Of a stretch of DNA of 64,000 bases, positions 1-64,000 are shown piece after piece. The notes beneath the pieces are model-generated. The model saw only the letters and a list, made by a program, of their open reading frames with translations. It was not told where the DNA came from and did no database searches. The translations under genes were made by a program, and so were the position numbers. Location of the stretch: the IMG/VR virus record IMGVR_UViG_3300025466_000012, positions 1 to 64,000 of that record. One strand, written 5' to 3'. Source of the stretch: a virus. Position 1 is the first letter of the stretch; every line of letters begins with the position of its first letter.

Positions 1-10
1 GCCAACTGGC

Positions 11-865
11 ATGACCACAGCAGAATTCTTGGGTGTAGTGGGCGGAGCCAATGCCGGCATCGCTACCAGCTCGTATCCAGTGGTGCAAATCACAGCCAAC
101 GTGAACGGTCAGCAAGGCAATGCCTATATCATTACACAAAAAGGTCAGACCAAATACCTGGTTTCGGGCGAAGACTCGGTCACAGCCGGTTCATTTACTC
201 CGGGTTTTTCATATCAGATCCAGAGCCTGGGCAATACCAACTGGACCACGATTGGCGCCGGAATCAATCCGCAAGTGGGTCAGGTGTTTACGGCCAACGG
301 CGTGGGTGCTGGTACAGGCACAGCATCAGATGCTGGCCAATGTGTCTTGGTGGCCAACGCCACAATCACCAGCGGACAAATGAACATGATATTCAATGCC
401 AACGGTGGATCGGCTTATGCCAGCCGCCTTACAAACAAATACATCTGGGATGCTTCAAACACTCGCTATGCCGTGAACTTCTTTGTGGCAGGTACCACGA
501 CTCCGCTGTCGTTGGCCAACGTCACAATCACCGGCAATGCCGGCACATTCACTTGCTCCAACACCAATATTGGTTTGGGCGAACTGATCACAGTCAGCGG
601 CGCACTGAGCAACGTGGCCACAGGTACAATTTCTGGTTACAGCAATCCAACCATTTATTATGTGACCAACACCAACGGCACAAACACATTCACCTTGAGC
701 ACCACAGAAGGTGGCGCTAATATTGTGACAGGTACTGGTAACACAACTGGCTTGACATTCAGCACATCAAGTTCAACCACGTTCAAATCGGGAGCAGATC
801 CAGTGACCTGGACCAACGGCACCGGCAACTTGACTCTGGCACAGGTACAGAATTACACATCATAA
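11..865 (+). CDS. Virion structural/tail-associated protein, probably 5'-truncated by the window edge
   Basis: Thr/Gly/Asn-rich ORF; the frame is open back to position 2; lies upstream of fibre genes. Confidence 0.6.
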   Translation: MTTAEFLGVVGGANAGIATSSYPVVQITANVNGQQGNAYIITQKGQTKYLVSGEDSVTAGSFTPGFSYQIQSLGNTNWTTIGAGINPQVGQVFTANGVGAGTGTASDAGQCVLVANATITSGQMNMIFNANGGSAYASRLTNKYIWDASNTRYAVNFFVAGTTTPLSLANVTITGNAGTFTCSNTNIGLGELITVSGALSNVATGTISGYSNPTIYYVTNTNGTNTFTLSTTEGGANIVTGTGNTTGLTFSTSSSTTFKSGADPVTWTNGTGNLTLAQVQNYTS

Positions 866-899
866 AAAACGGGCAAGAGCTTGCAACCGCAGGCTCGCC

Positions 900-907
900 T
901 ATAAATA
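900..907 (+). promoter_or_regulatory. T4-type late promoter TATAAATA
   Basis: Exact T4 late consensus, followed by SD AGGAG and GTG start at 930. Confidence 0.75.
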
Positions 908-929
908 GTAATACTAACAGGAGACTACC

Positions 930-3900
930 GTGGCCGTCACAAGAATAAAAAACAACCAAATCACTGATGCAATATCAGGAAATAGCATTGTTGGTATCAA
1001 TGCCAACACCAAGATACAGGACCACAGTATAACGTCGATCAAATTGTCCAACAACCTAACCTATGGTAGCGATCTTACCATCACAGGTAATCTGAGCGTG
1101 ACTGGTACTACTACAGCAGTCGACACTACATACACCAATATCCAAGATCCGTTGATTGTATTGGCAGACGGACAGACCACAGGAAGTCCAACTGTGGACA
1201 TTGGCTATATCGGTCTACGTGGAAACCAAGCCAACATTGCTCTCATCTGGAATGAGGCCAACAGCACTTTTGCTGCTACCTATACCAACAGCGGTGTAAA
1301 CGACGACACGATTGTTGCTATCAACAGCTATGCCGACTTCAAGGCCAACAATGTAAACACCGTGACTGATGTTAGTGCTGGTGGTAACGTAACAAGTGGC
1401 AATGTAAATGTGACCACTAATGTAAGTGCCGGCGGCAATGTTACAGCTGCTACCAATGTAAGTGCTGGCAGCAACGTACTGGCCAATACCGATGTAAGTG
1501 CTGGTGGTAACGTAACAGGTGGCAATGTAAATGTGACCACTAATGTAAGTGCCGGCGGCAATATATACGGTGCAAATTTTGCAACAACAGGTTCGGGTGG
1601 CAATATCACCGGAGCCAATGTTATTTCTGCAACCACAATAACAACCACTGGCGATGTCAGTGCAGGTGGCAATATCATTGCTGGTGTCAATGTCAGCGTA
1701 GGCGGAAACGTCTCAGTTGCTGGCAACATCACGGCCACTGGTAATGTTGGCACAAATCAGTACCTGTTTGGTGACGGTTATTATATCAGCAACATCAATG
1801 CTGGCAACGTGTCTTCAACAAAAATATTCAATGGTGGCAGTTATGCCAACATAGCCGCCACTGACGGCAACTTGGTAGTGGCTGTTGGCAGTAGTTCAAA
1901 CATAGTGGCCACATTCTACGACACTGGTATCAACACCAACGGCAATCTCAGTGCCAGTGGTAATATACTAGCCGGAACCAATGTAAGTGCTGGTGGTAAC
2001 GTAACGGGTGGCAATGTAACTGCTACTACCAATGTATCAGCAGGTGGCAATGTTTTAGCCAATACAGATGTAAGTGCTGGTGGCAATGTAACAGGTGGCA
2101 ATGTAACTGCTACTACTAATGTAAGTGCTGGCAGCAATGTTCTTGCTAACACTGATGTGTCAGCAGGTGGTAACGTAACAGGTGGCAATGTAACTGCTAC
2201 TACTAATGTAAGTGCTGGCAGCAATGTTTTAGCCAATACAGATGTAAGTGCTGGTGGTAACGTGTTTGGTGGCAATGTAACTGCCACAACCAACGTTTCA
2301 GCTGGCAGCAATGTGCTTGCTAATACCGATGTGTCAGCAGGCGGAAACGTAACTGGCGGCAATGTAACTGCTACAACCAACGTTTCAGCTGGCAGCAATG
2401 TAATTGCAGGTACAGACGTTAGTGCAGGCGGTAACGTATTGGCTTACAACAGTGTTTCTGCTAACGGAAATATAGCAGGTGATAATATAATTGCTGGCAC
2501 TACCATTTCATCAGGTGGCAACATACAGGCTTATGGCACTGTAACAGCTGGTGGTAACATACAGTCCAATCAAAATGTACAGGCTTACCAAGACGTTAGT
2601 GCTGGTGGTAATATAATTGCAAACTTCAACGTAACTGCTACAGGCAACGTAACCGGTGGTAACGTAAATGCCACAACTGATGTGTCAGCAGGAGCCAACG
2701 TGGTTGGTGGCAACATAGTCACTCAAGGTACTATCACAGCCACAGGTACACTACAAGCCGGTAACATAATCACTGGCGGTTATGTGACTGCTACAGGTAA
2801 CGTACAAGCCGGTAATATCAACACAGCAGGTGATGTAAGTGCCACAGCCAATGTAAATTCAGGCAATGTAAACAGCGTCACGATCAGTGCTAGCGGTGCA
2901 GTGTACGGAGCCAACATCAACAGCAACTATCTCTACAGTGCCAACAGCAGTTTGGTTATCAGTGCAGTGGGTACCAATAGCGGTATCAGCATATTCACCA
3001 ACGGTACAGGCAACATTGGTGTAGGTAACGCCTATATCAACAACTTGGCCAATCCGCAACAGGCACAAGATGCGGCCACCAAGTACTATGTTGACAGTGC
3101 AGTACAAGGTCTAGCAGTCAAAACTTCTGTGAGTGTGAGCGAAGTTTCTACATTGGCCAATGTGGCCAATGTGACCAATGTGGCATACTTTAATGGAACA
3201 GCCGGAGTTGGTGCCACATTGACTGTGACCAGTACAGCTCAAATCAGCCTGGACGGTGTTGATCTCAGCACATTGCCGGCCAATGCCAGAGTATTGATCC
3301 AGAATGAAACTGGATCTGGTGCCAACGATACCAATGCTGCCTGGAACGGTATCTATTACATATCAACCAACAGTCCAACCAGCACTGTGTTTACACGCAG
3401 TTTGGACATGGACACACCAAGCCAATTCTACGGTGCATTTACCTTTGTTGAAGATGGTACTGTGTATAAAGCATCAGGTTGGGTATGTACCAACACTGCT
3501 GATGCCACTCCGATCACGATTGGTACTACCGCCGTTACCTGGAGTCAGTTCTCAGGTGCGGGTGCTTACACACAAGGCAACGGTATCGCAATCACAGGTA
3601 CAGTAATCAGTACTAGAATCAACACTGGCAATTTGCAATATGATGGTAGCGGAAACCTACAGGTATCCAGCTATGCCAATTTGACTTATCCAAATATTGG
3701 GTCAGCAACTGGTACCACATTGAGCTTGACCGGTAATTTAGTTGCCAGCGCAATTGGTTCAACCGACAGCATGAGTGCTGCTGGTAACGTTTATGCAGCC
3801 AATATCAGCACCAGCGGCAACGTGTTTGCTGTGGCCAACATAACTGGTGGCAACTTGTTGACTGGCAACATTGTGAGTGCTGGTGGTAATGTTATTGGTA

Positions 3901-5942
3901 GCAACTTGTTGACCACTGGATATGTCAGCGCAACTGGCAACCTGTACAGTGGTAATCTCAGCTTGTCGGGCAATGTGTCCAGCGACATAAAAATGTTGGG
4001 CAACATTACCGCAGGTGGTTACATAACTGCGGTTGGTAACATCAGCGGCGGCAACGTAAACACTAGCATTGTTTCAGCCAGCGGTAACGTGTACTCGGCC
4101 AATGTATTGGCCACAGGCGATATTATTCCTACCGCGGCCAACACATACAATTTGGGTAACGCAACCAATAACTGGCAGAGTTTGTATCTAAGCGGAAGTA
4201 CCATTTACTTGGGCAACATCCAGCTCAAGCAAACCACAACAAATACTTTCAGCGTAACAACCAGCGATGGTACTACACCAGCTAATTTTGCTACCAACAA
4301 CATCAGTGCTGCAGGAAATGTCAGTGCTGGTGGCAATGTATTGGCCAATGTCAATGTAAGTGCTGCTGCCAATGTGTATGGTAACAACATTTCAGCCACA
4401 ACCAACGTGTTGGGCGGCAATGTTTATGCGACCAACAACATCACAGCTGGTGGTAATGTTCTTGCTACCACAGACATAAGTGCCGGTGGTAATGTTCTTG
4501 CTACCACAGACATAAGTGCCGGTGGCAATCTAATTGGTGCAAATGTCAATGTCAACTATGTCAATGCCAACAACAATATCAGCGCAGGTGGCAACATTAC
4601 AGGTGCCAATTTTACAACAACTGGTTCACAAGGCAACATCACAGGTGCCAATGTAATCAGCGGTGTAACTTTGACAGCCAGTGGCAATATCTACGCAAAC
4701 GGCAGTATCACTGCTGTTGGTAACATTGGATCTGGTCAATACTTGTTTGGTGACGGTTATTATATCAGCAATATCAATGCTGGCAACGTGGCCACAACCA
4801 AGATCTTTAATGGCAACAGCTACGCTAACGTGGCTGCAACCAACGGTAATGTCACAATTGGTGTAAACAGTAATTTGGTTGCTACATTTTACAATACCGG
4901 AGTCAGTGTAGCTGGTAACATACAAACCAATGCGTTTGTGCTTGGTGCCAACTTGAGTCTGAGTGGTAATGTTGACGGTGCACTCAATGTGGGTGGCAAT
5001 GTGACTGGTGTTAACTTGATAGCAGTTACTGATGTCACAGCAGGTGGTAATGTAAATGCCAGTGCAGTTGGTGTACAAACCACTGTCAGTGCAGGTGGCA
5101 ACATTTATGGTGCCAATCTAGCAATTACTGGATATGGAACAGTGTCAACGGGTGGTAATATAATCGCTGATATCAACATCAGTGCTGGCGCCAATGTTAT
5201 CGCAGGCAATGTGCGCACAGGTGGATTGATTAGTTCGGTTGGTAATATCACAGCTGGCACTTTGCTTTATGTAGATACCACAGACGGCACAGTGTTGATT
5301 GGTAACAACACACCAGTATCCAGTTCGATCTTGACCTTGAACAGCACTACCAGCTTTGTGGTACCAACTGGTAACACTGTACAACGTCCAGCAACAGGTT
5401 ATACAGGTATGGTGCGTTTCAATACCAGCCAGAACAATCTGGAAGTGTACGACAATGCACAATGGAGTCCGGTGGGTTCAACCACGTTTACTGTAATCTC
5501 AGATCAACAGTTTGCTGGTGATGGCGCAACAGTGAACTTTACACTGGGCAGCACACAAACTACCAACAGTTGCTTGGTCAGTATCAACGGTGTGGTACAA
5601 ATTCCAACCCTGGCTTATGCTGTGTCTGGAACCTACCCAACCTGTGTGCTCACATTCACAGAAGCTCCAGAAAGCGGTGACGTGATTGACGTAAGAGAAA
5701 TCACAACCACGGTGACCTTGTATGAATTGGCCAGTACCAGTGGCAATGCCAGTGTAAGCGTAAGCAACACCAGCGCCGAAGTGGACATCAAGGGTAATTT
5801 GGTAACTACTCTGAGTGCAAGTGCTCCGGCTCTGACTACCAACGCAACCATGAGCTTCCAGTTGGTCAACAACACCACTCTAGCATTTGTGGTGCGTGGC
5901 ACAGACGGCGTGACAAGAACTGCTACTGTGACGCTGGCTTAA
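930..5942 (+). CDS. Long tail fibre/adhesin-like protein (1670 aa)
   Basis: GTG start with AGGAG SD; many (V/I)SAGGN(V/I) repeats; QDAATKxYVD-type fibre motif; C-terminal GMVRFNT...LEVY motif common in phage fibres. Confidence 0.8.
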   Translation: MAVTRIKNNQITDAISGNSIVGINANTKIQDHSITSIKLSNNLTYGSDLTITGNLSVTGTTTAVDTTYTNIQDPLIVLADGQTTGSPTVDIGYIGLRGNQANIALIWNEANSTFAATYTNSGVNDDTIVAINSYADFKANNVNTVTDVSAGGNVTSGNVNVTTNVSAGGNVTAATNVSAGSNVLANTDVSAGGNVTGGNVNVTTNVSAGGNIYGANFATTGSGGNITGANVISATTITTTGDVSAGGNIIAGVNVSVGGNVSVAGNITATGNVGTNQYLFGDGYYISNINAGNVSSTKIFNGGSYANIAATDGNLVVAVGSSSNIVATFYDTGINTNGNLSASGNILAGTNVSAGGNVTGGNVTATTNVSAGGNVLANTDVSAGGNVTGGNVTATTNVSAGSNVLANTDVSAGGNVTGGNVTATTNVSAGSNVLANTDVSAGGNVFGGNVTATTNVSAGSNVLANTDVSAGGNVTGGNVTATTNVSAGSNVIAGTDVSAGGNVLAYNSVSANGNIAGDNIIAGTTISSGGNIQAYGTVTAGGNIQSNQNVQAYQDVSAGGNIIANFNVTATGNVTGGNVNATTDVSAGANVVGGNIVTQGTITATGTLQAGNIITGGYVTATGNVQAGNINTAGDVSATANVNSGNVNSVTISASGAVYGANINSNYLYSANSSLVISAVGTNSGISIFTNGTGNIGVGNAYINNLANPQQAQDAATKYYVDSAVQGLAVKTSVSVSEVSTLANVANVTNVAYFNGTAGVGATLTVTSTAQISLDGVDLSTLPANARVLIQNETGSGANDTNAAWNGIYYISTNSPTSTVFTRSLDMDTPSQFYGAFTFVEDGTVYKASGWVCTNTADATPITIGTTAVTWSQFSGAGAYTQGNGIAITGTVISTRINTGNLQYDGSGNLQVSSYANLTYPNIGSATGTTLSLTGNLVASAIGSTDSMSAAGNVYAANISTSGNVFAVANITGGNLLTGNIVSAGGNVIGSNLLTTGYVSATGNLYSGNLSLSGNVSSDIKMLGNITAGGYITAVGNISGGNVNTSIVSASGNVYSANVLATGDIIPTAANTYNLGNATNNWQSLYLSGSTIYLGNIQLKQTTTNTFSVTTSDGTTPANFATNNISAAGNVSAGGNVLANVNVSAAANVYGNNISATTNVLGGNVYATNNITAGGNVLATTDISAGGNVLATTDISAGGNLIGANVNVNYVNANNNISAGGNITGANFTTTGSQGNITGANVISGVTLTASGNIYANGSITAVGNIGSGQYLFGDGYYISNINAGNVATTKIFNGNSYANVAATNGNVTIGVNSNLVATFYNTGVSVAGNIQTNAFVLGANLSLSGNVDGALNVGGNVTGVNLIAVTDVTAGGNVNASAVGVQTTVSAGGNIYGANLAITGYGTVSTGGNIIADINISAGANVIAGNVRTGGLISSVGNITAGTLLYVDTTDGTVLIGNNTPVSSSILTLNSTTSFVVPTGNTVQRPATGYTGMVRFNTSQNNLEVYDNAQWSPVGSTTFTVISDQQFAGDGATVNFTLGSTQTTNSCLVSINGVVQIPTLAYAVSGTYPTCVLTFTEAPESGDVIDVREITTTVTLYELASTSGNASVSVSNTSAEVDIKGNLVTTLSASAPALTTNATMSFQLVNNTTLAFVVRGTDGVTRTATVTLA
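1983..2417 (+). repeat. Five tandem 87-bp (29-aa) units VSAGGNVTGGNVTATTNVSAGSNVLANTD
   Basis: Unit starts checked at 1983, 2070 and 2157; five units in the translation. Confidence 0.85.
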
Positions 5943-5959
5943 TAGCTGCAACGCTCTAG

Positions 5960-5991
5960 AAAAAATAGGACTCCTGGAGTTCTATTTTTTT
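5960..5991. terminator. Probable bidirectional intrinsic terminator
   Basis: AAAAAATAGGACTC-CTG-GAGTTCTATTTTTTT inverted repeat with A and T tails, just after the stop at 5942. Confidence 0.7.
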
Positions 5992-6023
5992 GACTAAATA
6001 CTGTCAATAAAAGGTAAAACAAT

Positions 6024-8492
6024 ATGGCCCTGACCAAACCACGTGCGTATCAAATCTATGATATAGATTACAAACAGGCCACTCGTGTGGTCACTGTGAC
6101 CAACATAACATCGTTGACCACTGCGGCCCCTAACAATGTTGATGGCGTCATGCTGTCAGTCAACGACAGAGTCTTGGTTACCGGACAGACTGATCAAAGC
6201 CAAAACGGTATCTATGTGATAGTCACTACCGGTTCTGGGTCAAATGGCGTCTGGGCCCGCAGCAACGATACCAATGCCACTGGCGAATTGCTGGCCGGTA
6301 CCATAGTCATGGTTACCGAAGGTGTGATCTACGCCGACACACAATGGAAACTGATCACTGACAATCCAATCACGATTGGAACCACGTCTCTGGTATTCAC
6401 ACAGAACTACTATGCCAATGTGCTACATGCCGGTACCAGCAATGTCACGGTATACAGCAATGCCAATGTGGCCATAACAGCCGCAGGAATAGCCAATGTG
6501 GCCACCGTGGCCACAGATGGTGTGTACGTGATTGGCAATGTGAGTGCCAGTGGCAATATCGCCGGCAACTACATTTTAGGTAACGGTTACGATCTTACTG
6601 GCCTGGCCAATGTGACGTTTGCCAATGCACCTCCTACATCAAACTTGGTCATTGGTGACACCTGGATTGACAGCACAAGTGGTTTGCAATACATTTGGTT
6701 CAACGACGTCACTGGCAATGTATGGGCCGAAATGGAAGCCCAAACTGCCTATTCGTCAACTGGCTATGCCAATCTTACTACCAATACCTTAAACACACAG
6801 ATTCTCTACAACAGTGCCAATGCTATCATTGGTAGCAATGCTTTGACCTTTGACGGCACCACTGTCAGCGTGACCGGTATCACAGTCAATGCCAATCTCA
6901 GTATCACCGGCAATACCATACAGAGTACAGCATCCAACGCCAATCTTACCATCACCACCACAGGATCTGCGGCCTATGTGAACATGACCGGCCAATTTGG
7001 AGTCTATAGCTCGGGCGGCAATAGACTGTTACAGACTGTGAGTGACACTGTTAATTTTTACACCCCTATACTGAATTCTTTGGACAGTGCTATCGATATC
7101 ATTGGCACGCCCGATGGCAACATTATTCCAGTCAACAACACCGGTGTCATGTTGCACATTACCGGTCAACCCACATTGCCGTCCAGGATCTACAACGATG
7201 CTGCCAACAGCTATGCGGCCTTTATTGGTCGTGCCATCAACGGCAATGTGAACGCACCCACACAGATCACGGCCGGTCAGACCGTGGCTCGATTTGCAGC
7301 ACAGCCCTATGCCAACGGTGCTTATCCGTCGATCAGTACCACACGCATAGACATGGTGGCCACCGAGACACAGACCACAGCCAATGCAGGAAGCCAGATT
7401 ACATTTTGGACCACGCCACAAGGATCTAATGTCGTAACACAAGTAATGAGTCTTACTCAGGCCAATCTCAGCGTCACTGGTAATATCATAACATTGAGTA
7501 ATGTGGTTACCAACAATATTGTTGCTTTATCTGGGGGTAACATATATCACGCGGGTAATTTATTGCCGACGGCTAATACATACAGTCTGGGCTTGCCAAC
7601 TGTGCCTTGGGCAAATGCCTACTTTGGACCCAGCTCCATTACTATTCTTTCAGGCGACAGCAACGTTGCTAACGCTGTAATTATCGAGAATTTAAGCGGC
7701 AATACTATAATTAACACTGGCGGGTTTATTATCAATGGCAATGGCGTTCCCGTATTCCGAGTTGAGGCCTTAACCGGACAAGTGTATTCCAACGCAAAAA
7801 CCATTATTCAAAACACAACTGACTCTGCTAATACCACTTCGGGATCATTACAAACAGCCGGTGGTGCTGGCATAGCCAAAAATCTTTATGTTGGTGGCAA
7901 TACCAATATTGCTGGCAACTTATCTGTTAGTGGAACAACAACCTATGCTTCAATTATTGGAAATGTTGTATCCGCATCGGGCAACGTTTATATTGCTGGA
8001 AATTTAAGTGTTGGCGGAACTGTTAATTTTGTTCCGGCTACTTACGGTACATTTGCCAACACATCTAGTATTACCGCTGCAACCAACAACACTCCTGCTG
8101 TTATTTTATGGAATACTGCCATAGCTAATTCAGGAGTAACTTACAGCGCAGGAAATAGTCGCATTATTGTAACTAAAACAGGGACTTACAATTTTACATA
8201 TACAGCAATGTTTAATGGCAATGGTGGATCGCCCACAGGATATGTTTGGTTAAGACTTAACGGTACTGATGTAGCTAACAGTATGGCCACTGGATCAACA
8301 ACAGGTACGGTACAAGTAGTTATAAGCGGTGGAGCACCTATCAGTATTACTGCTAATCAATACGTGGAGGTAGTGTGGGCCGTAGATAATAAAACCAATG
8401 GAAATTTAGTATCGTTTGCTGCCAATAGTGGAGGATTTACTCATCCAGCAAGTCCATCTGTAACTTTAACAGTAATGCCCACAGGAGTATAA
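6024..8492 (+). CDS. Tail fibre protein with C-terminal C1q/BclA-like jelly-roll domain
   Basis: CTAAATA at 5994; N-terminal DRVLV...Q..QNGIY fibre module; C-terminal TGTYNFTY...VWLRLNG...QYVEV pattern. Confidence 0.7.
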   Translation: MALTKPRAYQIYDIDYKQATRVVTVTNITSLTTAAPNNVDGVMLSVNDRVLVTGQTDQSQNGIYVIVTTGSGSNGVWARSNDTNATGELLAGTIVMVTEGVIYADTQWKLITDNPITIGTTSLVFTQNYYANVLHAGTSNVTVYSNANVAITAAGIANVATVATDGVYVIGNVSASGNIAGNYILGNGYDLTGLANVTFANAPPTSNLVIGDTWIDSTSGLQYIWFNDVTGNVWAEMEAQTAYSSTGYANLTTNTLNTQILYNSANAIIGSNALTFDGTTVSVTGITVNANLSITGNTIQSTASNANLTITTTGSAAYVNMTGQFGVYSSGGNRLLQTVSDTVNFYTPILNSLDSAIDIIGTPDGNIIPVNNTGVMLHITGQPTLPSRIYNDAANSYAAFIGRAINGNVNAPTQITAGQTVARFAAQPYANGAYPSISTTRIDMVATETQTTANAGSQITFWTTPQGSNVVTQVMSLTQANLSVTGNIITLSNVVTNNIVALSGGNIYHAGNLLPTANTYSLGLPTVPWANAYFGPSSITILSGDSNVANAVIIENLSGNTIINTGGFIINGNGVPVFRVEALTGQVYSNAKTIIQNTTDSANTTSGSLQTAGGAGIAKNLYVGGNTNIAGNLSVSGTTTYASIIGNVVSASGNVYIAGNLSVGGTVNFVPATYGTFANTSSITAATNNTPAVILWNTAIANSGVTYSAGNSRIIVTKTGTYNFTYTAMFNGNGGSPTGYVWLRLNGTDVANSMATGSTTGTVQVVISGGAPISITANQYVEVVWAVDNKTNGNLVSFAANSGGFTHPASPSVTLTVMPTGV

Positions 8493-8500
8493 AATAAATC

Positions 8501-9253
8501 ATGGCCATCTTATCATTTCCAACTTCGCCAACCCTAAATCAAACCTATACTTTTGGTACCAAGACCTGGATCTGGACCGGGTTGGCGTGGAAGCTACAGA
8601 CGCAGGGTGCTATCAACAACGTTCCAATTGGCAACGCTATTGCCAGTACCGGTGCATTTACCACTGTAACAGCGGCCAGTTTCACCGGCGGTGTGGTGTC
8701 AATTACCGGCAACGTAACCGGCAGCAATGTACAAGGTGGCGGAGTCATATTGACCGGCAACACCATTGGTGGTCCCGACCAACTGACCATAACCACCGCC
8801 AACACGGTGATTTCAGGCAATCTGTATGTGCAGGGCAACACTACGTTTGTCAGTGCCAACAATGTGACCACCAACAGCCTGCTGTTGCAGTTGGCCAACA
8901 ACGTGACCTTGCCGACCCTGGCCAACGGTGCTGGCATCACGGTTGGAGCCACTGGCAACACCATTACCAGCATGCTGTACAACAGCGTCAGCAACACTTG
9001 GAATTTTGCTACCGGACTCAGTGTCAACGGCAATGTGATATCCAGCAATTTTGCCACAGCTGGTCGTGTGTCGGCCACCGGCAATGTGACCGGTAACAAT
9101 GTGGTTGCTGTGGCAGGATTTTTGGGCAACAACATCAGTGTGTCTGGCAACGTGACCCTGGGCAACCGACTGGATTGGACCAGCAATGGCAACAGCGCAG
9201 TCTATCAGGTCTACAATGCCAGCACTGGTAGTCTCGACACTATTTTTGGATAA
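8501..9253 (+). CDS. Short tail-fibre-associated protein
   Basis: MAILSFPTSPTLNQTYT...WIWTG N-terminus; GNVT repeats; ends SLDTIFG. Confidence 0.7.
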   Translation: MAILSFPTSPTLNQTYTFGTKTWIWTGLAWKLQTQGAINNVPIGNAIASTGAFTTVTAASFTGGVVSITGNVTGSNVQGGGVILTGNTIGGPDQLTITTANTVISGNLYVQGNTTFVSANNVTTNSLLLQLANNVTLPTLANGAGITVGATGNTITSMLYNSVSNTWNFATGLSVNGNVISSNFATAGRVSATGNVTGNNVVAVAGFLGNNISVSGNVTLGNRLDWTSNGNSAVYQVYNASTGSLDTIFG

Positions 9254-9256
9254 TGC

Positions 9257-10126
9257 ATGTCTACACTAGCAACACGGCTGACCGCAGATGGCGTATTCCT
9301 TACCAATGCCTACTTTGACGAAATCACCCAATCCTGGGTCAGCATAAGTCCTGGCGCGGTGTATGCAGGTCTGTTTGATGAAGTTTTTCTGTCGGCTGGC
9401 AGCCTGTTGTTTTCGGGATCCACCGATTATCTTTACGGTACTAACAGTGTTTTTAATATTGGCACACCTGGCACAGCCTGGACATTTGAAACCTGGATAT
9501 ATCCTACCACAGCCGGTGCGGTATTCAGCATCGGAGATGGCACACAGTACGGACAGAGTTTTGCTCTAGACTGGGGTGTCACAGCCACCGACAAATTTAC
9601 CTTTAGACAAGGCGATGGCTCTGCTTATCCAGTCTCAATCACCAGTTCTGGTACCTACACCAGTGGATCCTGGTACCATGTGGCTGTGACCTGTACCGTT
9701 ACTGGACTACGGGCCATTTACATAAACGGGATTGACAGTGCCAGCTATATGACATCAAACGCCATGAGTTTGGCCGACCAATGGGTAGTCAACGGATTTT
9801 ACGACAATGCTGGCCTGGGCAACAGTGGGTCGGTTGCACACATCAGCAATCTACGTTTGATGGTTGGCGTTGCATTGTACACAGCCAATTTTACACCGCC
9901 CTATGCACCCTTGGTAGCTGTGTCTGACACACAACTGTTGCTGTGCATGCCCAACAACGGTGGTGCGTTTACAGACAGCAGTGCCAACGGATTCAAAATT
10001 CAGACCCATGGAACCCCGCAACAGACTGTTTCGAAACCCTTTGTACTAAATACTGCGAAGAGAGAATTGAGCTCGGGGACTTTACAGGTTTCTGGCTATT
10101 TTGACGAACAGTCAGGAATAACTTAA
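9257..10126 (+). CDS. LamG/concanavalin A-like lectin domain virion protein
   Basis: WTFETWIYP, WYHVAVT, IYING and ISNLRL...YTANFTPP motifs. Confidence 0.8.
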   Translation: MSTLATRLTADGVFLTNAYFDEITQSWVSISPGAVYAGLFDEVFLSAGSLLFSGSTDYLYGTNSVFNIGTPGTAWTFETWIYPTTAGAVFSIGDGTQYGQSFALDWGVTATDKFTFRQGDGSAYPVSITSSGTYTSGSWYHVAVTCTVTGLRAIYINGIDSASYMTSNAMSLADQWVVNGFYDNAGLGNSGSVAHISNLRLMVGVALYTANFTPPYAPLVAVSDTQLLLCMPNNGGAFTDSSANGFKIQTHGTPQQTVSKPFVLNTAKRELSSGTLQVSGYFDEQSGIT

Positions 10127-10143
10127 AAAAAGAAAGAAATAAA

Positions 10144-12912
10144 ATGGCTAAACTGCTATCAGGAACCACCATATACGGTAATGCGGTCGTACAAACCTAC
10201 ATTACCGTCACAGGCAACGTCATCGGCGGTAACGTATTAGTTACCAGTGCTGGACAGATTAGTACAGCTGGCAACGTCTATGCTGGCAATACAATTATAG
10301 CTGGATCAGAATCGGTTGCTGGAAACATAACTGGTGGTAACATACTGTCGGGCGGTTTACTTAGCATCGCTGGTAATATTACCGGTGGAAACATACAGAC
10401 AGCCGGGCAGATATCGGCCACAGGCAATATCACAATACCACAAGGCAATTTCTTTATTGGTAATGGTAGTCAATTAACAGGCGTAACAGCGTCGAGTGTA
10501 AATGCCAATTCTCTCACTGGCAACACAATAAATTCAGGTGTCATTAACTCCAGTTTACAAAACTTTGGGCTGGTTACAGCAATCAGCGCCACAGGTACTA
10601 TCACTACCACAGGTAACGTGATTGGTGGTAACTTGGTCACAGGTGGTTTAATAACATCGGTTGGCAATATCACCGGCGGCAACATCATCAGTTTGGGCGC
10701 AATCACAGCCACAACCACTGTAAATGCAGCAGGTAATGTCACTGGCGGCAACATACTCACAGCCGGACAAGTAAGTGCTACTGCCAACGTCACTGGCGGC
10801 AATGTGCTGACAGCAGGACTGGTAAGTGCTACTGGCAACGTAACTGGCGGCAATATTACCACAGCTGGTGCTATAACAGCAACCGGTACCATTATTTCAT
10901 CTGCCAATATCACTGGTGGTAATTTGATAACAGGTGGATTGGTCAGCGTTGGCGGTAATGTAAACAGTGCTGGTGTAAACACTGGCTATATCAGCCAAAC
11001 TGGTAATTTATATGTTGGTGGTAATGCAAATATCATTGGTAATTTGAATGTTCAAGGCAATGTAACATTTGTCAACAGCAATGTGATCACTGTAAATGAT
11101 CTCTATATTGAACTGGCCAACAACGTCACCACCTATGCCAATGCCAATGCAGCTGGTTTAGCAGTTGGACCAACAGGTAACAGCCTGTTCAACTGGCAGT
11201 ATCTCAACTCGGCCAATGCTTGGTCAACCAACATTGGCATCAGTGCTCAAGGCAATGTAAACGGCGGAAATGTGATCACAGGTGGTTTGATAACAGCCAC
11301 CGGCACTATATCTGGTGGTAACATCAGTACAGCTGGTTATGTAAGTGCTGCGGGCAACATCTATGGTGGCAATTTGAGCGTGACTGGCAGTATCAACTTT
11401 GCCACAGTGACAGGTACTACAATTTCAGTAACCGGCAACGTGACGGGTGGAAACTTGTTGACAGGTGGTGGCATAAGTGCTGCTGGACAAATTTCAGCCA
11501 CAGCCAATATCACCGGTGGCAACATATTGACAGCAGGACTAGTAAGCGCCACGGGTGCCATCACTAGTGGTGCTAACATCACAGGCGCCAACATACTCAC
11601 AGCCGGCTTAGTAAGTGCTACTGCCAACGTGATTGGCGGCAACGTGCTGACAGCTGGTTTGATCAGCGCAACTGGTACTATTACCAGCAACGCCAACATT
11701 TCGGGTGCCAACGTTAATACAACAGGGCAGGTAAGTGCTACTGCCAACATCACTGGTGGCAACTTGTTGACAGCAGGTTTGATCAGTGCTACGGGTGCTA
11801 TAACCAGCGCAGCCAACATCACTGGTGGCAACGTGCTGACAGGTGGTTTGATCAGTGCCACAGGGGCTATCACAGCTGCCAATATTACTGGTAGCAACTT
11901 TAACACAGCAGGCCTAATCACAGCAACTGGCAACATCACTGGTGGCAACATAAACACAGCTGGACAAGTGGTTGCTACTGCCAACATAACTGGTGGTAAC
12001 TTGTTGACAGCTGGTTTGGCCAGCGTAGGCGGCAATTTGACTGCGGGCAACATACAGACAGCAGGTCAGATATCAGCCACAGGCAATATCACAGCAGCAA
12101 CTGGTGCGTACTTTGTTGGTAACGGTAGTCAGTTGACTGGTGTAACTGCAAGCAGTGTGAATGCTAACAGCTTGACCGGCAATACCATAAATTCAGGTGT
12201 TGTTAATTCCAGTTTGACCAATTTTGGTTTGGTCACAGCAATCAGTGCCACAGGCACAATCACTACCACAGGTAACGTGATTGGTGGCAATGTACTCACA
12301 GGCGGTTTGATCAGTGCTACAGGTGCCATAACCAGTGCAAACAACATTACCGGTGCTAATATACTCACAGCAGGCCAGGTAAGTGCAGGTGGCAACATTT
12401 ATGCACAAAACATCAGCGTAAGCGGCAACATCACTGGCAACATCAGCTTTGATACCACTATCAGTGCTGCCGGTAACATCATTGGTGGCAATTTACTGAC
12501 AGCTGGTTTGATAACAGCCACAGGCACCATAACTGGTGGAAATGTAAGCACTGCTGGCTATGTGACTGCTACTGGCAACGTGACCGGTGGTAATATTAAC
12601 ACAGCCGGACAGGTCAACGCAACTGCCAACGTAACTGGTGGCAACATACTCACAGCAGGACTAGTAAGTGCCACAGGTGCCATAACCAGCGCAGCCAACG
12701 TGACTGGTGGCAACATACTCACAGCTGGACAAGTAAGTGCCACTGCCAACGTAACTGGTGGCAACATAGCCACAGCTGGTCAGGTGACAGCAACTGGTAA
12801 CATAACAACCAGTGCATACTTGAATTTGGCCAACAGTGCCAATGCAAGCGGCCCAGGTGGACACATAATTTACAACACCAGCTTACAAAGTATAGACTTT
12901 ACATTCGGTTAA
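10144..12912 (+). CDS. Tail fibre protein (922 aa)
   Basis: GNITGGNILTAGLISAT repeats; ends SIDFTFG. Confidence 0.75.
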   Translation: MAKLLSGTTIYGNAVVQTYITVTGNVIGGNVLVTSAGQISTAGNVYAGNTIIAGSESVAGNITGGNILSGGLLSIAGNITGGNIQTAGQISATGNITIPQGNFFIGNGSQLTGVTASSVNANSLTGNTINSGVINSSLQNFGLVTAISATGTITTTGNVIGGNLVTGGLITSVGNITGGNIISLGAITATTTVNAAGNVTGGNILTAGQVSATANVTGGNVLTAGLVSATGNVTGGNITTAGAITATGTIISSANITGGNLITGGLVSVGGNVNSAGVNTGYISQTGNLYVGGNANIIGNLNVQGNVTFVNSNVITVNDLYIELANNVTTYANANAAGLAVGPTGNSLFNWQYLNSANAWSTNIGISAQGNVNGGNVITGGLITATGTISGGNISTAGYVSAAGNIYGGNLSVTGSINFATVTGTTISVTGNVTGGNLLTGGGISAAGQISATANITGGNILTAGLVSATGAITSGANITGANILTAGLVSATANVIGGNVLTAGLISATGTITSNANISGANVNTTGQVSATANITGGNLLTAGLISATGAITSAANITGGNVLTGGLISATGAITAANITGSNFNTAGLITATGNITGGNINTAGQVVATANITGGNLLTAGLASVGGNLTAGNIQTAGQISATGNITAATGAYFVGNGSQLTGVTASSVNANSLTGNTINSGVVNSSLTNFGLVTAISATGTITTTGNVIGGNVLTGGLISATGAITSANNITGANILTAGQVSAGGNIYAQNISVSGNITGNISFDTTISAAGNIIGGNLLTAGLITATGTITGGNVSTAGYVTATGNVTGGNINTAGQVNATANVTGGNILTAGLVSATGAITSAANVTGGNILTAGQVSATANVTGGNIATAGQVTATGNITTSAYLNLANSANASGPGGHIIYNTSLQSIDFTFG

Positions 12913-12927
12913 TAAAGGAACCCAATT

Positions 12928-13152
12928 ATGACATTTTTAGCCGCTAGACTATACAATTCTGGAAACCTGTTGATAGCTAACACCATCCAGTTTGATGAGA
13001 CTACATACAGCAATGCTCATATCGCTAACAGTGCCTGCTATGCAGGCCTGTTTGATGAGGTAACAGGAACTGGAAATGTAGCGTATAGAATCACCAACAC
13101 TGGAACAATGCTGGTATCGGGAATATTTGACGAGTATACTGGCATAAGTTAA
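12928..13152 (+). CDS. Small fibre-associated protein, paralogous to the termini of the 9257 LamG protein
   Basis: SD AAGGA; LAARL...FDE...YAGLFDEV...GTMLVSGIFDEYTGIS. Confidence 0.75.
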   Translation: MTFLAARLYNSGNLLIANTIQFDETTYSNAHIANSACYAGLFDEVTGTGNVAYRITNTGTMLVSGIFDEYTGIS

Positions 13153-13159
13153 AGGTACT

Positions 13160-13537
13160 ATGGCCAAATTACAAAGTGGAACCACGGTATATGGTAATGC
13201 CACGGTTAACACATATCTAACAGTCGGAAGTTATGCTTCTGTTTCTGGTAATGTGTATGCTGGCAACACCGTTGTTACCGGATCTGAAACAGTCACCGGT
13301 AACATTGTTGGTGGTAACATACAGACACTGGGGCAAATTTCAGCCACCGGCAATATCACAGTCAATGCCAGCGGTTACTTTATCGGCAACGGTAGCCTGT
13401 TGACCGGTGTACAATCCAGCAACGGCGGTAACCTTGTTGTTTTGCAACGCACCGGCAGCTTGAAAGTGCCTATTGTGTATGGTTATCTATTGGTCATGGG
13501 TCGCGCTGGAAATGTACAATGCCCGATTGTCGCATAA
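13160..13537 (+). CDS. Small fibre-associated protein, paralogue of the 10144 N-terminus
   Basis: MAKLQSGTTVYGNA versus MAKLLSGTTIYGNA. Confidence 0.75.
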   Translation: MAKLQSGTTVYGNATVNTYLTVGSYASVSGNVYAGNTVVTGSETVTGNIVGGNIQTLGQISATGNITVNASGYFIGNGSLLTGVQSSNGGNLVVLQRTGSLKVPIVYGYLLVMGRAGNVQCPIVA

Positions 13538-13560
13538 ATACAAGATACTAGGACAATACC

Positions 13561-16500
13561 ATGGCAAATAGATTTCCGTTAATAGCTAATGCAACAGCTG
13601 ATCAAATACAAGAACTGGCCAGTGGGGATTTTTTAGATCTCAGCCAAAGCGGCATTGCCAACAGTGGCAATATCACCGTGGCCAGTGGCAGTTTCTATTT
13701 TGGTAACGGCAGCCAGCTCACTGGAGTCATAGCTGCAGATTCTGGTTTTCCAATCACAGCTGGCACTAGCAATTTAAACGCACCATCCAACGGCAACATC
13801 ACGGCCACAATAGGCGGTACTGGTGTAGTGGTCTGGGCCACTACCGGCGAATACGTTACTGGTCTTATATCAGCATCGGGCAATGTGACCGCTAGTCAAT
13901 TTAATGGATCTGGTGCAGGCCTGACCAGTATACCAGGTGCCAATGTGACAGGCACAGTGGCCAATGCCACATACGCAACATCGGCAGGGTCAGCAGTGGG
14001 CACTGCAGCCACGGTAACTGTCAATGCACAACCAAATATCACTTCAGTTGGTACCTTGACATCAGTAACATCGTCGGGTCTTGTATCAACCACAGGCAAC
14101 ATAGTTGGTAGCAATATTATAACCAGCGGAAGTGTGTTGCCCACAGCCAATGCCACACAAGACCTAGGATCACCCACATTACAATGGGCTCACCTTTATG
14201 TCAGTGGTAACAGTATCTATCTTGGCGGCGGTGCTCTTACTGCCAATGCTGGTCAGCTGTCTTTTTCTGGAAATGCTGTAGTCACAGCCAATGCCACAGG
14301 CGTTTCAAGCACAGTAGGAAATGTGGCTATCAGCGGCAATGTGCAAGGTGGCAACATACTCACAGCTGGCTTAGTAAGTGCCGGTGCCAATATCACAGGC
14401 GGCAACGTACTTACAGCTGGATCAATCTCAGCCACTGGCAATATCACTGGCAATTATATTATTGGTAACGGCAGCCAATTAACCGGTGTAACTGCAAGCA
14501 GTGTGAATGCCAACAATTTGACTGGCAATACTCTTGCTAGTGGTGTAATCAACTCCAGCTTGACAAATTTTGGTCTAGTCAGCTCAATCAGTGCTACTGG
14601 TACTATCAGTACTGGCGGCAACGTACAAAGTGGCAACGTCCTAACTGGTGGTTTGATCAGTTCAACTGGCAACATAACCGGCGGCAATGTTGGTGCTACT
14701 ACTATAACTGCAACCACAGTAACAGCAAGTGGCAATGTGTATGCTGGAAATCTTGTCAATTCGGGCAGTTCTAGTATAACCGGAAATATCACAGCTGGCA
14801 ACATACTTACAGCAGGCTTGATAAGCGCCACTGGTACAGTAACCGCTAGTCAGTTTAATGGATCTGGTGCAGGCCTGACCAGTATACCGGGTGCCAATGT
14901 GACAGGTACAGTGGCCAATGCCACTTACGCAACATCGGCAGGGTCAGCAGTAGGTACCGCGGCCACAGTGACAGCCAATGCACAACCAAACATAACATCT
15001 GTTGGCACACTTACATCAGTAACATCATCGGGCTTGATTTCAACCACAGGTAATGTGGTTGGTAACTATATCTTGGGCAATGGTGCACTTTTAACTGGTG
15101 TGATCACCAGCGTGGCCAACATCAACAACGGCACTAGCAATGTGACCGTGACTGCGTCGGGCGGCAATATCACTGTGGGTGTGAGTGGTGTGGGCAATGT
15201 GGCGGTATTTGCTCCAACTGGAGAATATGTAACTGGTATAGTCAGCGCCTCGGGCAACATTGTTGGAGGCAATATATTAACAACTGGATTGATTAGCTCA
15301 ACTGGTAATGCTATACACGGCAACATACTTACAGCTGGGTTAATTAGCTCAACTGGTAATATTATTGGTGGTAACATCGCTACGGCCGGGTTGATTAGCT
15401 CAACTGGTACAGTAACCGCTAGTCAATTTAATGGATCTGGAGCTGGCTTGACCAGTATACCAGGTGCCAATGTGACAGGCACAGTGGCCAATGCCACTTA
15501 CGCGGTCAGTGCTGGATCAGCAGTGGGCACTGCAGCCACCGTGACAGCCAATGCACAACCAAACATAACATCAGTTGGTACCTTGACATCAGTAACATCG
15601 TCGGGCTTGATTTCAACCACAGGTAATGTGGTTGGGGCCAATATCAACACAACTGGGTTGGCCAGCGTTGGAGGCAATTTGTATGTGGGCGGTAGCGCCA
15701 ACATTATTGGCAACCTGAACGTACAAGGCAATGTCACATTTATCAATTCAAATGTAATCACAGTCAACGATCTCTACATCGAATTGGCCAACAACGTCAC
15801 TACCTATGCCAATGCCAATTCGGCTGGTTTAGCAGTTGGACCAACAGGCAGTACATTATTTAATTGGCAGTATCTCAATTCGGCCAATGCTTGGAGCACC
15901 AACATTGGCATTACTGCTACCGGTAACGTTACCGGCGGCAACATACTTACGACTGGGTTGATCAGTGCTGCTGGCAATCTTGCAGGTGGCAACCTGTTGT
16001 TGACAGGCACTATTAGTACATCAGGAAACAGTCAAGCAGCCAGCTACAGTGCCAGTGGCAACATAACCGGTGGCAATATAAACACAGGTGGAGTAGTTAG
16101 TGCCACAGGTAACGTTTATGTGGCTAATCTAATCAATAGCGGATCTGAAACCGTCACCGGTAACATAACCGGTGGCAATATAAACACAGGTGGACGTGTT
16201 ACAGCAGTTGGTAATGTTATAGCAGCCGGGTTCCAGTATGCCAATGGGACGCCTGTACAAGGATCGGGCGCACAAGGTACTACGGGTACTACTGGATCGC
16301 AAGGAACAACAGGAAGCCAGGGCACTGCTGGAACAAATGGCAGTCAAGGAACAACAGGCACACAAGGCACAGTCGGAACACAAGGTACTGTGGGTGCTCA
16401 AGGTACTGTGGGTGCTCAAGGTACTGTGGGTGCTCAAGGTGCTACAGGCTCAGCAGGAAGCCAGGGCACTGTAGGAGCTCAAGGTACTGCCGGAACAAAT

Positions 16501-17226
16501 GGCAGTCAAGGTACAGCTGGAACAAATGGCAGTCAAGGAACAACAGGAAGCCAGGGTACTGCTGGAACAAACGGAAGCCAAGGTACAGCTGGAACAAATG
16601 GTAGTCAAGGAACCACAGGTACCACAGGTAGCCAAGGTACTGCTGGATCAACAGGTAGCCAAGGTGCCACAGGCCCAAGCACAGCAATCAATGCCACCGC
16701 AGTCACAACTGGTACATTTTATCCAGTATTTGTGGCTAGTGCTGGGTCAAATCAAACTCCCAGCGTGCGGACCACTGCCACAGCATTCAGCATCAATGCT
16801 GCTACCAATGTGCTCACAGTCACAGCAACCACAGCGCAATATGCCGACTTGGCAGAATGCTACGCAGCCGATACCGACTACGAACCAGGCACAGTTATGG
16901 TATTTGGTGGTGCCAATGAAATCACTATCAGCAATTCTGCTAGCGATCCTGCCATAGCTGGGGTGGTATCTACCGAACCAGCACACCTCATGAACGGATT
17001 CCAGAGCGGAGAAAATGTGTTGCCAATTGCCCTGGTTGGTCGCGTGCCGTGTCGGGTGGTTGGACCCATAGTCAAAGGTGATCGACTTGTAACTGGAACT
17101 GTTCCAGGAACAGCAGTCAAATTGGATCCGGCGCAGTACCAACCCGGTTGTCTAATCGGTAAAGCCCTACAAGATTACGACAGTGCCACGCCAGGTGTGA
17201 TTGAAATATCCGTAGGTCGCGCCTGA
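13561..17226 (+). CDS. Tail fibre with collagen-like segment and C-terminal Peptidase_G2-like (intramolecular chaperone) domain
   Basis: ATAAATA at 13534; G-X-Y run; YADLAECY...GTVMVFGG...GVVS...ALVGRVPCRV...KGD.L...IGKAL. Confidence 0.8.
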   Translation: MANRFPLIANATADQIQELASGDFLDLSQSGIANSGNITVASGSFYFGNGSQLTGVIAADSGFPITAGTSNLNAPSNGNITATIGGTGVVVWATTGEYVTGLISASGNVTASQFNGSGAGLTSIPGANVTGTVANATYATSAGSAVGTAATVTVNAQPNITSVGTLTSVTSSGLVSTTGNIVGSNIITSGSVLPTANATQDLGSPTLQWAHLYVSGNSIYLGGGALTANAGQLSFSGNAVVTANATGVSSTVGNVAISGNVQGGNILTAGLVSAGANITGGNVLTAGSISATGNITGNYIIGNGSQLTGVTASSVNANNLTGNTLASGVINSSLTNFGLVSSISATGTISTGGNVQSGNVLTGGLISSTGNITGGNVGATTITATTVTASGNVYAGNLVNSGSSSITGNITAGNILTAGLISATGTVTASQFNGSGAGLTSIPGANVTGTVANATYATSAGSAVGTAATVTANAQPNITSVGTLTSVTSSGLISTTGNVVGNYILGNGALLTGVITSVANINNGTSNVTVTASGGNITVGVSGVGNVAVFAPTGEYVTGIVSASGNIVGGNILTTGLISSTGNAIHGNILTAGLISSTGNIIGGNIATAGLISSTGTVTASQFNGSGAGLTSIPGANVTGTVANATYAVSAGSAVGTAATVTANAQPNITSVGTLTSVTSSGLISTTGNVVGANINTTGLASVGGNLYVGGSANIIGNLNVQGNVTFINSNVITVNDLYIELANNVTTYANANSAGLAVGPTGSTLFNWQYLNSANAWSTNIGITATGNVTGGNILTTGLISAAGNLAGGNLLLTGTISTSGNSQAASYSASGNITGGNINTGGVVSATGNVYVANLINSGSETVTGNITGGNINTGGRVTAVGNVIAAGFQYANGTPVQGSGAQGTTGTTGSQGTTGSQGTAGTNGSQGTTGTQGTVGTQGTVGAQGTVGAQGTVGAQGATGSAGSQGTVGAQGTAGTNGSQGTAGTNGSQGTTGSQGTAGTNGSQGTAGTNGSQGTTGTTGSQGTAGSTGSQGATGPSTAINATAVTTGTFYPVFVASAGSNQTPSVRTTATAFSINAATNVLTVTATTAQYADLAECYAADTDYEPGTVMVFGGANEITISNSASDPAIAGVVSTEPAHLMNGFQSGENVLPIALVGRVPCRVVGPIVKGDRLVTGTVPGTAVKLDPAQYQPGCLIGKALQDYDSATPGVIEISVGRA
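16267..16680 (+). repeat. Collagen-like (G-X-Y)n, including 18-bp CAAGGTACTGTGGGTGCT tandem units
   Basis: Gly at every third residue over about 46 triplets. Confidence 0.9.
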
Positions 17227-17236
17227 TCAAAGAATA

Positions 17237-17276
17237 ATGTATACTAGCATTTGTCGTCATAAATGCTAGTATACAT
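17237..17276. repeat. Perfect 16-bp inverted repeat with 8-nt spacer
   Basis: ATGTATACTAGCATTT-gtcgtcat-AAATGCTAGTATACAT. Confidence 0.9.
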
Positions 17277-18279
17277 GAACTTATCCCAACAAATTGCCCA
17301 GTCGGGTCTGGTAAAATCCAGTCTAGATCGAGGTGGTAGCATACATCCCTTGATCATACCCAGTGAATTGACCAATGGAACCGGGCTCATGAATCCCAGT
17401 ATCTATCTAGACGGAGACCAGTTGTTGGTCAACATACGTCATGTCAACTATACCCTTTACCATTCCGAGCAAAAACGATTCCAACACAGATATGGACCTT
17501 TGCAATATCTGCATCCTGAAAATGATCGCAAACTACGGACCTGGAACTATTTTGGCGTACTAAATCCAGATCTTGCTCTCAAACAGATCACGGCCGTGGA
17601 TACTACCCGTCTGGATGTGGAACCCATATGGGAGTTTGTAGGCCTAGAAGATGCACGCCTGTTTCGTTGGGACAACAAGATGTTCCTGAGCGGAGTCAGA
17701 CGAGACACTACCACAAACGGCCAAGGCAGGATGGAACTGAGCGAGCTATCGGTCAAGACCAATATTGTGCGAGAAATCAAACGCACTCGTATTCCGGCAC
17801 CGGGAGCCAACGCCAGCTATTGCGAAAAGAACTGGATGCCGATCTTGGATCAGCCCTATCACTATGTCAAGTGGTCCAATCCTACCGAAGTAGTTAGGTT
17901 TGACCCGGCCACCGGAATCACAGAAACAGTGCATCTGGATGAAACCAAATTTATCAGTGGTCAGCCCGATTTCCGCGGCAGCAGCCAGGTCATACCCTAT
18001 GGCGATCTTTATTTGGCACTCATACACGAAGTGGATCTGTTCAAGAGCGAGCATGGTGAAAAAGATGCCAACTACAAACACAGATTCTTGGTCTGGGACC
18101 GATCGTGGAACATAGTCAAATTCACCGACGCATTTACATTCATGAATGCCGATATCGAGTTTTGTTGCGGTGCTGCTTTTGTAGGAGACGATCTTTTGTT
18201 GAGTTTTGGATTCCAAGACAACGCAGCATTCATCTTGCGTATGCCTAAAACTGTGTTGCGTGAATATCTAGGAGTGTGA
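17263..18279 (+). CDS. Putative glycoside hydrolase/phosphorylase-like beta-propeller (GH43/GH130-like clan); start may be 17275
   Basis: NPSI, GLEDARL, EKNWMP, FRGSSQ and IEFCCG motifs. Confidence 0.55.
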   Translation: MLVYMNLSQQIAQSGLVKSSLDRGGSIHPLIIPSELTNGTGLMNPSIYLDGDQLLVNIRHVNYTLYHSEQKRFQHRYGPLQYLHPENDRKLRTWNYFGVLNPDLALKQITAVDTTRLDVEPIWEFVGLEDARLFRWDNKMFLSGVRRDTTTNGQGRMELSELSVKTNIVREIKRTRIPAPGANASYCEKNWMPILDQPYHYVKWSNPTEVVRFDPATGITETVHLDETKFISGQPDFRGSSQVIPYGDLYLALIHEVDLFKSEHGEKDANYKHRFLVWDRSWNIVKFTDAFTFMNADIEFCCGAAFVGDDLLLSFGFQDNAAFILRMPKTVLREYLGV

Positions 18280-19514
18280 TCATGTTTGCACAGCGACTAC
18301 AACAATATATCAACAACCACAATGACTCAATGGCCAATTTTGCACTGGCACAGGAATACGAACAGATGGGCCAGACTGGTGCCGCTATCAGTTTTTATCT
18401 GCGTGCAGCCGAACGTAGCACAACTGATCTCGAGCAGTACGAATCCTTGATCAGGATGGCCTTGTGCTTTGAACGACAAAAAACTCGTGATGACACCGAG
18501 AAAGTGATCTTGCAAAAGGCTATCACGCTCATGATCGATCGTCCTGAAGCCTATTTCCTGCTCAGTCGCCTGCATGAATTCAATCGAGAATGGCACGAAA
18601 GCTATACCATGGCCTGTGTGGGTCTGCATGCGGCTCGGTTTGATCTTGACCCGTTAAAGACTGACACTCAGTATCCAGGACAGTACGGTTTGATTTTTCA
18701 AAAGGGTGTGGCCTCATGGTGGGTAGGGCTGTGTGAAGAAAGTCGACAGATCATGCACGATCTCAAGTTTGGACATCGGATGAATGATCTGTTTCGATTG
18801 GCTGTGGATAGAAATTTAGGCAACATAGGCTGGCCCAACACACGAACAGATTACAAACCCGAATTGGCATCACGTGCTCGTGCGCCATTTGCGGGACTGG
18901 ATCAACTGGAACATAATCATGCACAAAGCTACCAGGATCTATTTGTGTTGTCAGCCACCGGCGGCAAGCGCAATGGTCGATATTTGGAGATTGGCTGTGC
19001 TGAGCCATTTGACAGCAACAACACAGCCCTGTTAGAAACCAAATTTGGCTGGACCGGGGTCAGCATGGACATCAACCAACAAGTGGTCGAACAGTTCATG
19101 CGCGAACGTGACAATCTGGTATTTTGCCTGGATGCCATGCGTGTGGACTATGCCAAGTTCTTGCTCACTGTGGGATTCAGTGGAGATTTTGATTACCTAC
19201 AGGTCGACTGTGATCCGCCCAGCCACTCGTTCGCTATTCTACAACGTATTCCGTTTGATACTGTGAGATTTGCCACCATAACTTTTGAGCACGATTACTA
19301 CGTGGACCCCAGCATAAGAGATCTTTCCAGGAAATTTTTACTCGGCAAAGGTTATGTGCTAGCAGCCGGTGATATAGCATACAACCACACGCACAGCTAC
19401 GAGGATTGGTGGATCCATCCAGATTTGGTTGACCCAATCATACAGCAACAGTTGATAGATCGCAGCGATCAAATCAAACACGCCAGAGATTACCTGTTCC
19501 CCACAGCTAAATAA
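18276..19514 (+). CDS. TPR-repeat protein fused to FkbM-like SAM methyltransferase
   Basis: Helical TPR-like N-terminus (A...YLRAAE, PEAYFLL); YLEIG...SNNT.LLE...WTG.S.D, DYLQVD and ITFEHD. Confidence 0.65.
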   Translation: MIMFAQRLQQYINNHNDSMANFALAQEYEQMGQTGAAISFYLRAAERSTTDLEQYESLIRMALCFERQKTRDDTEKVILQKAITLMIDRPEAYFLLSRLHEFNREWHESYTMACVGLHAARFDLDPLKTDTQYPGQYGLIFQKGVASWWVGLCEESRQIMHDLKFGHRMNDLFRLAVDRNLGNIGWPNTRTDYKPELASRARAPFAGLDQLEHNHAQSYQDLFVLSATGGKRNGRYLEIGCAEPFDSNNTALLETKFGWTGVSMDINQQVVEQFMRERDNLVFCLDAMRVDYAKFLLTVGFSGDFDYLQVDCDPPSHSFAILQRIPFDTVRFATITFEHDYYVDPSIRDLSRKFLLGKGYVLAAGDIAYNHTHSYEDWWIHPDLVDPIIQQQLIDRSDQIKHARDYLFPTAK

Positions 19515-19531
19515 TAGCAAAGGGGAATCGC

Positions 19532-20194
19532 ATGGATGCAAAATATCGTACAGATTATGCTGGCGAGTTCGTTATCACACATACTCGTTGGGCCGGTCGC
19601 AAACGTGAAGAGACCAGAGAATGGATAGCCAATCCAATTGAAAATCATCACATCAGCGGTCGTGCAGTCTGCATTGGGCACACTTCAGAGCGTGAATATT
19701 TTGATTACACTAGATTACAACGCCATCGCGGCGGACTGCTGGGATCAAAAAAATTACAAACCTACGGAGTTGGTGCAATAGCTCACGAGATGCCATTGGA
19801 TTTTGCCGTCGACACCACCACAGACGGACTAGCTAAACTGTTAGAATCCGGCTACGCAGAAAAAAATATTGTGTATACCAATGCCAGGAACTGTATACAG
19901 CATCCAGAAAAATTTTATCTGATACCGTACAAACCTCAACTGTTGGACATTGCTATCATTATGTATCTGGCAGCATTTGATGGACACAGTGAAATATTCA
20001 TGCTGGGTTATCATAAAGAAACCGACACCGGCTCCAACAGATGGATCGAACAGATTACATCTGTGATACAGGCCTATTCAGGAACGCAATTCACATTTGC
20101 AGGCGAACCCACCAACATGCCCGATGCTTGGCTGGATCAGCCCAACGCACGGGCGTTAAATTATAGAGATTTTATAGGCTACTGCGACATTTGA
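19532..20194 (+). CDS. Hypothetical protein, possibly Maf/DUF115-like glycan-related
   Basis: AVCIG...R, AAFDGHSEIFMLG pattern; CTAAATA at 19507. Confidence 0.4.
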   Translation: MDAKYRTDYAGEFVITHTRWAGRKREETREWIANPIENHHISGRAVCIGHTSEREYFDYTRLQRHRGGLLGSKKLQTYGVGAIAHEMPLDFAVDTTTDGLAKLLESGYAEKNIVYTNARNCIQHPEKFYLIPYKPQLLDIAIIMYLAAFDGHSEIFMLGYHKETDTGSNRWIEQITSVIQAYSGTQFTFAGEPTNMPDAWLDQPNARALNYRDFIGYCDI

Positions 20195-20619
20195 ATCTGT
20201 GATTCGATCAGCTGTATTTTGTCTTGCACAGTGTCAAAATTCACAGTGCTCCACAAGCCCGGATGCAACGGTTTGGGCCAACGCCCGCTGTCGATCCAGG
20301 CCCAGCCCACGTGCTCGTCGTTGAGTACAGGTGTAAATTCTTCTGCGACGCTACAAAAAAATGTATGATAAGCAAACGTCAGATCGGCTGTGGTGAATTT
20401 TTCTAACGGGACCAATTTGAGATATTGGGGCATGCAACCTAGTTCTTCGCGGCATTCACGCTCGATAGTTTCAATCAAGGTTTCACCAGATTCGCAACGC
20501 CCCCCTGGCAGGCCCCAGGTATCCGGATGTTTGGTATCGTTCCTCATCAGATAAAGATAGCGTCTGGTGGCTATGCTGTAAAACCATATGCCTACAGCAG
20601 TTACAATACCAGAGTCCAT
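20179..20619 (-). CDS. Nudix hydrolase (start reassigned to ATG 20619)
   Basis: Nudix box-like WGLPGGRCESGETLIETIERECREELG. Confidence 0.85.
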   Translation of the reverse strand: MDSGIVTAVGIWFYSIATRRYLYLMRNDTKHPDTWGLPGGRCESGETLIETIERECREELGCMPQYLKLVPLEKFTTADLTFAYHTFFCSVAEEFTPVLNDEHVGWAWIDSGRWPKPLHPGLWSTVNFDTVQDKIQLIESQIQMSQ

Positions 20620-22007
20620 AGGCCTCCCTTGTACAAGCCCTGGTAGCTCTTGACCCAGGCTTGGCCAGTCCATCTATATTGCAGTTCTGTGGTAATGTTG
20701 GTCACATATTGATAGTTTTCGGGACTGCTGGCGCTGTCAAAAGAAATGGTCCACCTGGCTCCGTCCCATTCAATAATGTCGTTGGCTTGGGCCACCATGG
20801 GTGCCCCTGAGGTACCGGACCATGCGGCGGCATGTTGATTGTATGGATCATCCCAGTCACCACTGCTCTCGGTCAGTAGATAGCGAGTTCCTATCGCAGG
20901 TTCGGGCAATCCAGTTCCGGGCCCGCTCAACAGCGGATTGATCACAGCATCGATCGCAGTCAGGGTATCAGCTGGTACAGTATCGATATTGGTACTGTAC
21001 AGCAGATATCGATCATCGGTTGGGTCGTAGGTCACAGTACCAATCACTTCGGTTCCGTCGGGCTGTTCTAGACTGATGTAGCTGATTCCGGGCCGCAGAG
21101 TACCGTATAGTCCAATCACGGCCGACCAAGTCAGATTGGTATCAGGATTATCGGGCGCTGTCAGGCTGGCATTGCTCTGATCAACCACAACAGGTTCGGG
21201 CAATACCTGTAACTGATTGTTGATCAGTACCACTTGATAGTTGTAAGGTGTTATGGCCATTCTGGTACCCAGCAATAGGTCATTGTCGGTCACTGCCAGA
21301 CTGGCATCGCCGTTGGCATCATAGATACTGGCTATTATTCTTTCAACCACACCCAGTTTCTTGACCTTGGCTGGACTGGAGATCCACATGGGTAGTTTGA
21401 AAGTCAGAGTAGCTATGTCTATGGGGTTGTCGGTACCAACTGGTATCACACGACTACTCCAGTTCACATCATCTAGATAAACTGTGGTAAGACTGGTCCA
21501 ATCTATATAGTTGTCGGTGCTTTGTATTTCCAGACTGGGATTAAACAATACCAAGATCTGTTCCAGCAGTTGCATTTTTTGATTGGTGTTTGACGTCCAC
21601 ATGTCCAATTTCAATGTCAGTTCAAACGGAACTGGCATGAGTCTGTCTATAGTAAACGCATTACCTTGTGTGGTATCATAGGTGTTGGTCACACTATCAT
21701 AGGTGCGTTGTCGTACATTGATGGTGCCAACAAAATTGGGTTCTTGTATCATGGCCCTGTTGTATTTGAGATCGGTTATGTAAAACGTCATCAACGGCGT
21801 GCTGGGCAGTTCACTGGCTGAATTTTGCTGTATGATGGTTTGTGCCTGGCGGCTGCTGTCACCATAGCGTACTGGCACACGCACTAGAGTATCATTTTTT
21901 CCGTCCTCGTTGCGTCCGTATTCAACCTGGAAATTGCTAAAGATCCTGGCGAACTGCAACATGAATCGTCTGATCTGCGCATCATAAAAAAACTGTGTTA
22001 CGGCCAT
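20601..22007 (-). CDS. gp15: Tail sheath stabiliser/terminator (gp15-like)
   Basis: FFYDAQIRRFMLQF, VPVRYG, MPVPFELTLKL, QLLEQILVLFNP motifs. Confidence 0.75.
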   Translation of the reverse strand: MAVTQFFYDAQIRRFMLQFARIFSNFQVEYGRNEDGKNDTLVRVPVRYGDSSRQAQTIIQQNSASELPSTPLMTFYITDLKYNRAMIQEPNFVGTINVRQRTYDSVTNTYDTTQGNAFTIDRLMPVPFELTLKLDMWTSNTNQKMQLLEQILVLFNPSLEIQSTDNYIDWTSLTTVYLDDVNWSSRVIPVGTDNPIDIATLTFKLPMWISSPAKVKKLGVVERIIASIYDANGDASLAVTDNDLLLGTRMAITPYNYQVVLINNQLQVLPEPVVVDQSNASLTAPDNPDTNLTWSAVIGLYGTLRPGISYISLEQPDGTEVIGTVTYDPTDDRYLLYSTNIDTVPADTLTAIDAVINPLLSGPGTGLPEPAIGTRYLLTESSGDWDDPYNQHAAAWSGTSGAPMVAQANDIIEWDGARWTISFDSASSPENYQYVTNITTELQYRWTGQAWVKSYQGLYKGGLWTLVL

Positions 22008-22014
22008 GATATTC

Positions 22015-23403
22015 CTAGTATGAAGGTGGTGGGTTGGGCGGCAAATTACCTCCCTGATCACCATTGTCGGCCAAGGGCCGCAAGATCTGGCTGAGACTTT
22101 GACGACTTGGTATATTGCCCAGATCTGTGGTTGGTACAGTGTATGTATTGTTCACAAAGCTGTTGCGTTGAGTTTGTGCAGCCGGAGCCAGGTCAAGATC
22201 GGTCCTGACAGCACTTTCTATGGCAACCCATCGGGCACCATCATAGCGGAACAGTCGATTGGGAAAATAGTCCAGTCTGAGCGCATAGGCACCAATCACT
22301 GGGTCGGGCGGAAAACTCACACCCGGGGTCACCGGAAGACCGTTGGGTGGCAACAGATAACCGGTATCAGGATCGTATCCGCCGGTCAAATAGCCCATGG
22401 TATAACCAAAACTGCCAGGAGTTTCGCCTATGCCGGTCTGTGTGGTACCAGCACCAGTGTTGTCATCGGATGCCAGCAAGCTGTCTCCGCCGGGCTGGCC
22501 ATGCATTGTGGTTGGCAGTATATAAAATTTGGTGTTGTCGTATCCGCTGAATGGCACATCTGCTTGTGCCTGTGCCAACAATGCATCATTGATTGAAAGA
22601 TCTTTGGGACGGGTACTCATCTGATCAGCCACTGTGGTGGGGTTGGTGATGGGTGTCCAGTACGGTTGTCTAGTACCGGGATTTACAGCATCGATCGCTG
22701 TGCCGGGCGGTACATTGCCCGCAGCTCGATAGTAACTGTCACCATCATTCACGATATCGCCTCCGGGATAAAAGTTTCCAGGATCCCAGATATTATCGGG
22801 CATAAATGGCTTGTTGGTGATCTGATTAAATTCCTGTGCATTGACCATGGGGGTGGCCTTGACTCGCCACAGATGTGGTAACCAGGTCTGGCTGAATCCT
22901 TCGCTGGCATAGGCCGCGTCTTGTATCACATAATATCTGGGTAACGGAAGCGGTATGGTAGGATCCAACGGATAGTAATCTTTGAGATTGGGCAGTTCTA
23001 ACACATCGCCCGACATCAGTTTACGACCAAAAGCATCCAGCATGTAGTTGTAATGAAACGTGATAAACAAAGTATCATTGTTCATGAACAGGCCAAATTG
23101 CGTGAGATCAAAATCAATATCCTGTTGTCGGTACACACCGCGCATGACATAAACATCGGGCTCATAGGCTCGATCTCGGTTTTCCAACAACAGTAGATCT
23201 TCTATGAACAAGGGATTGGTAGTATCGTAGACCGGTAAAGTGGCATCGTTGTTGCCAGGATTTGGGCTGTTGTCCACGATGGGACCGGCATATTTGTGTA
23301 TATAAATGTCCAGACCACCCACTGTGAACTGTTCCTTGATTGTGCGATCAAAGAACTGATAATCGGCCGTCCGGTTCGGCCTGTACATGGATAATCTTGG
23401 CAT
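22015..23403 (-). CDS. gp14: Neck/head-closure protein (gp14-like)
   Basis: LLLENRDRAY, LTQFGLF, GRKLMSGDVLELP; late box TAAATA on the minus strand at 23411-23416. Confidence 0.65.
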   Translation of the reverse strand: MPRLSMYRPNRTADYQFFDRTIKEQFTVGGLDIYIHKYAGPIVDNSPNPGNNDATLPVYDTTNPLFIEDLLLLENRDRAYEPDVYVMRGVYRQQDIDFDLTQFGLFMNNDTLFITFHYNYMLDAFGRKLMSGDVLELPNLKDYYPLDPTIPLPLPRYYVIQDAAYASEGFSQTWLPHLWRVKATPMVNAQEFNQITNKPFMPDNIWDPGNFYPGGDIVNDGDSYYRAAGNVPPGTAIDAVNPGTRQPYWTPITNPTTVADQMSTRPKDLSINDALLAQAQADVPFSGYDNTKFYILPTTMHGQPGGDSLLASDDNTGAGTTQTGIGETPGSFGYTMGYLTGGYDPDTGYLLPPNGLPVTPGVSFPPDPVIGAYALRLDYFPNRLFRYDGARWVAIESAVRTDLDLAPAAQTQRNSFVNNTYTVPTTDLGNIPSRQSLSQILRPLADNGDQGGNLPPNPPPSY

Positions 23404-23425
23404 AGTAGTGTATTTACCGCGTTGT

Positions 23426-23455
23426 TTGACCAAAAACACCGATCAGTCATAAAAT
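23426..23455 (+). promoter_or_regulatory. Sigma70-like promoter TTGACC-N18-TAAAAT
   Basis: Consensus match; ATG follows 5 nt after the -10 box. Confidence 0.55.
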
Positions 23456-23460
23456 AATGT

Positions 23461-23718
23461 ATGGACAATCAATTGACACAACGCAAAGAACAACTCACAC
23501 AGCAGATTCTGCGTGTGTCCAATCGCCGCGCTCGTAACGATCTGCTCAAAATGATGAAACCGGTTGAATCAGCTCTTTCAAATCTAGATCGCGAAAGTGT
23601 GGAATGCCGTCGCCTAAATCGTACCACTTCCCGATACCAAGACCTGGACCTGGCAGCCAAACACATGATCAACACACTCGAACAGTACCTGACTTTTGCG
23701 TGCCTGATAGGTGATTGA
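23461..23718 (+). CDS. Hypothetical protein
   Basis: 85-aa ORF directly behind a promoter. Confidence 0.65.
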   Translation: MDNQLTQRKEQLTQQILRVSNRRARNDLLKMMKPVESALSNLDRESVECRRLNRTTSRYQDLDLAAKHMINTLEQYLTFACLIGD

Positions 23719-23743
23719 CTATAAATCACAATCCAGGTATAAT
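23715..23743 (+). promoter_or_regulatory. Sigma70-like promoter TTGACT-N17-TATAAT
   Basis: Near-perfect consensus with 17-nt spacer. Confidence 0.75.
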
Positions 23744-23772
23744 AACAACTGCTCTCTATAAAAAAATACATT

Positions 23773-24930
23773 ATGGTCAAAATTCAAAAATCTCATGACA
23801 CGCAGACAATCAAGCCGTTGAATCCCAAAAGTGCCGACGTCAAATATACCGGTGGCGAGCCCACCTGGACGCAAACTCGGACCGATGGCGACCGAATCAG
23901 TGCTATGCTGAAAGCATTTGCCTGGTACAACTACCACTACGACAAAAAAGATGCCAAAGGCATGATAGTGTCTTGGCTGGAACGTAGAGACCGATCTGTC
24001 GAAGCCAAGACACTGTCGGGTATTCCAGACAGTCGCATACGATCAACCACGGCCTGGGTATGCAGGATGAACGTGGCCGGACTGGAATTGACCAAACCCG
24101 AACTGGCCGTGATAGAATCCGAAATAGCCGGCATGTTGCGGGTCAAACAGGAAGTGATACGCACCGTGACCGAAGCTGAAACAGCTCAGGCACGTCTGAC
24201 CATACAGGATCACTTGCGTGAACGAGCCAGTGAATGTGCCGGTGAACTGGAGGGCATGTTTGATGAATTTGTCACGCAGGGGGCAAAAATGAGTGCTGAC
24301 TTCAAACCCATGGCACAGATACGTGGCATGAATATAGCACCGCAAATGACCGGTGCCATAGCCAATCGCTGGCGAGATCGCCTGAGTGAATTCCAATCAG
24401 TGCTGGAAGGTCGAGATGGTGACCTGGTAGAAGGTTATAGCCATCTGACCAAACTACAACTCAAAAACTGTGTGAAATTTTGCGAAACTGTGATCAACGA
24501 CTGCGCCAGCTATGTACAAATCAAGAAAGTTGAACGCAAACCCAGAGCCAAACGAGCTGTCAGTGCAGAAAAACTCAGTTCAAAGTTTAAATATCTCAAA
24601 GAGTTTGCCGAACTCAATTTGACATCGGCCGCACCATCTTGTTTGGTCAACGCCACTGAAGCTTGGTTGTACGATACCAAGAAACGCAAACTGATACATG
24701 TGGTGGCTGACAGCCATGTGGGCAACTTCACAGTCAAAGGCAACAGTTTGGTGGCATTTGATTCGGCCAACAGTTCTCAAAAAACCCTAAGACGCCCGGC
24801 CGAGCAAATCAAAAGCATCGTGAGTGTGGGCAAACCGGCTGCTCGCAAAGCCTATAACGAGATCAAGAGTACCGAGATACAGTTTAATGGACGTGGCAAC
24901 GAGAATCTGATCATACTCAAAGCCTGGTAG
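23773..24930 (+). CDS. Hypothetical basic protein, function unknown
   Basis: 385-aa Lys/Arg-rich ORF behind a strong promoter. Confidence 0.7.
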   Translation: MVKIQKSHDTQTIKPLNPKSADVKYTGGEPTWTQTRTDGDRISAMLKAFAWYNYHYDKKDAKGMIVSWLERRDRSVEAKTLSGIPDSRIRSTTAWVCRMNVAGLELTKPELAVIESEIAGMLRVKQEVIRTVTEAETAQARLTIQDHLRERASECAGELEGMFDEFVTQGAKMSADFKPMAQIRGMNIAPQMTGAIANRWRDRLSEFQSVLEGRDGDLVEGYSHLTKLQLKNCVKFCETVINDCASYVQIKKVERKPRAKRAVSAEKLSSKFKYLKEFAELNLTSAAPSCLVNATEAWLYDTKKRKLIHVVADSHVGNFTVKGNSLVAFDSANSSQKTLRRPAEQIKSIVSVGKPAARKAYNEIKSTEIQFNGRGNENLIILKAW

Positions 24931-24965
24931 CAGGCCATTGGCTGTATAAATATACTCATAGGAGC

Positions 24966-25745
24966 ATGATCATGGGCATACAGTCACAAAGCACACTAGA
25001 AACACAAAAACAAGACTTATTCAAATATGTGCAGTACCAGCTGGGTGGACAGATCATAGACCTCGAGCTGGATGCCGAACACTTTGAAGCAGCCTATCAG
25101 AACACAGTGGGAACCTATCGCCAGAGATCGCAAGGCGCCTACGAGGAAAGTTACAGTTTCATGGAACTGGTGGCCAACGTCAACATCTACGAACTGCCAC
25201 AAGAAGTATACAGCGTGCGACAGATCTTCCGACGCACATTTGGTGACAGTACTGGACCATTTGCCAGCAATTTTGATCCGTTCAGTCAGGCCAGTCTCAA
25301 TGTGTACCTTATGAATTTCAACGTGGCTGGCGGACTGGCCACATACGATTTTTACAGCCAGTATGTGAGCTTGGCCGGGCGCATGTTTGGTGCCTACATG
25401 AACTACACGTTCAACCCAGTTACCAAAAAATTACAGCTGATACGTGATCCCAAAGCCACTGGCGAATCGGTGCTGTTATGGTGCTACAACTACAAGCCTG
25501 AATTCAACATGATGAGTGATCCGCTCATACTACAGTGGATGAGGAACTACATGGTGGGCAACTGCAAGAAAATAATCGGTGAAGCCAGAGAAAAGTTTGG
25601 TACCATAGCAGGTCCACAAGGTGGTGGTACCCTCAACGGTACTGCCATGAAAACCGAAGGACAGGCTGCCATGGACCAATGTGTTGAAGATCTTAAAAAT
25701 TACGTGGATGGAGCCCAGCCAATCACCTGGGTGGTACACGGCTAG
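24966..25745 (+). CDS. gp13: Neck/head-adaptor protein (gp13-like)
   Basis: TATAAATA at 24945; YQLGGQIIDLELD, KKIIGEAREKF, GGGTLNG motifs. Confidence 0.8.
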   Translation: MIMGIQSQSTLETQKQDLFKYVQYQLGGQIIDLELDAEHFEAAYQNTVGTYRQRSQGAYEESYSFMELVANVNIYELPQEVYSVRQIFRRTFGDSTGPFASNFDPFSQASLNVYLMNFNVAGGLATYDFYSQYVSLAGRMFGAYMNYTFNPVTKKLQLIRDPKATGESVLLWCYNYKPEFNMMSDPLILQWMRNYMVGNCKKIIGEAREKFGTIAGPQGGGTLNGTAMKTEGQAAMDQCVEDLKNYVDGAQPITWVVHG

Positions 25746-25828
25746 CAATCTTTGTGCCATCGTATAAAGTTTGTTAGAGTCGGTGGATATTCCCGTATCG
25801 CAATCGACACTCTTGTTTACCATAACGG

Positions 25829-25857
25829 TTGATATTTTTTAAATGTTAGCATATAAT
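25829..25857 (+). promoter_or_regulatory. Sigma70-like promoter TTGATA-N17-TATAAT
   Basis: Consensus; ATG 25864 is 6 nt downstream. Confidence 0.75.
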
Positions 25858-25863
25858 GTCAAT

Positions 25864-26388
25864 ATGAGCTCATTAATGATTGACATCGAAACCATTGGGG
25901 TGGCACCTGCTGCTACTATTTTAACTATAGCTGCCCAATCATTTGACCCTTTAGGTACTGGATACTATGAACAACATTACTATGCTAGGATTTCATTAGA
26001 AAGTCAGGAAAATCGAACCATTGATGATAGTACTTTAAATTGGTGGGCGACACAACCTGCTGAGGCACGAAATGAAGCATTTTCTGAAGAAGATCGTATT
26101 CCGTTAGATCAGGCACTAGATGAATTAGGCAAACTAATTTGGACCAGTAAATTTTTGTATTGTCAAGGCCCAACATTTGATTGCACAATTCTAGAACATG
26201 CCTATAAAAGTTATGGCAAGCCCATACCGTGGCAGTTCTACAATGTGCGTGACAGCAGGACGGTGTTTGGACTATGGCCTGAACTACCCAAGCCTGCTAC
26301 CACACACCATGCCTTGGAAGATTGTAGACGGCAGATTGAATTATTACAAAAAACATTACGACACCTAAATGTAAAGGCATTGACATGA
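25864..26388 (+). CDS. dexA: DEDDh 3'-5' exonuclease (T4 DexA/Rv2179c-like)
   Basis: LMIDIET, GPTFD, RDSRT and HHALED motifs. Confidence 0.8.
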   Translation: MSSLMIDIETIGVAPAATILTIAAQSFDPLGTGYYEQHYYARISLESQENRTIDDSTLNWWATQPAEARNEAFSEEDRIPLDQALDELGKLIWTSKFLYCQGPTFDCTILEHAYKSYGKPIPWQFYNVRDSRTVFGLWPELPKPATTHHALEDCRRQIELLQKTLRHLNVKALT

Positions 26389-26422
26389 TTATCTTTTCCT
26401 GTTCGTATTGATAAATAGTTGT

Positions 26423-27175
26423 ATGTTCATTAAAAACAAGTATACACAATGTTATCAAAAAATTATTAATCAATCACAAAATCGTCAGTTAATAGACGAA
26501 TACACCGAACGTCATCATATTATTCCTAAAAGCATGGGCGGTGATGATAATATACATAATATAGCAACGCTTACAGCGAGAGAACATTTTATTTGCCATT
26601 TATTGCTAACAAAAATGGTTAGCGGTCAAGAAAAATATAAGATGGTAAAAGCGGCATTAATGATGGCCCATATAACAGGACCCGGTCAAGAAAGATACAA
26701 AGTCACTGGTCGGGTGTACGAGTTGCTAAAGTCGTCTCAGCCGCCTGTGCCGCAATCTACAAGAAATAAAAATAGTAAATCTCAAAAAGAAAGATTTAAA
26801 AATATACCAGGCACATTCAAGAATAAAAAACACAACGAAGAAACATTAAAAAAATTACGAAAACCTAAATCAGAAGAACAAAAATTAAATCATTCGCGTA
26901 CTATGACAGGCAGATTTAAGGGTCGTATTCCACACAACAAAGGCAAAACATACGAAGAATTGTACGGCAATAAAAGAGCCACAGAATTAAAGGAAAAAGT
27001 AAAACGTCCAGGTGAAAAAAACGGATTCTATGGTAAACAACATTCGGCTATACAACGAGAGAGAAAAAGACAAGAAAAACTTGCGGCTCCTAAGAAAATG
27101 TGTTATTATTGTAATACAGAAGTAGATCCAATGAATTATGGGAGATGGCACGGTGATAAATGTAAACACAAATAA
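26423..27175 (+). mobile_element. Free-standing HNH homing endonuclease with NUMOD3-like repeats
   Basis: ERHHIIPKSMGG.D...N...LTAREHFICH; PHNKGK and NGFYGKQH; AT-rich; ATAAATA at 26411. Confidence 0.85.
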
Positions 27176-27836
27176 AAACCCTCTAATAATAGGCCTGGTT
27201 GGGTTCCAAGGCTCGGGCAAAGACACCATAGCCGACTACCTGGTGAACATACACGAGTTTAGACGTGAAAGTTTTGCCAATACTCTAAAAGATTCTGTGG
27301 CCGCTGTGTTTGGCTGGGATCGCAACATGCTGGAAGGACGCACCAAGCAGAGCCGAGAGTGGCGCGAACAACCAGATGCATGGTGGAGCGAACGATTGGG
27401 CATGTCGATCACGCCCAGATGGGTTCTGCAATACTGGGGAACCGAAGTATGCAGGAAAAACTTCCACGATGATATCTGGATCGCCAGCCTGGAAAACAAA
27501 CTGCGTACCAGCAGTGACAGCATAGTGATATCAGATTGCCGTTTCCCCAACGAGATACTCAGCATCAAGAGGGCCGGTGGCCGGATTGTGCGGGTAGTTC
27601 GCGGGCCAGAACCAGAATGGTATCGGTTCGCAGAGATGGTCAATCAAAAATCCAGCCCCACACTTGAACACAGCTGGGCCCAGGTCAAGCTGGACAAATT
27701 CAACGTACATGTGAGCGAAACTGCCTGGATTGGTACAGAGTTTGATCACATTATCACCAACAATGCCAGCTTAGACGATCTGTATCGCCAGGTCACAGGT
27801 CTGGTTCAAGATCCCCAGACCGCCACGGTAGATTAG
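27138..27836 (+). CDS. gp1: Deoxynucleoside monophosphate kinase (T4 gp1-like); start uncertain
   Basis: IIGLVGFQGSGKDT P-loop, FANTLKD, TPRWVLQYWGTE, VISDCRFPNE, HVSE. Confidence 0.85.
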   Translation: MGDGTVINVNTNKNPLIIGLVGFQGSGKDTIADYLVNIHEFRRESFANTLKDSVAAVFGWDRNMLEGRTKQSREWREQPDAWWSERLGMSITPRWVLQYWGTEVCRKNFHDDIWIASLENKLRTSSDSIVISDCRFPNEILSIKRAGGRIVRVVRGPEPEWYRFAEMVNQKSSPTLEHSWAQVKLDKFNVHVSETAWIGTEFDHIITNNASLDDLYRQVTGLVQDPQTATVD

Positions 27837-28140
27837 ATCGACTCACGTGTATCACGCAGTTCTGACAGATAGTGCGTAGATTGCGCACATGGACATTGTT
27901 CATGTCACCGTCCACGTGATACACCAGCAGTTGTGCCACATACCTGGATCTAAACCCACACAATTCGCATGTGGTTTTTTTAGTATAGCCGCCTGATTGC
28001 CATTTGGGAACAGGTGGTCGTGGTCGTAGATTCCTTTTGATACAAGGGTCGCACCGACTGCGATAGTGCGTGCATCCATCTCGGTGATAATTCACAGCAC
28101 ATAATCTTTGTTTACAGGTGTTGCACACGGGTCTGGTCAT
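27793..28140 (-). CDS. Small Zn-finger/HNH-like protein
   Basis: Several CxxC pairs; YHVDGDMNN...NLRTICQNC; minus-strand TAAATA at 28145-28150. Confidence 0.7.
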   Translation of the reverse strand: MTRPVCNTCKQRLCAVNYHRDGCTHYRSRCDPCIKRNLRPRPPVPKWQSGGYTKKTTCELCGFRSRYVAQLLVYHVDGDMNNVHVRNLRTICQNCVIHVSRSNLPWRSGDLEPDL

Positions 28141-28236
28141 GCTGTATTTAAACCAAACCTTTGCAAAGGGGCCTGTGCCGAGCATTTTTTCTCAAGACTA
28201 CATAAATATCAATACTAGAATATAAAGGATTATGAT

Positions 28237-31200
28237 ATGTCTCTACTGTCACCAGGTGTACAAGTTAGCATAATTGACCAAAGCAATTATGTCCCAGGCG
28301 CTACCAATTCGGTTCCGTTCATTTTGCTGGCCACAGCCCAGAACAAGATTTCTGGTGCCGGAGTTGGCGTAGCAGCTGGCACGTTGGCTGCCAATGCCAA
28401 CCGGACTTATCTGATGACCAGCCAACGAGATTTATTAAACACATTTGGTACTCCATTTTTCTACAGCACCACTGCTGGTGTTCCGATCAATGGCTACGAG
28501 CTCAACGAATACGGCCTACTAGCCGCCTATAGTGCCCTAGGCATCACCAATCAATGTTATGTACAACGTGTCAACATTGACTTGGCTGCACTTACAGCCA
28601 GTCTAACACGTCCGGTTGGTACCCCGCCCAATGGTACCTATTGGTTAGATACTGTAAACAGTTCCTGGGGTATTTTTGAATGGAATGTGACCACCGGAGC
28701 ATATACCAATCAGATTCCTAGTGTGATTACCAGCACTGCCAATCTTGTAAACGGAACAACTACTCCGCTGGCCAGCTACGGCAGCATTGGAAATTACACT
28801 GTGGTGGCTGGTGAGATACAAACTGCCAACATAGCAGGATCCTTGCAGAATCCCGAATACTACAAGCGTGGAGGTCCTACTGCCAGTCAGACCACTTCCA
28901 GTGCGCTCAGCTCGGTGTACAACAGCTGGGTCTTGGTCGGTAGCGATGACTGGAAGACCGCATGGCCCACAATCAGTGGCACGCAGAGTCCAGCCAATCT
29001 TGTAGCCAATACCAATATTGTTATCAACAACACCAACACTATCACTGTGCCATCCGCACCAAACAACACAGTGGCCAATGTGTCTGCGCAGATCAATGCT
29101 GCTAATATTTCAGGCGTGTATTCGGGCGTGATTGGTGGAACCATGTATCTTTATGCCGACAGTCAAGCACCAGGATTTACAGGAACTGTGTCAAGCGGCA
29201 CAGCCAATGTCACAGCTGGAACTGCTACCCTGGTATTCACCAATGGGGCCAATGTACCAACTCCATATCCAGTCGGCAGCACCATCACAGTGTCCGGAAC
29301 TGCCAATACCAACTACAATGGCACTTACAATGTGACAGCCAGTACTAATACTTCGGTCACGTTTGATTTTGCCGGTGCCAATAGGTCTACCAATGTAGGA
29401 ACAATAACCTGGCCCGACAGTGTCAGTATCTCAGGTACAGCTCTGTCTGCGCTGGGAATTGCTTCTGGATCATATTCGACTCCGCAATATTTGGCCAGCA
29501 ACAGTTATCAAAATCCAAGATGGACCAGCACCAGCGCCACACCTGCTCCTACCGGATCAGTATGGCAAAAGACCAACAACGTGAATCTTGGTACCAATCT
29601 GGTGTTAAAGCAATACAGCACCACTTTGGGAACATTTGTGGCACAGAATTGTCCAGTTTATGCCAACAATGCTACAGCCAATTACAATCTTGATCCGTCG
29701 GGCGGCGGATACGACATTGGACAAGGCTATACCTATGCCCAGGTTGATGCGTACGGCAATGGAACTGCCACGTTCATGATCTGGCAACGCCATGCAGTAG
29801 GAGCCACAAACGTGACTGGTTATTCAGCACCAGGCGATGTGTTTACCGCAGGCAATCAATTTACTATTTCCGCCACACAGGCCGGTAGTACGACTCTCAA
29901 CACAGCCACGGCCACTCTCGAAGGCACCAGTCCAGCAGATTTCATTGCTGCTGTATCGTCTGCAGGTGTACCGTATGTGAGTGCTACACTTAATAGTTCG
30001 GGACATGTAGTATTCACACACAGTCAAGGTGGAGATATACAACTGACCAGCATCTCGGGTGATCCTGTAGGTGAGGCCGGTTTTGCACTGGGCGAAAATA
30101 TCGTGGGCTTGACTGCACTAGATGTGACCACAGTTGATACCCTGGTACTCAGCAACTGGGTCAGCTATCCTACTTTCTCTTATACCTCTAGCAACACTTC
30201 TCCAGATCAGAATCCGCTAAACGGAACTTACTGGTACTACAGCGATACCACCCAGGTGGATATCATGATACAGAACAGCGGTCAATGGGTAGGATATCAA
30301 ACTGTGACCAATGACATACGTGGCTACAATCTCAGTCTGACCAATGCCGCAGGTCCGCAAATTTCAGCTACGGCTCCTACCACACAAAACAACACAGCAC
30401 AGTCACCGTTGGTTCACGGAGATCTCTGGATTGATACCAGCGACCTTGAACTGTACCCAGTGATCAATCGTTGGCAAAATGTCAATGGCCAGGATCAATG
30501 GGTGACCTTGGACAACAGCAACAGAACCACATCAAATGGCGTGCTGTTTGAAGATGCAAGATGGGCACCAAATGGAACCACAGATCCTGTGGCCGATGCC
30601 TTGCCAACCATTACCAGCCTGTTGACCAGCAACTATCTTGACCCGGATGCACCAAGTCCTAGCCTGTATCCAGATGGTATCTTGCTGTGGAATACTCGAC
30701 GTTCAGGATTCAATGTCAAGACCTTTGAATCCAACTACTTCAACAACACAGCTTACCCAGCCTATCAATGGCTCAGCACCACAGCCTACAGCATTGGCAA
30801 TTTGGTCATGTACAACGGTGTTGTGTATATCGCACTCAAGCCCAGTACCAATCAGACCCCCGGAACTACTGTGTACTGGACACCAATCACAGTGACCAAT
30901 ACTTGGAAGACCACCAGCGGCAACAGGCCCGATGGCAGCCCGTACATGGGTCGTCAGGCTCAACGTGCTATTATCGTAGCCGCACTGCGTAGTGGAATTG
31001 ATGCGAACACTACCATCAGAGAAGAACAGAATCAATTCAATCTCATAGCCTGTCCACAGTATCCAGAGCTGGCACCAAATCTAGCTGTGCTCAACGTGGA
31101 TCGAGGCCAAACTGCATTTGCTGTGGTTGATACTCCATTGCGATTGACACCAGACGAAATTGTCACTTGGTCTACCAACAACAATGGTCTAGGCCTAATC

Positions 31201-31896
31201 ACAGCCGACGGCAATCTTGATTCCGGAGATGCTTATGCTGGCGCTTTCTACCCTAGCTGTACCACAACTGACCTCAGTGGAAACTTGGTGGTGACATGCC
31301 CAAGTCACATGATGTTGCGTACCATTATACGCAGTGACGAAGTGTCTTATCCATGGTTGGCTCCATCCGGAACCAGACGTGGTGTGGTTGACAATGCTAC
31401 CCAGATTGGTTATGTGAACGGCCAAACAGGTGCATTTGTACCACTAGGAGTCACACAAAGTCTACGTGATGTGCTGTATCAGCACAACATCAACCCAATC
31501 ACGTTTATTCCGGGTGTGGGCATAACCAACTTTGGTAATCATACTCTGCAAGGAAGTGCCACTGCTCTTGATCGTATCAACGTGGCACGCTTGGTGGCGT
31601 TCTTGAGAGCCAGATTGAGTGCCATTGGCAAGACCTACTTGTTCGAGCCCAACGATACCATCACACGCCAACAGATCACCAACAGCATAACCAATCTCAT
31701 GATTGACTTGGTGGCCAAACGTGGAATCTATGACTACCTGGTTGTGTGCGATCTTACCAACAACACACCGGCTCGCATTGATGCCAATGAATTATGGGTT
31801 GATATCGCGATCGAGCCAGTCAAGGCTGTTGAGTTCATATACATACCAGTACGTATACAGAACACCGGTACCATTGCAGCCCAAACTATAGCATAA
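28237..31896 (+). CDS. gp18: Contractile tail sheath protein, enlarged (1219 aa)
   Basis: LLSPGVQVSIIDQS N-terminus; YPWLAPSGTRRG, INPI, LDRINVARL, FEPND, KAVEFIYIP; ATAAATA at 28202. Confidence 0.92.
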   Translation: MSLLSPGVQVSIIDQSNYVPGATNSVPFILLATAQNKISGAGVGVAAGTLAANANRTYLMTSQRDLLNTFGTPFFYSTTAGVPINGYELNEYGLLAAYSALGITNQCYVQRVNIDLAALTASLTRPVGTPPNGTYWLDTVNSSWGIFEWNVTTGAYTNQIPSVITSTANLVNGTTTPLASYGSIGNYTVVAGEIQTANIAGSLQNPEYYKRGGPTASQTTSSALSSVYNSWVLVGSDDWKTAWPTISGTQSPANLVANTNIVINNTNTITVPSAPNNTVANVSAQINAANISGVYSGVIGGTMYLYADSQAPGFTGTVSSGTANVTAGTATLVFTNGANVPTPYPVGSTITVSGTANTNYNGTYNVTASTNTSVTFDFAGANRSTNVGTITWPDSVSISGTALSALGIASGSYSTPQYLASNSYQNPRWTSTSATPAPTGSVWQKTNNVNLGTNLVLKQYSTTLGTFVAQNCPVYANNATANYNLDPSGGGYDIGQGYTYAQVDAYGNGTATFMIWQRHAVGATNVTGYSAPGDVFTAGNQFTISATQAGSTTLNTATATLEGTSPADFIAAVSSAGVPYVSATLNSSGHVVFTHSQGGDIQLTSISGDPVGEAGFALGENIVGLTALDVTTVDTLVLSNWVSYPTFSYTSSNTSPDQNPLNGTYWYYSDTTQVDIMIQNSGQWVGYQTVTNDIRGYNLSLTNAAGPQISATAPTTQNNTAQSPLVHGDLWIDTSDLELYPVINRWQNVNGQDQWVTLDNSNRTTSNGVLFEDARWAPNGTTDPVADALPTITSLLTSNYLDPDAPSPSLYPDGILLWNTRRSGFNVKTFESNYFNNTAYPAYQWLSTTAYSIGNLVMYNGVVYIALKPSTNQTPGTTVYWTPITVTNTWKTTSGNRPDGSPYMGRQAQRAIIVAALRSGIDANTTIREEQNQFNLIACPQYPELAPNLAVLNVDRGQTAFAVVDTPLRLTPDEIVTWSTNNNGLGLITADGNLDSGDAYAGAFYPSCTTTDLSGNLVVTCPSHMMLRTIIRSDEVSYPWLAPSGTRRGVVDNATQIGYVNGQTGAFVPLGVTQSLRDVLYQHNINPITFIPGVGITNFGNHTLQGSATALDRINVARLVAFLRARLSAIGKTYLFEPNDTITRQQITNSITNLMIDLVAKRGIYDYLVVCDLTNNTPARIDANELWVDIAIEPVKAVEFIYIPVRIQNTGTIAAQTIA

Positions 31897-31948
31897 TTTT
31901 GGCACGCACAGATACCATAAATAAAAGTACATTAGGAGATAGAGAAAA

Positions 31949-32587
31949 ATGGCTACATCATCATTAACCAAAATGACCGTACCACTGGCCAGCGATCAGA
32001 GCAGTCCATCGCAAGGCCTGTTGATGCCCAAACTGAAGTATCGCTTCAGAGTCAGCTTCCAGAATTTTGGAGTATCAAGCCCAGTAACAGAGCTGACCAA
32101 ACAGGTGGTGGATTTCACTCGTCCCAACGTGACTTTTGAAAATATTGATCTTCCTATCTACAACAGTACTATCAAGTTGGCTGGCAAATACAGCTGGCAG
32201 GACATCACTTGCAACATACGTGATGATGCTGCTGGTAATGTGACTCGACTGGTTGGCGAACAACTACAGAAACAGTTGGATTTTGCTGAAATGAGTAGTG
32301 CCAGTTCGGGTATTGACTACAAGTTTACCACAGTGTTTGAAGTGCTAGACGGCGGCAATGGTACCAATGCTCCAATCGCGTTAGAGACCTGGTCCATACT
32401 TGGTTGCTATCTACAAGGTGTCAACTACGGTGATATGAATTATGGCACAAACGAAGCCATGCAGATTGCATTGACCATCCGCTTCGACAATGCTGTACAA
32501 GGTGTTGGCGGAACAGGTCCTGGTGTAGGACAAGCAATTGGTCGTACATTGGGTGATGTGGTCACTGGTGTTGGTACTGCACAATAA
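31949..32587 (+). CDS. gp19: Tail tube protein
   Basis: Follows the sheath; PKLKYRFRV, GKYSWQDI, LTIRFDNA; ATAAATA at 31917 plus SD. Confidence 0.85.
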   Translation: MATSSLTKMTVPLASDQSSPSQGLLMPKLKYRFRVSFQNFGVSSPVTELTKQVVDFTRPNVTFENIDLPIYNSTIKLAGKYSWQDITCNIRDDAAGNVTRLVGEQLQKQLDFAEMSSASSGIDYKFTTVFEVLDGGNGTNAPIALETWSILGCYLQGVNYGDMNYGTNEAMQIALTIRFDNAVQGVGGTGPGVGQAIGRTLGDVVTGVGTAQ

Positions 32588-32600
32588 CTGATAGACCGCC

Positions 32601-33794
32601 ATGAACCTTAGCTCGTTTGGCGAGAACATCTTACAAGGATTCTTTGGTACCGATCAATTAAAAGATTATAGTCATGCTTCTAGAACTTTTAGAAGCAACA
32701 ACTATGAACTGACTCCAAGAACCAAGTATCTATTCCACTGCTTTTTCAATATCAACTCGGGCGAAATTCCGGCCCTGCGCACGGCTTTTGCAAACAATGA
32801 CATAGCCAGTGTGGGGCTCATGGTCAAGACAGCCGATTTACCCAGCTTTGAAATTTCAGCCGAAACCCTGAATCAATACAATCGCAAAAGAATAGTACAG
32901 ACCAAGATCAACTATCAACCGGTCACTATCACTTTGCATGATGATCAAAGCGATCTTATCAGGAATCTCTGGTACAACTACTACACCTACTACTACAAAG
33001 ATCCCACCTACGGTTACAACAACGTGCCCAACACCAGTGGCAGTCTAGGCCGGTCTCAAACCTTGCAAAATGGATTTGGGTACAATACCTCCGACACTTA
33101 TACCAATAGACAAAATACCGATTGGGGATTTATAGGCGAAAGCTATACTGACAGTAGCGCAGGCAATGCCTCAGGAAACAACAACGGAAAGCCTAGATTT
33201 TTCAACGATATCACCATATACGGTCTGGCACAAAAACGATTTGCCAGCTATATCTTGATCAATCCTGTCATCACCAACTGGAAAAGTGATCAGTATGATT
33301 ATAGCCAAGGTGCTGGCACCATGAGTCATACCCTGACTATCAGTTACGAATCAGTCAAGTACAACAGCGGAGCCATCGGCGGCGCACAACCCAGCACCAG
33401 TGTGCCAGGATTTGCTGATCCAGCCCACTACGATACAACCAAGAGCAAGCTGTCAAGACCAGGTGGTACTGCCACAGTGTTTGGACAAGGCGGTATCATT
33501 GATGCAGTATCGGGGGTAACCCAGGATCTTGAAGCCCTGGCATCGGGACAGGGTGGATTACAAAATATTATTGGTGCTGTACAAACAGCCGGCACGGCCT
33601 ACAACACGTTTAAAAATGTCAACCTAGGACAGATAGCTGGTGCAGAAGTGCAGGGAGTAGCTACCAGTGTGATACAACAGGGTTTTGCTGGCAACATGCG
33701 ACAGGCCACTGCCACTGGCAACGGTCAACTGTTTCTAAATCCTCCTAGAGTAAATACTTCGGGCGCCACTATACAATCACAACTGGGATTATAA
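32601..33794 (+). CDS. Tail-tube-like baseplate protein (gp19/gp54 family)
   Basis: KTADLPSF...NQYNRKR...INYQPVTITLHDD. Confidence 0.6.
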   Translation: MNLSSFGENILQGFFGTDQLKDYSHASRTFRSNNYELTPRTKYLFHCFFNINSGEIPALRTAFANNDIASVGLMVKTADLPSFEISAETLNQYNRKRIVQTKINYQPVTITLHDDQSDLIRNLWYNYYTYYYKDPTYGYNNVPNTSGSLGRSQTLQNGFGYNTSDTYTNRQNTDWGFIGESYTDSSAGNASGNNNGKPRFFNDITIYGLAQKRFASYILINPVITNWKSDQYDYSQGAGTMSHTLTISYESVKYNSGAIGGAQPSTSVPGFADPAHYDTTKSKLSRPGGTATVFGQGGIIDAVSGVTQDLEALASGQGGLQNIIGAVQTAGTAYNTFKNVNLGQIAGAEVQGVATSVIQQGFAGNMRQATATGNGQLFLNPPRVNTSGATIQSQLGL

Positions 33795-33797
33795 ATC

Positions 33798-34157
33798 ATG
33801 GGTTCTGTAAACTACGCTAATCCCAACAAAGATGCCACAGTACAAATCTTTGATCAATTTTATGCTTACCAAAGTTCAGTCTCTGTTGACGAATACGATG
33901 CAGTCAATAGTTATTTTGTCAGTCAGTTTGGCACCGGTGAAGCTGCAGGAAACTTTACTGTGAGTCTGTTTAGAACAGCAGAACTCAGTGGTACACCAGT
34001 CATGACCTTATTGCAAGAAATACGCGGCCAGACCGGACCAGATCTGACGCTGAGTCTGTCCTACTTTCTCAACGCCACTCGCAGCACTAGCACTCTGTTG
34101 GGGATCAATGTCAACACACAGCCCAATTTTTACGTGGCACACAACATCCGTAGCTGA
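33798..34157 (+). CDS. Hypothetical virion protein
   Basis: 119-aa ORF in the structural operon. Confidence 0.65.
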   Translation: MGSVNYANPNKDATVQIFDQFYAYQSSVSVDEYDAVNSYFVSQFGTGEAAGNFTVSLFRTAELSGTPVMTLLQEIRGQTGPDLTLSLSYFLNATRSTSTLLGINVNTQPNFYVAHNIRS

Positions 34158-34215
34158 CTTAGTCAGAAAAGTAGAAAATGTTCATTACGTATTGATATAT
34201 TATAGGAAATGTACC

Positions 34216-34659
34216 ATGCCCAATTTCTCTAGAGGAAAATTTGTAGTTACAAATTCTCAAAAATATGTAGGAAAAGGAGAGCCAACTTGGAGAAGTAGCT
34301 GGGAATGGGCTTTCATGAATTTCTGCGACAACAACAACAATATATTGCAATGGGCCAGCGAACCAGTTCGCATACCCTACCAACATCCGCTTACAGGCAA
34401 AATGACCACCTATGTTCCGGATTTTATTGTGACCTATCGTGGACCCAACAATACCACCCGTGCTGAACTGATTGAAATCAAACCTACCAGCCAAAGTCGT
34501 TTGTTGGAAAACCAAAGTCAGCGAGATCGTGCCCAAGTGGCAATCAATCATTGCAAATGGGCTGCAGCTTCAACCTGGTGCAAGCGCAACGGACTCACAT
34601 TCAGAGTCATTACCGAAACAGATATCTTTAGACAAGGCAAGCCCGGCCGCGGTAAATAG
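34216..34659 (+). CDS. gp4: Head completion nuclease (gp4-like, TnsA N-terminal fold)
   Basis: RSSWE..FMNFCD.N.NILQWASE...IPY, YVPDF, IEIKP. Confidence 0.85.
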   Translation: MPNFSRGKFVVTNSQKYVGKGEPTWRSSWEWAFMNFCDNNNNILQWASEPVRIPYQHPLTGKMTTYVPDFIVTYRGPNNTTRAELIEIKPTSQSRLLENQSQRDRAQVAINHCKWAAASTWCKRNGLTFRVITETDIFRQGKPGRGK

Positions 34660-34662
34660 GGT

Positions 34663-35151
34663 ATGACAAAGAAATTAGAAGAATTATTTCAGTTCGATCG
34701 ACTCGACCCTGTCTCGGAAACTGATGAACCAATACTCACTGTGGAACAAACTCGTGAAACTATTGTGGCCATTGACACCAACATAGACAAAATTGATGCG
34801 GCCTTGCCGGGCATACAAGATCTTGATACCTTGGATCGAGAACTGGATGAATTGGCCGACTTGGCCAAACAAAGCTACCAGGATCTCAGTGATCTGGGCA
34901 TGAACATAGAATCCAGATTCGCAGCCGAACTGTTTGCTGTGGCTGGTACCATGCTGGGGCACGCACTCACCGCCAAAACTACCAAGCTGAACAAACGATT
35001 AAAGATGATTGATCTACAGTTGAAGAAACTCAAACTGGATAGAGATGCTCCCGAGACCGACGATATACCCACAGCCGAAGGACATTTGATGAGTCGCAAT
35101 GATCTGCTGGAACGCTTGATTGCCACTCGAGATCAAAAAAATCAATCTTGA
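34663..35151 (+). CDS. Probable terminase small subunit
   Basis: Helical 162-aa protein after gp4; DLGMN...R.AAELF pattern. Confidence 0.5.
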   Translation: MTKKLEELFQFDRLDPVSETDEPILTVEQTRETIVAIDTNIDKIDAALPGIQDLDTLDRELDELADLAKQSYQDLSDLGMNIESRFAAELFAVAGTMLGHALTAKTTKLNKRLKMIDLQLKKLKLDRDAPETDDIPTAEGHLMSRNDLLERLIATRDQKNQS

Positions 35152-35174
35152 TAAATATCATATAAGGAAAAATT

Positions 35175-35783
35175 ATGAAAAAATTCCACGATTATCTGGC
35201 CGAGTCCGAACGAACCTATAACTATCGAATCAAGATAGCCGGCGATGTACCAACCGGATTCGTCAAGGACCTGGGTGAAAAACTCAAGCAGTTCGACGTT
35301 GTAAAAATGTCAACAGCCAAGACCACACCAGTACAGGCACGCCTGAACGACTTTCCAGAAATTGAAAACGATCGAGTCACACACATGGATGTGGAGTTCC
35401 GGTATCCGGCTGTAGAGCCGCAGATCAAACAGATTGCGCAACTGTTGATGTTTGATCCCAACAGAATCAGAATGTTGACCACACCCTACGAGGACAGCAT
35501 GGATGAGGAAACTCGCAAGATCCAAGAGCAAAACCAGGATCTTCTCGCAGATACAGATTTTCCTGCACCCGACAAACAGCAAAAGGCCTTGTACAAAGAC
35601 TACAGTACCGAATACAACAATCATGCTGTGTTAAAAAATGCGTACAGAAGCGAATACACCGTGGCCGGTGGACCAACACCAGCCGCCAAGACAACCAATG
35701 ATCTGCCCATGGGCAACAAGAGTCCAATGACCACGATCAAGTTGCCACCAAAACCGCCCACCGGCAGTAAACCAAGAGGATAA
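35175..35783 (+). CDS. Putative head-internal protein
   Basis: ATAAATA at 35151; N-terminus MKKFHDYLAE resembles the T4 capsid-targeting sequence. Confidence 0.6.
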   Translation: MKKFHDYLAESERTYNYRIKIAGDVPTGFVKDLGEKLKQFDVVKMSTAKTTPVQARLNDFPEIENDRVTHMDVEFRYPAVEPQIKQIAQLLMFDPNRIRMLTTPYEDSMDEETRKIQEQNQDLLADTDFPAPDKQQKALYKDYSTEYNNHAVLKNAYRSEYTVAGGPTPAAKTTNDLPMGNKSPMTTIKLPPKPPTGSKPRG

Positions 35784-35785
35784 AC

Positions 35786-37825
35786 ATGGATAATTTTTTC
35801 TACAATCTAAACAAAAAGATGGCTGATCTGGCCAAACAACAGGATCTGACCGAAGGCGCCGTGAACGAACGCGACATGGGCAAACACAACAATGCCACCA
35901 CCGGTTTCAAGGCTTTGGCCAAGAAAGCCGGCAAAGAATATGGTAGCAAAGCGGCCGGCGAACGTGTGGCTGGTGCTCAATTCCAAAAGATGAAAAAAGC
36001 CAGCCAGCTGGAAGAAGACGGCATGGAAGAAAGTGCCTTACAAGGTTATCTTGGTAAAAAGAAATATGGCCCCGAAGGCATGCAGGCCCTGCAAAAGGCC
36101 GGTCGTGAACATGCAGGCAAAGCCAAAATGGACAAGATCCGCGATCGCTATGACAAGATGGACGAAGCTGACATGGAAGAAGGCAATGCCTTCAGCGGCG
36201 CATTGGCCAATGCCAAAAAAGATCATAAAAGCGAATTTGAAGTCGATGGAAAAAAATACAAAGTGGTCGAAGCTGATCCGACTGGCATGGAGGAAGGTGC
36301 AGGTAACGAGCCCGACACCGAACACCAGATAAAACAACCTCGTCACAAAGTGGGCCGAGGCGAACTCAATCAAGTTGCTGGTATGCAAAATGTCAAGTCA
36401 CACAATCGAGAGCATCCGCTCAAGAATGTTGCCAAAGGCATCAAGGCATTCGTCACAGGCAAAGAAGAACCCATGGACGAAGAAAAAGAATCACGCAGCA
36501 AAGGTACAGCGTTTGATCCTGAGCACATGAAAAAAAGCAAAACCGACCGAGAAGGCACTGGCAACTTTGACAAGAAAAAAGTCAGTACCGGTACCGTGTA
36601 CACTCGCCGTCACCGAGAAGATGACGAAGAAGAAGTCAAGAGCGATCAACCCAAGAAAAAAGGCCGTCCAAAAGGTCCTGCCAAAGGTCCTGAGCGTGTG
36701 ACAGCCAAAAGCTACAAATACAAACAAGGTCGCCCAGTTAAAGAAATGGAAATTCCTATTACCAGTCAAGGCGAATACGACCAAGAAGGCGACGAAGTCA
36801 AAGGCGACATGCACACCGTGATCCGTCATGCCCAAGAACTAGAAAAGCACTTGAGAGACAGTGAAAATCTACCAACCTGGATCATTGAAAAAGTGGGCCA
36901 GATCAAGGGCATGATGACCAGTATCTCGGATTATATGTTGTCACAACACGAACGTGGCGCCGAACACGAAACCGGCCAAGAAGGAATCCGTATTGCCGAA
37001 AAAGCAGTCAGTGTCAAGCAACGTAGGGCTGCTGGCATAGCACATGCCGCACAAAAAGGCGAGATACCTAAAAAAGAATTGCGCGGAGCATCAAAAGCCA
37101 TGGCCCAGATGCCAGCCGGAGAACTACACAAGTTTGCAAGCACCAAAGAAAAAGGCCTTCCAACAAAAGTCAAAGAAAACGGCAAACCAGACTTTTTAGA
37201 TCTAGACAACGATGGCAACAAGACTGAGCCAATGAAACAGGCAGCCAAACAGGTCAAGGGCAAGAAAAAAGAAGTTGACGAAACCACTACCTCGGGCAGT
37301 GTGGCCACGGCTACAGCAGCTCCCAAAGCCAGCAAGGGTATGGCATTTGGCAAGGGTGTGTACGAAGGTGCCATCGCTGAAAGTTACGAAAACAAGTTGA
37401 GCAACATGCTGGCAGAAGGCATGAACGTCAGCGTAAACATGGGACAAGACGAAAGTGGACAGATGCGTAACAACATCACAGTCAGTGCTGACGGTGAGGA
37501 AGCTGACAAGTTGGCCCAGTTGTTAAAACTGGCCGGCATGCATCATGAACCTGAAGCGGCCTGTGCAACTTGCGGAAGTGCACCATGCGGCTGTGCCGAG
37601 CAGGTAGACGAGAATCAACCCGATTGGCCAACCAACACCGAGACCATGGACGGACATGATCCACACATGCGAAATCACTCAGGTGGCCTAAACGGTGCCA
37701 AGAGCAGTGGTCAGACCACTATACCAGTTCTTAACCGCAACAGACAGCGTCAGACCAGCATGGATGAAAATGTCGAACTTGAGCGCACTCTTTTTAAAAC
37801 ATGGAAGAATTACAAAGGCCAATGA
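35786..37825 (+). CDS. Mosaic charged protein, putative prohead core/internal polyprotein with a DUF3008-like segment
   Basis: Many hydrophobic-X-E sites; AVSVKQRRAAGIAHAAQKG...FASTKEKGLP; DLDNDG loop. Confidence 0.6.
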   Translation: MDNFFYNLNKKMADLAKQQDLTEGAVNERDMGKHNNATTGFKALAKKAGKEYGSKAAGERVAGAQFQKMKKASQLEEDGMEESALQGYLGKKKYGPEGMQALQKAGREHAGKAKMDKIRDRYDKMDEADMEEGNAFSGALANAKKDHKSEFEVDGKKYKVVEADPTGMEEGAGNEPDTEHQIKQPRHKVGRGELNQVAGMQNVKSHNREHPLKNVAKGIKAFVTGKEEPMDEEKESRSKGTAFDPEHMKKSKTDREGTGNFDKKKVSTGTVYTRRHREDDEEEVKSDQPKKKGRPKGPAKGPERVTAKSYKYKQGRPVKEMEIPITSQGEYDQEGDEVKGDMHTVIRHAQELEKHLRDSENLPTWIIEKVGQIKGMMTSISDYMLSQHERGAEHETGQEGIRIAEKAVSVKQRRAAGIAHAAQKGEIPKKELRGASKAMAQMPAGELHKFASTKEKGLPTKVKENGKPDFLDLDNDGNKTEPMKQAAKQVKGKKKEVDETTTSGSVATATAAPKASKGMAFGKGVYEGAIAESYENKLSNMLAEGMNVSVNMGQDESGQMRNNITVSADGEEADKLAQLLKLAGMHHEPEAACATCGSAPCGCAEQVDENQPDWPTNTETMDGHDPHMRNHSGGLNGAKSSGQTTIPVLNRNRQRQTSMDENVELERTLFKTWKNYKGQ

Positions 37826-38340
37826 AAAATCTACGAGACTATCTTGCTGAATCAGAATCTTGGATGCTGACACCAGCAGCTGGTGACGACTTTGGAATAG
37901 AATTGGCTGATGGCAGTCTAGTAGAATCCTATGTGTTAGAATCAGAATCGGGTGATGTATTGTTGGCAGCCACGACAGAAATTGTCACAATGCTAGAATC
38001 GCGTGGCATGTTGAGCGATCATGAAACCGATGAAGAAATCGTTCTTGAAACCATGGGCTACGGTACCTTGGTTGGTGAAGAGGAAGACGAAATGGACGAG
38101 GCCAAATATCACGGCCGCGAAGTACCGCTTGGCAAGCCCATGAAGGGCGATGTAAAAAAATCAAAAGTGTATGTGAGAGATCCCTCAACCGGCAACATCA
38201 AAAAAGTAAACTTTGGTGATCCCAACATGCGAATCAAAAAAAGCAGTCCTGCACATAGAAAAAGTTTTAGAGCAAGACACCATTGCGAGAACCCCGGATC
38301 ACGACTAAAAGCCCGTTATTGGTCGTGTCGTGCATGGTAA
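37822..38340 (+). CDS. Putative head-internal protein
   Basis: ATGA overlap with the upstream stop; MKNLRDYLAE N-terminus; basic C-terminal domain after MDEA. Confidence 0.6.
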   Translation: MKNLRDYLAESESWMLTPAAGDDFGIELADGSLVESYVLESESGDVLLAATTEIVTMLESRGMLSDHETDEEIVLETMGYGTLVGEEEDEMDEAKYHGREVPLGKPMKGDVKKSKVYVRDPSTGNIKKVNFGDPNMRIKKSSPAHRKSFRARHHCENPGSRLKARYWSCRAW

Positions 38341-38356
38341 TTAAAAGGAAAACAAA

Positions 38357-38836
38357 ATGAGTCAAGCAAATGTCTACACTTCGGTCGCAAATGCTGTCTG
38401 GTACACAGACAAATGTGAAATAGTGACCGAAACAGCGGTCAGTTACAATGTATATGTGGTACAAGCCGGCAACAAGCGTGTGGGATTAACTGGTTCTGTG
38501 ACCAATGGAAGCAATGTCATGTTGACCGGTCAAGCTGCAGCCGGCATGGTCAATGCTACCTTTGTTACCGGAACCGGTGTGGCCAATACCACTACCGTGG
38601 TCAGTGTGGTCAACGGACAAAGTCTTACCATGAGTGCCAACGCTACCAGCGACAGCACAGGCCCATACACGCTGACCATGGGAGCTCCTGGCAACTTGTA
38701 TAGTTCAGCTGTACAGGTGGCAGCCAACAGCAAACAGACAGTGTATGTGGGTTCCGGCAACTATCTCACTATCACTGGTTCGGGATTTACTGCCAGAGAA
38801 ACAGGTACAGCAACATCAGCTACCGCAGGACACTGA
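38357..38836 (+). CDS. Hypothetical beta-rich structural protein
   Basis: SD AAGGA; Thr/Val/Gly-rich. Confidence 0.65.
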   Translation: MSQANVYTSVANAVWYTDKCEIVTETAVSYNVYVVQAGNKRVGLTGSVTNGSNVMLTGQAAAGMVNATFVTGTGVANTTTVVSVVNGQSLTMSANATSDSTGPYTLTMGAPGNLYSSAVQVAANSKQTVYVGSGNYLTITGSGFTARETGTATSATAGH

Positions 38837-38838
38837 TC

Positions 38839-39216
38839 ATGCGAGCCCGCGAGTTTATAATCGAAGAAAAAGAAGGCAAGTTGAATCCTGATCATTCATC
38901 AGTGATGCCAACTGCACGCAGAATTCGTGATCGAGGCGGATATGATCGTACCAATCATATGAATCGCATGATGATGGCATTGGCCATGCACGACGGCAAA
39001 ACAAAAAATGCCATACCAAAAGAACAAATGGATCCCAACAGCTGGGTAGAAAAATATAACACAGCACATCCTTATACCAAAGAAGAAGACAACATGATAG
39101 TCGGCGCCATGAAAACGCTGGGTTCAGATCATCATCATGTGATATCAGACCATCGCAGTATTGAACCAACAGATGTACACAAAATCAGCCCAGTCAAAGG
39201 ATTTGGCGGTTATTGA
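38839..39216 (+). CDS. Hypothetical protein with CTS-like N-terminus (MRAREFIIE)
   Basis: 125-aa ORF in the operon. Confidence 0.6.
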   Translation: MRAREFIIEEKEGKLNPDHSSVMPTARRIRDRGGYDRTNHMNRMMMALAMHDGKTKNAIPKEQMDPNSWVEKYNTAHPYTKEEDNMIVGAMKTLGSDHHHVISDHRSIEPTDVHKISPVKGFGGY

Positions 39217-39252
39217 TCCATGAATATCACACAATCAACCAAGGAGTATCAC

Positions 39253-39966
39253 ATGAAAAAGTTTTTATTTACAGCCGTATTGGCATTGATGTCCATCTCG
39301 GCACAGGCACAAATCGCCACACAATGTCCACAGTTTACCGTGAACGGTACCCCCAAATATCAAGCACATCCGGGTGATCAGGAATTGTGCAAGACCAACT
39401 ATGCTGTGATACATCGTTGTGATGTCAAAGCACCGGTTGCAGTATTTGAACACCTTACACCGGCAGTCATTACCGGCCCAGCCAAACGCAAAGACAATTT
39501 CAGACCCGATCCAGCTGTGACAGCCACGTGCCAAGCACAATTGGCCGACTATGCCACTGCCGGCAATATCTACGATCGAGGACACATGGCACCAGCTGGC
39601 AACAACACTGTAAATGACGCTGTCATGAGTGAAAGTTTTTTCTTGTCAAACATGGTTCCGCAAGTGGCCAACAACAATCGTGGTATCTGGAAACAGCTGG
39701 AAACCTGGGAACGTGATTGGGCACTCAAAGGTGGTGACTTCTACATCATATCGGGTGGCATCTACAATCCGGGTCACAAGGTCATTGGCAACGGTGTGGG
39801 TGTTCCTGATGCCTTGTACAAGATCATCGTTGATAAAAAATCTGGTCAGGTAATGGCCTACATGATGCCCAACACAGCACTGCCTGTGGCCGACTTGCCA
39901 AAATACCAGACTACCATGACTGCGATCGAGCAGGCCACTGGCATGCAATTTAATTTGGGCAAGTGA
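39253..39966 (+). CDS. DNA/RNA non-specific endonuclease (NucA/EndoG family) with signal peptide
   Basis: SD AAGGAG at 39241; MKKFLFTAVLALMSISAQA signal; YDRGHMAP, NMVPQ...NNRGIW..LE. Confidence 0.9.
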   Translation: MKKFLFTAVLALMSISAQAQIATQCPQFTVNGTPKYQAHPGDQELCKTNYAVIHRCDVKAPVAVFEHLTPAVITGPAKRKDNFRPDPAVTATCQAQLADYATAGNIYDRGHMAPAGNNTVNDAVMSESFFLSNMVPQVANNNRGIWKQLETWERDWALKGGDFYIISGGIYNPGHKVIGNGVGVPDALYKIIVDKKSGQVMAYMMPNTALPVADLPKYQTTMTAIEQATGMQFNLGK

Positions 39967-40020
39967 TTGGCATCAACATAATTACTGTATGCGAAACATC
40001 AACTACAGTGATTTAACACC

Positions 40021-41580
40021 ATGGCCGACGAAGCCAATCTAGTCAAGGCGCCACATCGGCGCCAGACCTACACCGAAATCCAGCTGTCAGAATTTGTGGC
40101 CTGTATGGATCCAGTCACAGGTCCGCACTACTTCATGGATAATTTTTTCCATATCCAGCATCCAACCAAGGGCAAGATGCTGTATCGGGCGTTCGACTAT
40201 CAAAAACGCCTGATTGACACCTATCACAACTACAGATACAGCATCAGCATGATGCCTAGACAGACTGGTAAAAGTACCAGTGCTGCCGGTTATTTGCTAT
40301 GGATGGCCATGTTTCGCCCAGACAGCACCATCTTGATTGCTGCACACAAGTACACTGGTAGCCAAGAGATCATGCAGAGAATACGTTATGCCTATGAGCT
40401 GTGTCCGGATCATATCCGTGCCGGTGTGACCAGCTACAACAAGGGCAACCTGGACTTTGAAAACGGGTCAAGGATAGTATCGACCACTACAACAGAAAAT
40501 ACCGGTCGTGGTATGAGTATCACACTCCTGTACTGTGACGAGTTTGCATTCGTGCGTCCCACCATAGCACGCGAGTTCTGGACTTCGATCAGCCCTACCT
40601 TGGCCACTGGTGGTAAAGCCATCATTACCAGCACCCCCAACTCAGACGAAGATCAATTTGCCTTGATCTGGAAAGGAGCCAATCGATGTGAAGACAGCTA
40701 CGGCAATCCTACCGAGATCGGCATCAATGGATTTAGAGCTTATAGAAGCTACTGGAACGAACATCCAGATAGAGATGAACGTTGGGCCTCAGAACAGCGA
40801 GCCCAGCTGGGAGACGATCGTTTCCGGCGCGAAATGGGTTGCGAATTCTTGATCTACGAAGAGACCTTGATAGCACCAGCCAAACTGGTAGACATGACCG
40901 GAATTGATCCGGTCGCGACCATAGGACAAGTGCGATGGTATCAGACACCCAAACCGGGACGTATCTACACTGTGAGTCTGGATCCCAGTCTGGGCACCGG
41001 TGGCGACAATGCGGCCATACAGATATTTGAAGCCAATACCACCGAGCAGATAGGCGAGTGGAAACACAACCGGACAGCCATACCTGAACAGATACAACTG
41101 CTGGCATCGATCTGCGCCCATATCAACGAAACAGTAAAAAATCCTGAAAACATCTACTACAGCGTGGAAAACAACAGCATAGGTGAAGCAGCCTTGGTCA
41201 GCTTGCAACAGTACGGTGAAGAAAACATCAAGGGCTATTTTTTAAGCGAAAGCGGAGCTGCTGGCCGCACGTATAGAAAAGGGTTCAATACCACACACAA
41301 GAGCAAGATAGCTGCCTGCTCCAAACTCAAGACCTTGATCGAAACCGGCAAGATGAAGATACGCAGCAGGCCTTTGATCAGCGAACTCAAAACCTTTGTG
41401 GCAGCCAAGATGAGCTATGCGGCCAAAATTGGTGAAAGCGACGACTTGGTCATGGCCACCTTGCTGGCTGTACGAATGATGCAACAGCTACAAAACTATC
41501 ATCCTGAAATGGACCGTCAGTTGAGAGATTTCAGCGACAACCTGATTCCACCAATGCCATTTGTGGCCACATTACGATAA
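40021..41580 (+). CDS. gp17: Terminase large subunit
   Basis: PRQTGKST (Walker A), LLYCDEFAF (Walker B), SLDPS and DDLVMA nuclease motifs. Confidence 0.95.
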   Translation: MADEANLVKAPHRRQTYTEIQLSEFVACMDPVTGPHYFMDNFFHIQHPTKGKMLYRAFDYQKRLIDTYHNYRYSISMMPRQTGKSTSAAGYLLWMAMFRPDSTILIAAHKYTGSQEIMQRIRYAYELCPDHIRAGVTSYNKGNLDFENGSRIVSTTTTENTGRGMSITLLYCDEFAFVRPTIAREFWTSISPTLATGGKAIITSTPNSDEDQFALIWKGANRCEDSYGNPTEIGINGFRAYRSYWNEHPDRDERWASEQRAQLGDDRFRREMGCEFLIYEETLIAPAKLVDMTGIDPVATIGQVRWYQTPKPGRIYTVSLDPSLGTGGDNAAIQIFEANTTEQIGEWKHNRTAIPEQIQLLASICAHINETVKNPENIYYSVENNSIGEAALVSLQQYGEENIKGYFLSESGAAGRTYRKGFNTTHKSKIAACSKLKTLIETGKMKIRSRPLISELKTFVAAKMSYAAKIGESDDLVMATLLAVRMMQQLQNYHPEMDRQLRDFSDNLIPPMPFVATLR

Positions 41581-41590
41581 ATAATAAATC

Positions 41591-44557
41591 ATGGCAAAAG
41601 AAACTATTGGAAAAAAACTCTACGATTTGCTGGCCACCCGGGACTATGACAACTTCCAGGCCCTGGACAGCGCCACTGGCAAGGTACCCGTAGATCCCAA
41701 AACAGGTGCACAGAATGTGGGCGAAGCCAACATGTTTGTGTTTGACTGGAGCTCCAGTCGCGGCAAAAACTACGGTACTGCTGTGATCTTGTTGACCGAC
41801 GATCATGATCTTGAACTGTACTTTGGCGACAACCTAGGCAAGACCATGGAAGATCGCGAAGACAAAAACGAGTGGTTTGCATTCATGGAGCAGCTGAGAC
41901 ATTTTGCCACACGTACCAATTTCAACGGATTCAGACCGCTCAACATCAATCAACTGAGACACAGCCTGCAAGGGCAAGCTGCCATCCGGGAAGGACTTTT
42001 TGAAAGCTGGCAAGGTCGCAAGAACATGAGCTGGAACGGTGTGGCCACCGAAGCCAGACTCATGATACGTCACAAAAGAGACCTTGGACCCGACGAAGCC
42101 AGACACAGATATGTGGAGAGCCTGTTCATTGAAACAGCAGAAGGTGAACGTTACAAATTGCCATTTGTGAATCTAGGCGGTGGCAAGGCCATGCTGGAAC
42201 ATGTGCGCCAGGGTGGCAGACCCTACGATACAAGAGGTCAACACATAGCCAACATGATCCAAGAGATCAATATTTTGAGCAGATTTGAACGCAGCGTGGC
42301 CGGCGATGCCTTGATGGAAGGCGATACTGCGCAACTGGTGACCGAAGCTCACGGGTACAAACACAGTCTCAAAACCAATCTCAAACGTCTGGCTACCGGA
42401 CGCGGATACGCAGACTATTTTGAATCATGGAATCCGGCCAGCATCACTGAGCAAGATGTGGTAGTGGAAAGTCTCAAGCAACTGTTTGTAAAACAGACTC
42501 TGGACACCAGGATTGAACAAGCACTGCCGTTACTGGCAAAGATACAACAACAAGGACAAGCTATGAAAGAAGCCACGATATTTGAAGCCTGGGCCAACCG
42601 CCTGGTAGAAGGAACCTGGAGCCTGCCGGACACTCCAGAAAAACAGCAACAGCTGATAGATTTTATGAGCCAGGAACAACCGGTTGGTGCCGATGCTACA
42701 GATGCCACTGAGCAACTGTATGACATCCTGGGCGATGATCAGTTGTTTGATCGACTGAGTGAGTTGGCCGATCAGCACCCTGACAGCGATTGCCGCCAGT
42801 TGGTTCTGGACCGCATGCAGGAACTCAGCGATGATCCAGATGTGCGAGAGGCCTTGGAAAAACTCAATGTCAACACAGATGCTACCATGCACCCAGCGGC
42901 GGCTACTCCAGCCGATCTAGGCGGTGATAGCGATGGCGGCGACATCGATGAAAGCATGAGTGACCACCAGCATCATGTGTGGACTGTGCATTTTGCCGAC
43001 GGAACCCAGCGTCGTGTACCAGTAGGCAGCGATGAATTTGATTACGAAATCAAACGTATCCAGGATCATTTTGCCAAACAGGGACTTGAAGTGGTTGACG
43101 TGGACACAGATACTGCCATACACGGTGAACCACCCGCTGAACCAGAAGATTATGAAAAGACCGAAGGTGTCGCAGAAGGTCATGCAGACCAACAACGCAA
43201 AGTGTTTAAGAAGAATGGCAAGCCAGTAGGCGAAGTCGGTATTGACCGTGAATCGAGCCCAGGTGTTGGTCAGTATTACATGAAGCATTATGCTAGTGGT
43301 AAAGATTTGTCTGGGTATGATTCATACGAAGAAGCAGTAGCAGAACTAAAACATTGTCTAAAACAAGGTGTCGCAGAAGGTCATGCAGACCAACAACGCA
43401 AAGTGTTTAAGAAGAATGGCAAGCCAGTAGGCGAAGTCGGTATTGACCGTGAATCGAGCCCAGGTGTTGGTCAGTATTACATGAAGCATTATGCTAGTGG
43501 TAAAGATTTGTCTGGGTATGATTCATACGAAGAAGCAGTAGCAGAACTAAAACATTGTCTAAAACAAGGTGTGGCGGAAGGCTCAACTACACGAGGTGGG
43601 TTTGGTGGTTCAGCCAGTCAAGCACATCACGAAATTGAATGGCTTAAGAATAAGATTGAAACACTGAAACCGTTGTTGACCAAGAAACCCGGTGTTGCTC
43701 GTCAAATACGAGATTTGGAAAGACAGATCCGTGAGAGAGAACTGGCTATGGCATATCACGATCAAGGTGTGGCGGAAGATGCAATCCAATCTTTACGCAG
43801 AGCCGCTGGCTTGAATGAAAATGTGTTACGTGATAGCACCGGCAGCACACTGGATCATATTGCTGATAAATTCAAACGTGACATCCGAGATTTTGAAGCC
43901 ACAGGCAATCTCAGTGATGATTTGTTTGACGCACTATACGATTATTACCAAGATGACATGCCATACGGTGTACAAAAAGCTCGCTCGGGCGATCCGCACG
44001 ATTGGATCGCAGATCGAATCACTCAAGACTTAGGGTTACAACCAACCGATCTTGATCCGTTTGAAAAATTCAAATTGCGTAATAACGCAGCTCGTGACCA
44101 AGCAGGCATGCCACCCAATCCAGATTTCCAAGAAGAACGTGATCCACATTCGGTAGATGGCGGCATGGCCAATGCGTTGTTGGCTGACGATGCCGTCTGC
44201 AACATGAGCGATCATGGTCATCATTGCCCGGTACACGGAATTGAAGAATGTTGGGGTGCTGAATCCATGCCCGGTATGGAAGAAGGCGCAGTTGGAGCTG
44301 TAGCAGGTGCAGTACTAGCTCCTGAACTGGGACCACTGGCCAGCCGTGTTGGTAGCATGGCACAAGATGCCATGACCGATTCAGATGACGACCTTGACGA
44401 AGAAGGATTTGGTCTCAACCCAACTCCGGCAGCCATGGAAGAAGAACGCAGTCCGTTGGCTGGCATATATGGACATTCGGGCAAGATGAAGGAAGTGGGC
44501 CGTGACGTCGGCTTTTTGGACAGACTGAAAGAGCTGGCCGGCATGCGACAGGCATAA
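41591..44557 (+). CDS. 988-aa hypothetical protein with internal GVAE-bounded modules, putative head-internal protein
   Basis: ATAAATA at 41577; acidic; internal exact duplication. Confidence 0.7.
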   Translation: MAKETIGKKLYDLLATRDYDNFQALDSATGKVPVDPKTGAQNVGEANMFVFDWSSSRGKNYGTAVILLTDDHDLELYFGDNLGKTMEDREDKNEWFAFMEQLRHFATRTNFNGFRPLNINQLRHSLQGQAAIREGLFESWQGRKNMSWNGVATEARLMIRHKRDLGPDEARHRYVESLFIETAEGERYKLPFVNLGGGKAMLEHVRQGGRPYDTRGQHIANMIQEINILSRFERSVAGDALMEGDTAQLVTEAHGYKHSLKTNLKRLATGRGYADYFESWNPASITEQDVVVESLKQLFVKQTLDTRIEQALPLLAKIQQQGQAMKEATIFEAWANRLVEGTWSLPDTPEKQQQLIDFMSQEQPVGADATDATEQLYDILGDDQLFDRLSELADQHPDSDCRQLVLDRMQELSDDPDVREALEKLNVNTDATMHPAAATPADLGGDSDGGDIDESMSDHQHHVWTVHFADGTQRRVPVGSDEFDYEIKRIQDHFAKQGLEVVDVDTDTAIHGEPPAEPEDYEKTEGVAEGHADQQRKVFKKNGKPVGEVGIDRESSPGVGQYYMKHYASGKDLSGYDSYEEAVAELKHCLKQGVAEGHADQQRKVFKKNGKPVGEVGIDRESSPGVGQYYMKHYASGKDLSGYDSYEEAVAELKHCLKQGVAEGSTTRGGFGGSASQAHHEIEWLKNKIETLKPLLTKKPGVARQIRDLERQIRERELAMAYHDQGVAEDAIQSLRRAAGLNENVLRDSTGSTLDHIADKFKRDIRDFEATGNLSDDLFDALYDYYQDDMPYGVQKARSGDPHDWIADRITQDLGLQPTDLDPFEKFKLRNNAARDQAGMPPNPDFQEERDPHSVDGGMANALLADDAVCNMSDHGHHCPVHGIEECWGAESMPGMEEGAVGAVAGAVLAPELGPLASRVGSMAQDAMTDSDDDLDEEGFGLNPTPAAMEEERSPLAGIYGHSGKMKEVGRDVGFLDRLKELAGMRQA
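43164..43572 (+). repeat. Tandem duplication of a 201-bp (67-aa) unit
   Basis: Units start at 43164 and 43365; identical translations GVAEGHADQQRK...LKHCLKQ. Confidence 0.95.
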
Positions 44558-44747
44558 ATATCATTGTGACAGGCTGAAGCGCATGCTATAATACAACATG
44601 CGCTCAAAACTGATCTACCAAACTAACTCAAGCAACTTAACCAAAGATGTAGCAAACACTGACAGCAGAGTGTATAATCAGCTGTAAGGCAACATTTAAG
44701 GCAATCTTAAATCAACATTTTAAATCAACTTAGAAAGGCAACACAAA

Positions 44748-45734
44748 ATGGCGTCACTTAGCGAAATTAGAGCGAGACTAGCAGCATCAGAAAACAAACA
44801 GGGTACAGGTGGTAGCAGTGGTGGAGATGGAGCAATTTATCCACACTGGAATATGTCAGAAGGTGAAAGCGCCACCTTGCGATTCTTACCCGACGCAAAT
44901 ACCAAAAACACATTCTTTTGGGCCGAACGACAATTACTTCGTTTGCCATTCAACGGCATCAAAGGAGACATGGATTCAAAACAGGTGTATGTACAAGTGC
45001 CATGCGTAGAGATGTGGGGTGATCCATGTCCTGTGCTGGCTGAAGTGCGTACCTGGTTCAAAGACAAGAGCCTGGAAGAAATGGGTCGCAAGTACTGGAA
45101 GAAACGCAGTTACATTTTCCAAGGATTTGTGCGAAAGAATCCCATTGCTGACGACAAGACTCCGGCCAACCCCATCCGCAGATTTATCATAGGTCCACAG
45201 ATCTTTACCCTGATCAAGGGTGCCTTGATGGATCCCGAACTGGAAGAGTTGCCCACTGACATCATGCGTGGTCTAGACTTTACCATCGCCAAGACCAGCA
45301 AGGGTGGATATGCTGACTACAACACTTCAAAGTGGAGTCGTAAAGAATCAGCCTTGACTGAAGAAGAACAAACAGCTATCGCCGAACATGGCCTGTTTGA
45401 TCTCAGCACATTCATGCCCAAGCGTCCAACTGACGTGGAGCTCAAGATCATCAAAGAAATGTTCGAAGCCAGTGTAGACGGACAGAGCTATGATACTGAA
45501 CGTTGGGGTGCCTACTACAGACCAGCCGGTGTAACGGCTCCTGCTGGCACCGGCTCAACTCCAGCCATGGTCGATCTAGACGAAGATGCGCCAGCAGTCA
45601 AGTCAGTAGCGGCTCCAACTGTCAATGACTTTGATGACGAACCTGTTGCAACCGCAGCGCCAGTACAAGCCAAACCGGCCGCAGGCAACACACAGGACAT
45701 CTTGGCCATGATCCGCGCACGTCAAAAGCAGTAA
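44748..45734 (+). CDS. gp32: Single-stranded DNA-binding protein
   Basis: LRFLPD, YWKKRSYIFQG, GYADYNTSKW; acidic tail ending DILAMIRARQ. Confidence 0.92.
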   Translation: MASLSEIRARLAASENKQGTGGSSGGDGAIYPHWNMSEGESATLRFLPDANTKNTFFWAERQLLRLPFNGIKGDMDSKQVYVQVPCVEMWGDPCPVLAEVRTWFKDKSLEEMGRKYWKKRSYIFQGFVRKNPIADDKTPANPIRRFIIGPQIFTLIKGALMDPELEELPTDIMRGLDFTIAKTSKGGYADYNTSKWSRKESALTEEEQTAIAEHGLFDLSTFMPKRPTDVELKIIKEMFEASVDGQSYDTERWGAYYRPAGVTAPAGTGSTPAMVDLDEDAPAVKSVAAPTVNDFDDEPVATAAPVQAKPAAGNTQDILAMIRARQKQ

Positions 45735-45796
45735 TCAACTATCAGTAACAAACACACCCAGGGACTGTCCCTGGGTCTGACACAAGGAGCATAAAC

Positions 45797-46858
45797 ATGG
45801 CCAATAAACCATTTGACATATCAAAATTCCGCAAGGACATTACCAAGAGTATTGACGGACTCAGTATTGGATTTAACGATCCTACTGATTGGATTTCAAC
45901 CGGCAACTTTGCCTTGAACTATCTTATTTCAGGAGATTTCAACAAGGGTATTCCGTTGGGCAAGGTCACGGTATTTGCTGGCGAATCCGGAGCAGGTAAA
46001 AGTTACATCTGCTCTGGTAACATTGTAAAAAACGCACAACAACAAGGCATTTTTGTGATCTTGATTGACACAGAAAATGCGCTGGATGAAAAGTGGTTGC
46101 ATGATCTAGGTGTAAGCACAGATGAAAGCAAGTTGCTCAAACTCAACATGGCCATGATCGATGATGTGGCCAAAACAATCAGCACATTCATGATCGATTA
46201 CAAGGCCTTGCCCGATGGCGAGCGTCCCAAGGTGCTGTTTGTGATTGACAGCTTGGGCATGTTGCTTACTCCCACTGATGTCAATCAGTTTGAAGCAGGT
46301 GACATGAAAGGTGACATGGGTCGTAAACCCAAGGCACTGACAGCATTGGTGCGTAACTCGGTCAACATGTTTGGCAGTTTCAACGTGGGCCTGGTTGCAA
46401 CCAATCATACCTATGCCAGCCAAGACATGTTTGATCCAGATGACAAGATTTCAGGCGGACAAGGATTTATCTACGCCTCCAGTATCGTGGTAGCCATGAA
46501 GAAGATGAAGCTGAAAGAAGACGAGGATGGCAACAAGATCAGCGAAGTCATGGGTATCCGTGCTGGTTGCAAGGTCATGAAAACTCGCTATGCCAAGCCA
46601 TTTGAAGGCATGCAGGTCAAGATTCCTTACGAAACAGGTATGAATCCCTACTCGGGACTGACCGATTTGGCTGAGAAAAAAGGACTGTTGAAAAAAGACG
46701 GGAATAGACTAATGTTTGTGACCAGTGATGGTGAAATTATCAAACAGTTCCGCAAGGCCTGGGAATCAAACGAAGACGGATGCTTGGACCGGGTCATGGC
46801 TGATTTTGTCAATCAGCGAGAAACGGTAAGTACTGAAGATACAGCCACGGAGGAATAA
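45797..46858 (+). CDS. uvsX: RecA-like recombinase
   Basis: GESGAGKS Walker A; IDTENALD; VIDSLG; SGG.GFIYASS. Confidence 0.95.
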   Translation: MANKPFDISKFRKDITKSIDGLSIGFNDPTDWISTGNFALNYLISGDFNKGIPLGKVTVFAGESGAGKSYICSGNIVKNAQQQGIFVILIDTENALDEKWLHDLGVSTDESKLLKLNMAMIDDVAKTISTFMIDYKALPDGERPKVLFVIDSLGMLLTPTDVNQFEAGDMKGDMGRKPKALTALVRNSVNMFGSFNVGLVATNHTYASQDMFDPDDKISGGQGFIYASSIVVAMKKMKLKEDEDGNKISEVMGIRAGCKVMKTRYAKPFEGMQVKIPYETGMNPYSGLTDLAEKKGLLKKDGNRLMFVTSDGEIIKQFRKAWESNEDGCLDRVMADFVNQRETVSTEDTATEE

Positions 46859-46860
46859 CA

Positions 46861-47109
46861 ATGACATTGGAACTGGTAAGCGAAATCTGGAGCGAGCTCC
46901 GGCGTTATGTAAACACAACCGATCGAGACGACGCAGCCGAATGCATGGTGTCGGTACTGATCGACAACAACATCGATGCTGACGAAATCAAATCTGCGTT
47001 CAAAACCGACAGTGAAGTCAGGCGTGCCTTGACCACCTATCTACAGAATCATGATGAGGATGAGGATGAAGAAGACTATGCCGATGACACCGACGACGAT
47101 GATTACTGA
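46861..47109 (+). CDS. Hypothetical protein with acidic tail
   Basis: 82-aa ORF after uvsX. Confidence 0.7.
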   Translation: MTLELVSEIWSELRRYVNTTDRDDAAECMVSVLIDNNIDADEIKSAFKTDSEVRRALTTYLQNHDEDEDEEDYADDTDDDDY

Positions 47110-48244
47110 TTTTTATTGCAATCAAAAATTTTATTTTTTATCAGTTGATCTTGAGAGAAGGTCGGCATACTCGTGTTGCTCGGCTACTCCTTCAAAAATA
47201 GATATACAGTGGATCAAAAAAAATCCTGGAAAACTTTTTAATACTCCTCAGCTTCAGCAGGAACGTCAGGACATGTTGGCTAACATTGCGGTTGACAGTT
47301 GCAAAACAAACTGTTGGAATCCTGAACAAAACAACTTAGTAAGTCGCCGCATGATGTATAACGGCCAGATCAAAACTCATACCGACATAAACTCTCGGCC
47401 CGAAGTATTGAACATTGTGTTAGGATCCAGTTGTAATCTGACCTGTTCTTATTGCGACAAACAGTACAGCAGTGCATGGTTGAGAGATATCAAAACCAAT
47501 GGTGCCTACCTTGACTTACCAAAATTTAATTTGACCAGAGCAGATCAAATCTTGTCAAATATCAGTCAAAACGAGCATCTGGAATCAGATGGTTTTAACA
47601 CGTTGACAAAAGAAATTGGATCGTTTGATCGGCTGGATAAAGTTGTTGTTTCTGGCGGAGAACCCTTTCTGTTTAACAAATTACCACAGCTTTTAAACAA
47701 TCTGGGTCCGGTAAAACACATAGAGATTTTTACAGGGCTAGGAGTTGGTCATGACAGATTGAAAAATCAACTGGATAAAATCGACCATATCAAAAATTTA
47801 AAAATGATTGTCAGCGCAGAAAATATCGACAGATACTACGAATTCAATAGACACGGCAACAGCTATGATAATTTTTGTAAAAATCTTGAACTGTTGCGCA
47901 ATAGAGGATTTGATATCGGATTTAGCTCGGTGGTCAGCAACGTGACCATCTTTGGTTTGATCGATTTTGTTGATCGTTACGGCGACGAAAATATAATTTA
48001 TTCGATGTGCAACGACCCAGATTTTTTAAAATTGGGGGTGCTAGATCCCGACAGTAAAGATCGACTGATAGCTCAATTTGAATCCAGCACTATTACAATA
48101 CGAGAATCCATCATACAAAATTTACAAATATTGCCCACTGAACAACAACGTCAACAGTTTTCGACCTTTGTCAAAGAGTTTGCTCGCAGACGTGAATTGA
48201 GTCTTGGCATTTTTCCAAACAGCATGTTACAATGGCTAGAATAA
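47099..48244 (+). CDS. Radical SAM protein
   Basis: CNLTCSYC (CxxxCxxC) and SGGEPF; AT-rich. Confidence 0.85.
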   Translation: MITDFYCNQKFYFLSVDLERRSAYSCCSATPSKIDIQWIKKNPGKLFNTPQLQQERQDMLANIAVDSCKTNCWNPEQNNLVSRRMMYNGQIKTHTDINSRPEVLNIVLGSSCNLTCSYCDKQYSSAWLRDIKTNGAYLDLPKFNLTRADQILSNISQNEHLESDGFNTLTKEIGSFDRLDKVVVSGGEPFLFNKLPQLLNNLGPVKHIEIFTGLGVGHDRLKNQLDKIDHIKNLKMIVSAENIDRYYEFNRHGNSYDNFCKNLELLRNRGFDIGFSSVVSNVTIFGLIDFVDRYGDENIIYSMCNDPDFLKLGVLDPDSKDRLIAQFESSTITIRESIIQNLQILPTEQQRQQFSTFVKEFARRRELSLGIFPNSMLQWLE

Positions 48245-48253
48245 AAGGAAATC

Positions 48254-48706
48254 ATGTGGTATAGCAAAATAACCAGCGACATTGGCAATATTCCTGATTT
48301 TGTCAGCTATTACGAACAACAACTGTTGGAAGCCAAATTGGAATGTCGAGTAGGCGGTCTGATTGAAAAAAACATAACCACCTTACCTGGCATCACCGAG
48401 CATAGATTCAATCAGCTACAAGAAATCGAAGCTGTACTCAACTTTCTCAACATACAGCTGAGGAAAATCCGTCGCAAGCATTTCCAGAAATATCTAGAAG
48501 GCTATGCCAGGGCCTTGACCAGTCGAGATGCTGAAAAATACGTGGACGGAGAAGATGAAGTTATTGATTTTGAAACCTTGATCAACGAAGTGGCATTGTT
48601 GCGTAACAAATTTTTAGGCATAATTAAAGCATTTGAAAGCAAGAATTTCATGCTGGGGCATGTGGTTCGATTGCGAGCAGCCGGCATGGAGGACATACAG
48701 GTATGA
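48254..48706 (+). CDS. uvsY: Recombination mediator
   Basis: RKIRRKHFQKYLEGYARALTSRDAEKYVDGE. Confidence 0.85.
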   Translation: MWYSKITSDIGNIPDFVSYYEQQLLEAKLECRVGGLIEKNITTLPGITEHRFNQLQEIEAVLNFLNIQLRKIRRKHFQKYLEGYARALTSRDAEKYVDGEDEVIDFETLINEVALLRNKFLGIIKAFESKNFMLGHVVRLRAAGMEDIQV

Positions 48707-49467
48707 CATTTACCAACACACAACAGAGCCATGCTCACAGTCGTTATGTGATTGACCAGCTGTACGAGTACGATGATTTCATGAGCAGCATCGGCACCTT
48801 GATCGATATGGGCTGTGGTCGTGGCCTAGATCTCGATTGGTGGGCCACTGCTACCACCCGAGACGAGAATCCCGAACCGTTGAATATCCAATGCGTGGGT
48901 GTGGACCTAGACGATGACCCAGGTATTGGCAACAGATACGCCAACTTGGCTTATCAAAAAACTGATTTTGAACAACAGGGCATTGACTTGATCGGTCAGT
49001 CTCGTACCTATGATGTGGTCTGGTGTCATGACGCATTCCAGTATGCAATTGATCCGTTGCGCACCTTGTCACAGTGGTGGAACATCACCAGCGACGGTGG
49101 CATGCTGTATATAGGAATACCACAAACCACCAACATGCGTCGAGGGCAACAGGATTTCACACAGGTCTCGGGCTGTTATCACCACTATACCATGGTCAGT
49201 CTCATACATCAGTTGGCTGTATGCGGATGGGATTGTCGTGCTGGATTTTTCTCCAAACAGATAAATGATCCCTGGATACATGCTGTGGTATATAAAAGCG
49301 AAATTGGGCCGCAAGATCCGAGAACTACCACTTGGTATCAATTGGCCGAACAGGGGTTGATACCCGAAAGTGCTGCTCGTAGCGTGCAAGCACACGGGTA
49401 TTTGAGACAGCAGGATCTGGTAGTGGCCTGGTTGGACAAAGGTTTACAATACATGGGACATCAATAA
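48703..49467 (+). CDS. Class I SAM-dependent methyltransferase
   Basis: IDMGCGRG, YDVVWCHD, GGMLYI. Confidence 0.75.
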   Translation: MTFTNTQQSHAHSRYVIDQLYEYDDFMSSIGTLIDMGCGRGLDLDWWATATTRDENPEPLNIQCVGVDLDDDPGIGNRYANLAYQKTDFEQQGIDLIGQSRTYDVVWCHDAFQYAIDPLRTLSQWWNITSDGGMLYIGIPQTTNMRRGQQDFTQVSGCYHHYTMVSLIHQLAVCGWDCRAGFFSKQINDPWIHAVVYKSEIGPQDPRTTTWYQLAEQGLIPESAARSVQAHGYLRQQDLVVAWLDKGLQYMGHQ

Positions 49468-49468
49468 C

Positions 49469-49795
49469 ATGAAAACAGAAAGAATCTGGGGATACTATCG
49501 AGTGATCGACGAGACCCCCAACATGAAAGTCAAAGAATTGGTCGTAGAGCCAGGAAAAAGTCTCAGCATGCAACGGCATTTCAAACGCAACGAATTCTGG
49601 GTCATACAGTCTGGAGCCTGTGTGGTCAACCTGGAATCAGAATCGGTACCGTTGATACAGCACGAAATCATGGCCATTCCGGTTGAGGCCTGGCATCAGC
49701 TGACCAACCCATACAACGAGCCCTGTCATGTGATGGAGATACAGTACGGCGACGCCTGCGACGAAGCAGACATAGAAAGACAAGCTCTAAAATAG
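49469..49795 (+). CDS. Cupin, mannose-6-phosphate isomerase type II C-terminal-like
   Basis: R.WGYY, VKELVVEPGKSLSMQRH..RNEFW, WHQL.N, EIQYG..C.E.DI. Confidence 0.85.
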   Translation: MKTERIWGYYRVIDETPNMKVKELVVEPGKSLSMQRHFKRNEFWVIQSGACVVNLESESVPLIQHEIMAIPVEAWHQLTNPYNEPCHVMEIQYGDACDEADIERQALK

Positions 49796-49818
49796 ACCCT
49801 GCTAGATGCAGGGTTTTT
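49796..49818 (+). terminator. Intrinsic terminator
   Basis: ACCCTGC-tagat-GCAGGGT followed by TTTT. Confidence 0.75.
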
Positions 49819-49823
49819 CATGG

Positions 49824-49852
49824 TTGACCAAAATGTCAAGATCGGTTATAAT
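49824..49852 (+). promoter_or_regulatory. Sigma70-like promoter TTGACC-N17-TATAAT
   Basis: Consensus match. Confidence 0.8.
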
Positions 49853-49880
49853 GTATGTATAGTAACAAATTAGGAGCAAT

Positions 49881-50081
49881 ATGGCTTATACTGTTTTTGC
49901 ACACGATACCAGTTTTGGTCCAAGAAAAGGCCTAGAAGGCCCGTTCCATTACCCCAATGGTCAGGTGTTGTATTATGACAACAAGGCCGGTGAATATTGG
50001 GATCCACGCACAGATTTCTATGTGGAACGCGATCGTGTTGCTGAATTACAACAGTCGATACTGGACAGAATCCGCGGTTGA
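49881..50081 (+). CDS. Small early hypothetical protein
   Basis: Promoter plus AGGAG SD; aromatic-rich 66 aa. Confidence 0.7.
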   Translation: MAYTVFAHDTSFGPRKGLEGPFHYPNGQVLYYDNKAGEYWDPRTDFYVERDRVAELQQSILDRIRG

Positions 50082-58836: not shown

Positions 58837-59988
58837 ATGTACTCAACACAACTATATCTTTATCAGCAGATCACCCAGGTCGTGTGCTTGGACGACTCCG
58901 ACAGTGCTGCATTTTCCTACAGGTATAATCCAGTGTACGCCAAGGTCCTGACCATAAACAAAGGTGTTGACAATGTGCTGTTGTTTGAGTTCATCAACCA
59001 AAACGAAAAACCGGTCAACATAACCGGTAGCACATTTATTTTTCGCGTGATCAATACCCAAGGCGACACTGTGTTGATCGAACAGCCTTTGGTTACATTG
59101 AATGCAGCCACCGGCCGTGCCAAGGTCACCCTGTCGGCTTCGGACCTACTGGAAGTGTTGGCACAGCCTGCATACTACAGCCTGACTCGCACCAGTGGCA
59201 ATCTCACTGAACCGGTTTTTGTTGATGCACAATCAGGCGGTCGTGCACCATTGACTATTGCGGATTCGGTGTTGCCACAGTATACTCCCAGCCGTCCGCT
59301 TACCATACCCACTACCAAGATTTCTGCACAAGGCAGTCCAGACGGCACCAGCGTGGCCAATGCTTCTTACAACGACTGGTACTGGAACGGTAACCCCAAT
59401 GGCGCCAACTACTGGAACAGTTTTGCCATAACCGAATTTTACAGCAGTTTTGTCAAGCCCACACAGGCCATAACCACGGTACAGATGACTTTGGATCACT
59501 ATACCGGCACTATCAAGGCCCAGGCAGCACAGGACTACGAAGCAGTGCCGTTTAATGTGACTGAAAGTGTCACCTATCTCAACTATACCGGAACCATCTA
59601 CCATAACATCGTAGGCTGGTATCCGCTGGTACGCATGTGTTTTAACAACAGCATATTTGCTGTGCCCAACGGGCAAGGCGTCCCAGCCAACGCCTATGCC
59701 TACTGTGTAAACGGTCAGGTTGAAAGCATCACGATCCAAAATGCCGGTCGCGGCTACCTGGCTCCGCCCAAGATCAACATCATTGGTGAAGGATCGGGTG
59801 CCCAAGCCGAAGCCACCATAGATGACACTGGTGCGATTGCATCAATCACGGTGACCAATCCGGGATCAGGCTATTGGTTGGTGCCCAATGCTGGTATCAA
59901 CACTCCGTATTATCCGGTGGCACCCAACAATCAAGGTGCCATGGTCATAATCAGCACCGGATATGTGGTGGACCTTTTCTATAGATAA
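58837..59988 (+). CDS. Virion structural protein (baseplate/tail-associated)
   Basis: ATAAATA at 58824; AGRGY.APP.I.I.G.GSGA.A...VTNPGSGY repeat motif. Confidence 0.6.
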   Translation: MYSTQLYLYQQITQVVCLDDSDSAAFSYRYNPVYAKVLTINKGVDNVLLFEFINQNEKPVNITGSTFIFRVINTQGDTVLIEQPLVTLNAATGRAKVTLSASDLLEVLAQPAYYSLTRTSGNLTEPVFVDAQSGGRAPLTIADSVLPQYTPSRPLTIPTTKISAQGSPDGTSVANASYNDWYWNGNPNGANYWNSFAITEFYSSFVKPTQAITTVQMTLDHYTGTIKAQAAQDYEAVPFNVTESVTYLNYTGTIYHNIVGWYPLVRMCFNNSIFAVPNGQGVPANAYAYCVNGQVESITIQNAGRGYLAPPKINIIGEGSGAQAEATIDDTGAIASITVTNPGSGYWLVPNAGINTPYYPVAPNNQGAMVIISTGYVVDLFYR

Positions 59989-60015
59989 CTGTGACAAAAC
60001 ATGCTATAATACAGC

Positions 60016-60972
60016 ATGATCGATGTGACTGCCTATCTGCCCGGAAGAATCAAACGCAACAGCTCGGGCTGGATCAACTTCGACGCTCCCTGTTGTATCC
60101 ATAATGGTACATCGGCTGACCACAGGAAACGTGGTGGCCTCAAAGTCCAAGAATCTGATTGGATCTATCATTGTTTCAATTGCGGATTTAGCACCAGCTT
60201 TACTCTAGGTCGCACCCTGACTGTGCGAGCACGTCGCGTGCTGGGGTGGCTCAATGTACCTGCGGAAGAAATTGAGCGCATGAATCTAGAAAGTCTACAG
60301 CATAGGGGTGCACTGGGTATCTTGGATGATCGACGCAACATGATGCAACAGCTCAGCAATATCAGATTTGACGAACATTATCTACCGAATCCAACGCAAC
60401 CCCTTGCTGAGGAGGCTGCTACATATCTGACCCGGCGTGCGATTCCATTGGATTATCCGTTCCTGAGTACCGGTATTGGACGACCTGGCATCATAGTACC
60501 GTTCACTCATGATCAAACAGTGGTGGGTCACTCAGTGAGATTCTTGGACAGCAGGATGCCCAAATATATACAACGCACGCAACCGGGCTATGTATTTGGC
60601 ACAGATCTACAACGCGATGCCTGGCACACAGCCATCGTTGTGGAAGGTGTGTTTGATGCACTCAGCATCGATGGCCTAGCAGTTTTGCATGCCGAAATCA
60701 ATGATGCACAAGTGCGTTTGATACGCAGTCTGGAACGCGACGTGATCGTGGTACCTGATCAAGACCTAGCTGGTATGAGTCTGGTGGATCGTGCAGTAGA
60801 ACTGAACTGGGCTGTCAGCATGCCCGAATGGCCCGCCGGAATCAAGGATGTGAATGATGCAGTAATCTGCATGGGGCGAGTGGCTACCTTGCTAACTATC
60901 ATGCAGTCCCGAGAGCACAATCGAGTCAAAATAGAACTAAGGAAACGACAAATTGTTAAAAGATTACGATAA
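60016..60972 (+). CDS. gp61: DNA primase (Zn-binding plus TOPRIM)
   Basis: APCC...YHCFNC; VVEGVFDAL; PDQD.AG; KDVNDA. Confidence 0.85.
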   Translation: MIDVTAYLPGRIKRNSSGWINFDAPCCIHNGTSADHRKRGGLKVQESDWIYHCFNCGFSTSFTLGRTLTVRARRVLGWLNVPAEEIERMNLESLQHRGALGILDDRRNMMQQLSNIRFDEHYLPNPTQPLAEEAATYLTRRAIPLDYPFLSTGIGRPGIIVPFTHDQTVVGHSVRFLDSRMPKYIQRTQPGYVFGTDLQRDAWHTAIVVEGVFDALSIDGLAVLHAEINDAQVRLIRSLERDVIVVPDQDLAGMSLVDRAVELNWAVSMPEWPAGIKDVNDAVICMGRVATLLTIMQSREHNRVKIELRKRQIVKRLR

Positions 60973-61675
60973 ACTTTGGGTATTTGGTGACAGCTATGCC
61001 ACTACAAATTTTTGCGTAGACGCCAAAGATTCTTTCTGGGGATTAACAGCTAATCTACTGTCGACGAACACAATTTTTAATTATGCCTGGCCAGGAAATA
61101 GTTTTGATAGTGTAGTTCATGTCATGATCAGTGAGCAGAATTCATATGATTGGAAAAAAGATTTTTTCCTGATTGGAGTTCCGCCATTGCCCCGACTAAC
61201 TGTAGTCAGTAAAGATGATAAAAAAACAACAATCGGCCATAAGATTGACCCTATTTCTTGGCAAGACGATGCATTCAATGTTTTGTGTCATCACGGTATG
61301 GAAAATATTTCAAGTCATGTAGATAAAAAATTTGCTATACATGAAGACAGCACATGGACCCAAACTCAAGCTATGCGTAATATTTTTTTATTAAATACCT
61401 GGTTAGATTCAAAAAATGCCAACTACTTAATATTGAATTTGTCTGTGGATTTTTATCAAGATAATTCATCTGTTGGAGATTTTTTATTAACACATTGTTT
61501 ATCTCATTCACGCAACATATTGTTCCAGGATGGATACTATTCTATTAATTTAAATGTCAATGAGCCAGCAGATTTTAAACAACACGGATGGATGGGCCAT
61601 CATGGACCTCGGGGTAATAGGCATTATTTTGAAAAATCAATCATACCAGCATTAGAAAGAAATAAATTAATTTAA
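60953..61675 (+). CDS. SGNH/GDSL-like hydrolase or acyltransferase
   Basis: VFGDSY (block I), G.SFD, GHHGPRG; AT-rich. Confidence 0.6.
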   Translation: MLKDYDKLWVFGDSYATTNFCVDAKDSFWGLTANLLSTNTIFNYAWPGNSFDSVVHVMISEQNSYDWKKDFFLIGVPPLPRLTVVSKDDKKTTIGHKIDPISWQDDAFNVLCHHGMENISSHVDKKFAIHEDSTWTQTQAMRNIFLLNTWLDSKNANYLILNLSVDFYQDNSSVGDFLLTHCLSHSRNILFQDGYYSINLNVNEPADFKQHGWMGHHGPRGNRHYFEKSIIPALERNKLI

Positions 61676-61684
61676 AGGAATCGC

Positions 61685-63082
61685 ATGCTTAAAGATTACG
61701 GACTTGAAGTCCAACGCCTGTTCCTAGAAATGATGTTGCAAGACGCAGAAAGCTATGTGCGTGTGCAAAACATCTACAATCCGGAAAACTTTGATAGAAG
61801 CCTAAGATCAGCAGCCCAGTTCATCGCCGACCACAGCGACCAACACAAAACCTTGCCCACAGTGGCACAGATTTCGGCCAGTACCGGAATCGTGCTAGAA
61901 CACTTGCCTGACCTCAACGAAGGGCATTTTGAATGGTTCATGGCCGAGTTTGAGCAGTTTACTAGACGCCAAGAACTGGAACGTGCGATCTTGAAAAGCG
62001 CCGATCTCCTGGAAAAAGGCGAGTACGATCCGGTAGAAAAACTGATCAAGGACGCGGTACAGATCAGTTTGACCAAGGACATGGGCACAGACTACTGGGC
62101 CGATCCCAGAGCCAGGATTGATCGATACTTTAATTCAGGTGGACAAGTCAGCACAGGCTGGCCGCAGATGGATCGTATCTTGTACGGTGGATTCAGCAGA
62201 GGTGAACTCAATATATTTGCTGGTGGATCGGGATCAGGCAAGAGTCTTGTCATGATGAACATAGCCTTGAGCTGGTTGCAGATGGGACTGAGTGGTGTGT
62301 ATGTGAGTCTAGAATTGAGCGAAGAACTGTGTGCGCTCAGGACCGATGCCATGCTGGCTGGCATGAGCACCAAGGAGATCCGCAAGGACATTGACCAAAC
62401 CGAACTCAAGGTCAAGCTGGTCAGTAAAAAAGCCGGACAGTATAGAATCAAGGCCTTGCCGGCACAGAGCAACATCAACGATATCCGCAGTTATATCAAA
62501 GAAGTGCAGGTGCAGACTGGCATACGTGTGGACTTTGTCATGGTTGACTACCTGGATCTCTTGATGCCGGTCAGTGCCAAAGTCAGCCCCAATGACCTAT
62601 TTGTCAAAGACAAGTATGTGAGTGAGGAATTGCGTAACCTGGCCAAGGAACTCAATGTGCTGTTTGTGACAGCAAGTCAGTTGAATAGATCGGCCGTGGA
62701 AGAAGTGGAATTCGATCACAGTCATATATCGGGTGGTATCAGTAAAATCAACACAGCTGACAATGTGTTTGGTATCTTTACCAGTCGAGCCATGCGTGAA
62801 CGTGGCAAGTATCAGATACAATGCATGAAATCTCGTAGCAGTACTGGTGTGGGCATGAAGATTGACCTAGACTACAACATTGAAACCATGCGTATCACAG
62901 ACCCTGGCGAGGAAGAACAAAATAGTTTCAAACGTCCGGGTGGCAACCTCATGGACAGTATCCGTGCCAAGAGTACAGTGACTGCCGCAGATGTGCCGTT
63001 TGAACCAGACAGCGCAGTTGGCGCAGTGGATATACAAAGTGCCAAACTCAAACAATTACTGGGCAAGATCAAGACTGGTTGA
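61685..63082 (+). CDS. gp41: DnaB-like replicative helicase
   Basis: GGSGSGKS, YVSLELSE, VMVDYLDL, TASQLNR, MKSR. Confidence 0.92.
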   Translation: MLKDYGLEVQRLFLEMMLQDAESYVRVQNIYNPENFDRSLRSAAQFIADHSDQHKTLPTVAQISASTGIVLEHLPDLNEGHFEWFMAEFEQFTRRQELERAILKSADLLEKGEYDPVEKLIKDAVQISLTKDMGTDYWADPRARIDRYFNSGGQVSTGWPQMDRILYGGFSRGELNIFAGGSGSGKSLVMMNIALSWLQMGLSGVYVSLELSEELCALRTDAMLAGMSTKEIRKDIDQTELKVKLVSKKAGQYRIKALPAQSNINDIRSYIKEVQVQTGIRVDFVMVDYLDLLMPVSAKVSPNDLFVKDKYVSEELRNLAKELNVLFVTASQLNRSAVEEVEFDHSHISGGISKINTADNVFGIFTSRAMRERGKYQIQCMKSRSSTGVGMKIDLDYNIETMRITDPGEEEQNSFKRPGGNLMDSIRAKSTVTAADVPFEPDSAVGAVDIQSAKLKQLLGKIKTG

Positions 63083-63136
63083 TTGGGACTCGATTGATCA
63101 GTGATCCATAAATAATAAAAAGATCCTGGACCCCAT

Positions 63137-63385
63137 ATGCAAAAGAAAACTCGTAGTATCCTGGAAGAACTAGAAAATCTCTATGCCGAGCGAGACAGCC
63201 GTCACGTGATCGAAAATCGTGCTGCCAACGTGATTGCCAGCGCCATACGCTTGCTGGAACAGATTGATTCCAGCTATACCAGCGAGCAGGCCGAAAATCT
63301 ACAACGCAAGTTGATCAATGCCATACGATTGAGAGATCCAGCCAAGTTCACCAGAACCGTGAGACGCACCGATGCAAATTCATGA
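63137..63385 (+). CDS. Hypothetical protein
   Basis: ATAAATA at 63108; 82 aa. Confidence 0.7.
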   Translation: MQKKTRSILEELENLYAERDSRHVIENRAANVIASAIRLLEQIDSSYTSEQAENLQRKLINAIRLRDPAKFTRTVRRTDANS

Positions 63386-64000
63386 ACTGACTCTATCGCG
63401 CAAGCCGCAACTGAATGAAATCTTTGGCTTGGGCAAAAGCAAACAAGACAAAATAAATGCCCAGGCGGCCAAGTACGCCGGCAAATTACAAAAAAAAGTC
63501 AGCCAAAATGCAGGAACCACAGCACCATTGCAGACCGATGCCACACGCATGGCACAGGCCTCGGCCAAATTCCACGCCAATCCGGCTGCCCAACAATGGG
63601 TCAATAATGCTGTGGCCAAGTGGCCATCCGCAGCTGCAACTATAAAAGCCCAGGCACAACCCACAACAACCAACGCACCTGTGGCTTCGGCTTCCACTGC
63701 TGGCTCGGCTCCGGTCAGTATAGGTGGACAAACGCTGGATCCCAACAATCCGGCCCACGCACAGATACTGAGTCAGATGAAAAAACAGGGTATTTCAGAA
63801 GCCGCTGCCGGAGACAATTATGCCACACTGTTCCGCACCTGGGCCAATCAACAGCTCAGAACTGTCACACTGGATGCGCTAGAGCAGAATGCTGAGGTCA
63901 AAAACAAGCTAGAGTCGCTGATAACCCAGATCGAAGCCACGCAGAACAATTTGCCAGCCCAGACCAAATTGGTGGCTGAGTTTTTGAGTACGGCCGTGAT
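63372..64000 (+). CDS. 3'-truncated ORF (MQIHELTLSRKPQLNEIFGLG...), putative head-internal protein; not in the ORF track
   Basis: Translated by hand: open from ATG 63372 to the window end; LNE and QGISEA sites. Confidence 0.7.
   Translation, partial: MQIHELTLSRKPQLNEIFGLGKSKQDKINAQAAKYAGKLQKKVSQNAGTTAPLQTDATRMAQASAKFHANPAAQQWVNNAVAKWPSAAATIKAQAQPTTTNAPVASASTAGSAPVSIGGQTLDPNNPAHAQILSQMKKQGISEAAAGDNYATLFRTWANQQLRTVTLDALEQNAEVKNKLESLITQIEATQNNLPAQTKLVAEFLSTAV

Follow-up and report, generated by a model that had tools for sequence, protein, structure and literature searches.

Several described systems offer points of comparison for the locus analysed here. The internal proteins IPI, IPII and IPIII of phage T4 (and Alt) carry a capsid targeting sequence (CTS) and are processed by the prohead protease gp21 (PMC3012670, PMC5694885, PMC9391042). 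Among polymorphic toxins, CdiA has VENN as its demarcating motif and Rhs has PxxxxDPxGL (PMC3150448). Phages and conjugative elements also encode polyvalent proteins (PMC5512222), and phiKZ and SPN3US have ejection proteins that are processed (PMC5694885).

The window (the whole 64-kb stretch of DNA that was analysed) comes from an uncultured giant (jumbo) T4-like lake phage and carries the 988-aa ORF P0001 next to the large terminase subunit gene (Table 1). The reading that we favour, with a probability of about 60%, is that in-frame cassettes lie between conserved domains and that the joint dividing them is both a homology patch for recombination and a prohead-protease site. In P0001, the stretch between the conserved N- and C-domains would be made up of small domain cassettes that fold independently and are split by an in-frame (Q/E)GVAE(G/D), and the 17-nt CAAGGTGTGGCGGAAGG would be a lineage-wide element that punctuates hundreds of phage proteins and acts at two levels. 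At the DNA level, the joint may serve as a portable patch of homology at which complete modules are duplicated, lost or exchanged by the phage's recombination machinery without a break in the frame. At the protein level, a disordered and exposed V-A-E-G site would be cut between Glu and Gly by a prohead protease of the gp21 type (Peptidase S77), and this cleavage, within the prohead, would part the N-domain, the modules of roughly 7 kDa and the C-domain from one another. Our best guess, by analogy, is that the freed modules are packaged in the head and injected as cargo, much as the T4 internal proteins are. A bolder version, to which we give somewhat less than an even chance, is a recombinase-free, integron-like system of in-frame cassettes, in which one 17-nt element would be the homology handle that moves hundreds of mini-protein families between genes and phages as well as the prohead-protease site that frees these mini-proteins in the capsid as injected anti-defence or takeover cargo.

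Table 1. Features of the cassette gene P0001 and its upstream neighbour in the window.
Feature	Coordinates	Strand	Basis or remark
Large terminase subunit gene terL	40021..41580	+	context; the 988-aa ORF begins 10 nt past the terL stop
988-aa ORF P0001	41591..44557	+	gene of a virion-protein family, directly downstream of terL
Conserved N-domain, residues 1-445	41591..42925	+	kept across homologues; AF2 pLDDT 70.5
Module 0, residues 446-525, acidic tail ending EPPAEPEDYEKTE	42926..43165	+	diverged relatives in other polyproteins
Joint 1, E-GVAE-G, variant spelling GTC GCA	43164..43178	+	sequence
Module 1 (m1) copy 1, predicted 67-aa beta4-alpha domain	43166..43366	+	AF2 pLDDT 79.5
Joint 2, hybrid	43365..43379	+	left flank AAACAA as in joint 3; core and right flank GTCGCAGAAGGTCAT as in joint 1
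m1 copy 2, identical to copy 1	43367..43567	+	sequence comparison
Joint 3, Q-GVAE-G, canonical spelling CAAGGTGTGGCGGAAGG	43566..43580	+	sequence
Module 3, 66 aa, predicted helical, unrelated to m1	43568..43765	+	sequence
Joint 4, Q-GVAE-D, at the hydrophobic-x-Glu site before the C-domain	43764..43778	+	site conserved in the family
Conserved C-domain, residues 726-988	43766..44557	+	starts at GVAE of joint 4

The T4 internal proteins are likewise small (about 70-190 aa) and highly diverse, in a T4-type phage. In both cases a short conserved sequence ending in hydrophobic-Ala-Glu sits on otherwise unrelated proteins and the lineage has a gp21-family protease (here, in relatives), and many joint-bearing proteins here have leaders very like MKTYQEFIAE. 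Whereas T4 has a separate gene for each protein with a single N-terminal tag, many modules here share one frame, each flanked by joints, and the joint, unlike anything in the T4 internal proteins, keeps its silent sites fixed from one distant phage to another. P0001 differs from them further as a large virion protein with conserved N- and C-domains of its own and an N-terminus (MAKETIGKKLYDLL) without a CTS-like leader, which leaves it outside the proteins with a T4-type CTS. A bacterial parallel is found in the 'recer' interdomain sequences of the Gram-positive surface proteins protein PAB and protein G, which are reportedly conserved DNA between domain-coding segments and were proposed to promote intron-free, in-frame shuffling of modules between genes. 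These have other sequences, comprise few modules and are not tied to a protease site, whereas here a single 17-mer recurs at hundreds of phage sites.

As in CdiA and Rhs, a short conserved peptide marks the border between conserved and variable regions, orphan cassettes carry the motif, and chimeras join there. Those proteins, however, have one variable C-terminal toxin and an immunity gene, whereas the present modules form arrays and neither element was recognised: P0001 has the demarcating motif, Pfam found no toxin domain in it, and the gene downstream encodes a gp32-like SSB and not an immunity protein, which sets it apart from the polymorphic toxins. Polyvalent and ejection proteins are similarly multi-domain, packaged in the head and thought to be cut into functional units, with a prohead protease cutting after Glu. 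What defines polyvalent proteins, however, is the presence of known enzymatic domains, in many cases together with an MPTase peptidase of their own, and Pfam found none here, giving nothing above its cut-offs in P0001 and only DUF6321, plus sub-threshold noise, in eight related joint polyproteins, so that P0001 falls outside the class of Iyer et al. (2017). No DNA-fixed common linker has been described for polyvalent proteins, unlike the joint here.

The 15-nt motif AAGGTGTSGCRGAAG occurs exactly four times in the window, always on the plus strand and at the starts of the four joints in Table 1, against an expected count of 0.00 in dinucleotide-preserving shuffles. In frame in the 988-aa ORF the joints read TEGVAEG, KQGVAEG, KQGVAEG and DQGVAED, with joints 3 and 4 in the canonical and joints 1 and 2 in the variant spelling. 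The segments 43164-43364 and 43365-43565 match each other at every one of their 201 nt (TRF period 201), while module 3 gave no tblastn cross-match to m1 and was assigned to a separate family. An earlier sequence-only reading had listed these four in-frame motifs, identical modules 1 and 2 and an unrelated module 3, and the motif count, the translation, the exact tandem repeat and the separate families bear it out on each. The 988-aa protein fits a class of QGVAEG-joint cassette proteins, with at least two in-frame canonical GGT GTG GCG GAA joints and modules that recur elsewhere: both m1 and m3 are found in other proteins, bounded by joints, and a copy of module 3 (87.5% identical) follows m1 in an unrelated 1494-aa polyprotein of L032. 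For the predicted fold of m1, in which the joint residues are disordered (AF2), the best VIA match was 6d7k_H (MmoD) at Z 6.3, below a meaningful level, and BFVD returned only an uncultured-phage homologue.

More than 2000 homologues of P0001 were returned by homology search. The N-domain belongs to PHROG 13484, 'virion structural protein' (profile match E 8.3e-9, residues 137-278), and gp278 of phage PA5oct, a distant P0001 homologue (tblastn E 5e-13, 27% identity), is present in virions by MS according to the annotation of its record. Matches in cultured phages are distant and confined to the N-domain (PA5oct and Rak2-like phages); the gene has no nucleotide match among cultured phages, and tblastn of m1 found no match and no laboratory model among them. 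Searches with the N-domain gave nothing at E<=0.001 for its predicted fold against the PDB (Foldseek), a helical hairpin only as the best VIA-wide structural match (Z 6.8), and no profile match to PDB sequences. In the C-domain, the conserved block DAxxSLRRAAGL begins at residue 730.

The joint looks like a cut site of a head-maturation protease, and several features suggest that it would be cleaved. A point against it is that T4 gp21 is known for Leu or Ile at P3, where the joint has Val. PF03420, the gp21-type Peptidase S77, scores above the Pfam cut-off in the relatives G005, G007, G002 and G003, the N-domain of G005 being 78% identical to that of P0001, and the G005 protease used as a protein query finds a homologue in G011. 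T4-CTS-like leaders occur in 60 of 143 m1-bearing proteins against 27 of 535 background ORFs, as scored with a regular expression composed after the data had been inspected, and several of them abut the joint directly (for example, MRINEILVEQ-GVAE-G). The sequence [LIVMF]-x-E, with D after the putative cut, precedes the C-domain in 59 of 62 homologues, whatever the DNA spelling, and the prohead proteases of T4-type phages, phiKZ and SPN3US all cut after Glu (PMC5694885). The proposal in the earlier reading that the repeat is a prohead-protease site is thus made plausible by the S77 protease of relatives, the leaders ending in GVAE and the hydrophobic-x-Glu at the C-domain boundary. The S77 protease and capsid genes were not found in the phage's own record, which is 58% complete, and likewise not in record G001, rated '99% complete'; their absence from the own record is read as a missing head module rather than a true absence.

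The alternative that survives best, though we consider it unlikely, is that the joint is an uncleaved flexible linker and P0001 a one-piece, beads-on-a-string virion protein, with decorative or binding domains set apart by a joint that would be only a spacer favourable to recombination. A disordered, Gly-flanked joint in a protein without a CTS-like leader would suit such a linker, as would modules that match no enzyme or toxin family, and recombination alone would suffice for the conservation at the DNA level. A pure linker would, however, have no need of a fixed V-A-E, and it sits poorly with CTS-like leaders that adjoin the joint, with an S77 protease in the lineage and with a Glu and a hydrophobic residue two positions before it that persist at the C-domain boundary despite differing DNA spelling.

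Joint conservation also extends to the DNA itself. The 17-nt CAAGGTGTGGCGGAAGG is present in at least 119 IMG/VR contigs. At 155 of 156 unique sites among the matches listed it encodes QGVAEG within an open frame no shorter than 100 aa, with 40 of 42 spacings between sites, again among the matches listed, being multiples of 3. Codons were compared at 34 junctions that are not adjacent to m1 and come from loci not chosen by motif, with the same ORFs as background. The Ala codon is GCG in 28 of 32 (background 6.5%; binomial p about 1e-29, in which significance is overstated because the joint sites are not phylogenetically independent), the Val codon GTG in 28 of 34 (22%), the Gly codon GGT in 31 of 34 (45%) and the Gln codon CAA in 26 of 26 (67%). 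Chance GVAE tetrapeptides without a preceding Q or E use other codons, and G002 keeps the same joint spelling though its N-domain is only 31% identical. Judged by this codon usage, the joint is fixed beyond the needs of the protein, even at silent positions.

Silent-site conservation across phages with such divergent N-domains, and the fixing of the rare codon GCG, would also be expected if the 17-mer were kept for another nucleic-acid role, either because a site-specific nuclease or recombinase recognises it and so mobilises the cassettes or because it is an mRNA signal (a translational pause at domain borders, with rare GCG and an SD-like AGGTG). We regard this as improbable, since no nuclease or recombinase gene was found to travel with the cassettes, the motif is always in one frame as QGVAEG, variant spellings (GTC GCA; TCG for Ser) are tolerated, and the crossover seen in the window requires no more than 7 identical nt, as in T4 (PMC9391042). 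An RNA hairpin at the joint was discarded on inspection, the 17-mer having no self-complementary part and its flanks being unrelated.

The distribution of m1 suggests movement as a unit, for the module occurs in 271 representatives of 50%-identity protein clusters; the proteins that carry it are 56-1648 aa long, and it may stand anywhere in them. Over 98 instances (about 100 independent contexts), column identity drops to background (0.06) right outside both joints. Homologues with N-domains only 24-53% identical have m1 copies that are 73-91% identical; recent transfer was rejected as the general cause of this high identity, and copies that differ by about 20% in DNA yet are about 90% identical in protein indicate that strong purifying selection also acts. 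Modules in the sample fall into 282 families without a known fold or family; in the earlier reading they were candidate variable effectors for delivery by the phage.

At close range, the allele L008 is 99% identical to the window through 43379 and unrelated from 43380 on, and L032, with m1 in single-copy arrangement, has a homology tract that begins at 43124 and ends at 43778. Two of the five close-range breakpoints lie off the joint, at 43124 and about 43636. Among the 120 closest homologues, about 25 have the joint while all have a variable middle, so the joint is not needed for variability. This qualifies the earlier expectation for homologues, which held for the conserved flanks and hypervariable middle but not for modules 'always joined at the repeat'. 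The claim that the repeat is a recombination junction has fared better, being favoured by the conservation at silent sites, the homology that stops at the joint, the hybrid middle joint, the single-copy allele and the divergence of L008 at the joint. The DNA-level pattern is clear from these comparisons, and exchange through the joint would be the mechanism behind it.

The hybrid middle joint, with the diagnostic sequence AAACAAGGTGTCGCAGAAGGTCAT, marks an unequal crossover in AAGGTGT, as judged from its two halves, and the 201-bp duplication would have arisen where this heptamer is common to the two joints around a single m1 cassette. Tandem amplifications in T4 arise at 6-10-bp microhomologies (PMC9391042). 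A single-copy 921-aa allele is found on 9 contigs, against 3 with the 988-aa form, and protein P0123 has a diverged tandem m1-m1. The exact repeat may in itself be a product of assembly. That the array is no more than an ordinary or artefactual tandem duplication, a repeat expanded by the assembler with four coincidental motifs and no wider meaning, is very improbable: the identical copies do exceed many short reads and databases have the single-copy form more often, but a real crossover predicts the hybrid joint, the longer form recurs on its three contigs, m1 is also found as diverged tandem pairs, the motif system recurs on a massive scale elsewhere, and joints 1, 3 and 4 and the cassette system stand even if the second copy is artefactual.

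If the favoured reading is true, the virus needs neither introns nor a dedicated recombinase to shuffle whole domains in frame, relying on a linker identical in DNA, and the fresh duplication in the window, with its hybrid joint and single-copy allele, would be a direct snapshot of the mechanism. For T4-type capsids, the joint would then also provide a natural rule by which to design the loading and release of cargo. The 282 module families would likewise point to small phage proteins as a large and unexplored pool, members of which, by analogy with T4 internal proteins, may enter hosts with the DNA and are thus candidates for new anti-defence functions.

The genome-wide motif search that the sequence-only reading had recommended returned two more sites in the phage's own genome, beyond the window (G000, at 180809 and, differing at one position, at 181478). 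These two sites belong to a second ORF, which has 707 aa and a CTS-like leader, MNLFDFFED, and they are in frame with it.

The gene directly downstream of the large terminase gene encodes a 988-aa protein, P0001, whose middle is divided into modules by an in-frame linker, (Q/E)GVAE(G/D), here termed the joint. The array described by the sequence-only reading was borne out in all details: the pattern AAGGTGTSGCRGAAG has exactly four matches in the window, where shuffles expect none, modules 1 and 2 are identical over 201 nt (43164-43364 and 43365-43565), and module 3 (66 aa) is unrelated to module 1 (67 aa). A genome-wide search found the motif also in another ORF of the same genome, whose C-terminal module contains Cys (KTRLDP.CW...VRVNNC) and is shared by many other polyproteins. 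The window covers the opening 64 kb of an IMG/VR record of 199,683 bp, with an estimated completeness of 58%. Upstream of the P0001 gene are genes for the tail sheath, the tail tube and head closure, and its 3' neighbours are genes for a gp32-like SSB and then the UvsX recombinase. Long in-frame tandem repeats at 1981-2438, 10738-12806 and 16330-16673 (periods 87/174, 51/120 and 9/18/27/72 nt, respectively) lie in very large ORFs that precede the tail sheath gene, and probably represent repeats of fibre or collagen-like tail-fibre type.

Joint-bearing genes, their joints and the alleles of P0001
Feature	Position	Length	Description
Large terminase gene	40021-41580		P0001 gene begins 10 nt past its end
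P0001 gene	41591-44557 (+)	988 aa	holds all four joints in frame
Joint 1	43164		TE-GVAE-G
Joint 2	43365		KQ-GVAE-G
Joint 3	43566		KQ-GVAE-G
Joint 4	43764		DQ-GVAE-D
Second joint-bearing ORF	~179932-182055 of whole record G000 (L005:624-2747), outside window	707 aa	leader MNLFDFFED; junctions KDQ-GVAE-G, SKQ-GVVE-G
Allele P0002		921 aa	100% identical to P0001, one module 1 copy
Allele P0003		876 aa	flanks 99% identical to P0001; other middle, without joint
Allele L008			DNA 99% identical through 43379; unrelated from 43380 on

Module 1 behaves as a joint-to-joint unit. Among protein clusters built at 50% identity, 271 representatives carry it, at any position in proteins of 56-1648 aa and often at 80-100% identity. 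Across 98 instances, column identity stays high over the stretch that begins with the opening QGVAE and ends with the closing QGVAEG, and is at background (0.06) directly outside. Furthermore, it is 73-91% identical in homologues whose N-domains share 24-53% with P0001, and it adjoins module 3 in an unrelated 1494-aa polyprotein (L032) with six joints and a leader beginning MNLFDLILNE. The 150 module 1-bearing proteins contain 362 joints, mostly spaced 40-110 aa apart, of which 242 read QGVAE and 245 are followed by Gly. Joint-wise cutting of all sampled proteins yielded 418 distinct segments that fall into 282 families, almost none of which is identified by Pfam; DUF6321 (PF19846), found near polyprotein C-termini (L032:880-5361, L034:1087-2373), is among the very few catalogued domains seen as a cassette. 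The module 1 domain also exists outside polyproteins, since a free-standing small gene at 82459-82554 of the whole record, outside the window, encodes a diverged relative (59% identity over 32 aa, E 2.5e-8).

The joint is also conserved as DNA. The 17-mer CAAGGTGTGGCGGAAGG occurs in at least 119 IMG/VR stretches, 155 of its 156 unique sites read QGVAEG within open frames 100 aa or longer, and 40 of 42 spacings are divisible by 3. Codon usage was examined at 34 junctions not adjoining module 1, in loci fetched via protein patterns and so free of DNA-motif bias. Ala was GCG at 28 of 32 (6.5% background in the same ORFs), Val GTG at 28 of 34 (22%), Gly GGT at 31 of 34 (45%) and Gln CAA at 26 of 26 (67%), although the p-values are inflated because the sites are not independent. 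Chance GVAE tetrapeptides without a preceding Q/E, an internal control, use other codons, and the joint spelling is retained in the related phage G002 despite an N-domain only 31% identical. Even so, the pattern is unambiguous, since a rare Ala codon cannot become fixed at the joints through protein function alone; the simplest cause is that joints are copies of each other, homogenised by recombination.

The 201-bp duplication contains a hybrid joint. In L032, one module 1 lies between joint 1 (GTC GCA) and joint 3 (GTG GCG). In the window, the middle joint has a left flank, AAACAA, that matches joint 3, and a core and right flank, GTCGCAGAAGGTCAT, that match joint 1, which is the product expected of unequal crossing-over inside the shared AAGGTGT. 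T4 tandem amplifications arise likewise, at 6-10-bp microhomologies (PMC9391042). The 988-aa form is found in three contigs and the 921-aa form in nine plus two further entries, and an adjacent, diverged module 1 pair occurs in another protein, P0123. An assembly origin is a less likely source of the second copy. Three of five breakpoints in close comparisons fall within a joint (the crossover, 43379/80 and 43778/79) and two outside, at 43124 and ~43636. The proposal that the joint serves as a recombination junction is well supported by the arrest of module 1 homology at joints, the fixed silent-site spelling and the crossover-type hybrid, and we give the reading of cassettes exchanged by recombination a probability of roughly 0.75-0.9.

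Comparison across related phages upheld one part of the expectation, conserved flanks around a variable middle, but not that variation always occurs at the joint. P0001 has more than 2000 homologues, the top 120 spanning 616-1442 aa, in which a hypervariable middle separates a conserved N-domain (residues 1-445) from a conserved C-domain (from residue 726, with the block DAxxSLRRAAGL from residue 730). Three alleles from essentially one phage vary in the middle only. The joint is present in only ~25 of the top 120 homologues, so it is one route to variability and others exist. The nearest cultured relatives, PA5oct and Rak2-like jumbo phages, are very distant (27-31% identity, residues 130-325 only); for gp278, the homologue in PA5oct, the annotation records detection by MS in virions.

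Cleavage of the joint by a prohead protease, also part of the sequence-only reading, is plausible and on balance favoured. The motif [LIVMF]-x-E precedes the conserved C-domain in 59 of 62 homologues, with spellings that vary in peptide and DNA (GVAE, GVTE, VIAE, DIKE, RLAE), and this supports, independently and at the protein level, a need for hydrophobic-x-Glu there. In an AF2 model of module 1 (pLDDT 79.5; compact, four strands and a helix), the joint residues are disordered. An N-terminal leader similar to the T4 capsid targeting sequence is present in 42% of module 1-bearing proteins versus 5% of background ORFs, by a pattern written post hoc, and several such leaders pass straight into a joint (MKITDIITENTQ-GVAE-G, MRINEILVEQ-GVAE-G). 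Against cleavage, the start of P0001 has no such leader, and T4 gp21 favours Leu or Ile at the hydrophobic position. The prohead proteases of T4, phiKZ and SPN3US all cleave after Glu (PMC5694885). The G000 record, 58% complete, contains neither capsid nor protease gene, the head module being missing, and all related records with a capsid gene also encode the protease. Peptidase S77 (T4 gp21) matches clear the Pfam cut-off by a wide margin in G005 (P0001 gene 78% identical), G007, G002 and G003, and G011 encodes a homologue of the G005 protease. This homologue (L236, G011:C1:100203-100823, - strand) has a single in-frame TAA within an otherwise 66%-identical match, which could be a sequencing error, a pseudogene or recoding. 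The completeness estimate looks unreliable for this phage group, because G001 (IMGVR_UViG_3300032268_000986, 342,865 bp), rated 99% complete, has neither of two genes carried by relatives, those for the prohead protease and the highly conserved major capsid protein. The view of the modules as candidate effectors is tentative.

Among the closest genetic analogues of the joint are the 'recer' sequences, reportedly interdomain sequences in Gram-positive surface proteins (study listed in PMC3962080). The polymorphic-toxin demarcation motifs VENN and PxxxxDPxGL are similarly close (PMC3150448). The closest functional analogue of the cassettes is the T4 internal-protein system, whose diverse, small proteins have in common only a conserved tag removed by gp21 (PMC3012670), and polyvalent proteins share the idea of a single packaged protein cut into many units (PMC5512222). 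In none of these do cassettes arrayed in one frame occur together with a likely capsid-protease site and with one joint whose silent positions are fixed across distant phages.

G005 (gene at L187:14487-15683), G003 and G002 have major capsid proteins that share 80-91% identity, whereas the terL-adjacent N-domain of G000 (window 41591-42925) shares only 31-53% with those of G002 and G003. This terL-adjacent virion protein evolves unusually fast.
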